Below, piece after piece: positions 1-64,000 of a stretch of DNA of 64,000 bases (positions within the stretch are counted from its first letter, which is position 1; every line of letters starts with the position of its first letter). The notes below the pieces were generated by a model. That model saw only the letters and a list, made by a program, of their open reading frames with translations, made no database searches and was not told where the DNA came from. Made by a program: the position numbers and the translations under genes. Source of the stretch: Chiloscyllium plagiosum (taxonomy: Eukaryota); contig NC_057718.1 of the NCBI RefSeq assembly GCF_004010195.1, positions 48,178,378 through 48,242,377 of the forward strand, read 5' to 3'.

Positions 1-395
1 ACACCGCGACGGTCGGAGGAGGAGCGTCTTATCTTCCGACTGGGAACCCTCCAACCGCAGGGGATGAACTTGGACTTCACCAGTTTCTTCATTCTCCCTC
101 CCCCCACCTTGTCTCAGCCGGATCCTTCCCGCCCGGCACCGCCTTCCTGGCCTGCAGTCTTCTTCTTGACCTCTCTGCCTCCACCCTACTCCGACCTATC
201 ACCCTCACCTTGACCTCTTTCCACCTATCACATTTCCAACTCCCCTCCTCCAAGTCCCTCCTCCCTACCTTTTATCTTCTCCTGCTGAACACTCTCTGCT
301 CATTCCTGAAGAAGGGCCTGTGCCCGAAACGTCGAATCTCCTGTTCCCTGGATGCTGCCTGACCTGCTGTGCTGTTCCAGCAATAAAGTTTCAAC
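1..395 (+). mobile_element. Penelope-like retroelement, 3' end (C-terminus of GIY-YIG region + pLTR)
   Basis: Start translates to TRRSEEERLIFRLGTLQPQGMNLDFTSF, followed by a C-rich 3' region and pLTR (cattcctgaagaagggc...gcccgaaacgtcg...tgctgcctgacctgctg) shared with 3938-4111 and 6060-6206. Confidence 0.85.
302..337 (+). ncRNA. Minimal type I hammerhead ribozyme motif in Penelope pLTR
   Basis: ATTC-CTGAAGA-A-GGGC-CTGT-GCCC-GAAAC-GTC-GAAT: core CUGANGA/GAAA, 4-bp stem II, GUC cleavage triplet, stem I ATTC/GAAT, palindromic ACGT stem III. Related copies at 3984-4020, 4898-4935(-), 6114-6149, 25703-25738, 36790-36825, 57401-57434. Confidence 0.75.
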
Positions 396-1017
396 AACTG
401 ATTACTTTAATGCCCAACAGATTTTCTGGTGCTTCAGCAAGTTTATGCAGCAATTAAGTGAATCTGGCAGATTCAATTTCCAGTCTGTACTGAGTGAATT
501 TGTCTCAGGTGAGATAAACACATACTATACCTTCCCTCCTCAGTGCCCCTAATGCTTTGTCTGTCTTTAACATTACCAAGTTAGGTGAACATCTGAGTCA
601 GATTGTATGTGTATGCAATATCAAATCCCCTCCTGTGAAGGGCTGAAGATTCAGAACAATCTCAATGTCTCAAGGCTCAACAGAGAGTGATAAAGAATTC
701 TTTTTCAGAGAAACGTCATCTGCTGGATATTCACTGAAGTGAGGGTGATTGGGCAGCCTTCAGGAATAAAGTGTACCCAACTATTCTAGAGATCCATGGC
801 CCCATTTCCAGTTAGCATCAAGAAGGGAAGGAAGGTATGATTTAATCCTGAAACTACTGGAGGAGAAACATTGTCTCTTCAGGGTTTCCTTCAATAGCAT
901 GTCAGTAAAACTGAAGCACAGTACATGCTAAAATATCTACAGGACTGTCCTCTTCAGGTTCAGAGAGCTGTAAGACACTTGAGTAAATCAGAAAGTGAAT
1001 GAATTTCAATCACATAC

Positions 1018-1185
1018 AGATCACAAAGTTGAAGAGATTCCGTGATGTTTCGAAATCTGTAGACAGGCCTGAGTCTACAAGTTCATTCGCCGATTGTAAT
1101 GGCAATAATTGTGGTATCATTTTACTGTCTGCTGTTTGGAAACTTGGAAAAGCTTCAGAGCAGGTTATTGACATAGGTACTGGAT
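1018..1185 (-). pseudogene. Decayed exon, GPS motif region of a polycystin-1-like gene
   Basis: Minus frame reads QTVK*YHNYCHYNRRMNL*TQACLQISKHHGISSTL*S, fitting the GPS pattern Y..C.Y.....W...(G)C.......T.C with W/C codons mutated to stops. Donor TCT|GTATGT at 1018/1017. The upstream part abuts a Gypsy fragment. Confidence 0.5.
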
Positions 1186-1720
1186 AAATCTGCCGTGATT
1201 TGGAACCGTGGGTCTAATGGAAACTTGTGAGGATGGAGTGGTTCTTTGTGATTGGTGGCTCTGGCGTGCATCACACATCCTCATTACTTGTTCGATAATT
1301 TTGCAGTTCCTTGGCCAATGCATAATTTCCCTTGATGTTTGCTCTATGCCCAAATGCTCCTGATCTAACTGTGAAAAGGAGTGCTGGCAAAGGGCTTTTC
1401 TTTGAAAATCATGTCTCGTTAATTTCTGCATGGACTTAGGTATCTTAGGGTGGCTGGTCTCATTGCATCCTATCAAACCATCCTTCTATAAGAACTTTTC
1501 ATTATGCCATTTACCTTGGATCATTATCTGTTCCCTCCTGAAGGTAGTTGCATTTTGGCTGACCAAGTCTCATCAGATCATCACTAAGTGCATCTTTCAC
1601 CTCTTTGTCGATGCTGTCTACCTGTTGGTCCAGTGAAACATCAACAGTTTTGTTGGAATTTGCTCTATCTGCTCAGTGTGTCTGATGCAACCATTTTGCT
1701 ACGTGGTTCGGAAGGAAATT
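1186..1720 (-). mobile_element. Degenerate Gypsy LTR-retrotransposon integrase fragment (H2C2 zinc-binding region)
   Basis: ORF 1165-1476(-) contains QEHLGIEQTSREIMHWP...IEQVMRMCDARQSHQ, matching the H-x-H..YWP..C-x2-C pattern. Confidence 0.7.
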
Positions 1721-1744
1721 CATAATCATATTCCTGGACTTTTA

Positions 1745-2550
1745 TTAGAAGTAGGGACTTTCAACTTCCCCAGTGCTAACTGGGGAAGACAAGGTATAAA
1801 AGGCACAAAGGGGCCTGAATGTTTAAAAAGTATCCAGGAGAGTTTTTTAAGCCAGCACAAAGAAAGTTCTAGAAGAGAGAGGGCAGTGCTGAAGCAAATT
1901 TTAGGGAGAAGCCAGGCACATGATAAAACTGTCAGTGGAGGAACATTTTGAAAGTGACCATAATTTAGTAAGGTTTAAAATAATTCTAAATAAGGACAAA
2001 AGATGGACCGGAAATGAAGATTCTGAATTGGGAGAAGGTTAATTTTAATAAGACAGAGGGAGCAGGTACTTGCTGGATAATCCACATCAAAACAATGGGA
2101 GACATTCAAAAGGATAATTGTGAAAGTGCAGGGTCAACATATTTTTGCAAGGGTGGAAACAACAATTGCAGAAAATGCTGAATGTCAAGGGATGTACAGG
2201 ATTGGATAAGAAAAACAAAAAGAAGCTTATGGTATATACCAAAGACACCAAACAGTGGATGTCCCAGAGAAATTTGGCAGATGGTTGCTTGAAAAGGAAA
2301 TTAGGAGATTGAAACGGGAATATGAGAAAATTCTGGCAGATAACATTCAGGAAAATCCAACGGCAGTTCATAAGAAATTATAAGTAGAAAAGGGGTGAGA
2401 AAATAACCCAGGGAAGAGGAGGGCCCATTAGAGACCAAAGTGGCTGTCTGTGTGTGGACCTGGAAGACGTAACTGGGGATTTAAATAGATACTTTGCATT
2501 TGTATTCACAATAGAAAAGGATGATGTAGTCTAGAAATGAAGGAGGGTGA
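1745..2550 (+). mobile_element. Old CR1 LINE fragment (endonuclease C-terminal part and tether)
   Basis: VGTFNFPSANW...FLSQH...RERAVL, SDHN motif, and ttaaatagatactttgcatttgtattcac (LNxYFxSVFT); homologous to younger CR1 copies in the window. Confidence 0.75.
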
Positions 2551-2779
2551 CTTTTAAAAAAAAGCAGAGCTGGATGATGGACATTTAATTGAATTGCAAA
2601 ATTGGTTCAAATTCAGCTCTGACTCCAATGCTTCAACATCATCAGTAGGAATGTAACTGGGAATATTCTACTTTGTTTGCAAATGGGATACTTTTGATTT
2701 TCCCGTCAAATTGAATGTTGCTTTCTCACATTTGACACAACAGACGGGTCTTACTCAGTGAAGTTGACTAACTGGATGG

Positions 2780-4111
2780 ATATGTGAAACAATCCATCTT
2801 CCGCAACTACACTGGCCCCACACCCCACCTTTTCCTCCGCTACATCGATGACTGTATCGGCGCCGCCTCGTGCTCCCACGAGGAGGTTGAACAGTTCATC
2901 CACTTCACCAACACCTTCAACCCCGACCTCAAATTCACCTGGACAGTCTCAGATTCCTCCCTCCCCTTCCTCGACCTTTCTATTTCTATCTCAGGCGACC
3001 GAATCAACACGGACATCTACTACAAACCGACTGACTCCCACAGCTACCTGGACTACACCTCCTCCCATCATGCCCCCTGTACAAATGCCATCCCATTCTC
3101 CCAATTCCTTCGACTCCGCCACATCTGCTCCCAGGAAGACCAGTTCCAAAAACGCACAACCCAGATGGCCTCCTTCTTCAAGGATCGCAATTTCCCCCCC
3201 CCCGACGTGGTCGACGATGCCCTCCACCGCATCTCTTCCACTTCCCGCTCCTCCGCCCTTGAACCCCGCCCCTCCAACCGCCACCAGGACAGAACCCCAC
3301 TGGTCCTCACCTACCACCCCACCAATCTCCATGTACAGCGCATCATCCGCCGTCACTTCCGCCACCTCCAAACAGACCCCAGCACCAAGAATATATTTCC
3401 CTCCCCTCCCCTATCAGCTGTCCGTAGAGACCACTCCCTCCGCGACCCCCTTGTCAGATCCACACACCCCACCGACCCAACCTCCACTCCCGGCACCTTC
3501 CCTTGAAACCGCANNNNNNNNNNNNNNNNNNNNNNNNNNNNNNNNNNNNNNNNNNNNNNNNNNNNNNNNNNNNNNNNNNNNNNNNNNNNNNNNNNNNNNN
3601 NNNNNNNNNNNNNNNNNNNNNNNNNNNNNNNNNNNNNNNNNNNNNNNNNNNNNNNNNNNNNNNNNNNNNNNNNNNNNNNNNNNNNNNNNNNNNNNNNNNN
3701 NNNNNNNNNNNNNNNNNNNNNNNNNNNNNNNNNNNNNNNNNNNNNNNNNNNNNNNNNNNNNNNNNNNNNNNNNNNNNNNNNNNNNNNNNNNNNNNNNNNN
3801 NNNNNNNNNNNNNNNNNNNNNNNNNNNNNNNNNNNNNNNNNNNNNNNNNNNNNNNNNNNNNNNNNNNNNNNNNNNNNNNNNNNNNNNNNNNNNNNNNNNN
3901 NNNNNNNNNNNNNNNNNNNNNNNNNNNNNNNNNNNNTCCCTCCTCCCTACCTTTTATCTTAGCCTGCTGGACAAACTTTCCTCATTCCTGAAGAAGGGCT
4001 TATGCCCGAAACGTCGATTCTCCTGTTCCCTGGATGCTGCCTGACCTGCTGCGCTTTTCCAGCAACACATTTCCAGCTCTGATCTCCAGCATCTGCAGAC
4101 CTCACTTTCTC
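2780..4111 (+). mobile_element. Penelope-like retroelement, 5'-truncated (RT C-terminal half, gap, pLTR with tail)
   Basis: ORF 2784-3506 has RYIDDCIG, LPFLDLSI, YYKPTDSHSYLDYTSSH and AIPFSQFLRL motifs. 12-bp TSD ctaactggatgg at 2768-2779 and 4112-4123. Confidence 0.92.
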
Positions 4112-4424
4112 CTAACTGGATGGTAGACTTCTCAACACAGTCAAGATTATTATCGCATTCAATGATAAAAGTGGCATGCTGTTCAGTTCATGCTAAGTGA
4201 TTGTGACAGGTCCAAGCCTATAGTTGAGCAGTCTTAACCCAGCAAGAACCAATCTCTTTGCCCTTAGCTATTATCACTGATTCACCATGGTCCCTGTTAA
4301 AACTTGCAAAGGAATCTTCAGAGATTTTAGTGGTTCAGCTGGAATCTGACTCGTGATACCAATGATTCAAACTGTTGAAATGATTGTTACAGTTTTGTAG
4401 GGAAGAGTTTTATTTCTTTATTCT

Positions 4425-4804
4425 TTCATGGAATGTTAGCCTCACTGGAAAAGCCAGCACTTTTTGCTCAGACCCTACTGGCCTTTAACTGAATGGCTTG
4501 AAAGTCTGTTTCAGAGGACAGTTCAGAGTTAATCACATTGCTGTGTGCCTAGAGTCACACGCTAGTCAGACTAGCTAAGGACAGCAGGTTTCCTTGCCTA
4601 AAGGACATCAGTGAATCAGATGGGTGTTTACACCAATCAATGATAGTTTCTTGGTCATCATCACAGAGACTAATCATCAATTCCAGATTTATTAATTGAA
4701 TTTAAATTTCACCAACTGTTGTGGTCTAATTTGAACCCATTGTCACCAGTGCTTTAGCCTGGGGTTCTGAACTGCAGCACTAGCCCAGTTACATTAACTC
4801 TATA
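4425..4804 (-). mobile_element. tRNA-derived SINE (second family), interrupted near its 5' end by a Penelope insertion
   Basis: Reverse strand has a B-box-like gggttcaaat and a body (aaatctggaat...catctgattcactgatgtcctttagg...gtgactctag) shared with 24688-24875 and 44190-44530. Confidence 0.7.
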
Positions 4805-6206
4805 AGGAGAAAGTGAGGTCTGCAGATGCTGGAGATCAGAGCTGGAAATGTGTTGCTGGAAAAGCGCAGCAGGTCAGGCAGCATCCAGGGAACAGGAGAA
4901 TCGACGTTTCGGGCATAAGCCCTTCTCCAGGAATGAGGAAAGTTTGTCCAGCAGGCTAAGATAAAAGGTAGGGAGGAAGGACTTGGGGGAGGGGCGTCGG
5001 AAATGTGATAGGTGGAAAGAGGTCAAGGTGAGGGTGAAAGGTCAGACTGGGGTGGGGGCGGAGAGGGCGGGAAGAAGATTGCANNNNNNNNNNNNNNNNN
5101 NNNNNNNNNNNNNNNNNNNNNNNNNNNNNNNNNNNNNNNNNNNNNNNNNNNNNNNNNNNNNNNNNNNNNNNNNNNNNNNNNNNNNNNNNNNNNNNNNNNN
5201 NNNNNNNNNNNNNNNNNNNNNNNNNNNNNNNNNNNNNNNNNNNNNNNNNNNNNNNNNNNNNNNNNNNNNNNNNNNNNNNNNNNNNNNNNNNNNNNNNNNN
5301 NNNNNNNNNNNNNNNNNNNNNNNNNNNNNNNNNNNNNNNNNNNNNNNNNNNNNNNNNNNNNNNNNNNNNNNNNNNNNNNNNNNNNNNNNNNNNNNNNNNN
5401 NNNNNNNNNNNNNNNNNNNNNNNNNNNNNNNNNNNNNNNNNNNNNNNNNNNNNNNNNNNNNNNNNNNNNNNNNNNNNNNNNNNNNNNNNNNNNNNNNNNN
5501 NNNNNNNNNNNNNNNNNNNNNNNNNNNNNNNNNNNNNNNNNNNNNNNNNNNNNNNNNNNNNNNNNNNNNNNNNNNNNNNNNNNNNNNNNNNNNNNNNNNN
5601 NNNNNNNNNNNNNNNNNNNNNNNNNNNNNNNNNNNNNNNNNNNNNNNNNNNNNNNNNNNNNNNNNNNNNNNNNNNNNNNNNNNNNNNNNNNNNNNNNNNN
5701 NNNNNNNNNNNNNNNNNNNNNNNNNNNNNNNNNNNNNNNNNNNNNNNNNNNNNNNNNNNNNNNNNNNNNNNNNNNNNNNNNNNNNNNNNNNNNNNNNNNN
5801 NNNNNNNNNNNNNNNNNNNNNNNNNNNNNNNNNNNNNNNNNNNNNNNNNNTGTCCAGCAGGGTAAGATAAAAGGTAGGGAGGAGGGACTTGGGGGAGGGG
5901 CGTCGGAAATCCCCCTACCTTGTCTCAGTCAAATCCATCGAATTCAGCACCGCCTTCCTAACCTGCAATCTTCTTCCTGACCTCTCCGCCCCCACCCCCG
6001 TCTGACCTATCACCCTCACCTTGACCTCTTTCCACCTATCACATTTCCGATGCCCCTCCCCCAAGTCCCTCCTCCCTACCTTTTATCTTAGCCTGCTGGA
6101 CAAACTTTCCTCATTCCTGAAGAAGGGCTTATGCCCGAAACATCGATTCTCCTGTTCCCTGGATGCTGCCTGACCTGCTGCGCTTTTCCAGCAACACATT
6201 TCCAGC
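4805..6206. mobile_element. Penelope-like fold-back insertion (antisense pLTR + gap + sense pLTR)
   Basis: 4805-5083 is the reverse complement of the pLTR and 5911-6206 is the sense copy. 15-bp TSD tacattaactctata at 4790-4804 and 6207-6221. Confidence 0.88.
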
Positions 6207-6879
6207 TACATTAACTCTATATCCCATTGGGGTAGCTCATCCTCAACTGCCTTTCTGTGGACCAGGACATTAGCAAAGTCTGGTTATATTCCCTGTGCAG
6301 ACTTACTCCCTTAAAAGGTCACGCTGTAGGAAACTGAGCAGAAATAGAAACAGGAGTTGTAGCTGCAGGAATGCTTACAACTATTGGGTGTTATTAGAGA
6401 AAGGAGGATTATTGAATGTGCAAGCCCAGATTCTCCTTGCTTTTCAACATTTGTTTATGAACTTGACATTATTGAACAATGAATAAAGTGATCTCTGTCA
6501 GAGTGTTTGAAGACTGATTGGATATTCCCTCTCTGATTGAGAGAGTCTATTTCATTGTGATACCTCACAAGTGTAGGTTGGATAAACAACTCAATATAAA
6601 AGTTTGAATCATAGTCACTCAGATTAATAAATGTAAGCTTCCAACTGTCTATGGTTCAACATAGAGTAGGCTGGTCAAATGGAAACTTAGATTCTAAGCA
6701 ACAACAAGCTCTTTCATAATTTACTTTGTCAGCAGTCAAGAAACAAATTTAGGAACAGAAAACAATCCCAATGAGAAGAAAATTGGATGTGATAATACTA
6801 AAGTCAGCATAAGAGACTGACTCGGCGTATGTAGATAAACTTCGGTACAAGGGCTAGATGTTAAGTACACAGAGATTTC

Positions 6880-7307
6880 ACAATCTGTTCATGGGATATC
6901 TGTACATCGCTTAATGTTTTTCATGCCACAACTCTTTTCCCATGCGCTGAACTCTTCAAGATCTAGAAAAAGGATTTAAATTAGAAAAAAGCAATACTTA
7001 TTTCATATCAATATGATTCAAATTTTTACTTAAATTGTATTTTGGATACAATTTTCTAATTTATGCCTCAAAAATACTACTTGAGGGCTTTAGCTGTGAT
7101 TTTCTTTTGAATTTGATCGTGAAATCTGAGCATACGCAGTGTAGCTAAAATACATTGTATCCAAAATACAATTTAAGTAATAGTTTGAATCATATTGATT
7201 TTTCTAATTTAAATCCTTATTTTGGATTTTAAAGAGTTCAGCGCATGGGAAAAGAGTTGTAGCTTGAAAAACATTAAGGATCTACAGCTATCCCGTGAGC
7301 AGATTGT
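6880..7307. repeat. Large imperfect inverted repeat (arms 6880-7052 and 7154-7307, ~100-bp spacer)
   Basis: acaactcttttcccatgcgctgaactct pairs with agagttcagcgcatgggaaaagagttgt, and tacttaaattgtattttggatacaat pairs with attgtatccaaaatacaatttaagta. Confidence 0.9.
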
Positions 7308-7343
7308 AGCTAATTGCCTACTGAATGGAATATTTTTATTTAC

Positions 7344-7553
7344 ATCTCGTTGTTTTCTGCCTGGCAACTTTTATTCAAGTAATTCTGGACAACCACAAGA
7401 CAATTTTCACAATTTCTGCAGGATGCAAATTCATATTGAGTTGCATTTTTAAAGAAAAGTCCAAGAGGGTATGGATTTGTAGGAGACAATGTGAAAATGA
7501 CAGCACTCTGAACACATAGTTGTACCATTTGTGATTCCCACTTCATTACTGAT
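7344..7553 (-). pseudogene. Exon-like block, GAIN subdomain B region of a polycystin-1-like gene
   Basis: Acceptor ttcatgtcatttctccag|A and donor AT|GTAAAT. 210 nt, open in phase 2-2: SVMKWESQMVQLCVQSAVIFTLSPTNPYPLGLFFKNATQYEFASCRNCENC...; the AVIFTLSP..PLGLF stretch resembles PKD1-like GAIN strands. Confidence 0.55.
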
Positions 7554-7724
7554 CTGGAGAAATGACATGAATGATTTAAAGTATCCATATGTGTATGAGA
7601 ATTGAATTCGACTAGCTGTTTAAAGTCAGCAGCTACAGGAGCAGGTCAGATACTGAGAATTCTGTGGTAAATAACTCATTCCTGACTCACCAAAGACTGT
7701 CTACTATTCATAGCCTTGATTATT

Positions 7725-8035
7725 CTTTTATGGAAGAATCTAGAACCAGAGGGCGTAGTCTCAGAATAATTGGATGCCAAATTAAGACTAAGATGAGGAG
7801 GAATTTCTTCTCTCAGAGGGTTATGAGTCTTTGGAATTCTTTGCCACAGAGAGCTTTGGGTCAGATTCCTTGTGTATATTTAAAACTGAGATAGATAAAT
7901 TTTTGATCAGTAGTAAAATTGAGGGCTATGGAGAAAGGATAGGAAAGTAGATCTGAGGAATATTAGATCAGCTATGATCCTACTGAACGGGGGAATCAGG
8001 TTTGAGGAGCTGAATGGCCTATTACTTATATCCTT
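7725..8035 (+). mobile_element. CR1 LINE 3' fragment
   Basis: ESRTRGRSLRI...RRNFFSQRVMSLWNSLP motif and a CR1-type 3' UTR. Confidence 0.85.
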
Positions 8036-8970
8036 ATACTGGGCTGGATTTTACCTAAAACCAGCTAAATATGAACTTCAGGGAGCTTCATAGAGGGTTT
8101 TTTCAGTGAGTTATCTAATGCAATTCTTTACAGCATTATGTATGTACCGCCTCTCTATGGTGCCCCCTGCTGGTAGTATCATGTGCTTACCAGCAGCAAA
8201 GATACTTGCCACTGCTGGGATATCCCAGGATTCCCAGCTCAGTGCCATTTTTAAAATGCAGCTTGTACCAGGTCAAGCAATAGTTAGTCATGAGCTGTCC
8301 TTCACACTTCCTGTGTGTGATGAATTGCCCCAGAAATCATTGAGAAAGGGAAGTTTACACTCCACTTCCCCAACAGAAGTCTGGAGGTCTGATGGGCAGG
8401 GTGGGTCGATTAGCTATTGGAAATGCAGAGTTACAGGGATAGGACTGTGACGGGTCTGATTGGGATGCTCTTTGGAGGGTCACCATGGACTTGCTGGTCT
8501 GAATGGCCTACTTTCATAATGTAGGATTCTGTGATTCAAGGCTGCCTCCTGTACTCTCCACCAGCTCAGAGACTGGCACCTCAGTGGACATGTTAGCAAG
8601 GGTACATTTAGAAATATATTCTGGTGGGCACCAAAGATTAGGCACCTGCACAGCCTCAGACAGGATCCAATGGCCATTCATAACTTCATCCAAATTTGCA
8701 AGCAGACACAGGAGCAGCTGACAGGTTTGTCAGAGGCACTGAGCAAATTGACTGGAAGGTTGGAAAAGTCTGTACCATGCTGCCTCTGATATGTGGTTTG
8801 TCTACCCCCGTGGTTACATTGGTAGCTGTTGATGCTCAGCAACAATTGCAAGGTAACAGGGACAAGGGGCTCCTACACCACTCTAGGTGCCCCTTGCTCC
8901 CTAGAAGAGAGCGTGATGCCAGTGGACACTCCGCAAAAGGAAGAACCACCACATCCAGCTTCTCCAGAAA

Positions 8971-9288
8971 TTAGATTAGATTAGATTACTTACAGTGTGG
9001 AAACAGGCCCTTCGGCCCAAAAAGTCCACACCGCCCCGCCGAAGCACAATCCACCCAAACCCCTACATCTACCCCTTACCTAACACTACGGGCAATTTAG
9101 CATGGCCAATTCACCTGACCTGCACATCTTTGGACTGTGGGAGGAAACCGGAGCACCCGGAGGAAACACACGCAGACACGGGGAGAATGCGCAAACTCCA
9201 CACAGTCAGTCGCCTGAGGTGGGAATTGAACCCAGGTCTCTGGCGCTGTGAGGCAGCAGTGCTAACCACTGTGCCACCGTGCCGCCCA
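8971..9288 (-). mobile_element. HE1/V-SINE-type tRNA-derived SINE, full length
   Basis: Minus strand GGGCGGCACGGTGGCACAGTGGTTAGCAC...GGGTTCAATTCC (A/B boxes), V-domain TGCGTGTGTTTCCTCCGGGTGCTCCGGTTTCCTCCCACA, and a (TCTAA)n tail. Confidence 0.92.
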
Positions 9289-9605
9289 CTAATCTTCTCT
9301 TGGAACACTCCAATGGTGCTCACATTCTCCTCCTCTACTTTTTCCCTGCCTAACATCCTGAACTCTGCAGGAGTTCAAGCTGAGGAGGATAAACTTGCAT
9401 CGGGAAGGATGTACTCAGAACGTTTGGGCCCTCTAACCACAAATGCTTCCAGACCACTGACCAAAAACTCCAATACCAACTGCCCAGCATGGGGCAGGGT
9501 CCCTCCACTTGGAAGCCATATTACAAAGAAAGGTGCAACTGTGGCTCAAAATGCAGCATGGAAGTTAAGAATTTCATTCTAAATGGTCTCCAGGTGTGCC
9601 AAGAT

Positions 9606-9839
9606 GATTAGATTAGATTAGATTAGATTAGATTACTTACAATGTGGAAACAGGCCCTTCGGCCCAACAAGTCCACACCGACCCGCCGAAGCGCAACCCA
9701 CCCATACCCCTACATTTACCCCTTTAACCTAACACTACGGGCAATTTAGCATGGCCAATTCACCTGACCCGCACATCTTTGGACTGTGGGAGGAAACCGG
9801 AGCACCCGGAGGAAACCCACGCAGACACGGGGAGAATGT
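9606..9839 (-). mobile_element. HE1/V-SINE-type SINE, 5'-truncated
   Basis: Near-identical to 8971-9190, with a (TCTAA)n tail; the tRNA head is absent. Confidence 0.9.
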
Positions 9840-10279
9840 GGTGAGGCTGGTATTTGTCCAATTCCTATGTGGGCAGGGCAGCTGAGGTGGTTGTTGCCCA
9901 AGGAGTATACCCCGAGATATGGAGGATTGCTGTTCAAGATGGAGGTCCAGAAAAGCAAGTGGCAAACTGGAACTATTAGATACCTATTCTGACTTTCATG
10001 TTAGGAATTGTCACTGTTTAGTTTTTATCCAGGAGGATGGTGGGAGAATAGGAACAGCATATCAATGAGGCAAGATTAGGCAATAACAGAATATTAATAT
10101 ATGTACACTGTTGCAAACAGGCCTCATACCACTCACTAGCAAGATTCTTGTCCTACCATTTGAAACTTGGTAATAGAATCAGATTTCTTTTCTTGACATT
10201 GACAATCTAATTTCTATTGAGCTTGCTTTCTTTTTCTCATTGACTCACAATTGTCTACTTCATTCAGAGGATGTGAAAA

Positions 10280-10760
10280 GTCAGCTAATTTAATTTATCA
10301 GACCAGCACCTTGCTCAATTCAAGCCAACTACCCAACAAGCAATTCTCCAAAAGTTGCAATAAGTAGCAATGAAGGTATGACCTGAAAACATCAAGAACA
10401 TACATTTTACCCTAAGACTGTATTGGGCAAACAGGGATGAATTGACAGATCAAGATGGCATATTGTAGAAAGGATTTGGAATATTTATCATTAAAGTGTA
10501 TCCATGCAAATCACCTTGGAATCAAATCAATTCTGAGGAAGGCAAGAGATGTGCCCGGTTATACTGGCCTAGCATAAGCAATAAAATTAAGGACGACATC
10601 AGCCAGTGCAGAGCTTGTATTGAGTACAAAGCTAAGCAAACTAGGGAGCTTGTAATGATACATGACACCGCAGTTGACTATGGATAAAACCAAGAGTAGA
10701 TTTCCTCCCAATTGCAGTATTTGATTATCTTGTCACCATTGATTACGATTCTAACTAGTG
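10280..10760 (+). mobile_element. Degenerate Gypsy integrase fragment
   Basis: LRLYWANRDELTDQDGIL...HANHLGI...RLYWPSISNKIKDDISQCRACIEY across frameshifts. Confidence 0.75.
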
Positions 10761-11429
10761 AGAAGCAACCTCCTTCAGAAAGAACCATCACCAAGGTCAA
10801 CAGCCAATGACATGTTCCATAAAGAGACTGGCTCAATTTAAAGATTATGCATGCAGATGAGAATAATGAACTGCAAATGCATAAGAACAATTGTGTGCAT
10901 GATGGGTAACTTGGGTAGCTCACAGCGTTAATGATGATAATTACAAATTTTTTTATATAAAAAGGGGATGCTTGGGATAGAAATACAATGCCATTAATAA
11001 TGTACCGTCAGGTTTGCTGGAATCATATGACCTCTACCATGATTGATGCAGGCATCAATCATGGAGCAATTCAGTGAAAACACATTATAAGCTACATTGC
11101 TGTCCTGAAAGTTCATACCAATTTCAGCATGTTGTTCCAATAATGGTACTGGAGTGTGCAACAGTTGTAGCTTTTCACTGTATTTTCCCTTAAATATAAG
11201 TGATAATAAGTCATTCATTCAATAAGCACTCTAACTTGCTATGTAGATGCTAAGTAGTCAATACTGCAAGGAAACATGGGAAACTTTCTAACATAGCTGG
11301 ATGGATCAAGGTGACATCATCACCTTCCCAAAAGTCTGCCAAAAGAGTGGGAATCAACATGCTCAATTGCAATGGATTGTACAAGATGTGGTTCCAAAAA
11401 AATGTAATGAAGATCCAGCAACGATTCTA

Positions 11430-13200
11430 GACAGAGACTCTTGGAAAATCACTGGTACAGATGAGCTCCCAAATGGTAGATGATTGAAACAAAACTACCT
11501 GAATGGTGTAATAACCATAGTCAGCAATCTTGACTCTTGATCAAAGGGCCTCTGTTTACATTCAGTTTTGTGAAAAGCATGCCTGTTGCCAATTTTGGCA
11601 AACAATTTTTGACAGACAATAGCATGGATTTCTCCTCTAAATCATCTGTTTAACTGAGTGAGATCTTCATCCAATCTTAGTTTTCCACTTGTCTTCGGAA
11701 CAGTTAATAGCGCCGAGCACCATTGTGTTTTGTTCTGTCATTCTTGATATGATCTCACTTTTAACCATGTTGTCTAACTGAGATTTTACCTTTTCCCCAA
11801 AAAAAGAGGAATTTTCATGTGAGTGTACAAACAGATGGGCATAGCGTCTGCTTCCTGAGTAATATGATATTTTTGCTTCAATTTGCCTTATCCTTTGGAA
11901 AGTCTTGTCAAAATTCTCTCCGATCTTCATTCTGATATGCATCTATTCCCAATAGGCTTAAACAATTATATATATTTCTGTTCAATAATTGCAACATATT
12001 TACTGTTTCACTAACACTTTCTCCTCCGTGACTAAATTTTGTGGTAATTTTTACAGATGTGCCTGGCAATCTGTGCCTCCTGGAGTTTTTGGAGTTGTAT
12101 TTTAGTGGGTCTGACATTCACAGACTTCAACAAGGCAAACTGGCTGCTGATGTTGAATCAGCTGCTCCAAGGACATTTAAATTCTGTTTCAAATCCTTGT
12201 ACTTTCAAGTTGATGGCCTAGAAGCTGTGTTGACTCTTGTTCACCTCAGATAAGAATGCTCTCTTTACCTTTTTTTCTGGGTCCACTTTCATGAGTATTT
12301 TCCTTGTAAAATTATCTTCATTTTTTTTCCTTGTAAAATGATTTACATTTCTCAGGAATTATTTATTTTTCAGAGCTTTTCCTTTGTTCCTGAGGTAATG
12401 ATGGTACTGCTAACTTAGGGTATTTTTAAATCATATTCTAGTGTCCTCGCTGGATCCTCGTTACATTCGTTCTGTTTGGACCCACATCTTGTAAAATCTA
12501 ATGCGGTTAAGAATGTTGATTCCCACTCTTTTGGTGAACTTTTGGAAGGGTGATGATGCCATCTTGAGCTATATTCATCCATGTCAGAAGAATTGCCAAT
12601 GTTTCCTTGCAGTACTGACAGCTTTTGGCCCCAGATTTCCGTCTGCATAGCCTGTTGGATTGCTTATTGAATGAATTATTTATTGTCGCTTGTATTTAAG
12701 GGAAAATATGGTGAAAAGCCTCGATCGTTGCCATGGTCCAGCACCATTATTGCAATATAAAATCTTGGTAGATTGAAGAAGGTCTGATAAATCCTCTTCA
12801 TTCACATCAAGTATTATATGGTCTCTAATTAATACATTCTTCAAGCTTCTTACCCAACGCTCAAAAATGTCAATCCACTAAAATATCTTTTATTAATTCT
12901 CTTGAATGTTGGGTGTGCTGATTAAATCATGTCCATTTTATTCCTACATTGGTAATACTTCAAAATATGTGTTAAATGCTTAATTAATGCTTCATACTCT
13001 GTAATGCCTTCTTCCATGCTTTGTGTTACCAGAATATTATGAGCTATTGACCCTACAATTTTATTATTTTAACTTCAGATCCTGGTTTGGGAACTTTTTT
13101 TTCCTCCTTACTGCAACAATGTTTTATCTTGTGTTATAAGCTGTTATTGCTACCTGCCCATTTAGATACTGGTCTTTAGCATCTTTTGGACTGTGGTGTC
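11430..13200 (-). mobile_element. Degenerate Gypsy gag-pol fragment
   Basis: Minus strand: gag-like LIRDHIILDVNEEDLSDLL (~12780-12835); RT-like EKVKSQLDNMVKSEII...WCSALLTVPKTSGKLRL...QESRLLTMVITPFR*FCFNHLPFGSSSVPVIFQ (11430-11800). Confidence 0.7.
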
Positions 13201-13539
13201 TGCACACACACTGTCCCTGAGTATATTTGCTCCTTATCACTAGGTAAGGCTCTTTCAGTCCTGATATACTGAAGTATTCCTTTATTTATATAAGTACATT
13301 TCAGGTTAGTAAATACAGCTGTAGTATTTCAGAATTCTCTTGTGACATGCTCATTCTAAACTGATGCGTCTCCCTGATTGATATCTGGGACAGGCCATCA
13401 GTTACACCAACAACATTTACAACGAAACTACAACAATCTCAAATAGCTAAGATAAAAAAGAATTCTTGGTTGAAACTAGAAATTGAATGGGCAGCGTTCT
13501 GTTTGGTATTTTATTTATTTAAAATATTTATTTTATTGA

Positions 13540-15070
13540 AAATATAATTTGGAATTAATAATAGAAAATAAGGGGATGGCAGATGAATTCAACAGATATT
13601 TTGCATCAGTCTTCACTGCAGAGAATACAAGTAACAGCCCAGAAATAGCTGTAAATTAGGAACTGGTAGACAGGGGGGAACTCAATAATATTACAATCCC
13701 AAGGGAAGTGGTACTGAGTAAACTGTTGGAGCTATAGGCTGACAAGTCCTTGGGTCCTGGGAGATTTCACTCTAGAATCATAAAAAATGTGGCTAGTGAG
13801 ATAATTAGTGCATTGGTTTTATTATTTCCAAAGTTCTTTTGATTTAAGGGAGGTTCCATTAGAATGAAAAATAGCAAACGTAACTCCCTTTTGCTAAAAC
13901 AGAGGAAGAAAGAAAGCAGGAAACTGGAGGTCAGTTAGCTTAACATCTGTGAGAGAGAAGATGATAGGTGCTATTATTAAATAAATCATTCCAGGACACT
14001 TTGAGAAGATTAAGGTAATCAGGCAGAGTCAACATGGTTTGTGAAAGGAAAATCATGTTTAATCAATTTCTTGGAATTCTTTGAAGAAGTAATAATTGCT
14101 CTGAGAAAAGGTGAACTGATGGTTGTGCTGTACTTAGTTTTCCAGAAAGCATTTGATAAGATGCCACATCAAAGGTCATTACGGAAAATAAGAACTCATT
14201 GTTAATATTGACAAAGAGAGGAGACTGGTGAGCTAACAGGAACCAAGTAGGCATAAATGGGTCATCTTCTGGTTGTTAAGATGTGTATGCCACATAGGGA
14301 CCAGTGCAGGACCTCAACGTGTTACTATTTATACAAATGACTTAGATGAAGGGACCAAAAGCATGGTTTTTAAAGTTGCTAATGATGTAAAGATAGCTAA
14401 GAAAGTAAGATGAGAAGAGTGCATAAGGAGTCGACAAAAAGATTTAGGTAGGCTCAGTGACTGAACAAAGATCTGGAAAATGGAGTATAATGTAGAAAAT
14501 GTGAAATAATCCATTCTGACAGAAAGAATATAAAAAGAAATACATCATTTATGTGGTGAGAGATTGGGCAATGAGGTGCTAAGGGGTCTAGATGTCGTAG
14601 TGCAAGAGTTACAGGTGGTTAACGCAGATACTGTAAGGAATTAGGAAACTAATAGAATGTTATTGCTTGCAGGAGGAACTGAATGCAAAGGTTATACCTC
14701 AGTTATTTAGATGTTGGTGAGACTACATTTGGAATACTGTGTACATTCCTTATTTAAGGAAAGATGCAAAAACAGTTTAAAGAAGGTTTACTCGTCCCTG
14801 GAAAGGGCAAGTTGTCTCATGAAGAAAGCTTGGACAGACTTGCCTTGTGTCGCTTAGTTCAGAAGAGGTAACTTGATTGAAACATGTGCCGTGCTGAGGG
14901 GTCTTGACAAGATGGGAATTGTGAGAGGGTATCAGAACCAGGCTCACGATTAATAAAGATAAGGGTTAGCTCACTTAAGACAGAGCTGAGGCAAAGTGTT
15001 TACTCACTGCAGATCATGAATCTTTGGAATTTTCTTCCTTGAAAGGCCATGGAAGCAGAGTCTTTGAGTG
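13540..15070 (+). mobile_element. Old CR1 LINE, degenerate RT to 3' end
   Basis: FASVFT, QSQHGF..GKSC..N...FFEEV, LxFQKAFDKMPH and ANDVKI motifs with many stops and frameshifts. Confidence 0.85.
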
Positions 15071-15396
15071 GAATCAGGGAGTTTGTATCACTGTAGTTCA
15101 GGGAATGGTTCAAGGTCAGTCATGTAGGACCTGTGCAACAAGGCCAGCAATTCATGGGAAGTGAGTTTGAGAGCTGCCCAGGTATCAGTCAGTGTCTCTG
15201 TTTGTCATCAGTTGGCTGTTCATCCAAGTTAGTTGAGGATGGGGTGGACCTTGTGGGTGTCAGCTCACTGAAAGTCAAGGAGACTTATCAGGGACCACAG
15301 TTGCAGGACCCATATTGGGGAAGTCAGTTCTAGGATTAGGATTTGCATGCTGAGGGGACAATAATTGTGGAGTGGGGTGGAGGCTTAATATATTTA

Positions 15397-15710
15397 GGGT
15401 GGCACGGTGGCACAGTGGTTAGCACTGGTGCCTCACAGCGCCAGAGACCCGGGTTCAATTCCCGCCTCAGGCGACTGACTGTGTGGAGTTTGCACGTTCT
15501 CCCCGTGTCTGCGTGGGTTTCCTCCGGGTGCTCCGGTTTCCTCCCACAGTCCAAAGATGTGCAGGTCAGGTGAATTGGCCAGGCGAAATTGCCCGTAGTA
15601 TTAGGTAAGGGGTAAATGTAGGGGTATGGGTGGGTTACGCTTCGGCGAGTCGGTGTGAACTTGTTGGGCCGAAGGGCCTGTTTCCACACTGTAATGTAAT
15701 CTAATCTAAT
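15397..15710 (+). mobile_element. HE1/V-SINE-type SINE, full length
   Basis: A/B boxes, V-domain and (TCTAA)n tail; reverse complement of the 8971-9288 family. Confidence 0.92.
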
Positions 15711-18238
15711 TAGAGGAGTACAATGCTGCTGTAATGGAGGACATGGGTTACCATGGCAGAGAGTGTCACGATGTTCACATCAGCCTGGTTACACCTGAGA
15801 GTGAACGGGAGAGGGCAGTAAGATGGATGGCATGCCCAAGCTATTGGGCTTTTAGGGGGTAATGTTGGGGTATCACGGGGAATTGTCACAGAACTATGCA
15901 ATTGCCGGAGTGGGACCTGCAATCTAAGGGAGTGGTTGGCTGTTTTATCTCAGTGGATGTCAAGGTCTACATAACTGGAGCAAGGATAAAGGGAATTTTT
16001 TGGACTCCAAAAAGCTGAGAGAGTGATAGCAGTCTTCCAAGGAGGAAGGTGAAGTCATTAAGCAGGTACAACATGAACTGGGAAAAAATAGCACTTGCTT
16101 AGATGGGATTCTAAGATGGGACAATGCTAATGATGTGTAGCTTGGTTCTTTAAAAACAATATGTTTATGAATGTGCATTTATAGTTGCAACCTATGTGCC
16201 CTGAGAAGAATTTATTTTTGGTTCCTCTCCTACTACATGCACAGTGAAGGGCAGATCCCAGTTGGCAACAGTTGAAAGTGCAGGCGTTACATCAATCCCA
16301 GAAGACTCAGGCAGAGGCGAGTACTTTCCCTTTGGCAAGAGGGAAAGTAGGACGAGCGAGGTGGCTAGGTAATGAACTGAGTTATGGAGAATAATGTGAG
16401 AAATCTCACTCGAATCCTCTATGAAACTTACCATAACTGACACTCCACTGGCATTTGAATGCTGCACTTTTATATTCTTGTTAGGCAAGGGTGTGAAAGG
16501 TTAATTCAGATAGGCAGGACTGTGGAATAATCAGATTTGGTATGATTGCATTGAATGGTTCAGCAGGCTCAAAGGACCAAATAACTTACACCTGTTCCTA
16601 ACTCGTATGTTAATGTGTCCAGATATCAAGTTGATACTACCTCAGTATTATGCTGCAGACCAGAAAGCAAACAGCTGCAGTCAAAATTCATCACTGCTTA
16701 CTTCTGGGCCTCATACCGACCTTCCGAATTGAGGAGGGCTCTGACACAGACACCATCACCAATTCTTGCAGAATCTATTAGATGGGCACAATGGAAAATG
16801 AATTGGGAAGGCTACAAATTTCCCTTCCTGCCTCATTTAAAGACTGATTTTGGGCATCCAGTCAGGGCAGGTTACGCACTTAGATTTCCTAGAAAGTCTC
16901 AGGGCTACATAGGAGAGATCAACAGCTGGTGATAATGTTCTGCTTAATTTCACTCTTGGGTTTAAGTTTAGGCCTAAGTTTTACACTGGCACAACAACAT
17001 GGAAAAGTTCCTTTAACCTGTTCATCATACACACTAGTAATGGATCATGTCTATATGGTCATTGTAATGACAATATTGTAGTCATGTAAGTGTCATTTTT
17101 GATCTCCTCCCATTTACGCTCCTGCCATAGCAACCTATTTAATCTTGCTAAAAGGCAAGGAAGAGCAACACCTTATTACCATGCAGCTTTTTATCAGTAT
17201 CTTTCCAAGCAGTCAACAGCTATAAAGGTATTTTTACTGAGTCCAGTACAAATACTGAGAAAGAAACAACTTCCTACATTATTAATATATCAGAAAGAAT
17301 TTCAGATGATCATTTTTTTTTAAGTACTAGGATGAGAACAAGAAGTATAGGAATGATTTAAGTATGTTATCTATGTTGGAGCCAACAAACATTGATGAAG
17401 AAGGTCAGTAACAATGTTCTGGATTGGCTAGATCACCCAAAATGAAGAATTGCCATTAAGCTCCTTTACATTTATAGGATGATACAGAAAATCAGCAAAT
17501 CAGCTGGTTAACAAAGGCTGATCTATGACACACTGGAAACTAGTGAGTCATGTGAATCCCTGACCTTCCTTTAACCCCGAGCTATTGTAAATTAATCAGA
17601 GGACACATTGGGCATGTGTGTTCTAACATTTTACAAAAACAGTCACTTACACAACAGATTCTCTCTGAGCATGTCAGCAGCAGCAGTTTCCATTGCAATG
17701 ATCCTTGTGTTGCAGTATAAATTTGGAATAGAAATGAAAGGGAGACGATACCTGGTTTTAAAGTAAAATGATTCATTACTCTCCCTGGTGCTACATAACA
17801 GCTCTCGTGTGTACCATATATATGAGCAGTATGGTAATTGATATCTCGGCCCTACAAAGTTTGAACTATCTTTTCAATTTGGTTCCACCTCACAGAACAT
17901 GTTAGTTTTCATCAATGTTTTTTGATTAAATTGTCCACAAATTTTACTATTTTGAGATTATTCTAGCTGGCCGAGGAAGAAATGAGGTGGAATCTAATTC
18001 CTCCATTCAGTCCTCTCAGTAATACAATGTTAGTAGTGTTTTAACTAGTGGCATTTAGAATATGATATACCTGGTCTATTAACATATCCAGAAATGTCCC
18101 TGTGTCACCTTGGGTGCCTCGACAGTTGAATAGATTCAACACCATTGAATTAAATTGTAATTTAGTTTGGGGTCTGTGCTTCTGGAGGATCATTGAAAAT
18201 GTTTGGAGTCTTCAGTCTAATAGGTTCAACCTACTTAC

Positions 18239-18374
18239 TTTCAGAATGATTTCAGTGTACTATTATGGAATATGCAGCACTGTTGTGCCAGTATAGACAT
18301 TGGGACCCACCCTTACAATTTAACTATTTAACAGATCATGGATAGGATTTCCTATTATTATTTCATGGATATTT
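18239..18374 (-). pseudogene. Decayed exon-like block (GAIN 'NPF' region) of the polycystin-1-like gene
   Basis: Strong donor GAAA|GTAAGT and an upstream polypyrimidine tract ending gtcaa (AG apparently lost). Reads IHEIIGNPIHDLL...SIIVH*, or ..TEIILK in another frame. Confidence 0.35.
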
Positions 18375-19465
18375 TGACAAGGGTGAAGAGGTGAAGGGGG
18401 CAGCAGAATGATAAGACAATGTCCAAAGAACAATACTGTTTACTGTGTTGAAATACCTCAAACCGTTTCACAAAATTATTTATTGAAGTGGGGTGACTGT
18501 AGTTATATGAACAGTTTTCTAGTTAAAACATTAGAATAGAATGGTTACAGTACAGAGGGAACCCATTCAGCCCATTGAGCCAAGACTGGTTCTATACAAG
18601 AGTAATTTAACCAGTCCGACTCCCCTGTGCTTTCTTCATTGCCCTGTAGTCTCTTCAGGTACTTGTCCTGAAAGCGATGAAAGAATCTGCTTCCATGCTC
18701 TTACAAACAGTGCATTCCAGACTGAAACCACAGGTAATTATTTCTGATTTTGAAATGGAGAAGGATTAAATTTGTTATCACATTTATTATGATCTCATTC
18801 CGTTGTTAGTAACTGTTGTAATAATGCAGCATGATCAGGATTTACTGATTTTTGCACTGTACTACAATAAGCAATAATGATTATTTATTGATATATATTT
18901 CCTGATAACATTATTTAGGAGATATTTATAATTGCATAATATCATTCAGAAGTTCAATAGGCTTACATGTCCATGCTATAATTATAACTGACAAACTTGT
19001 CAGCTTATTAAATTCTGTAATGTCTGTTTATTGTGAATGCATTAGTATTTTGATACCACAAGATGGCCTTGATCCATCAATTCAATAAAACCACCATGTC
19101 AGTTGTCTGTTCCTTTCTTTAACCATGAATAAATGTGTTTAGGGGAAAAGACAGTTGATCTGAATATCAAAGGTTACTAAATAAAGATTGGAAGTTTGGT
19201 CATTGGCCATACACTGATTTGTGTAAAAATCTACATTTGAAGAATTGTGAGGCTGTGGAATTGTCCACAGTTAGTGGTTGAAGTGAAATTTGTCTTGAAC
19301 ATCATTACAAAATAAAATCATCATTAATGCACTTCACCCAATATTTAATTATAATTGTTATGAAGAGACTTCACTTTAATATTTTTGTAGACTTCAGTTT
19401 GAAAGATTGTGAATACCTGGAGTGTTTTTTTTTTAAGTTCACTGAAAGAACATATTCTTTTATAC

Positions 19466-19601
19466 CAACTGTACTTTTGTCTTGGTTATATGGTACCACT
19501 CTGAGGGGTGTATTCATCTGTTTCCATCATTAAGTATTAACTTTGGTGGGAAGAAAGATTCTCCCATTGATGCTGGTTACTGTATCTAGCAGAACTACAT
19601 C
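19466..19601 (-). pseudogene. Decayed exon-like block (GAIN 'FxLP' region)
   Basis: Acceptor ttctgtaatgttcag|G and donor TTG|GTATAA. Reads ..SINGRIFLPTK.. and ..ITKTKVQL, with stops in every frame. Confidence 0.3.
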
Positions 19602-19780
19602 CTGAACATTACAGAACAGGCAATTACCTTTCATGCCCAAATCAAATTTGTAGATGATAGTGATGTAACATAGAACCATAAAATTCTGGAAAAACTCATC
19701 AGGCTGGGCAAGATCTGTGAAGAGAAACAAAGGTAACATTTTCAGATTAATAATTTTTAAACCTTCCTTTTATGGTACAT

Positions 19781-20150
19781 AGGGGCCAGACACAGCTCAG
19801 TGGTAGGACTCACAGAAGATTGCGGATTGAAGTCCCAATGTAAAAGGTCCTACAACTAACTTAACACTCCAATACAATACTACAGAAATGCTGCTTGCAT
19901 GTTGCTTCAGTTTCAAGTTGTTAAATTGACTGTCTGCACACTGAAAGAGTGTCAAAGATCTGAGTGCACTGCATTCTCCCTGGTACACTAGCCAATATTA
20001 AATTAACATCTATAGACAGTTTACTTGACCATCATCACATTGTTGATTGTGGCACTTCCCCCGTAATACCTAAAAATGTGTGATTGACAGTAAAACATTT
20101 TGAGCTATCTTGAAGTTATGAAAAACACAATACAAATGCAAGTCTTCTTG
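19781..20150 (+). mobile_element. Old DeuSINE-like tRNA SINE
   Basis: agctcagtggtagg head, a Deu-domain-like stretch (aaagatc...tggtacactagccaatatt...catcacattgttgattgtgg) and tail aaatgcaagtcttctt; highly diverged. Confidence 0.5.
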
Positions 20151-21029
20151 CTCTTATTGGCTGTTTGTCTCTAAGCAACACCATGCCATTATTTTTGATG
20201 GATGATCTTCAAAAATTTAAGACAGCATTTTTCTATCTTAAATAATGTGACATTCTTTATTGAACTAAAACTATCTTGTCTGATTTCCCTCCACTGAACA
20301 TGACGCAAATAAGATGTTATTCACAGAGCAGAGGCGAAAAAATTGCTCTGCAAATATATGTACGTGTGTGTTCAACCCACATGCTGTATTCTATGTTGCT
20401 GCATCTTCAAGCCCGCTTATAATTAACTGGCACCATGAGTCACTGACGCATAATGTGATCACCGAACAGGAAATTCAGTTCCAACAAAGCATAAACTAAT
20501 GTCTAATAGTTCTAACCAGTCATCAAAAACTGCCTTCTCAGACTTTACATCACTAAATGACAAGGTTGTACCATCTGCTGGAATTTGACTACAAACAACT
20601 TCCATCATGAGGCTGACAAAGGTTATGGTGATGACAGCTCTGACCCCTTGTATGCTACATTTGACAGGGACAATGGTGACATCTGTTAATCTGGACTACG
20701 TTGATGCATTATTTGTCAGAGCACACATTTTAATCAGTTTCCCTGGAAGACTGGCAGAAGGATGTGAAGGTATTGCATTAGTTTCATATCGCAATTTAGA
20801 GACATCAATATTTGTTCCAACATATAACACAAGGACTTATTAATGCACAGATGGATAGTAATTATCAACATAGGATCTTGCAGGTCAATGCCCAATTCCC
20901 AGATTAAGCTGTTTTGGTCTCCTCACTTTAAAATAGTCATGTAACTAACTGAAGAAAGCAAATTAGACATGTGGTGCCCAGGCCATCATTGTGTCTTCCA
21001 TAGTCAATAACTTCTTGTTACTCTTTCAT

Positions 21030-21320
21030 GGACCATGAGTGTTACTGGTAACATCAACATTTGGTGCTCATCCATAGCTGTTTACTCTGATGTCAGGAAG
21101 GATTTTCTAGGACTTTAACAAAGTTAGAAATGAAGGAGCATCAATATAGTACCAAGTCAGAATGGTGTGTAAATTGAAGGGGAACTTATAGATGGTGGTT
21201 TCCCATGCATCTACTGCCTTGCCCTTCTAAGTGATGGATATTGCATGCTTGGAAATAGTTGTGAAAGGACACTTGGCAAGTTTCCACTGTGTATCTTGTA
21301 AATGGTGAATACTGGTGTTA
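21030..21320 (-). mobile_element. Old LINE 3' fragment (L2/CR1 group) inside the inverted-repeat spacer
   Basis: The reverse-strand end (ctatggatgagcaccaaatgttg...ccagtaacactcat) resembles the 3' tail of the SINE at 44190-44530. Confidence 0.45.
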
Positions 21321-21695
21321 CCCTGTTAACAAACTAAACCAAAAACAAATCTACCAAGCAAGATTTAATTCCAGGATCTGACTTATCCAATTGTATCATC
21401 CAATGGGATCATAACAGTTTATTCTTCATATAGATTTGCAAATTTCATTTGTCCCTGGTAACATGGAGAATGAGTTTGCAGTATAGATTCAGAACTTTTA
21501 TTTTTAACAATATGTTTTTGAATCAACTAGGAAACAGGATATTTTATGCCTGGTAATTTGGAATGAGACTGATTAATTAATAATACTATACTAAAAGATG
21601 CTCTAATTTAATCAGGCTTCATTGGTTAGGCTGCCATGAGATTTGAGAGTCAGGATTTATGTCCTCCCTCGCTGAGAGACATACTTCCTAGACTG

Positions 21696-21805
21696 GTAGA
21701 AAGTGAGGACTGATTCCTGTTGAAGGGCTTATGCCTGAAATGTTGATTCTCCTGCTCCTTGAATGCTGCCTGACCTGCTGTACTTTTCCAGCACCCCACT
21801 CTCAA
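21696..21805 (+). mobile_element. Solo Penelope pLTR with short inverted tail
   Basis: agaaagtgaggactg (antisense tail) followed by attcctgttgaagggcttatgcctgaaatgttg...ccagcaccccactctc. Confidence 0.75.
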
Positions 21806-23147
21806 TGCTTCCTGTATTATCTCCACTTTTGGGATTTCCGGAACTGTCTTTATTTACATGCTATTATACATGATTATTTTAAAGTGAAGAGACTGAAACA
21901 GCTTAATCTGAGAAGTGGGCATTGACCTGCAAGATCCTATGTTGATAATTACTAACCATCTGTGCATTGCTAAGTCCTTGTGTTATGTGTTGGAACCAAT
22001 ATTGATGTCTCTAAACTGGGGAATCCTACAATATGAAACTAATGCAATACCTTCACATCTTTCTGCCAGTCTTCCAGGAAACTGATTAAAATGTGTGCTC
22101 TGATCATTGCAATATAGCTCTCTAGTAAAGATTATTCTGTCTTCTCAGGGTCTGTTACCATAGGACTGCTAATCTCAGTGTTACATAATCGAAAACAATA
22201 TCATGCATTCTCATTAAACAGCAATTAGTCTTTGGAATTCCTTACCCTGAGGTTCCAGGTTGAGTTAGACAGATTATTGATCCACAAATATATTGAGGAT
22301 TATGGATATGTCAGAAAAGTGGAGTTAAAGCCATAATTCGATTATCCATGACCTTATTGAATAGTCAAGCAGATTCGAGTTCTTGCAGTTACTGAAGACT
22401 AATGCCCTTTATCTTTGAGATACACATGCTGTGAACACGTGTGAGATTGAGATAAGGTAATACTGTACAGCAAACTGCCTATCCCCTTGCCTTAAGAATG
22501 CTGACAACCATGACAAGCTTTATATCTGTGCTAAAAACAATGCAATGCAGAATTACTGTGAATTTTTATATTCTGACTGCACAAAAATGCAAGGAACCAA
22601 TAGCTGGCAAGGACACTGTGAGCATCCAGGTAGGTGCAAAGTAAATGGGCACTAAGAGAATGAGTGAGCAGCCTTGAAAGGTACCCTGGTCCAGTCCCTG
22701 AACTGGGTACTTCTCCCTGACCTTGTAACAGCATTACAATGAAAGGTGCAGGTACACTCCAAGCCAGTGATCCCTCCAAGGTCCATGCATGATATAATCT
22801 TACAGAGCTGAAAGTCAGTTCACCAAGTGCAGAATGTTGGTGCAGCCTCCCAGCTTAGAGGGAACATTGCTTCAAAGTGCAGCATTGATGTATGGAAGCA
22901 TACTGCTTCAAGGATATGCCATCATGATCCTGTGATGGTATGTGTTGGATGTCAATGTCTGTGGACATGAGATGCCCATGGAATATATCCTGAGATGCTG
23001 GTGTCAAATGTCTATGATGGAAGTCTAGAGGAAAAAGCGATGAGCTGGGCTTACCAGGTACCAGCTCTGACTTTAATTCTTGGCATCTGGTTTCTATTTG
23101 GGGAGGGATAGGGAATTGGAGGCTGCATATGAAGGAGATCGGAAGGA

Positions 23148-23500
23148 GATGGTATGGTGGCTCAGTGATTAGCATTGATGACTTATGGTGCCAGGAACCC
23201 AGGTTCGATTCCAGCCTCAGGCAACTGTCTGTGTGAAGTTTGCATGTTTTCGCTGTGCCTGTGTGGGATTCCTCCTGATGCTCTGGTTTCCTCCTGCATT
23301 CCAAAGATTCTGGTTAGGTGGATTGGCAAAGGTAAATTGCCCATAATGTCCAGGGATATGCAGTTTAGGTGGATTAGCCATGGGAAATGCAGGGCTATGA
23401 GGATAGTGTGAGGGGCTGGGACTGGTTGGGATGTACTTTGGAAGGTCATTGCTAACTCGATAGGATGAACAGCCTATTTCTGCGCTGTAGGGATGCTATG
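23148..23500 (+). mobile_element. HE1/V-SINE-type SINE, older diverged copy
   Basis: tggtggctcagtgattagc...ggttcgattcc head and V-domain. Confidence 0.8.
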
Positions 23501-23704
23501 AGATGAGGTTAGGTGGTAATAAGGGTGATAATGACTGATAATTAATAGGCACTGCCATACAGTAGCAAGAATCTCCTGGACTTACTTTAAAAAAATGACT
23601 CTTTGGTCTCAATGTTGAGAAGGATTTGCTTAACATCTCACTCAGTTTATCCAAATTTCTCATAGTCCACATACTTCAGGGGTCTGGGTCGATTCTGCCT
23701 TTAC

Positions 23705-24545
23705 CTACTTTAAAAAATAAAGTAACTGGTCTCCAGCCAGATGTTAATATAAATTTGACTATTTGGTTGTAACAGTATCCTGGTCCATTTAACTGGCTAC
23801 TCCACCCTTGGACGAAGACACCATTATAGTACCTGTGATACCAACCCTTCATGTTTAAGGTAGACTTTTCTGATCTTTCACAATCATGACGATACTACTT
23901 TGAAAGCTGTTCAAACATTGCACATTATCTGCTCCTCCTCAGTTAGTTTCCTTGTTATTCAAGGCTCCAAAAGTGCAGGGTGAACAGAGCTTGGAAAGTG
24001 GTGCAGTCTCCAAGATGACCTCTCTACCTCTGTCTCTCTGCCAATGTTTGTTGCTTACTTTTGAGGTATGAAACACCAGTTGAAAAAAACAACTGTCTGC
24101 CCTGCTGATCCCACTTATGAAATATATTGAACTGGTGCATGGTTGGCAATAGTCCTGCAATGGCTCCCCCTCAATCGACTCCGTTCCTGTAATATCACCA
24201 ATGGCTTCTATCGACCTCTGCTGTATACATGAAGGTGTAGTGGGTGATAAAAACATTGTGGAAGAAATGCCTTTATGTAGCATTGCTTCTAGAGTCAATT
24301 GCCTGGGGGTAGACAACATTGCAGGCTGCTTAGGTCTTTAAACAGTTTTCGGACTGAATCCAAGAGTACACACCTGCTTAAAACTTCCTTTATTACATTC
24401 AATAATAACCTTCTTAACTTTTGCTACAGGCTTGGGAATAATATCGTTCTCCAGCTGCTTCAAAATGTGTAAATGGAGTATTACTTTTAATACTGGAGTT
24501 ATGTTCACATTATGCAGTCCCACATCACATTTGCTGCCATGAATT
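23705..24545 (-). pseudogene. Large decayed exon-like block (helical REJ-to-GAIN A region) of the polycystin-1-like gene
   Basis: Non-repetitive sequence. ORFs 24338-24559 and 23939-24319 are in the same frame, separated by one stop. KTV*RPKQPAMLSTPRQLTLEAM resembles the 'T..D..Q.A....P.ELT..AQ' helices. Donor AG|GTAAAG at 23705/23704. Boundaries are uncertain. Confidence 0.4.
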
Positions 24546-24687
24546 GAGTGGGAAACCAAAAATAAAATTATAATGAGGTAACTGAGTTAAACAATCACTG
24601 CCCAATGTACTCCTGGGTCCCAGTGCTTTGCAAAATTATAATTGGGACCATTATTGACATATGAAGTGGCATTTTAAAAAAAAATCA

Positions 24688-24875
24688 TGAAGGGGATCAG
24701 AGTGTCGCTGTCTAGGCTAGCATTTATTTCCCTCCCTAATTGCCCAGAGGGCAGTTAAGAGTCAAGCACATTGCTGTGGGTCTAGCATCACATGTAGGCC
24801 AGACCAGGAAAGGACAGCAATTTCCTTCCCTAGAGGACATTTGTGAACCAGATGGGTTTTTCTGACAATCGACAG
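24688..24875 (-). mobile_element. tRNA-SINE (second family), 3' half
   Basis: Reverse complement of 44340-44525. Confidence 0.75.
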
Positions 24876-25425
24876 TGCACCTCAACTTCATGTACACTCA
24901 TCTATAAGGTGTTTTAACTGAAATCTGGCAAAAATGCATATCACATCTATCACATTTTAAATTATAGTGAATCAGTACTCTGCAACTGTGTAAGTGTAAT
25001 CACTTAAAAAAAATTATAAACAGCAATGATCATAATAACTTATTCTCATATAAACTAAATATAATCCAAAGTAGCAATAAATATCTTAAGTGTGATGATC
25101 ATTATAGTTTTTTTTGAAGACTTAGATTTCATTTAGAAATTTGTTAAATAGAAATAATACTGTTTTATTTGCTTATATGCAAATATAGGTAAATACTAAT
25201 AGGTTAGGATAAAAATCTAGGAAAGTGCTATCACAAGTATCTCAATAGTCTCAATTTTGTGAAATTCATTCCAGGTCTTGATCCCTCTACCATGTTGGAT
25301 ATCATGAAAAAGTATAAACTTAATCATGGAAAGTGTAGCATTCAAGATTTTGCTCCAGAAATTGGGAGATAAAATGGTGGCAGTCAGTTAGCAAGATGAT
25401 GCTGTGATGATACTATGAGCATACT

Positions 25426-25983
25426 GGGTGGCATGGTGGCTCAGTGGTTTGTGCTGCTACCTCACAACGCAGGGATCCAGGTTTGATTCCAGCCTTGGGC
25501 AACTGTGTGGAGTTTGCACATTCTCCCTGTGTCTGCATGAGTTTCCTCCCATAGCCCAAAGATGTGCAGGTTAGCTGAATGGTAAAAACAATGACTGCAG
25601 ATGCTGGAAAACAGATTCTGGATTAGTGGTGCTGGAAGAGCACAGCAGTTCAGGCAGCATCTGAGGAGCAGTAAAATTGACATTTCGGGCAAAAGCCCTT
25701 CTATTCCTGATGAAGGGCATTTGCCTGAAACGTCGATTTTACTGCTCCTTGGATGCTGCCTGAACTGCTGTGCTCTTCCAGCACCACTAATCCAGAACCA
25801 GGTTAGCTGAATGGGCCATGCTAAATTGCCCGTAGTGTTTAGGGCTGTCTAAGTTAGCGGCATTAGTCAGTGATAATGTAAAATATTAGGGGTAGGGGAA
25901 TGGGATTAGGTGGGTTACTCTTTGAAGGGTCAGTATGGACTTGTTGGGTCAAATAGCCTGTTTCCACACTGTAGGGATTCTAC
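25426..25983 (+). mobile_element. HE1/V-SINE-type SINE interrupted by a Penelope fold-back
   Basis: SINE head and V-domain at 25426-25582; the SINE resumes at 25799. Confidence 0.85.
25583..25798. mobile_element. Penelope pLTR fold-back (palindromic) insertion
   Basis: Antisense arm 25583-25701, sense arm 25702-25798. 16-bp TSD caggttagctgaatgg at 25567-25582 and 25799-25814. Confidence 0.9.
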
Positions 25984-26263
25984 GATATTGCTTAAGATTT
26001 ACCACGTACCTACTATGAGACATAACATTACAGAAAGCAATGGAAAACCATCATTGACAAAATAAGTTAAGAAAATGGTTCAGAATGAAGCATCAGCAGC
26101 CAATGAGCCACAGCAGAGCATATATGGAAAGGGAGACAAAATGGGTAGCATCTGTATTAAATTAATCGGTGACACTTCATTATGTAATAATAAATTAAAC
26201 ATTTCAACATCTTTTACATTAGCTGTTGAATAGAACTTAAATCGGACAGGCAATGTTTATTAC

Positions 26264-26550
26264 AGTACTCTGATGTCCCACACATTAAAATTGGCATTGG
26301 TGCTCAGACTGGACATTGATTTCTGTTTCTGGAACTTATTGCCATGCATGGACCTTAGAGGCTGCATAGCCGGTAAGAAAATTAGAGGGAATGCTGCCGG
26401 CAGGGAGTTTCCTCATTTCAACAGTTTCAATAGCAGGTTTCATGCTATTCATTGAGCTATCATATGGCCAAATTGCTTCACTAAGACAAGCTTTCAATTT
26501 GTTTCCATGGACGTATGAAATTTCATATTCAAACAGAACAGGAATTTCAA
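26264..26550 (-). pseudogene. Decayed REJ-domain exon of the polycystin-1-like gene
   Basis: Strong acceptor cttgtcctgttttatttgtacag|TT. Phase-1 frame VEIPVLFEYEISYVHG...RKLPAGSIPSNF...KVHAW, then a frameshift to NKF; fits the REJ 'PL.YEFSY...LPAG...N...V.V.N' pattern. The 3' boundary is uncertain. Confidence 0.6.
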
Positions 26551-26636
26551 CTGTACAAATAAAACAGGACAAGTGCAGAGATAATTGAAATCCATAAAGG
26601 GTCAAAAGGACACACACTTGAAAACATGAACCATAC

Positions 26637-26768
26637 CTTGTTTTCCAGTAATTTACACCCAAGTGGTGTCTATGTGAAGTTTAGTGCTGCATAATTCAGA
26701 TGAGTCACCTACTCTGTATTCCCTCTGTCGCATTGGAGCTGACTTTGATACTAATATATTTTTCAGGA
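26637..26768 (-). pseudogene. Decayed REJ-domain exon (132 nt, phase 1-1, one in-frame stop)
   Basis: Acceptor gtaattttgacag|TC, donor AAG|GTATGG, and an 86-nt intron to the next exon. Reads LKNILVSKSAPMRQREYRVGDSSELCSTKLHIDTTWV*ITGKQ. Confidence 0.6.
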
Positions 26769-27072
26769 CTGTCAAAATTACACACACAAATCCATACGGG
26801 TCATGTTTAAATATACTGTGCACTGGAAGTAGATGATGTAATTGTAATATAAAATAGGATACTTGCAGATACTGCACTCAGTTACAAGACACAAAACAGA
26901 GCCTGGATTATAGATCTCAGACTTAATATATGTGCTCCATGCATCAGCAGAAGGGTACATTTTTTTTTACTCTGAAGGCTAGAATTCAAATTATGCCAAA
27001 TTTATTTCAATTAAATTTGGTAGACAGCTGTTAACATAGAGGAAACAAGTTAAAACAGTAAGTTTTGTTATA

Positions 27073-27750
27073 TAGAATTATAGAGATGTACAGCACAGAA
27101 ACAGACCCTTCAGTCCAACTCGTCCATGTCGAGCAGATATCCCAACCTAATCTAGTCCCATTTGTCAGTGCTCGGCCCATATTCCTCTAAACCCTTCCCA
27201 TTCATATACCAATCAGATGTCTTTAAATGCTGTAATTGTACCAGCCTCCACCACTTCCTCTGATAGCTAATTCCATACATGCACTACCCTCTGCATGAAA
27301 AAATAACCCTTTAGTTCCCTTTTATATCTTTCCCCTCTCACCCTAAGCCTATGCCCCCTAGTTCTGGATTCCTCCACCCCAAGGAAAAGACCTTGTCTAT
27401 TTATCCTATCCATACCCCTCATGATTTTATAAACCTCTATAAGGTCATCCCTCAGCCTCCGATGCTCCAGGGAAAACAGCCCTGATCTATTCTGTGTCTC
27501 CCTATAGCTCAAATCCTCCAATCCTGGCAACATTCTTGTAAATCTTTCAAGTTTCACAACATCCTTCCGATAGAAATGAGACTAGAAGTGCATATAATAT
27601 TTGAAAAGTAGCCTAACCAATGTCCTGTACAGCTGCAACATAACCTCCCAACTCCTATACTCAGTGGTCTGACCAATAAAGGAAAGCGTACTAAATGCCT
27701 TCTTCACTATCCTATCCACCTGTGACTCTATTTTCAAGGAACTATGCTCA
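27073..27750 (-). mobile_element. CR1 LINE 3' fragment
   Basis: RFTRMLPGLEDLSYRE...LFSLEHRRLRDDLIEVYKIM...RVVHVWN. Confidence 0.9.
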
Positions 27751-27799
27751 TGTTCAAAAAGTGACAGCATGGCAGAGATAGAAATCAGGTTATCACTAT

Positions 27800-28325
27800 A
27801 GGAACATAAGGAAATGCGATCAGGAATAGGCCATTCAGCCCATTGAGCCCTTCTCTGCCATTCAATTAGACCATGGCTGAACATCTACCTTAATGTCACT
27901 TTCTTGTTTCGTCTCCATAATCCTCAATGTTATTAGAATCCAGAAATCTATCAATTGCTATCTTGCACTTCCTTACTGAATGAGATGCCACAGCCCTCAG
28001 GTAAAAGCTTTCAAAGTTTCACCACCTTCTGATTGAAGAAATACCTCATCTCAATCTTAAAGGAGATGCTTCTTTTTCTGATACTCTGTCCCCTGGGTCT
28101 ACACTCACTAGTCAGGGGAAACATCTTCGTATATCCATCTTGCATTGTCCTGTAGAAATGTTTAGGTTTCACTGACTTCTCATTATTTGAAACTCTAGAG
28201 AATCTTGGCCTGGTTTTCTCAATCTCTCCTCACAAAAACAATCCTGCCATCACAGGGATTAGTCTTTTCTTAGATGAAGAGACCAAACTGAACACAACAC
28301 TCTAGGTGTGATCTCACCTAGGCTG
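27800..28325 (-). mobile_element. Older CR1 LINE 3' fragment
   Basis: CR1-type 3' UTR on the minus strand (gaacataaggaaatgcgatcaggaataggccattcagccc on plus) with degenerate ORF2 end. Confidence 0.65.
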
Positions 28326-28789
28326 TTGAAGCAAAACTGAAGCAAAACATTTTTACCACTAATTTGGTTACAGGAGGTGACTTGCTGGATTTAGAACTGA
28401 GACATGAGGAGTTCACCGTCTCTTCCTAATCTCAATACTCCATAGATCACAGCATAAATATAACTGCTTTACTAATTCCTCACATGGCTCATCAGATGCC
28501 TTCTCTATATTAGCCTTGAAATATAAAGATCAACCAAGGTTCTTTCAATTACACAGAATTATTGATCTGGTATAAAACAAAATGGATTCCATGGAGACAC
28601 AGAATTGGTTAACAAATCGAGTTTGCAATATGGAAATATAAATATTTACCCAGCTAAATTATCTTCATCACATTCACACACACATATTAAAAAAAGGGAA
28701 GAAATTCTCTCTACAGAGATTCACTTTAGTTATAAAGAAGAACAATAATGGTTAGTTCTTGAAGAGAAAAAAGAGAAGCAGTGTTTTGT

Positions 28790-30470
28790 ACAGGAATAAG
28801 ACAGTGCTATTTTCTGGGTCTGTAGATTGAAAGAAGCAATAATGGCCTTTAGTAGAGTGATATGCTCTTCTTATCGGATGTTGGAGTTTAGGGAGAGTTT
28901 ACATGTTACTGAGGATTATATCTGCAATTAAATGCTGTTGGTTGCGAATCCTATTAGATCGAATGGATTGGTTGGAGAGACAGAGGCAATGAGGAATTTA
29001 CAAGAGCAAGGGGATGTGGTGGATGATATTTATAGGAGGGAGAAAAGTTGCAGATACAGTCACATAGATGGGTTAACTCCAGGAAAGGTAAGAGAGGTAG
29101 GCAGATTGTGCAGGAGTCTTCTATGGCTATCCCCATTTCAAACAGGTATGCTGTTTTGGAAAATGTAGGGGGTGATGGGTTCTCAGGGGAATGTAGCACA
29201 AACAGCCAAGTTTTTGGTTTCGAGACTGGCTCTGATGCAATGAGGAGTACGGCGGGTTCCAAGAGATCAATTTGTGTTAGGGGATTTTCTAATCCGAGGC
29301 ACAGATAGATGTTTCTGTGGCCAGCAGTGAAAAATCAGAATGGTGTGTTGCTTCCCTGTGCCAGGATCAAGGATGTCTCAGAGGGGGTGTAGAATGTTCG
29401 TCAATCTCATTGCACACATTGGAACCAATAACATAGGAAGGAAAATGGATGAGATTCTGAAGGGAGAATTAGGGAGGAATTTAAAAAGGAGATCCTCGAC
29501 AGTAGTAATATCTGGATTACTTCCGGTGATGCGAGCTAGTGAGGGTAGGAATAGGAAGATAGAGCAGATGAATGCATGGTTGAGGAGCTGATGTATGGGA
29601 AAACAATTCACATTTTTGGATCATTGGAATCTCTTGTGACCTGTACAAGAAGGACTGATTGCATCTCAATTGGAAGGGGACTAATATACTGGCAGGGAGA
29701 TTTGCTAGAGCTGCTCAGGCAGATTTAAATTATTAAGGTGGGGGAGTGGGACCCAGGGAGATAGTGAGGAAAAAGATCAATCTGAGACTGGGACAGTTGA
29801 TAAAAGATGTGAGTCAAACAGTCAGGACAGGCAGGAACAAAGCAGAGAACAAGGCAGGACTGATAAATTAAACTGCATTTATTTCAATGCAAGGGGCCTA
29901 ACAGGGAAGGCAGATGAACTCGGGGCATGGTTAGGAACATGGGACTGGGATATCATAGCAATTACAGAAACATTGCTCAGGGATGGGCAGGACAGGCAGT
30001 TAATGTTCCAGGATACAAATGCTACAGGAAGGACAGAAAGGGAGGCAAGAGTGGAGGGGGAGTGGTGTTTTTGATAAGAGATAGCATTACAGCTGTACTG
30101 AGGGAGGATATTCCTGGAAATACATCCAGAGAAGTTATTTGGGTGGAACTGAGAAATAAGAAAGGGATGATCACCTTATTAGGATTGTATTATAGACCCC
30201 CTAATAGTCAGAGGGAAATTGAGCAACAAATTTGTAAGAAGATTTCACTTATCTGTAAGAATAATAGGGTGGTTATGGTTGGGGATGTTAACTTTCCGAA
30301 CATTGACTAGAATTACCATAGTGTTAAGGGTTTAGAAGGAGAGGACTTTGTTAAGTGTGTACAAGAAAATTTTCTGATTCAATATGTGGATGTACCAATG
30401 AGAGAAGGTGCAAAACTTGACCTACTCTTGGGAAATAAGGCAGGGCAGGTGACTGAGGTGTCAGTGGGGG
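28790..30470 (+). mobile_element. CR1 LINE 5' part (ORF1 with SGNH-esterase-like domain + APE endonuclease), 3'-truncated
   Basis: IPISNRYAVLE, VCCFP, HIGTNNIG; EN motifs YFNARG, RKDR..GGGV, LYYRPPNS, GDVNFPNID. Same family as 50841-54855. Confidence 0.9.
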
Positions 30471-31733
30471 GAATAAGGGATAGCATTTTTGCAGGAGGCA
30501 GGGTGGGAGGACTTTAAAGAAAGCGGCCATCTGGTGTGTTCTGTGATGAAATTGGTCCTCCTGGAAACAGATGAGGTGGATTCGGAGGAATTGGGAATAA
30601 TGGATAGCATTTTTGCAGGAGGCAAGGTGGAAGGACTTATTCCCAATTCCTCTGCCTCCACCGCATCTCTTCAGGGGGGGACTAATTTCACCACAGAACA
30701 CACCAGATAGCTTCCTTCTTTAAAGACCGCAATTTCCCCTCCCACGTGGTTGATGATGCCCTCCAACACATTTCATCCACATCCTGCACTTCTGCCCTCG
30801 AACCTCACCCCTCCAACTGCAACAAGGAGAGAACCCTCCTGGTCCTCACCTTCCACCCCACCAACCTCCGTATACATCGCATTATCCTCCGCCATTTCCA
30901 CCACCTACAAATGGACACCACCATTAGAAATATATTTCCCTCCCACCCCTAACCCTTTCCATAAAGACCGTTCCCGCCACAACTCCCTGGTCAGGTCCAT
31001 GCCCCCTAACAACCCACCCTCTTCTCTCAGCACCTTCTCCTGCCACCGTAGGAATTGCAAAACCTGCACCCACACCTCTCCCCGTCACCTCCATCCAAGG
31101 CCCCATGAGGAGCCTTGCACATCCATCAAGTTTCACCTGCATTTCCACACGTCATTTATTGCTCCCAATGCAGTCTCCTCTACATTGGGGAGACAGGACG
31201 CCTACTCGCAGAGCGCTTCAGAGAACATCTCCGGGACACCCGTAACAATCAACCCCACCACCCCGTGGCTGAACATTTCAACACCCCTCCCACTATGCAG
31301 AGGATACGCAGGTCCTGGGCCTCCTCCATCGCCACTCCTTTACCACCTGACGCCTGGAGGAATAATGCCTCACCTTCCACCTCAGGACCCTCCAACCTCA
31401 TGGATTCAATGTGGATTTCCTCATTTCCCCTCCCCACACCTTACCTCAGTTCCAACCTGCCAGCTCAGCACTGTCCTCATGACCTGTCCCACCTCTCAAT
31501 CTTCCTTCCCACCTATCCACTCCACCCTCCCCTCCAACCTATAACCTTCACCCCACTTCCATCCGCCTATTGCACTCTCAGCTACCTTGCCCCCAGCCCA
31601 ACCCCTGTCCCATTTATCTCTCCACTCCTGAGGCTCCTAGCCTCATTCCTCATGAAGGGCTTTTACCCGAAACATCAATTTTCCTGCTCCTCAGATGCGG
31701 TTTGACTGGCTGTGCTTTTCCAGCACCACACTG
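30471..31733 (+). mobile_element. Penelope-like retroelement (RT thumb, GIY-YIG endonuclease, pLTR) with inverted 5' segment
   Basis: VIYCSQCSLLYIGETGRLLAERFREHLRD..PVAEHFN (GIY-YIG). 30471-30636 holds antisense RT pieces; pLTR at 31640-31733. Confidence 0.9.
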
Positions 31734-33037
31734 TCAGCTATAATGTAATGGACATTTGGCTCTAGCTTTAGGACCTCAAGGGTGAACCAGGGTTGAAGGG
31801 ATTGAGTGTTGAAAGGTTGGCATTCTAGAGTATGGAGGTGTGAAGGAGGAAAGGTATGGCATCCAGAGTGGGTTGGGATGGGGCAGGGGTTTGTATTCAG
31901 TGAGGGTCAGATCAATGATAAATGGCAGGGTTGGGGCTATTATCATTGGAATCCTGTAGGTTGAGTTGAATGTGTTGTTTGGTGGAGGCAACAGTTACAT
32001 TGAAGAGTTAGGGACAGTGCATTCAAAGGCCTCACAGGCTGATGCATGAGAGAAAACAAATACAATAAGGCTGATGATAGGAGGATTTAGGATAAAAGTG
32101 AACACCTTGATGGTGGCAGATGTAAGCACAGTAGATGGCATATCCAGGTCAATAGCAATAGGGTCCAGGAAAATAGAGGATCAAAGGTTACAGAATAAGC
32201 TCAATAGATTCTGTTGACTGGGCCAAAGGTACTGGAGACAAGTGTGAAGATGATAGGAGAAGGACGGAAGGTACTTTATCAAGTTGGAAGGTTACATACA
32301 CCTCCATCCTTTCTGAGTCACTTCATAGGCATTTGGGATTGTCAGGATTGCAAATTGAAGTGGGAACAGACAAATGTAGGATGGGTGGTCTTTCCAGTGT
32401 AACATAAGGATTTTAAAAATTCTTTGCTCAATAGTTGAATGCATGAACAACAGGCAAACAATTACTGGAAGACCCTGGGTCTCATTCAGTCAATATTCCT
32501 GCTGTTGCCTTTTAACAACCAAGGTCACATTGTGCTTCATTTCTCCATCAATGATAACAGCTAGTCAGCACGGTCAGCCATGTTTGGTGTTATTGCGCAG
32601 TTCCTCGAAAACACTTGAGGTATTTGAGTTCCTTGTAGTCTGACAGCTGAATTTGTGAACTCTTATTTTGCAGTACGGTAAGTGCATGTAGCATCATTCT
32701 TCCTCAGGTAAGAGTGAACTAAAAGAGCCTCAGGAGGAGGTTAGGATTAGGGTTGCAAAGCGTGAGTGTAAATGTGAATGACCCTTTTATAGGGATCAGA
32801 ATTATAGAGATACATGCATTAGATACAAGGGATAACCTGATCTATATATGGTTCACCCAACAGCAAGGCAGCCCTGTGACCATTGTCTCATAAGAATTCC
32901 ATTGCTTTCCTGAGATACCATTAAATTTCGTTCTCAAACTAAGCAGTTCTCAAAAATGACAACTATGTGCTCCAGAATATTCTTAAGACTGTGACAGGAG
33001 GAACATACTGATAATCAAGCCCCACCACTTCACCAGT

Positions 33038-34718
33038 TATAGAGTCATTGAGATGTACAGCATGGAAACAGATCCTTCGGTCCAACCCATCCATGCTGAC
33101 TAGATATCCCAACCCAATCTAGTCCCACCTGCCAGCACCCGGCTCATATCCCTCCAAACCCTTCCTATTCATATACCCATCCAAATGCCTCTTAAATGTT
33201 GCAATTGTACCAGCCTCCACCACTTCCTCTGGCAGTTCATTCCATACACATAGCACCCTCTGTGTGAAAAAGTTGCCCCTTAGGTCTCTTTTATATCTTT
33301 CCCCTCTCACTCTAAACCTATGCCCTCTAGTTCTGGACTCCCTGACCCCAGAAAAAAAACTTTGCTTATTTACCCTATCCATGCCCCTCATAATTTTGTA
33401 AACCTCTATAAGGTCACCCCTCAGCCTCCACGCTCCAGGTAAAATAGCCCCAGCCTGTTCAGCCTCTCCCTATAGCTCAAATCTTCCAACCCTGGCAACG
33501 TTCTTGTTAATCTCTTCTGAACCCTTTCAAGTTTCACAACATCTTTCCGATAGGAAGGAGACCAGAATTGCATGCAATATTTCAACAGTGGCCTAATCAA
33601 TGTCCTGTATAGTCACAACATGACTTCCCAACTCTTGTACTCAATACTCTGACCAATAAAGGAAAGCATACCAAACAACTTCTTCACTATCCTATCTACC
33701 TGCAACTCCACTTTCAAGGAGCTATGAACCTGCACTCCAAGGTCTCTTTGTTCAGCAACACTCCCTAGGACCTTACCATTAAGTGTATAAGTCCTGCTAA
33801 GATTTGTCACCATCTATTTCCTTACAGTCTATATCTTCCATATCCTTTTCCACAGTAAATACTGATGCAAAATATTCATTTAGTATCTCCCCTCCATTTT
33901 CTGCGGCTCCACACAAAGGCTGCCTTGCTGATCTTTGAGGGGCCCTATTCTCTCCCTAGTTACCTTTTTGTCCTTAATATATTTGAAAAAGCCTTTGGAT
34001 TCTCCTTAATTCTATTTGCCAAAGCTATCTCATGTCCCCTTTTTGCGTTCTTGATTTCCCTCTTAAGTATAATCCTACTTCCTTTATACTCTTATAAGGA
34101 TTCACTCGATCTATCCTGTCTATACCTGACATATGCTTCTTTTTTCTGAACCAAACCCTCAATTTCTTTAGTCATCCAGCATTCCCTGTACCTACCAGCC
34201 TTTCCTTTCACCCTGACAGGAATATACTTTCTCTGGATTGTTGTTATCTCATTTCTGAAGGCTTCCCATTTTCCAGCCGTCCCAATCAGCTTTCGAAAAT
34301 TCTTGCCTAATACCGCCAAAATTGGCCTTTCTCTAATTTAGAAATTCAACTTTTAGATCTGGTCTATCCTTTTCCATCACTACTTTAAAATGAATAGAAT
34401 TATGGTCGCTGGCCCCAAAGTGCTCCCCCACTGACACCTCAGTCATCTGCCCTGCCTTATGTCCCAAGAGTAGGTCAAGTTTTGCACTTTCTCTAGTAGG
34501 TACATCCACATATGGAATCAGAAAATTGTCTTGTACGCACTTAAGAAATTCCTCTCCATCTAAACCTTTAACACTATGACAGTCCCAGTCAATGTTTGGA
34601 AAGTTAAAATCCCCTACCATAATTACTCTATTATTCTTACAGATAGCTGAGATCTCCTTACAAATTTGTTTCTCAATTTCCCTCTGACTATTAGGTGGTT
34701 TATAATACAATCCAATTA
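33038..34718 (-). mobile_element. CR1 LINE, 5'-truncated, with internal deletion of the RT core
   Basis: EN motifs (LYYKPPNS, GDFNFPNIDW, ASDHN) at 34333-34718. The sequence jumps at ~33805 from the tether to YTLNGKVLG..QRDLGV, then the canonical 3' end. Confidence 0.92.
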
Positions 34719-36284
34719 TCATCATGGCCAAGTTTTCTCCTTGCTATGACTATTAAAAATAATAGAATTGTTACCATGTTTCTTTAATGAACTCAGAATG
34801 ACCTGTTTATTATTAACAAAACTTGTTGTGAAAGCAAGTGGCAACTACTGATTAACATCTAAGTTATGATCTAGAATTAAAACTATATCCCTCTTAATCC
34901 CACACATACACTCACTTGCAATGAAAACAAGACAAGTCACTGCAGGGTCTGCAGAAATGGGATTTTTTAAAAAAAGGCAAAAGGGTAAAAAAACAACTCG
35001 AGTGGACAAAGGTCTGGAAACAAAATATAAAAACATTGAAGAGCTGAAGTGATGTTTGAGTTGCACTGAGGGCTGGCATAATAGTATAGTGAAGCTGGTG
35101 GCTTGTTGCTGGTGACTTGTGTGGGTTGGTGGAGGAGGACGATGGTCAAGAACTGTGCAGGGACAATGTTCTGAAGAAGCAGTTGTGGGCGAGGGGTTAA
35201 TGTCAGGTGAATGAAGGGTTAGCGTGGCAGGTAGGTGATGGTGTTAAGAGCTAACACATGGTGGCGTATCAGGGTGCCAGAATGACGAAGGAGGGAGGGG
35301 TAGGATGCCAGGTGGGATTTAGGGAGCAGGATGTAGGTAAATAGGTGAATTCTTTAGATGGATCAAGGCGTCAGGCCAGGTAGCTCTGTTGGGTCCTGTG
35401 GGGTCAAGTTGAGTTGAGCAAAGTCCAATTGTATCAGCTCCTGGGACATGGGGTCTATTCGGGTCAGGTCAGAGTGGAAGGTGTTGGTGTGAAATAGCAC
35501 ATATTAGGATGGGAATTTGAATCAGACATGAGGGGCAATACAGTGGCCCAGGAGGTCATTTTTAATGATCACATTTAATAAGATATGACAAGCAATATCA
35601 TTGAACTTTGCAATGAGAATCCCTGAAAAAACTTGACAAAACTAGCCATTGCCAAAAAACAATGTAAGGCTCAGCCCTAAGTTTAAGAAATTAAAACTTT
35701 CAAAGGAAATAATAACAACTTAAAATCCTCAAAGTCCTCTTAAATGAGATACTTTTAAACTTGTCCATTTTCTTGATTATATGTGTTTCATAATTAATTT
35801 AACCACCAGGAACCGAATGTGGAAATATGTAACAAATTCCTTTATTGTGCAAAAAGAATTCCTTTTGTAGAACTGCTCTATATGGCTCAGGAAGGTGCAA
35901 TGTTGTTTCTCATCCTGTGTTGAGATAGCTTTCAACTGAGCTGACACTTCCCTTGTTTGCCTCAGTAATTGTGATCTAATAAAGGGAAAACTCAGTAGGA
36001 ATTTTGCTCTGAACTTTTATTGATTACACCCTGTGAAACAATGTTGACATTTTCTTTCCATTCAAGATTTTTTCTAACAGTCTAACATTGATGTAAAGAG
36101 AGGTAGGCATAGGACTCTCATGCTGCTACAGTTAAATAATATGGCAACACTCACTGACTAGGTTGATCTGTGAACAATGTCTAATTCAAAAAGGTGCTAG
36201 GGATCAGCTGCCAGCAGTAAAATTATATCAGAGTAAGTGCAGAAGAGACAATATGGAAATAACGGGAAAGTTGTCATTGTTCCA

Positions 36285-36448
36285 CTGTCTGATTAGAGAG
36301 CGACATTTGGTGGTGCTTTTCATCTGAAGGTCACCATGTCTTGGTTGAGAAAGCAGGATCTCCACAGTAATCTCAGCAGTGCAGGGATTAACCTCACATC
36401 AATCTATATCACAAACCAGATGGCTAGCCAACTGAGATAACCAACCAC
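36285..36448 (-). mobile_element. Possible old tRNA-derived SINE fragment
   Basis: Minus strand begins ggttggttatctcagttggctag...gaggttaatccc (A/B-box-like). Confidence 0.4.
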
Positions 36449-36481
36449 TTAATGGGGAGCAACTGGCAAATTAAATTGCAA

Positions 36482-36883
36482 TGGTAAAAACAAGGGCTGC
36501 AAATGCTGGAAACCAGATTCTAGATTAGAGTGGTGCTGAAAAAGCACAGCAGTTCAGGCAGCACCCGAGGAGCAGGAAAATCGACATTTCGTGCAAAAGT
36601 CCTTTCTACCCCTCCCTCCTTCACCATTCTGGCACCCTGATACCTCACCATGTGTTAGCTCCTAACACCATCACCTACCTGCCACGCTAACACTTCATTC
36701 ACCTGGCATTAACCCCTCACCCACAACTGCTTCTTCAGAACATTGTCCCTGCACACTTCTTGACCATCATCCTCCTCAACCAACACTCTATTCCTGATGA
36801 AGGGCTTTTGCCTAAAACATCGATTTTCCTGCTCCTCGGATGCTGCCTGAACTGCTGTGCTTTTCCAGCACCACTCAAATCTA
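36482..36883. mobile_element. Penelope pLTR fold-back containing a captured inverted copy of 35125-35303
   Basis: Antisense arm 36482-36604, foreign insert 36606-36784, sense arm 36788-36883. 14-bp TSD aaattaaattgcaa at 36468-36481 and 36884-36897. Confidence 0.9.
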
Positions 36884-38206
36884 AAATTAAATTGCAAGTA
36901 AAAGATCCAAAAAGCTGCTGCAAAGCATACATTCACACCCATAAACCCATAAAATCACATGGAGATACAGATTTGGTTGCTGGTTCTTGGTGGAGGGTGT
37001 GTGCATGAGTGGTGGTGTACTGGCCTTATCCTTCTTGAATAATGCCACACTCCCCTTTCTTCCTTTTAGTTTTCCATCTTTCCCTCATTCATCAACAGCA
37101 CCCATGGGAAGGAACATCCATAGGCATGATGACCATCAACACTCTCTATTATGGTAGAGTTGGTGGTGGTGTTGGATGTTTTGTTGATCTTTGTTGAGGT
37201 GAACAAGAGACCCTCGCTCTACTTGGTTGAAAATCCATCTTACGGATCACACAACCAAACAAAGCGCAGAGATATTTGTAAAGGTCCAGCACTTTTACCA
37301 ATATTATGGCACAAATGGGCAGAATGTAATAGTTGTGGTGAGGTCCCACTCACCAGCCATAAAGCCAATGGAAACCTTGCCATGGGCATTCCCAGGAGGC
37401 CTATTGTAGACATAATCCCTACCTATTGCGTGTCAGGCTTCCTTGTTCCTGTCCTCAGAAATCCTGGTGCTGGTGGATATTCTGACTTTGAGAACTGATG
37501 ACCAATCAGAGGCCAGCAGTGCTACCGGATGCAGCAGCTATGGCAGTGTGGGCTACTGGCCCTTAAGAGCATGGAAAACTGCTGGAGCCTCAGAAGAAAA
37601 GTAAGTGAGGATGAATTTGTTGAGGCCAGATAGGGAATCCTTAATGAGAGGGGCAGGGGTGTTATTTAAAAGACAGAGAAGAGTCTTACTCATGGTCCAT
37701 CTGTCACTGCTAGTGGGGGCATCTGTCGGGCACAAAGTGCCCTTCAAGATCACTGGCTCATTCCAAGATTTTAAGCCTGTATGGAGGGGCTCTTATCAGT
37801 GCTGGTAACATGTCAATAGAATAGGGTATGGCCCTTAACTATTTCAATTAGACCCTGGATGCGAAAGTCATCCTTGAGTATTCCTGCCTTGGCCTAAATT
37901 GGAAGGATGCAGGATCCCACACCTAACGTCCAAATACACAGTACCCCTGCCTTGGGTTCACCTCCACATGAGTGGGGAAAGTTGTACCCCATATTTCATT
38001 GTTCTGGTTGTGAATGACACAGAACATAAAGCAGGCATGTATCTTGGGAGGAACCGATGATAACATTATCCATTATCATAAACACATTTGAATATCAGCA
38101 TTGCTGCAGACGCAGGAGGAAGATGGGGTCCATATGAAGGAGAAATTTTATTAGTTCAAAAACAGGATGGAAACTTATCAAAAACAGGACTGGACCACTA
38201 CTTTAC

Positions 38207-38323
38207 TGAACCGTCCACTGTCATAGTACCCCAGGATATTTAAGCATGATAGAATTTTGGTTCGTTCAGCTCATTGCAAGAAATGTTTGAGAGGTAAATT
38301 TGAGTCATAAAATGACAGTATTC
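38207..38323 (-). pseudogene. Decayed REJ-domain exon (117 nt, phase 1-1, one in-frame TGA)
   Basis: Strong acceptor ttttcattttttgccctttgtgcag|GA and donor TTCA|GTAAAG. Reads ILSFYDSNLPLKHFLQ*AERTKILSCLNILGYYDSGRF; phase-compatible with both flanking exons. Confidence 0.6.
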
Positions 38324-38870
38324 CTGCACAAAGGGCAAAAAATGAAAATAAATTAATGTTATTCTGATTTCTGACCTGGAAATAATGAATGTAATCCTGA
38401 AGTATATGAAAAACAGTGATGTATGTCTTATACTCATCTACTTATTGTACTGCTGCATAAACAAATTAGAATACATAGTGTTCATTTAATTGTTGATCCA
38501 TAATTGTTTAATGCTGTCTTCTATCGTATAATATCATTTAGCATACAATGTATAATCAAGGCCAAAATGTCTTGCGGTTCTTCCATTCTGATTTTCCCCT
38601 GCTTTGCTTTTGGCTTTGAAATCTGCATTTATGTTTTAACTCATTTCCCTTATGGTTTACATAATGAGTACACAATTAACAAAGTGTGACATTTGAACTG
38701 TGATTGCTGAAGTATAACAATAAGTAAGTGCGCTGTCTGCAGGAAATGTATATTGTGTTCACAAGGCTTTAAATATATTACTGGCAAACCTTTATGTGCT
38801 TTTGCTTTTGACATGTTGAAGGTTTTATAAAAGCAGGGGTTTCATGCTTTTGATTAGATTAGATTAGATT

Positions 38871-39135
38871 CGGGCAACATGGTGGCTCAGTGGTTAGCAT
38901 TGCTACCTCACAGCACCAGGATCCCAGATTCAATCCCAGCCTCAGGCGACTGTCTGCGTGGGTTTCCTCTGGGTGCTCCAGTTTCCTCCCACAGTCACAA
39001 AGATGTGCAGGTCGGGTGAATTGGCCACGCATTAGTCAGAGGAAAATGGGTCTGGGTGTGTTACTCTTCGGAGGGTTGGTGTGGACTGGTTGTGCCAAAG
39101 GGCCTGTTTCCACACTGTAGGGGATCTAATCTAAT
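38871..39135 (+). mobile_element. HE1/V-SINE-type SINE with internal deletions
   Basis: ggtggctcagtggttagcattgc head, V-domain and atctaatctaat tail; tcatgctt direct repeat on both flanks. Confidence 0.85.
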
Positions 39136-40299
39136 CATGCTTGGGGTAGTCTTGTCAAAAGACATTGACATATCAGCATGCAGGTGGGGGAGAACTAAAA
39201 AACATGAATAGGGGTCTGAGAACAGCCAAAATGTTACTGAGCATTGAAAGGGAATCCAGAATTTGTGATAAATGAATATTATAGATAGGGGCATTCTGGT
39301 GTCAAGAAGGGCTGGTTGGAAAGCCAGGACCACTGAAAAAATAATCTGTCAGTTTTAGGGATATGCTGTGCTTTGGCAACGTTGAGAGTGCAGAGTCAGG
39401 AAGCTATGTGTAGGTGTGGAGTCCAGAAAAACAGCACACAACACTGTTGTTGGTCCTTCAGAACATTAAGCATCACTACCCCAGACAGCCACTATATGTT
39501 GCTCTGTCAACTTTTTCCATTCAATTTTTCAATCATTAGAAGTAGGTTACTGATGAGTCTCTGTCAGCTCTGTTTAGTAGAGATTTAACAACTCTGAAGA
39601 ATGTCAAACATACTGTACTCAAATGAGTGTGTAATTTCATGGTTGACATTGGGACTGTAAGCTTAGACTTTTACTAATCTGCAGATTTCCAATCACCATC
39701 CCTGGTGTGGAAGTTTCACAAGTCTAAGATTGACACCAAGGTAACTGACTTTTCTAGGGAAAAATTATGTTTTCTTCTTTCTCCAGTCAGTTCTCTTCCA
39801 TATTGCCCTAAAATCTTTCAATCTCTGAATTTTTCTAAGATAAAATCAACTCTTGATTATTCTAAATTAAAACAAGCAAATAAATTCAATGTTTATAGTC
39901 CCTGTCTTAATATCAATACCATGTCAACAATCTTCCATTAACACACCAGGCGTTTTGCAGTCACCTGCTGACTAACACATACAGCATTAGGTCACTGTTT
40001 TTGAGGCCCTGTTTATTTTTTTAAACCCTTCACAAAAGTAACAGACATCGGTGTCAACTTGAAATCCATACTCCAATATTTATAGATAATGTATATATAA
40101 ATCTTGCACCACTCATACCTCCCCTAATGATGAATGAAAACACATTTTAAAGAGGTATTTTAATTTTAATTTCCCAGTTAAAATTCTTCATAACCCTATT
40201 TTTGGTTACACCAATCATCATAAAATATTGACCTAGAATTTAATGTGTTTCAAAGAAATGGCACAGCAATTAAACAATTACTTTGGTTTTGTCTTTATA

Positions 40300-42540
40300 G
40301 AAGACACAAATAACTTCTCAGAAGTGCTATGGAAGCAAGGGTATTTCAGAAGGAGGGACTGAAGAAAATTAGTATTGGTTAAAAAAAAAAAGTGCTGGAG
40401 CAATTAATAGGACTGTTATCTGATAAATTGTCAGAGTTTGATAATCCACATTCCAGGGGACTAAAGGAGGTTGCATGGAAATAGTGGACGTGTTGCTTGG
40501 CATCTTCCAACATTCCAAAACAGTCCTAGTAGATTTGTGAATGGCAAATGTAACCCCACTGTTTAAAAAAAGGAAGTAGGGAGAAAACTGGGCATTTAAA
40601 TACCAGTTGGCCTAATGTCAGTAGTGGGGAAAATGTTGGAATCCATTGTAAAGGATCAGGACATTTAGGAAAAAAATGGCATTATACAAAATCAGTATGG
40701 ATATATAAAAGGGAAATTATGTTTGACAAACTCATGGACCTTTTACAAAGATATAACTGGTAGAATAGATGAGGAAGCATCACTGGATATGATGCATTTG
40801 GATTTGCAGAAAGCTTTTGATAAGATGTTGTGAAAAATCAAAGCTCAAAGTTTGTGCGAAGATTTGTAGCTCGGGTGCTCGTTGTTGTGGTTCTGTTCGC
40901 CGAGCTGGAAGTTTTTGTTGCAAACGTTTCATCCCCTGGCTAGACGACATCATCAGTGCTTGGGAGCCTCCTGCGAAGCGCTTCTTTGATGTTTCCTCCG
41001 GTGTTAATAGTGGTCTGTCCCTGCCGCTTCTGGTTGTCAGTTTCAGCTGTCCGCTGTAGTGGTTGGTATATTGGATCCAGGTCGATGTGTTTGTTTGATG
41101 GAGTTTGTGGATCAAACACATCGACCTGGACCCAATATACCAACCACTACAGCGGACAGCTGAAACTGACAACCGGAAGCGGCAGGGACAGACCACAATA
41201 AACACCGGAGAAAACATCAAAGAAGCGCTTCGCAGGAGGCTCCCAAGCACTGATGATGTCGTCTAGAAATGTTTGCAACAAAAACTTCCAGCTCGGCGAA
41301 CAGAACCACAACAAAAATCAAAGCACATGGGATTGGTGGTAATGAATGGACATGGATTAAGAATCAGTTAACAGGCAGGTAACAAAGAGTAGAAATAAAT
41401 GGGGCAGATTTGGAGTGGGAGGCAGTGACAAGGATCAGTGCTTGGGCCCCAGCTATTTGTATATATAACAACAATTTTGAGTTGGTAATCAAATGAAATA
41501 TTTCCAAGTTTGCTGATGACATAAAACTAAGTGAGAATGAGTGTGGGCAGAGTAAATGAAGAGGTTTCCAAATGATTGAGACAAGTTGAATGAGTGGGCA
41601 AATACATGAAAAATACATTACAACATTGATAAGTGTGAAGTTATCTACTGTGATATAAATATTATTTAAAAGCTGATGGATTGGCCAAGATTGATGTACA
41701 AAGGGATTGGATAACCTGATATACCCTTTGTACCACAATCCCTGGTATAATAAGCATGCGGGTCTAGCAAGCATTTAGGAAGACAAATAGTTTTTAGCCC
41801 TCATTGCAAGAAGGTTTGAAAACAGAACAAGGATGTCTTACTATAGCTGCACAGAGGCTAAGTGAGACCACACCTGGAGTAGTGTGTGTGCAGGTTTGGT
41901 CTCTTTACCTAGGAAAGATGTACTTATCATAGGTGGAATGAAATAAAGGTTTACCAGACCAGTTCCTGGGATGGCAGGTTTGTCATCAATTGAGTCAACT
42001 GGATCTATAGTCACTGGAATTTAGAAGAGTGAGAGGGATCTCATTGAAACCTATAAAATTCTGATAGGCTCAATAGATTGGAAGTGGAGATATTTCCTTG
42101 GCTGGAAGGGCTCCAGAACAAGAGGGTCACATTCGCAGTGTGGATGGTAGTCCATTTTGGATTGAGATCAGGAGAAACATCTTCACTTACAGGGTGTGAG
42201 CCTATGAAGTCAGAGAACCCCTACAGTGTGGAAGCAGGTCATTCAGCCCATCGAGTCCACACTGTCCCTCCGAGGAACATCCCACCTAGACCCAAGCCCA
42301 ATGGCTAATTGACCTAGCCTGCAGATCCCTGAACACAAATTCTCTACTATAGAAAGCTGTGGAAGTGAAATCACTAAATCTATTTAAGAAGGAAATCGAT
42401 GGAATCCAGAAGCTGAATGTGTCAAGTCATATAAGGAGAGCTCGATAGTATGGTGTTGAGATCAACATGATCAGGTTGAATTGCAGATGGGACTAGATGG
42501 ACTGAATGGCCTAATTCTGCATCTATTTTATATGTTTCTA
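40300..42540 (+). mobile_element. Old CR1 LINE (RT to 3' end), interrupted by a Penelope and a SINE fragment
   Basis: ANVTPLFKKG, LDLQKAFDK, SKFADDIKL, RPHLEY and RRVRGDLIETYKIL motifs, degenerate. Confidence 0.85.
40845..41312. mobile_element. Penelope-like fold-back insertion of a different family
   Basis: 40881-41092 is the reverse complement of 41113-41312. Hammerhead-like GCA-CTGATGA-...-GAAAC-GTT-TGC on minus at 40920-40959. 12-bp TSD aaaaatcaaagc at 40833-40844 and 41313-41324. Confidence 0.88.
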
Positions 42541-42699
42541 AGATCCAAAGTTGTTCTTCCTGACATAATCAGACAAACTGATTTACGAGTTTGTAATAGA
42601 TTTTTTGAGTCATTTTGATGGTTCAATGGACGATAAAAGATCAAACTATCTAACCTTTTAACACCTCCATGTTATCTGGTCTAATTCCTCCACGATCAA

Positions 42700-43880
42700 C
42701 TTTTGAACATTCAATTACTGGTATATTCTGCTATTGCTTCAAATTTATGTTTCACTCCTATTTCTTTCAATTAATAATACTCAGGTATTGATTCTGATTC
42801 AAGTTTTGAATGCTATCTCTGAATTCTTCCATAATCATAATCTCTCTTACACTCTCAATTTTTTTCTCTAACTTTGGTAATTGTAATCACTGATCCCATG
42901 GCATTTCGTTTACTCTTGCAAACTTTACAAGTGTTTGATAAGGTTTCTTTCTTGTAATTCTGAATTCTATTTGACAAGCTCATAAGCATTGAATATTGCT
43001 TTTATTAAAAAAAAGTTTCAAAATCTGCAGATTGTTCTTTTGATAAACTTGCAAATATAAGACATACCGGAAGCTGGCAAAACATACTGTTATATCTTCT
43101 GGCCACTTTGTCCACTACCTTTTCAAATGAGGTGAGTTACATTCTCAGTGTATTTAAGCATTACATGAAGGTCTTTAGTTAAATCAAACCCTCATGGGAA
43201 ACAGAATCATTTTTGAAGTTACTACCTCCTATTTCTTTCTTTACTCTACTTTCCTTTAAGTTTTTCTCTAGCCTATTGTCTGATTTCTCTCTCTGGAGTT
43301 TAATTTTTAAAAATTCTATTTCTGCTCCCATATCTCTCTTCGCCATTCTTTGCTGCTCTCTTCATTTTATTCTTTTCCCATTGTTTTTTTGTTTTTCTTC
43401 CTTTACTTCTTCTCTTCCAATTCAATTCTTTTCCTTTCTCTTTCACTGTCTTGCTCCTTGAGTTTTCTTTTTTATTTCTTCTTATCTCTGTCAAGATTTT
43501 TGTTCATTTCTAACTATATCTTAGTTAATTCTGTTTGTGTCATCTTAATTTCAGGCTTCCCTTCTAATTCTAAATATTGAATGCTTACTATAAGCCTCTC
43601 CTTCTAATGAGAGCATACTTTTACTTTAATTTGCCTGCTAAATCTCTCAGTTTATCCTTAGTCAACAATTTTAAATAATCACCTATGATATGTTTCACTC
43701 ACAGAAAACCCTAAACAACATTCAAATTCATTTTTAAATGCAATCCATGCAATAATATTCACCAGAATGCTCCTGTGTGTAATGTTCTGAACCTCCATGT
43801 ATTTGTTTCTTTTAAAGAGACATTGACCTCCTCATAAATTCAATTAACTAAATCCCAGCAAAATCCTCCCACTTGTTATG
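42700..43880 (-). mobile_element. Degenerate Gypsy (Gmr1-like) gag with SCAN-like region
   Basis: Minus strand: K/E/R-rich coiled-coil (43250-43520), then FASLSKEQSADFET..IKAIFNAYELV..QTLVKFAR..REIMIMEEF. Possible LTR end and PBS (ataaca-agtgggagg...gggat) near 43850-43880. Confidence 0.6.
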
Positions 43881-44189
43881 GTCCCAGCTGATGTTCCTAC
43901 TGGAAAAGTCTATATGCATAATACATATATTGCATATATTTCATTTAATGTGTTGGTTATTTAATTAAATTAGGCACATAAAACTGCAAATTTTCCTAAA
44001 TAAAAAAGTTAATTACTAAAATGGAAAAAAAATTGAAACAAACCAAGCTGTCTAAATAGAGAACACAGTTTGAACGATCTAAGCAAAACAAAGTCTCATC
44101 CATGCCCAGTGCCAACACCTTACACTTTATTCAAATCCAGAAAAATTATCCTTTTACAGTATATCAATTCTTTAGGTTAGACGTACTTT

Positions 44190-44530
44190 TGAGGAGGTGA
44201 TGAACTAGTGGAATTATAACCGGTCTGCAATTTCGGAGCCCGAGGTAATGTTCTGGGAACCCAGACTCATATCTCGATGCAGCAGTTGGTGGGGTTAGGA
44301 TTCAATAAAAATCTGGAATTAAGAGCCTAATGATGACCAAGTTGATTGTCAGGAAAAAATCATGTGGTTTACTCATGTCCTTTAGAGAAGGAAACTGAAG
44401 TTTTTAACCTGCTGTGGCCTGCATGTGACTCCAGACCCACAGTGGTTGACTCTTAACTGCCCTCTGAGCAATTATGGATGGGCAATAAATGCTGGCCTAG
44501 CCAGCAATGCCCTCATCCTTTGAATGACTA
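44190..44530 (+). mobile_element. tRNA-SINE (second family), near full length
   Basis: aaaatctggaattaagag...gtgactccagacccacag...gactcttaactgccctctg...aataaatgctggcctagccagc; shared with 4425-4804 and 24688-24875. Confidence 0.75.
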
Positions 44531-45177
44531 TTTAATAAAAGGACTTAACTGCTACTCCCCAGTTCTGCACTGTGAACTATGAAGTCTTCTCATTTGAATA
44601 CTCATGAAAGTGAAAGCTGAGATTTACTCAGTATTTTACAAATCTGCAGATTTCTAACTAGCTCTTCTGATCTGAAAGCTTCACAAGCTAAACTTTTACA
44701 CCAAAGTAACAAATTTATTATGTTTACAAATTCTAGACTAATCTGTTGGCTCATCGATAAGTTTCTAAACTCTGTCTCCCTGCCACACAGAGACATCAAT
44801 TCCCTGCTTGCTACCTTGCTGTGTGCTTTAACAGCACTCTTTTTTTAAAAAATCACATCTTCCCTTACTTGATCCTTCATCCTTACTACTTATTTTGACT
44901 ATTTCCTATGACAAGACTGAGGCTTGACCTGTAAATATCATTATGCTAAATAAGAAAATCAAAATCTCATTTATTCCACAGTTGTATTATTGTCTTTTAT
45001 GACTATTGTGGTGATTTATTTATTTGCTATTTTTGTACGTGATACAGAATCAACCACCACCAGTTAAAGCTTATGTTAAAATGCAGTCACCAATCCTCCT
45101 TTCTCAACTAGGTTTAGAGTCCATTTAGTTAATATAGATCTCCAACATTAACTCTTTCAGGACCATTACTTTCATAA

Positions 45178-45648
45178 CATAGAGTCATAGAGATGTACAG
45201 CATGGAAGCAGATCCTTTGGTCCAACCTGTCCACGCCGACCAGATATCCCAACCCAGTCCCACCTGTCAGCACCCGGCCCATATCCCTCCAAACCCTTCC
45301 TATTCATATACCCATCCAAATGCCTCTTAAATGTTGCAACTGTACCAGCCTCCACCACTTCCTCTGGCAGCTCATTCCATACACGTACCACCCTCTGTGT
45401 GAAAACGTTGCCCCTTAGGTCTCTTTTATATCTTTCCCCTCTCACCCTAAACTTATGCCCTCTAGTTCTGGACTCCCCCACCCCAGGGAAAAGACTTTGT
45501 CTATTTATCCTATCCAAGCCGCTCATAATTTTGTAAACCTCTGTAAGGTCACCCCTCAGCTCTGATCCTCCAGGGAAAACACCCCCAACCTGTTCAGCCT
45601 CTCCGTATAGCTCAAATCCTCCAACCCTGGAAACATCCTTGTAAATTT
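45178..45648 (-). mobile_element. CR1 LINE 3' fragment (young family)
   Basis: ESRTRGHKFRVRGERYKRDLRGNVFTQRVVRVWNELP. Confidence 0.92.
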
Positions 45649-45762
45649 CCCCCTTCAGATTTTTTCCTCCAACTTAACACTATTAAACATTCAGACATAC
45701 AACTACTTTACATTTACCAGTAACCCATCCCCCCTCAAGTCTCAAACTTCACAAAATCAGGC

Positions 45763-46460
45763 ATAGAACATTATAGCGCAGTACAGGCTCTTCAGCACTC
45801 GGTGTTGTGCCGACCTGTGAAACCAATCTGAAGCCCATTAAAACCTACATTATTCCATTATCATCCAAATGTTTATCCAATGACCATTTCAATGCCCTTA
45901 AAGTTGGCGAGTCTACTACTGTTGCAGGCTACTCTCTGAGTAGAGAACCTACCTCTGACATCTGTCCTTTATCTTTCAGCCCTCAATTTAAAGCTATATC
46001 CCCTCATGCTAGCCATTGCCATCCAAGGAAAAAGGCTCTCATTGTACACCTTATCAAATCCTCTGATCATCTTGTATGTCTCTATTAAGCCACCTCTCAA
46101 CCTTCTTCTCTCTAATGAAAACAGCCTCAAGTCCCTCAGCCTTTCCTCATAAGACCTTCCCTCCATACCAGGCAACATCCTGGTAAATTTCCTCTGCACC
46201 CTTTCCAAAGCTTTCACATCCTTCCTATAAGGCGCTGACACAATACTCCAAATGTGGCTGCACTAGAACTTTGTACAGCTGCAACATGACCTCATAACTC
46301 CAAAACGCAATCCCTCTATCAATGAAAGCTAACAAACCGCACACCTTCTTAACAACCATATCAACCTAGGTGGCAACTTTCAGGGATTTATGCACATAGA
46401 CACCGAGATCTCTCAGTTCATCTACACTACCAAGAATCTTATCATTAGCCCAGTACTCTG
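45763..46460 (-). mobile_element. CR1 LINE 3' fragment (second family, as 59991-63025)
   Basis: ALERVQRKFTRMLPGMEGRSYEERLRDLRLFSLERRRLRG. Confidence 0.9.
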
Positions 46461-46944
46461 CTCTACCACTCTCAGTATTGGCTGCAACATTTGCGCTTTT
46501 CCACCCCAAGCCCCCACAATTCTCACCCTTATGTTCTCTACACTGTCTACATAGTCACTTGGTATACCTCACTACCTTTTCTCCACTTGCAGCAGCGCTA
46601 GCAGCTGCACTGCCCACTTTTACCTCACTCAGTCTCTCCCTTCTCTCATTCCAGAAGAAAACAGCCCATATTAAGGCCAAGAGAGTCAGGATGGTGATGG
46701 GGATCCTAACATTCAGCTCCTGATCTTCTATGGGGACAGGATCTTGGCCATTGCTGGTGAGTTCTGGAGCTGGTCCTATGGAGATACTCATACATCCATA
46801 TCCTGGCAACCAACTAAGAAGCACCATCCATTGCTGTGCTGTTCTTCCATTCTTCCACTATGTCATTAACATGCCACAACCTTTATCTCTTGTTCACATG
46901 TATTCTCTCTTTTTTAGTCTCCATGAAGATACCAACAGCATTAC

Positions 46945-47345
46945 CAGGGTCTCTGTCATCGAGACGGTGATGCTGATTTTGGTTGGACAAGATGTGTTGT
47001 TTATAAGGAGAAAAATATGGTGTTTGACAGCTAAAAATTGTAAAACAAATAGCATAGATGCTGGAAACCAAATACAGAAACAAAAAATGCTCAATGGGTG
47101 AGGCAGCATTTGTGGAGAGAGAAAACTAGAGCTAACTGACCTGTTGCATGGTTTCAGCATTTTCTGTTTTGCTTTTAGACTTGCAAAACATTTGCCTCCC
47201 AGGCATATGCCTCCCACTGTGAGGCTGTTTGGCCGAAATTCTCGATATGCACTCCCACTGATTGGGCAAAGTTCTGGGCAAAAAATGTGTGCTGTTCCGG
47301 ATTGCTAATAAACAATTGACAATTCAATAATTCAGTGTGAATTGC
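46945..47345 (-). pseudogene. Decayed REJ-domain exon interrupted by a 143-bp insertion
   Basis: Strong acceptor ttcttatttttctgtttctgaag|GC and donor CTG|GTAATG. Removing the insert plus one TSD leaves 258 nt. The phase-1 frame reads NSH*IIELSIVY*QSGTAHIFCPELCPISGSAYREFRPNSLTVGGICLGGKCFAIF...RLDDRDP(G), fitting the REJ 'AHI.C...C....L.G.C...C' pattern. Confidence 0.65.
47048..47180. mobile_element. Old minimal Penelope-type fold-back insertion
   Basis: tagatgctggaaacc...aaaatgctc...ggcagcatttgtggagagag...gacctgttg...tcagcattttctgttttg; 10-bp TSD ttgtaaaaca (47038-47047) / ttgcaaaaca (47181-47190). Confidence 0.65.
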
Positions 47346-48948
47346 CTTCAGAAACAGAAAAATAAGAAACAAGAATACTCACAAGTGAAATTGTTAATTA
47401 GCTTTTCTCTTTCTGAATTGGTATGCTGAAATTTGAACCTTTATGCATTAGTTACACATTATCCGCTTGGGAGATTGTTGAATCAGAAAAGAAGGCAACA
47501 CCATTAGACTGAGAAGTGTAAGATTTAATTAAACTGACAACGAAACATGTCCATACAAGCATGACTGAATTTCCACAGCCATCATTATATCCCCCTGGTA
47601 ATTTACATTCACTGATTATATACATCTACCAAATATTAATAAGAAAATAATTCTGAGCAAAATATTTTTAATGTCGACAGTTCACTGTTGTGAAATTGTC
47701 AAACATCATTTATTTCAATAATGTTAAATTGAATGGAGGGGGAAATAAAGTAAATTGTTTGTGGTGTCAAGTTGCGAGGTGAATAAAGAATGCTGTTTTA
47801 GGCAGAATCAAACAAGCAGCTGTTTAACTTTTTTATTCCATGATCCCACCCAAGACCAATTTTATTTTTAATGAGTGAAGTGCATTTTATTTTCAGTACT
47901 TTGCCTTTTTTCCTAATTAGCTGTGCATTTGTCAAGACTTTTGCAGATGTCAGGAGTTGTATGTAATGCACTCAAGATCTCATGACTCTTCATCCACAGC
48001 AACAAATACTGTGCTTGTACAGAGCAAAGGAATAATAACTAGAGTTGCTGATGTTTGCTAAAAGTTACCTATTGCACAACTTGCTATAAGGGAATAAGTT
48101 TTGAAATTGTAGAAGTAAGTTGCTCTCCTTTTGTGAGTTAGGTGTTGGTTTTGCAGAACAAAGGTTAGTGGGCACTGTGGCCAATTTGTGGGGCTTCTCA
48201 TTTTTCTGTAATTAATATTCAGAGTTGAACAGTGCAGTCCACTAGATGTAAAACCTCAATAAAACTTGTAGCTTTCCCAGCTCTTTCACAGTATATTTTT
48301 TTAAAACATCCATTTGTCTGTCATGCTCATAAACTAACAAGTGGCTATTCTCTCCACTTAGTGCACACTTACTCACGTGCTAACTGAATCCCAATTCATC
48401 CTAATTACAGCACTGCTGCTTTATCGGGAGAATTGATTATATTACAGTTGTTACTTCAATCCTTTGTTGTCCCTCAAGCTTATTGAATTCAGTTGAGGAG
48501 GAACTGAAGTGTACTTAAGGATGATTTTGCACTAAATTACTCCCTACATCTATAAATCATTATTAATTTTCTGCTTATGCATCAAAATAAAGCAACACAT
48601 GAGATTGCATAAAAATGGATTCAAAACCTGAATCAAAAATTAATGGTAATGCAATCAGGCTTAGAGAAATGAAAAACTGGTTAGCAAGGGCCTGTATGAT
48701 GGCACCACATATTAGTGGGAATGGAGTAGTTAGTTTGAGCCTTTGGCCAATTAGGATTATGGAGTGTAAGAACATTCATATATTAATATAGCAGAAATAT
48801 TACTTGATATTCAGGTAGTAGCAAATATGCAGTTTAATAAATCATCCCAAACAGACCAAAGAAACTAACAGTCTCCCAAAAGCTGTTAAGTAGAAAATTA
48901 CTCTTAAATACCACATTAAATTTGTTATATCAGGCTTTCAAATTTAAC

Positions 48949-49181
48949 CTGGATATACAAAAGTCAAACCATCTTTGGCTCAAAGGTGAGGGGAGGAGAT
49001 TGAAATGCAACTAACCAAAATAATTTGGTTGCATTGTTGATACCTGTCCTAGTTCTGCAGGCAACCTTTCCTTGCAATGAGATTGGAACAGTCCAGTCCA
49101 GAGTTTGATACAACCCCATTCCCAACCAAGTATGTGACTGAACACTTCATGCACTTTTATATAAATATTCAAGTTGAAAGC
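48949..49181 (-). pseudogene. Decayed exon-like block, early REJ region
   Basis: After ctatttgtatgaag| the sequence reads FQLEYLYKSA*SVQ...PISLQG...NNATKLFWLVAFQSPPLTFEPK/DGLTF, resembling 'LEYG.Y...A.VQ...L.LD.S.S.DP....L.F'. Boundaries are uncertain. Confidence 0.4.
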
Positions 49182-49277
49182 CTTCATACAAATAGGTTGC
49201 ACAAACACGTCAAGCAGGGTTTATTCTTATATACATCAAATTATCTGGAGCTTACTTGTTCATTGAGTGACAATCTT

Positions 49278-50258
49278 AGCATGGAATCAGGCCATTCAGT
49301 CAAAGCTGACCACGTCCCCAAACTAAACTATTCCCACCTATCGGTGTTTTGCCCATATCCCTTCAAACCTTTCATATTCATGAACTTAACCAAATATCTT
49401 TTGTAATTGTACTTGCATCCACCACTTTCTTTGGCAGTTCATTCATTACACAAACCACTCTGCATAAAGAAATTGCCTCCATGTCCTTTTTCAAAAACAC
49501 AGTTTCCTCATCTTAAAAATATGCCCCTTAGTTTTGACCTCCTCCACCCTAGGAGAAGGATACTTATTATGTGTGGCATAGATAAAGTGAACAATTTTAT
49601 AAACCTCAACAAGGTCACCCTTTAAACTCCTACAATCCAGTGTAAAAGTTCCAGTCTATTTAGATCTCATACTCTCCATTCCTGACAACATCCTGGTCAA
49701 TCTTTTCTGAACCCTTAATAATATCCTTCCTATTACAGGGTAAACAGCATACTCTAGAAGAGGCCTCAGTGCTAAATAGCTTCTTAACCACCCTGTCAAC
49801 CTATGACACTAAATTTCCAAGAATTATGTATCTGAACACTTAAGTCTCTGTTCAACAACACTACCTTGGACCCTACCATTAGTTTTCTAAGTCTTACCCT
49901 TGTTTGTTTTACCAAAATGCAACACCTCACACTTATCCATATCAAAGTGCACCTGGCTCTACTCAGCCATTGGCCCAATCGATCAAGATCTCTTTGTAAT
50001 CTTAGATAACCTTCTTCACTGTCCACTATACCACAACAATTTTGGCATCATCTACAAACTTAATAACCATGCCTCCTATATTCTCATCCAAATCATTTAT
50101 ATAAATGATCAAAAAAAGTCCCTGTGGAACACTACTGATCGTAGGCCTCCAGTCCAAAAAAAACCACACAACCTTCACTACCACCCTTTATTCTCTTGCC
50201 TTAAAGCCAGTTTTGTATCCAACTGGCAAGCTCACCCTGAATCCCATGTGATCTAACT
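49278..50258 (-). mobile_element. Old CR1 LINE 3' fragment
   Basis: KFVDDAK...DSEEGYLRLQRDLDRLGQW and degenerate 3' end. Confidence 0.8.
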
Positions 50259-50840
50259 TCAGTTAAGTGGTTTCGCCAGAAGATGCCAAGGGTTTAATAG
50301 ATGAGGAACAATATTAGCTGAGTTTCACCACCTACCAACAAAACAGTTAATTAAGGGCTGGAGTGGGTCATATGAATTTGTTAATAAAACTGAAGCTTAT
50401 GTGTTTAGAGTTTGTATGCCTTGAATACTTGCTTGGATATCTTGATTCAAAGCATGAGTAATTCAAGACAGGCAATTTACTTCAATGGTCTTGAGGTAAA
50501 CTTTCTAAGGAGACAATTACAATTATGCCAACTGACTAAACTAGAGAAAGGTGATCAACAATTTCAGCAAACTGACAACACAAAACCAGTCCTGCATATT
50601 GTTCAATAGTGTGCTAACACAAGTAATTAAGCTCAAAGTGCAGTGTTTAATGATCTTGTCATAACTTAAACTCCAGCTACACCCAATGTTTCATTATGCA
50701 TACTGCAGGCAAATAGAAGCTAAGATTTGTAAAAATATGTTTTGTAATTGTGGCAGATTCAGAAATTTCTGAAGGGAATGTTGAAATTAATTTACAACAC
50801 TTATTTTCTAGCAGGTGGAGTTCAGGATTTAAAGGTTTCC

Positions 50841-53800
50841 AGTCATAGAGTCATAGATGTACAGCATGGAAACAGACCCTTCGGTCCAACCCGTCCATGC
50901 CAACCAGATATCCCAACTCAATTTAGTCCCACCTGTCAGCACCCGGCCCATATCCCTCCAAACCCTTCCTATTCATACACCCATCCAAATGCCTCTTAAA
51001 TGTTGCAATTGTACCAGCCTCCACCACTTCCTCTGGCAGCTCATTCCGTACACGTTGCACCCTCTGCGTGAAAAAGTTGCCCCTTAGGTCTCTTTTATAT
51101 CTTTCTCCTCTCACCCTAAACCTATGCCCTCTAGTTCTGGACTCNNNNNNNNNNNNNNNNNNNNNNNNNNNNNNNNNNNNNNNNNNNNNNNNNNNNNNNN
51201 NNNNNNNNNNNNNNNNNNNNNNNNNNNNNNNNNNNNNNNNNNNNNNNNNNNNNNNNNNNNNNNNNNNNNNNNNNNNNNNNNNNNNNNNNNNNNNNNNNNN
51301 NNNNNNNNNNNNNNNNNNNNNNNNNNNNNNNNNNNNNNNNNNNNNNNNNNNNNNNNNNNNNNNNNNNNNNNNNNNNNNNNNNNNNNNNNNNNNNNNNNNN
51401 NNNNNNNNNNNNNNNNNNNNNNNNNNNNNNNNNNNNNNNNNNNNNNNNNNNNNNNNNNNNNNNNNNNNNNNNNNNNNNNNNNNNNNNNNNNNNNNNNNNN
51501 NNNNNNNNNNNNNNNNNNNNNNNNNNNNNNNNNNNNNNNNNNNNNNNNNNNNNNNNNNNNNNNNNNNNNNNNNNNNNNNNNNNNNNNNNNNNNNNNNNNN
51601 NNNNNNNNNNNNNNNNNNNNNNNNNNNNNNNNNNNNNNNNNNNNNNNNNNNNNNNNNNNNNNNNNNNNNNNNNNNNNNNNNNNNNNNNNNNNNNNNNNNN
51701 NNNNNNNNNNNNNNNNNNNNNNNNNNNNNNNNNNNNNNNNNNNNNNNNNNNNNNNNNNNNNNNNNNNNNNNNNNNNNNNNNNNNNNNNNNNNNNNNAAGT
51801 CCATATAGATCACATCTACTACTCTGCCCTCATAAATCTTCTTTGTTACTTCTTCAAAATACTCAATCAAGTTTGTGAGACATGATTTCCCACGCACAAA
51901 GCCATGTTGACTATCCCGAATCAGTCCTTGCCTTTCCAAATACATGTACATCCTGTCCCTCAGGATTCCCTCCAACAACTTGCCCACCACCGAGGTCAGG
52001 CTCACTGGTCTATAGTTCCCTGGCTTGTCCTTACCACCCTTCTTAAACAGTGGCACCACGTTTGCCAACCTCCGGTCTTCTGGCACCTCACCTGTGACTA
52101 TCGATGATACACATATCTCAGCAAGAGGCCCAGCAATCACTTCCCTAGCTTCCCACAGAGTTCTCGGGTTCACCTGATCAGGTCCTGGGGATTTATTTAC
52201 TTTTAACCGTTTCAAGACATCCAGCACTTCCTCCTCTGTAATCTGGACATTTTGCAAGATGTCACCATCTATTTCCCTACAGTCTGTATCTTCCATATCC
52301 TTTTCCACAGTAAATACTGATGCAAAATACTCATTTAGTATCCCCTCCGTTTTCTGCGGCTCCACACAAAGGCTGCCTTGCTGAACGTTGAGCGGCCCTA
52401 TTCTCTCCCTGGTTACCCTTTTGTCCTTAATATATTTGTAAAAACCCTTTGGATTCTTCTTAATCCTATTTGCCAAAGCTATCTCATGTCGCCATTTTGC
52501 CCTCCTAATTTCCCTCTTAAGTATACTCCTACCGTCTTTATACTCTTCTAAGGATTCACTCGATCTATCCTGTCTACACCTGACATATGCTTCCTTCTTT
52601 TTCTTAACCAAACCCTCAATTTCTTTAGTCATCCAGCATTCCCTATACCTACGAGCCTTCCTTTCACCCTGACAGGAATATACTTTCTCTGGATTCTTGT
52701 TATCTCATTTCTGAAGACTTCCCATTTTCCAGCTGTCCCTTTACCTGTGAACATCTGCCTCCAATCAGCTTTTGAAAGTTCTTGCCTAATACGGTCAAAT
52801 TGGCCTTTCTCCAATTTAGAACTTCAACTTTTAGATCTGGTCTATCCTTTTCCATCACTACTTTAAAACAAATAGAATTATGGTCACTGGCCCCAAAGCG
52901 CTCTCCCACTGACACCTCAGTCACTAGCCCTGCCTTATTTCCCAAGAGTAGGTCAAGTTTTGCACCTTCTCTAGTAGGTACATCCACATACTGAATCAGA
53001 AAATTGTCTTGTACACACTTAAAAAATTCCTCTCCATCTAAACCTTTAACACTATGGCAGTCCCAGTCGATATTTGGAAAGTCAAAATCCCCTACCATAA
53101 CCACCCTATTACTCTTACAGATAGCTGAGATCTCCTTACAAGTTTGTTGCTCAATTTCCCGCTGACTATTGGGGGGGTCTATAATACAATCCCAATAAGG
53201 TGATCATCCCTTTCTTATTTCTCAGTTCCACCCAAATAACTTCCCTGGATGTATTTCCGGGAATATCCTCCCTCAGCACAGCTGTAATGCTATCCCTTAT
53301 CAAAAATGCCACTCCCCCTCCCCTCTTGCCTCCCTTNNNNNNNNNNNNNNNNNNNNNNNNNNNNNNNNNNNNNNNNNNNNNNNNNNNNNNNNNNNNNNNN
53401 NNNNNNNNNNNNNNNNNNNNNNNNNNNNNNNNNNNNNNNNNNNNNNNNNNNNNNNNNNNNNNNNNNNNNNNNNNNNNNNNNNNNNNNNNNNNNNNNNNNN
53501 NNNNNNNNNNNNNNNNNNNNNNNNNNNNNNNNNNNNNNNNNNNNNNNNNNNNNNNNNNNNNNNNNNNNNNNNNNNNNNNNNNNNNNNNNNNNNNNNNNNN
53601 NNNNNNNNNNNNNNNNNNNNNNNNNNNNNNNNNNNNNNNNNNNNNNNNNNNNNNNNNNNNNNNNNNNNNNNNNNNNNNNNNNNNNNNNNNNNNNNNNNNN
53701 NNNNNNNNNNNNNNNNNNNNNNNNNNNNNNNNNNNNNNNNNNNNNNNNNNNNNNNNNNNNNNNNNNNNNNNNNNNNNNNNNNNNNNNNNNNNNNNNNNNN

Positions 53801-54855
53801 NNNNNNNNNNNNNNNNNNNNNNNNNNNNNNNNNNNNNNNNNNNNNNNNNNNNNNNNNNNNNNNNNNNNNNNNNNNNNNNNNNNNNNNNNNNNNNNNNNNN
53901 NNNNNNNNNNNNNNNNNNNNNNNNNNNNNNNNNNNNNNNNNNNNNNNNNNNNNNNNNNNNNNNNNNNNNNNNNNNNNNNNNNNNNNNNNNNNNNNNNNNN
54001 NNNNNNNNNNNNNNNNNNNNNNNNNNNNNNNNNNNNNNNNNNNNNNNNNNNNNNNNNNNNNNNNNNNNNNNNNNNNNNNNNNNNNNNNNNNNNNNNNNNN
54101 NNNNNNNNNNNNNNNNNNNNNNNNNNNNNNNNNNNNNNNNNNNNNNNNNNNNNNNNNNNNNNNNNNNNNNNNNNNNNNNNNNNNNNNNNNNNNNNNNNNN
54201 NNNNNNNNNNNNNNNNNNNNNNNNNNNNNNNNNNNNNNNNNNNNNTTGGTTCCAATGTGGACAATGACCTCCTGCTGGCCCCTCTCCCCCGTGAGAACAT
54301 TCTGCACCCTCTCTGAGACATCCTTGATCCTGGCACCAGGGAAACAACACACCATTCTGTTTTTTCTCTGCTGGCTACAGAAACGTCTGTCTGTACCTCG
54401 GACTACAGAATCCCCTAACACAATTGATCTCTTGGAACCCGATGTACCCCTCGTTGCATTGGAGCCAGTCTCAATACCAGAAACTTGGCTGTTCGTGCTA
54501 CGTTCCCCTGAGAATCCATCACCCCCTACATTTTCCAAAACAGCATACCTGTTTGAAATGGGTATATCCACAAAAGACTCCTGCCTTAGGTGCCGACCTC
54601 TTTCACCCTTCCTGGAGTTAACCCATCTATGTGACTGTATCTGAGACTTTCCCCCCTTCCTATAACTGCCATCCACACATACTGTTGCTGTTGCAAATTC
54701 CTCATCGCTTCTATCCGCTCGATCTGATAAGATTCGCTTCCAACAGCAATTATAGCAGATATAATCTGCAGTAACCCTTAAACTCTCTTTAAACTCCCAC
54801 ATCTGACAAGAAGTACATATCACTGCAAAGGTCATTTTTGCTCCTTCACAATCTA
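50841..54855 (-). mobile_element. Near-full-length CR1 LINE (ORF1 Cys-rich + SGNH esterase; ORF2 APE + RT), with two N-gaps
   Basis: ORF1 VICTSCQMWE...IVLGDSVVRG...VCCFPGARI...VHIGT; ORF2 EN motifs, KSPGPD, NYRPVSLTSVVGKLLE, QHGFVRGKSCLTNL; (ATGACTCT)n-type tail. A few frameshifts. Confidence 0.95.
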
Positions 54856-55039
54856 ATATGGTTAAGAAATTGTTTCTTCCACTCAAACCATTTCAATTTT
54901 AAATATTGACTTTCACATTGAACATTAGCCCCTCGTTTGCGTTGTTTGAAATAAAACAATCAACTTTAAGCCACTGCTTTATGAAAGCAACAGGATGAGT
55001 TCGAGTCAGGTGCACATTACTCATCCTGCTGGATTTCAC

Positions 55040-55254
55040 CTTTCTGAGGTAAGGTCAGAGCTCAGCTGTTGATATCTGAAAATGACTTTCCACATTAGAG
55101 TTGGGAAATAGAGATCAGTTTTAAAGAGACAGATCCTTCTTAAGTCTTTTTCTTTCTTTATTGACTCTGCCAGACCTTTTTGTTTATTAAACAGCGTCAG
55201 AGCTGTTGCTGAGTCTGGGTTCTGAATCCATCCCATTCCCTCCATATGCAGTTT
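55040..55254 (-). pseudogene. Exon-like block, probably part of the same decayed gene
   Basis: Acceptor tgtatcctgtttag|AA and donor AAG|GTGAAA; one frame is open throughout (KLHMEGMGWIQNP...ICLFKTDLYFPTLMWKVIF...). No clearly recognisable motif. Confidence 0.35.
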
Positions 55255-56879
55255 CTAAACAGGATACAATTAATCGCTAAAGTCAGTAGTGTTTTATCAC
55301 ACCTGTTTGTGTCCTTGCAGAAGTGGGCATATCAAACAGAGTGTGCTGTACTTCTAGAGGCTCATACCAAGAGAAGAGTAAAGAATGGGAATAGCCAAGA
55401 TCAAACACAAAGTAGTCAACCTTAGTGAAAGAAGAAACTCATGGGAGAGATAGTGATTTTAGAGGATGCTCCAGCTAATCTCCAATTGAGAATTGAGTAG
55501 TGTTACAATATCATGATAATCTGTAAACCAATGGGATCTTGTTGACTGACTGATTCGTAAATTAAGAAACTACCAACAAGATTTCTTTTCTGTAACTTGT
55601 ACTTTAGCTGAAGTCAAAATCAACGCAACTAAACATGAATTCACAGTAAATCACAGCCAGTACTAACTAAAAATTGCACATGGAATAGCAAATACAACAA
55701 AAGCTATCTCATGACATTAGTAGGCAGTCCGGTCCAAGGAAGTACTCCCAGTTTCAGCCACAAAGGCCCTCCAAGTCAATTTCCATCAGTCTTCTGTTCG
55801 TGTCTAAACACCACAGTTCTCGAGGGTAATTAGGAATGGTCAATAAATTCTATCTTAGCTACATTCCACAAATGAATTTCTGCTAATTCTGCTTCCAGGT
55901 CAAGGATTACTAAGTCAAATGAACCAGTATTCCACACTTTCTAAAAATCACAATTGATCATTTACAAGTGTCCTTGGAAAGAGAGCTGAGTGTCTTGGAC
56001 AGATGCAGGGTCACCTTTGTTGGCTTGAACTTCCACAGGATTGCAGGCAGGATAGACGTAGAGGGGCCAAGCATCTCTGATGTGCTCTGAGAGCAAACTT
56101 CTGGAAGATGGATATGTAGTTCCTCCTCCATCAGGTGCCCTTTGGCACTATCCTATCTCCTCTCCTCACAGCTCACTCTCACCTTACTGTTGATGTGCAT
56201 CCCCAATGCCTACAGAGATAGATTGCACGTTTGTGTGCATTTTGAGTGTTCTGCTGGAGTTGGATCCCCATGGCTGACACTAATCACTGCATGGAGACAG
56301 CTAGATGCAGGTGGGAGCCAGTATGGTACTGTCAATTACTCCATGCTTTAGTCTGAATTACTGAATGGATCTGACAAACCTGTGTGCTATACTTATATTT
56401 GCTTGTACATTTGCATGAAGTTCTTAATGGCCAACACCACACGGTCCTCTCCTGCCCTGGGGCTGAGCACGTGCCTGGTAAACAGTTGTGCACTGAGCAC
56501 TGGTGACTTGGGGCATTTTTGCCTCGGTCAGCTGCAGAGATATGGTAGAGATGCTGTTGCTGGAATGTATTCCCGACTCTCATCTAGTTAATGTACTCAC
56601 TGGTGCAAGTGTCTGAGCTGGTGGAGGATCAGCAGAAAGTTTTGCCAGTGCAACTCTGAAGGATCTACAGGTTCTTCCTGAGAGGTGGAGCAGGAGCTGG
56701 AGGCCAGAGGGATTGGTCTCTTGTGGGGAGAGGATGCCACTGCTGTCTATAGAAAACAAGAAAGGGAATAGATTACTTATTACGGGTAGAAGCTTGATCA
56801 TTTTAAGAACACACTCACAGCAGTGGTAATGCAGGGAGCAGTGCAGCACATTGCAAGGAATCTTGCATGATTGTTGGGA

Positions 56880-57345
56880 CATGGAGATCTTCGCGTCCCC
56901 TCATGAACTGTCGCGGTCCTTTCCCACAAGCTCAAGAGTCTTCTTCACTTATGAGGTGAAGAGACAAATGTCGGCTATCCTGCTACTTGTCTTTGCCCTC
57001 TAAGCCTTGTTGTGGGTTATTCTCCCTGCAATAAGACAAAGAGAAGGATTGAATATGGTGAAAGTGGCTGGCACAGCAATTAGTGTTGGTACAGATGCAG
57101 GAAAGGGTGAGGTGTCCCAGGTGAGGGAGAAGTGCAAAAGGCAGGAAGGGTTAATAATTTGGGGGATGGGGGAGGGGTATGTGAAAAGTGAAAGCCATTA
57201 CACTCAACAGTGAGAATGGTAATAATGAACCTTGGTGGGAGATGGGTGCAATTGTGGAATTAGAGGGAGTGAATATGACAACATTTGTGGAGCACAAGAA
57301 GGTCATTAACTTCCTTCTTGCATGTCTGACCATTCCTCAGCACCG
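56880..57345 (-). mobile_element. PIF/Harbinger-type Myb/SANT DNA-binding gene relic (intron-containing)
   Basis: RNGQTCKKEVNDLL (QCRKKxNDL motif) at ~57295-57340, then after an acceptor ttgtcttattgcag| RITHNKA*RAKTSSRIADICLFTS*VKKTLELVG (the 'HN..ER.KTGGG' motif). Confidence 0.55.
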
Positions 57346-57830
57346 TGAAAATGCCACTGAAAGAGTTGTGAATGCAACCCAGTCCATCATGAAAGGGCCT
57401 TCCTGATGAAGGGATTTTGCCCGAAATGTCGATTATCCTGCTCCTCGGATGCTGCCTCGCCTGCTGTGCTTTTCCAGCACCACACTCTTGACTCTGATTT
57501 CCAGCATCTGCAGTCCTCACTTTCTCCATTATGAAAAGCAGCTTTCCTTACATTGACTCCATCTACACTTCCTCGGGAAAGCAGCCAACATAATCGAAGA
57601 CTCCTCTGACCCAGGTTATACTCCCTTCCACCTCCTCCATTGGGCAGAAGACACAAAAGGTTGAAAACCCACACCAATAGATTCAAGAACAGCTTCTTCC
57701 CCACTGTTACCAGACTTATAAACAGATCTCTCATATATTAGAGTTGGTCTTTCTCTGCACCTTCTCTGTAACTGTAATACTATATTCTGCATTATGTTCT
57801 ATTACCCTAATGTGGTATGATTTGTCTGGA
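57345..57830 (+). mobile_element. Rex1/Babar-type LINE 3' fragment
   Basis: RVVNATQSIM...IDSIYTS..KAANIIED...PFHLL..GRR....THTNRFKNSFFP. Confidence 0.75.
57395..57524 (+). mobile_element. Solo Penelope pLTR with tail inserted in the Rex1 fragment
   Basis: cctgatgaagggattttgcccgaaatgtcg...cagcatctgcagtcctcactttc; 12-bp TSD tccatcatgaaa / tccattatgaaa. Confidence 0.85.
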
Positions 57831-57880
57831 TGGTAACTTTGAACCAGGCTGGTAGTGTCAGCTGGTCCTGTGGAAAGAGG

Positions 57881-58220
57881 ATCATAGAATCCCTACAGCG
57901 TTGAAGCAGGCAATTCAACCCGTTAAGTCCATAGTGACCCTCCAAAGAGCATCCTAACCCCCTATTCTATTCCTGTATTTCCCATGGCTAATCCAGCTAT
58001 CCTGAATATCCCTAGACACAATGGCAATTTAGTATGGCCAATCCACTAAACCTGCACATCTTTGGACTGTAGGAGGAAACTGGAGCACCTGGAGAAAACC
58101 CACACAGACACCAGGACAATGTACAAACTCCACACAGACAGTGACCCGAGGCTGGAATTGAACCCGGGTCCCTGAAGCTGTGGGGCAGCAATGCTAACCA
58201 CTGAGCCACCGTGCTACCCA
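57881..58220 (-). mobile_element. HE1/V-SINE-type SINE
   Basis: Minus strand GGGTAGCACGGTGGCTCAGTGGTTAGC...GGGTTCAATTCC and V-domain. Confidence 0.88.
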
Positions 58221-59029
58221 TGGATGGCCCTCCTCTCCTGCACCTCAGTATTGTTGGTAAAGCAGGTGCCAACTCAGATGTCTCCTTTAGAATGATGCAG
58301 TATTACATTGTGAAGGACAATGTCTGGCTTGCAACATTTGAAATGGTGCACAACTTAGTTTAAACATGCCAGAGGCAGTGTGAATGCCTGTAGCTCCCAC
58401 CACCATCAAGTATCTCCACCACTGCTGTGCACAAGATAGTATGGAAGAAATGCTGTAGAGGTACGGCACTTACTAAAATTGCAAGAGAAAACTTGTCAGG
58501 GCCCATGGAGAGAAACTCCATGATTTTTCCCTGAAATTGTCACTTGTCCAAAATATGGAAAACTCACACCTCTATGTCTGTGGTGATGTCTTGCACAGTC
58601 CTACAACTCACTCCCAAAGATTCTTTCAGGTTCTCCATCTCAAATATTTATCTCCTTTCCTCAAAACCTCTACTTTAGTTTCTACTTCAGTAGTCATTGG
58701 TAATGTAGGATCCCATGATATAATCATTCTTAATTCAAAAGCCCACTTTCTCCCAGTGAGCATGCTCTGTCTTCATTCCTAGTTTGCCATTTCACTATTT
58801 GCCAATAGTAAGATTTTCAGCTTTCATTCAATCCTTCACTGTTTGTTCCTCTCCTAACTTGTTCTGGAACTGCTTTAAACTCTGCTCCTCACATCCACCA
58901 TACTGTACCCCTTCTCATCCAGTTGATCCCCTTCACACTGACCCCCCCAATCTCCAAGACACCTTTCCAAGCCCAGGAAATGCATTAGAAAATTGCAGTG
59001 ACTGCTAGACACATTGCTCAACAACTCAC

Positions 59030-59231
59030 TTATAAAACAAATGGGACTGTTCACTTTCTTTTGAACATTTGCGATTAATCCATATTTACTGCATAAGCTG
59101 CTAAATTTGCACCTAGTGTACAGCATACTATTTAGCCTTTCAAACCTCTGTTGATGCCAATTCTTCATCTGGAAGATCTCTGATGATTCCATTTCTAGCC
59201 CTATCTTTTTATGACTTTCCCTATCAAACAC
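59030..59231 (-). pseudogene. Exon-like block, possibly C-type-lectin-like
   Basis: Strong donor TAA|GTGAGT; one frame gives GIIRDLPDEEL....IWIN with stops. The acceptor is weak. Confidence 0.25.
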
Positions 59232-59300
59232 CTATTCAATTCCCTTTCAAATTAGCTTATGCCTCTTACTGTACAGAACATCTAAGTTAGTTGCATTTAC

Positions 59301-59530
59301 ATAGAAAATGCATTAAATATGCATTTATACACTGGAAATAAAATTAGTTCTCTCATAGTTTCAAAAGAACCGTATTCAACAAAAGAATTGTCCAGTCTTG
59401 CTGAACAACTAGCATCTTTAGTATCTTTAAGTCGGCAGCGTTTATGCAAAGCCTCTTCCATTCTGTTGTCCAAGAAAGCTAATATGCTGGTGCAATGCTG
59501 CCATAAGCATGGCAACTGATTTACAGTAAT
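59301..59530 (-). pseudogene. Exon-like block, possibly C-type-lectin-like
   Basis: Acceptor gcctttttcataccag|AT and donor AT|GTAAAT; open frame ...CTSILAFLDNRMEEALHKRCRL... resembles the lectin 'WEEA...C' segment. Confidence 0.3.
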
Positions 59531-59990
59531 CTGGTATGAAAAAGGCTAATGGAAACAATTAGTTAATTGATTTGAGTGAGTAAGTTGTATCCTCATGTCT
59601 CAATTAATTACAGTACATTGTATTTCTTAATCCAATCTGCAGTCTTGTATTTACTAGTTGTTTACTCAGTCAGAGTTGAATTCTGCATGGATTAATTTAG
59701 TAATTGATTTTTCACAATGCCTCACGACTCAAAGTAAACATGCGGCATGACAGGGTGCACTCAGTACATCTGATCTGTGTAAACTCTTAAACTTTATCCA
59801 ATCCACTGAACATAACTTCAAAATCATATTTTGTTGGTTAATTTTTCAACAAATAATTACACAATGAACAAAAAATGTGTTACTAATTTTTGTATTACTG
59901 TTTCATGTATTTTCACCAATGATATTTGATTTTAAAACAGCTGAGGTAAAATAATGTAGTTCTCACAGAAACTTTATGATGTGTACATGG

Positions 59991-62900
59991 TTAGAACATA
60001 GAACAATACAGCGCAGAACAGGCGCTTCGGCTCTCGCTGTTGTGCCGACCTGTGAACTATTCTCAGCTCGTCCCCCTACACTATCCCAAAATCATCCAAG
60101 TGTTTATCTCAGAATTGTTTAAATCTCCCTAATGTGGCTGAATTGACTACATTAGAAGGTAGGGAATTCCACACCCTTACCACTCTCTGCGTAAACAACC
60201 TGCCTTTGATATCTTTCTCAAATCTATCATCCCTCAATTTGTAGCTATGCCCCCTCGTACACACTAACGTCATCATCCGAGGAAAAAGACTTTCACTGTC
60301 TACCCTATCTAACTCTCTGATCATCTTGTATGTCTCTAACAAATCCCCTCTTAGCCTTCTTCTTTCCAATGAGAACAGATCCAAGTCTCTCAACCTTTCC
60401 TCATAAGACCTTCCCTCCAGACCAGGCAACATCCTGATAAATCTCCTTTGCATCTTTTCCAATGTTTTCACATCCTTCCCGAAATATGGGGTCTAGAACT
60501 GCACACAATATTCCAAGTGTGGCCGCACTAACATTTTGTATAGTTGCAGCATGATATTGCAGCTCCAGAACCCCGCAATCCCTCACGAATGAAACTTAAC
60601 ACACTGTATGCCTGCTTAACAGCACTATCCACCTGGGTGGCAACTTTCAGGGATCTATGTAAATGGACTCCAAGAATCCTCTCCACATCCACACTACCAA
60701 GAATCTTACTATTGATCTAGTACTCTGCCTTCCTGTTATTCTTCCCAAAGTGCATCACCTCACATTTAGCTGCATTGAACTCCATTTGCCACCTCTCAGC
60801 CCAATTCTGCAGTTTATCCAAGTCCCCCTGCAACCTGTAACATTCTTCCACACTGTCCACTACTCCACTGACTTTAGTGTCATCTGCAAATTTACTAATC
60901 CATCCACTTATGCCTGCGTCTAAGTCATTTATAAAAATGCAAAGAGCAGTGGTCCTAAAACAAATCCTTGTGGCACGCCACTAGTAATTGGACTCCAGGC
61001 TGAATATTTTCCATCAACCATCACTCGCTGCCTTCTTTCAGAAAGCTAGTTTCTAATCCAAACTGCTAAATAACCCTCAATTCCATGCCTCTGCATTTTC
61101 TCCGACAACCTACCATGTGGAACCTTATCAAAGGCTTTACTGAAGTCCATGTATACCACGTCAACTGCCCTACCCTCATCTACATGCTTGGTCACCTTCT
61201 CAAAAAACTCAATGAGGTTTGTGAGACATGACCTGCCCTTGACGAAACCATATTGACTATCTGAAATCAAATTGTTGCTTGCTAGATGATTATAAATCTT
61301 ATCTCTTATAATCCTTCCCAAAACCTTTCCTACAACAGAAGTAAGGCTCACTGGTCAAAAACTACCTGGGTCATCTCTACTGCCCTTCTTGAACAAGGGC
61401 ACAACATTTGCAATCCTCCAGTCCTGTAGACAGTTCTGTAGACAGGTACCAAACCTGTAGACAATGACGACTCAAATATCAAAGCCAAAGGCTCTGCTAG
61501 CTCCTCCCTAGCTTCCCAGAGAATCCTCGGATAAATCCCATCCAGCCCAGGAGACATGTCTACTTTCACTCCTTCTAGAATTGATAATACCTGTTCGTAA
61601 CTAACCTTGATCTTTTGTAGTCTAATATCCCGTACCTCATTCTTCTCCTTTATAATATTCTCCTTTTCCTGAGTGAAAACTGATGAGAAATGTTCGTTTA
61701 GCACCTCTCCGATCTCCACAGGGTCCACACTCAACTTCCCACTTCTGTCTTTGATTGGCCCTATTCCTACCCTAATCATCCTTTTATTCCTCATATACCT
61801 ATAAAAAGCTTTAGGGTTCTCCTTCATTCTATTTGCTAAAGACTGCTCGTGTCCTCTCTTTGCTCTTCTGAACTCTCTCTTTAAATCCTTCCTAGCTGAT
61901 CTGTAACTCTCCATTGCCTCATCTGAACCATTTTGCCTCATCAACACATAAGCCTCCTTCTTCTTCGTAACAAGACATGCAATTTCTGTAGTAAACCACA
62001 GTTCCCTTACCTTATCATTCCTCCCTACCTGACAGGGACATACCTATCAAGGACACGCAATATCTGTTCCTTAAACCAGCTCCATTGTCTGCATCCTGTG
62101 CATTTTGCTACCCCATTCTATGCATCCTAATTCTTGCCTAATTGCACTATAATTGCCCTTGCCCCATCGATAACTCTTGACCTGTGGCATGTACCTATTC
62201 CTTTCCATCGCTAAACTAAACGTAACTAATTATGGTCACTCTCTCCAAAGTGCTCACCTACAACTAAATCAAACACCTGGCCTGGTTCATTACCAAGCAC
62301 CAGATCCAGTGTGGCCTCCCCTCTTGTCGACCCTTTGACATACTGTGTCAGGAAACCCTCCTGTACACATTGAACAAAAATGGATCCATCCGACGTACTA
62401 GATTTATAGCATTTTCAGTCAATGTTGGGAAGTTAAAATCCCCCATAATGACCACCCTGTTCCCTTCACTCCTACCCAGAATAATTTTGCTAATCCTCCC
62501 TGTAACTTTGCGGAGGCCTATAAAAAACTCCAAGCAGTGTGATCTCTCCTCTCCTGTTTCTAACCTCAGCTCACACTACCTCAGTAGACGAGTCCTCATC
62601 AAAAGTTCTCTCAGCCACCATTATACTATCCTTGACTAACAAGGCCACACCTCCCCCTCTTTTACCGCCTTGCCTGTTCTTAATAAAAGATCTAAACCCT
62701 GGAAGCTGCAACATCCATTCCTCACCCTGCTCTATCCATGTCTCCAAAATGGCCACAATATCGAAGTTCCAGGTACCTATCCATGTTGCAAGCTCACCTA
62801 CCTTTTTTCGGATCCTTCTGGCATTGAAGTAGACACACTTCAAACCACTTTGCTGTCTGCCAGCACATTCCTGTGACTCTGAAATCCTGTCCCTGTCTCA

Positions 62901-63025
62901 TCCTACTCTCATCCTCCTGTACACTGCAACTACACCTCCGGTTCCCATCCCCCTGTTGAGCTAGTTTAAACCCACCGAATAGCACCAGCAAATTTCCCAC
63001 CCAAGCTATTAGTACCTCTCTGGTT
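59991..63025 (-). mobile_element. CR1 LINE (second family), ORF2 nearly complete but frameshifted
   Basis: KCVYFNARRI, ILETWI, GDFNFP, SLTSVVGKVL, QYGFVKGRSCLTNL, YMDFSKAFDKVPH, RVVRVWNSLP; (TTCTATG)n-type tail. Confidence 0.95.
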
Positions 63026-64000
63026 GATCCTGGCTAATGGAGTAATGTGGAGCAGAATACCAGATCGCTCAATGCTCTTCATGTTGTAGAATGTAAACTT
63101 GGGTTAGTGTTTTGTGATTGAAATCTCAGCTGACCATGTTGCATTCCTGCAGCACCACACCGAAGCAGTCACCTCGACCATGTGTGAAAGGCCCTTGCAC
63201 CTCTCACAGAACCCTAGAACCAAAACCTACCAGTCTTGGACAGCCTTATAAGTGGACACCAATTCACGCCATATTTCACCCTACATCACACCACATCCAA
63301 TACCACATTTATACTCTGCCACACTATCCAAATTTTATCATTAAGCATCATTTATATAACCGGCGACTTCACCTCCTCCCCACTACACCTAGCTGTTCAC
63401 CTTGTGATGTAGTCTTGTCCACTTAGCAGGTCTGCACTCTGTCAATCAAGCTGTCCATTGACATGCAACCAAAAGAAATGAATTAAGAACTCTGTAGTTA
63501 AAAATTGCAGCGCATTCAGGAAACCGGCTCTACTGAGTTTCCTTATCTTAACTCCCACCCACACATGACACATACTTCTGGGCTATTTAAACAGTCTATT
63601 TGTTTTTTAAAAAACTAAGATTGTCATGAATAATTATTGAATTCAGGCGAAACTATTTTATCTGGAAGGTGTTTAACATGTGAAATTGCTACTTCAAGGA
63701 GTTGTTGTGATTCACATTAATACATTTAAGAGGAAGCTAGAAATCTCAAAGGATACATTGATGGAGTTAAATTAAATAATATACAAGAGAGTTCATCTAG
63801 AGGATAGACACTAGGCTTGAACCAATTAGGATGAATGGCCGACTTTTTCACAAAACTTCCAATGTAATATCAATGACTGGCTCAATGTATTACAACAAAC
63901 TTGAACATCAACAGATCACTTGGTTCTTCAGCCAAGTACTTATTGAAAATCATTGCCCTCCTTTTGCTGAACATCATGCGTGGATCCCTCCAATCTAGTT

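Follow-up and report, generated by a model that had tools for sequence, protein, structure and literature searches.

A Penelope-type insertion in the 64 kb stretch of DNA analysed here (the window) carries, at the point where its two terminal arms meet head to head, a 179 bp inverted copy of DNA from its own neighbourhood. Our analysis confirmed that this structure is real and had been correctly described, and supported the conclusion that the piece was copied from a local, single-copy template and is neither a common repeat nor a part of the element family. As to its origin, we consider it somewhat probable, at a chance slightly better than even, that local DNA was copied at the join of two cDNAs in the course of one Penelope insertion.

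Structure of the insertion and its donor

A repeat scan of the window and BLAST both revealed an inverted pair, 35125–35303 and 36606–36784, of 179 nt that aligned without gaps and was identical at 168 of 179 positions. BLAST of the donor against the insert within the 64 kb window gave 93.9% identity with an E-value of 2e-75 and 11 substitutions, and detected no third copy of the 179 nt segment in that window. The proposal, made from the letters alone, that 36606–36784 is the reverse complement of 35125–35303 was thus borne out, and so was its placement at a fold-back turn bounded by a 14 bp TSD, the two copies of which match exactly. The insert lies exactly between two head-to-head Penelope-type terminal arms and within this one TSD, the TSD-bounded block amounting to 402 nt in total. 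A spacer of 1302 nt separates donor from insert, and the distance from the end of the donor to the left TSD copy is 1164 nt. The features of the locus, and of a comparison insertion of the same subfamily, are as follows.

25567–25814 (no strand assigned): comparison insertion of the same subfamily, with the two-arm layout and the tail and no cargo at the turn; the element itself occupies 25583–25798
35040–35560 (no strand assigned): G-rich single-copy block containing the donor, with a GC skew of about +0.5 on the + strand and a raw-read depth of 0–2
35125–35303 (− strand): donor of the captured segment, whose minus strand reads as the insert (168/179, no gaps)
36468–36481 (+ strand): left copy of the TSD, 14 bp, an exact match to 36884–36897
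36482–36604 (− strand): left arm, an antisense Penelope-type terminal module, with a one-sided tail of 35–39 nt (36482–36520)
36606–36784 (+ strand): captured 179 bp segment, inverted relative to the donor and placed where the arms meet head to head, with orthologous contigs in organisms B and C
36785–36788 (+ strand): 4-base stretch between insert and right arm, as seen in the junction view and against the family's loose-end consensus before 36789
36789–36883 (+ strand): right arm, a sense terminal module, 93% identical to 25702–25788 and starting just before a hammerhead-like core
36884–36897 (+ strand): right copy of the TSD, 14 bp, an exact match to 36468–36481

The four bases at 36785–36788 match cleanly neither the continuation of the donor nor the native upstream sequence of the family. 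The G-rich block around the donor had no second match in the window outside the insert, its six-frame translation gave no recognisable protein, and the longest frame over it had no Pfam match.

The two arms of the locus agree with each other at 78 of 88 positions, and the left arm is 88% identical to its counterpart in the comparison copy and 78–84% identical to other terminal modules in the window. Each arm carries bases on one side only: the 3′ tail of 35–39 nt of the left arm is missing from the right arm, in this insertion and in the comparison one alike, and the 11 5′ bases of the right arm (36789–36799) are missing from the left. A 2 nt difference from the comparison copy is common to both arms of the locus, which argues that the arms came from the same type of template.

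The comparison insertion is flanked by an exact TSD of 16 bp (25567–25582 and 25799–25814); its arms are 88–93% like those of the locus and differ from each other at 6 of 86 positions. At its turn, the starting base of the right arm (TATTCC) coincides with that at the locus, and the end point of the left arm differs by no more than 1 nt. The sequence-only reading had taken 25583–25798 as an internal control, and it does display the same turn with no insert, but it arose as an independent insertion elsewhere and is not an empty allele; it is therefore silent on when the cargo arrived and does not represent the ancestral state of the locus. The cargo-free turn did not appear among the 15 joints listed of 938, which gives no sign of its being a common inherited form. 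One of the four terminal-module hairpins seen in the window carries local cargo, that at 36482, and those at 25583, 21698 and 40882 carry none.

Assignment to the Penelope-like elements

A one-sided tail of 30–40 bp together with an adjacent inverted truncated copy is described as standard for Penelope-like elements (PLEs) (PMC8557442; PMC3846280). The locus displays an inverted, 5′-truncated terminal copy beside a direct one in head-to-head arrangement, a tail of this kind at one end only (35–39 nt, on the left arm) and a short, exact TSD of 14 bp, all of which are expected of EN+ PLEs. Its probable membership in the PLE family rests on this layout and on its likeness to longer copies in the window; the locus itself contains no ORF. 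In one of these longer copies, at 30641–31740, a weak GIY-YIG match (E 0.0039, below the cut-off) lies directly before a terminal module that is 86% like the right arm.

A reading frame at 2772–3503 gave no Pfam or PDB match; its Atlas neighbours (0.96) were eukaryotic PF26215 clusters, with RVT_1 in 19% of one cluster, and the frame reads as a putative PLE RT. The right arm contains CTGATGA and a GAAAC-like box around a 4 bp stem, which presumably are hammerhead-like core motifs. Folding of this core yields the 4 bp stem with an energy that is not significant (z −0.57), and Rfam at gathering score returned no match in the 64 kb, hammerhead included. Searches for an exact 23 nt motif of the terminal module found no locus in the metagenome, viral and prokaryote collections.

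Copy number and presence in related organisms

Of 24 public runs listed, 18 held part of the stretch; they come from three organisms, coded A, B and C, and four runs were aligned over 34800–37199 at 80% likeness. Raw reads of organism A, about 4% of run X19, gave a depth of 0–2 over the donor and of 0 over the insert core, with a background of 0.8, the zero on the core not amounting to absence in a run in which 7 of 30 bins were empty. On the right arm, by contrast, the depth was about 66,600. At 80% likeness the segment is therefore single-copy or of very low copy number. Upstream of 36789 the reads of the family (8,586 reads, agreement 0.77) depart from the sequence of the insert, which shows that the insert does not belong to the native upstream region of the family.

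These data bear directly on the reading in which the 179 bp piece is a dispersed repeat or a part of the family, its two copies lying near each other by chance, or in which the locus is mis-assembled. The donor block is indeed odd in composition, with a CpG observed/expected ratio of about 0.6 compared with 0.23, as a decayed mobile-element fragment might be, and the assembly has gaps at young PLE copies. A high-copy repeat or family part, which the sequence-only reading had itself named as the finding that would overturn it, is nevertheless contradicted by read depths of some 66,000 for the right arm but 0–2 for the donor and 0 for the insert core, and by the divergent family reads upstream of 36789; the two copies, moreover, differ at 11 sites, and the insert occurs in two other organisms. 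We regard this reading as largely refuted and as highly improbable.

In organism B, one contig joins the left flank to the left arm, reaching 31 nt into the arm, as is also the case in X15, and a second contig (36636–36823) crosses from the insert into the right arm, of which it covers 35 nt, with 6 differences; a contig that leads from the right arm into the right flank holds only 23 arm bases, under the 31 nt rule. A contig of organism C covers 36606–36755 with 1 difference and thus represents the insert, not the donor. In X15, another individual of organism A, the junction of left flank and left arm is bridged and no contig lies over the insert core; its donor contigs break at 35154–35183, a 30-mer common to the insert, which is indirect evidence for the presence of both copies. 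The junction between left arm and insert was bridged by none of the 24 records listed, 214,082 others lying beyond that listing. The occurrence of the insert in contigs of two related organisms indicates that it is old and not an assembly artefact.

A pairing of donor and insert as the terminal repeats of a DNA transposon was also considered and rejected, as one of the copies lies within a TSD-flanked PLE and no TSD of at least 6 nt flanks the donor.

Direction and age of copying

The donor match is embedded in a continuous G-rich block of about 520 bp that extends beyond it on either side, whereas the insert is bounded by the arms of the element, and 5 CpG are retained in the donor compared with 1 in the insert. 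A donor that is part of a continuous G-rich block, a copy confined between arms and this difference in CpG show that copying went from donor to insert, the donor being the original. At 4 of the 11 differing sites the donor of organism B carries the base of the insert, as expected of late changes in the donor; at one of these four the base of the insert is also found in X15, so that this donor change is private to the window.

Since the insert is present in organisms B and C, the copy predates those splits. Over four contigs, 75 of 2221 bases (3.4%) distinguish organism A from organism B, against 6.1% between donor and copy (p = 0.06). The divergence of donor and insert (11/179, 6.1%) was compared with that of the two arms (10/88; p = 0.15), and with CpG sites left aside the values were 7/169 (4.1%) and 6/80 (7.5%), respectively (Fisher p = 0.36). 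The ages of cargo and arms are not separable on these figures, and the data allow one event or a somewhat later second one.

A second event of this sort would be a later repair, in which a plain hairpin landed first, its centre broke through cruciform or hairpin cleavage, and the break was mended with sequence copied from nearby DNA; in that case the element would be a fragile site and not a copier. Such a repair would also place the cargo at the turn, and it agrees with a donor/insert divergence that is nominally below the arm/arm divergence; a 180 bp human palindrome has been reported to mediate insertions (PMC7999016), and local inverted duplications do arise in the window with no PLE turn. 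On the other hand, both arms are full relative to the cargo-free turn, where a break at the centre would usually be expected to trim them, the insert was already in place in both relatives aligned, the difference in age is not significant, and in four older or similar hairpins of the window the centre is still short. On balance we hold later repair to be unlikely, though a reading to be reckoned with.

Possible mechanism of capture

Purified PLE protein from Anolis cuts and extends both strands, and two RT start sites delimit the tail (PMC11167929); the same source states that the steps of PLE transposition after first-strand synthesis are still unvalidated. In the course of events that we favour, a PLE protein would make staggered cuts, 14 nt apart, in the two strands of an AT-rich site, and both 3′ ends would be extended on the terminal RNA of the element, a distal start giving rise to the tailed left arm and a proximal start to the right arm, with both cDNAs ending near the hammerhead. 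The two cDNAs would be of the same polarity and unable simply to anneal, so that they would have to be joined by end joining. One cDNA end may then have primed on nearby chromosomal DNA, copied 179 nt, been released and joined the other cDNA end. In the simplest geometry the left (top-strand) cDNA would fold over and pair with the donor's + strand, some 1.3 kb behind the cDNA tip, and the product would have exactly the inverted orientation seen. With the left cDNA as primer, the template would be its own strand about 1.3 kb behind the tip, in single-stranded form, or a + strand RNA, and the copying polymerase could be the RT of the element or a host repair enzyme. We infer two cDNAs from the asymmetry of the arms together with the published biochemistry, and they fit better than one because each arm holds bases that the other lacks. 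The timing at integration, the use of a DNA template and the identity of the extended cDNA are steps that we likewise infer.

Copying at integration is the most likely timing. The cargo lies exactly between the ends of the arms, the TSD is intact, and the ends match the cargo-free turn within 1 nt. L1 and R2 insertions, too, contain similar locally templated pieces that arise ahead of the final join. Against this timing, the point estimates lean towards a copy that is younger than the arms (non-CpG, 4.1% vs 7.5%), and the donor distance of 1164 bp is far past the usual 15 bp of L1 and the roughly 30 nt of snap-back end joining.

Microhomology at the junctions, a mark of snap-back SD-MMEJ or Pol theta templated insertion, amounts to 1–2 nt at most on the left, and there are 4 unassigned bases on the right, none of it convincing, so the junctions do not decide the mechanism. 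The event is old enough for a microhomology signal at the junctions to have been lost.

The donor is the most G-rich 179 nt stretch of the non-repeat DNA of the window (0 of 1,856 overlapping stretches reach its G share), and its skew is reached by 11 of 1,856 overlapping non-repeat stretches outside the block. Such G-richness would fit an exposed G-rich strand, as a feature of one locus that was noticed after the fact.

With the same timing, the template may instead have been RNA, the RT of the element leaving the element's RNA for a nascent transcript from the surrounding region and copying 179 nt from it; if the left cDNA was the one extended, this would have to be a + strand RNA. One co-insertion of local pre-mRNA with L1 has been reported (PMC10191854), and the orientation of the insert is compatible with such a template. 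A host gene, in contrast, was not seen: none of 102 non-repeat frames of at least 52 aa between 22 and 51 kb matched Pfam, these being, of the 237 non-repeat frames listed, those in that interval less two scanned separately, a set in which short exons are missed. The insert has neither poly(A) nor a splice feature, and, as a weak point, no RNA run with the stretch appeared in a search set meant for DNA runs. We consider an RNA template quite improbable.

The sequence-only reading had pictured a single nascent strand that copies the terminal module, switches template to neighbouring DNA and returns to make the mirror arm. Its central element, a local templated copy, stands, and the passage of one strand away and back is weakened by the asymmetry of the arms. 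Self-priming has been proposed for head-to-head palindromes of PLEs (PMC3846280), snap-back of cDNA has been seen for R2 (PMC11371274), and the 2 nt difference shared by both arms, pointing to one type of template, agrees with a single strand as well. The 11 bases of the right arm and the tail of the left arm are, however, each one-sided, so that a return to its own cDNA would need extra trimming or an antisense template, and this path appears very unlikely.

Local inverted duplications in the window and wider meaning

Two other inverted duplications with two copies were found in the window, at 20716–20943 and 21867–22103 (89.5%) and at 11135–11431 and 12437–12755 (75%), with gaps of 0.9–1.0 kb. 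Neither is skewed in composition as the donor is; they show no skew. They were examined as possible PLE cargo and rejected, there being no arm and no TSD of at least 6 nt at their ends.

Two of the three short-range inverted two-copy duplications in the window thus lie outside any Penelope turn, which indicates that local inverted copying also occurs with no PLE turn; the suggestion that the element acts as a generator of local templated duplications found no confirmation here. No function of the copy is indicated.

A broader proposition, which we put forward tentatively and regard as possible rather than probable, is that PLEs end their integration by joining cDNAs of the same polarity, and that in a recurring share of these joins one end borrows sequence from a template at about kilobase distance, perhaps from exposed G-rich single-stranded DNA. 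Were this so, the tens of thousands of hairpin stubs in the genome would include hundreds of such fossils, and the side, orientation and distance of their cargo would reveal how PLE transposition is completed. The element would also keep generating inverted duplications in its vicinity, over a characteristic kilobase-scale reach that has no described parallel in L1 or R2. Where donor, side and orientation are all known, as here, cargo at the meeting point of the arms would be a fossil of a step that follows first-strand synthesis. Taken alone, the locus is an anecdote of a kind familiar from L1; should the kilobase-scale donor distance recur, a genome-wide count would test both the sealing of cDNA ends and the seeding of local duplications.

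Comparison with known systems

Head-to-head inverted terminal repeats are likewise described for Pen2a_Av of Adineta vaga (PMC3846280), in an overview of PLEs (PMC8557442) and for the Anolis element PAc (PMC11167929), and the locus resembles the insertion unit of EN+ PLEs, as portrayed there, in its one-sided tail of 30–40 bp, its short TSD and its AT-rich target. In A. vaga, a Penelope element with unrelated host sequence between its pLTRs, and with a TSD, has been reported. Here, by contrast, the arms are cut to 95–123 nt, the cargo lies at the head-to-head join and not between direct pLTRs, and the donor is identified beside the target site, whereas the relevant text on A. vaga names no local donor. 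Read-through transduction by PLEs, in which the cargo lies beside the source element and between direct pLTRs and is moved far, does not describe the locus, as the donor adjoins the target site and has no flanking pLTR. Among the publications searched, mostly outside the subscription journals, no case of a PLE insertion with a local donor was found.

The closest counterparts come from human L1, for which 22 templated insertions were counted in about 3,600, typically of less than 250 bp and from within 15 bp of the site (10.1101/2024.08.27.596794). In normal and adenoma clones, four short fold-back duplications of 52–220 bp and one co-inserted local pre-mRNA accompanied L1 (PMC10191854), and three L1 insertions with sequence templated near the site are described elsewhere (PMC11702581). 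A local genomic copy of less than 250 bp inside a TSD-flanked insertion is common to these cases and to the present one, with its 179 bp and its single-copy donor. The locus differs in the class of the element, in a donor distance of 1164 bp where L1 donors usually lie within 15 bp, and in that the piece would link two cDNAs made from one and the same region; the insertion at the locus contains neither L1 sequence nor poly(A).

In the R2-based PRINT system, the 3′ end of the cDNA primes DNA-templated synthesis on the cDNA and, less often, on nearby target DNA (PMC11371274). Priming of extra synthesis before the junction is closed is thus shared with R2 snap-back, which differs in involving one cDNA, an engineered system in human cells and an rDNA target, and for which that account describes no donor at kilobase distance. 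In snap-back SD-MMEJ, a 3′ end loops back on the strand that carries it, and the junction is left with a templated copy in inverted orientation (PMC5728401). The locus likewise exhibits an inverted copy whose source lies on the same side of the break; the loops described for SD-MMEJ lie within about 30 nt and the inserts are short, whereas the loop here would be about 1.3 kb and the insert is 179 nt. The kind of event is thus a known one, and what is variant about the present locus is the class of the element, the position of the copy at the head-to-head join and the 1.2 kb reach.

Donor block and differences from other sequences

Among the non-repeat stretches of the window, the highest G content was found in the donor (35125-35303), the DNA whose inverted copy is inserted at the main locus, a head-to-head insertion of Penelope type (PLE). 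The donor lies within a G-rich, single-copy block (35040-35560) that has a skew of about +0.5 and in which CpG depletion is weaker than in the window. At positions 35285, 35537, 35996 and 37005, contigs of a related organism and another individual of the same organism concur and the window differs; the window-only bases at these positions are private alleles or assembly errors. Furthermore, 18 bases at 36351 are absent from the related organism.

PLE copies, hairpins and inverted duplications

Four stubs, i.e. short terminal copies of PLEs (21713, 25702, 36789 and 57400), start within a few bases of a common point, just upstream of the hammerhead-like core. At 30641-31740 lies a longer PLE copy whose 5' end carries a short inverted repeat (30509-30728), a head-to-head turn located within the coding region and not at the hammerhead. 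Three young terminal modules, 97-99% alike and in mixed orientations, were located in 3937-6208 with adjoining assembly gaps, and their layout as assembled may not be settled.

The young hairpin at 40882-41314, of a family different from that of the main locus, has arms 97% alike around a centre of 19 nt, and its insertion site looks like a CR1-type fragment; it carries what we take to be a hammerhead-like motif. The palindrome at 6880-7307, which is old, AT-rich and about 430 bp long, has no further copy in the window.

Two inverted duplications, each consisting of two copies, were also observed. The copies of one (20716-20943 and 21867-22103; 89.5% over 238 columns) are spaced by 923 nt, a gap that holds a short PLE stub (21698-21800) 66 nt ahead of the second copy, and neither copy is bounded by an arm or a target-site duplication (TSD). 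The other is older (11135-11431 and 12437-12755; 75%; spacing 1005 nt), and between its copies lies a minus-strand frame (11667-11942) which, as judged by eye, resembles a decayed LTR-type polymerase piece; a Pfam search gave no significant match for this frame.

Target-site sequences

The comparison hairpin (25583-25798), a same-subfamily insertion without cargo at its turn, interrupts a multi-copy SINE-like repeat (25422-25986) at its middle, with one half of the repeat on either side. At the main locus, the flank immediately right of the TSD opens with GTAAAA (36898-36903), and the left arm has the identical six bases close to its beginning (36484-36489). At the tail junction of both insertions, the minus strand reads ATT. 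This motif and the GTAAAA match may reflect pairing of target and RNA during priming; ATT is the cleavage motif reported for the Anolis element (PMC11167929).
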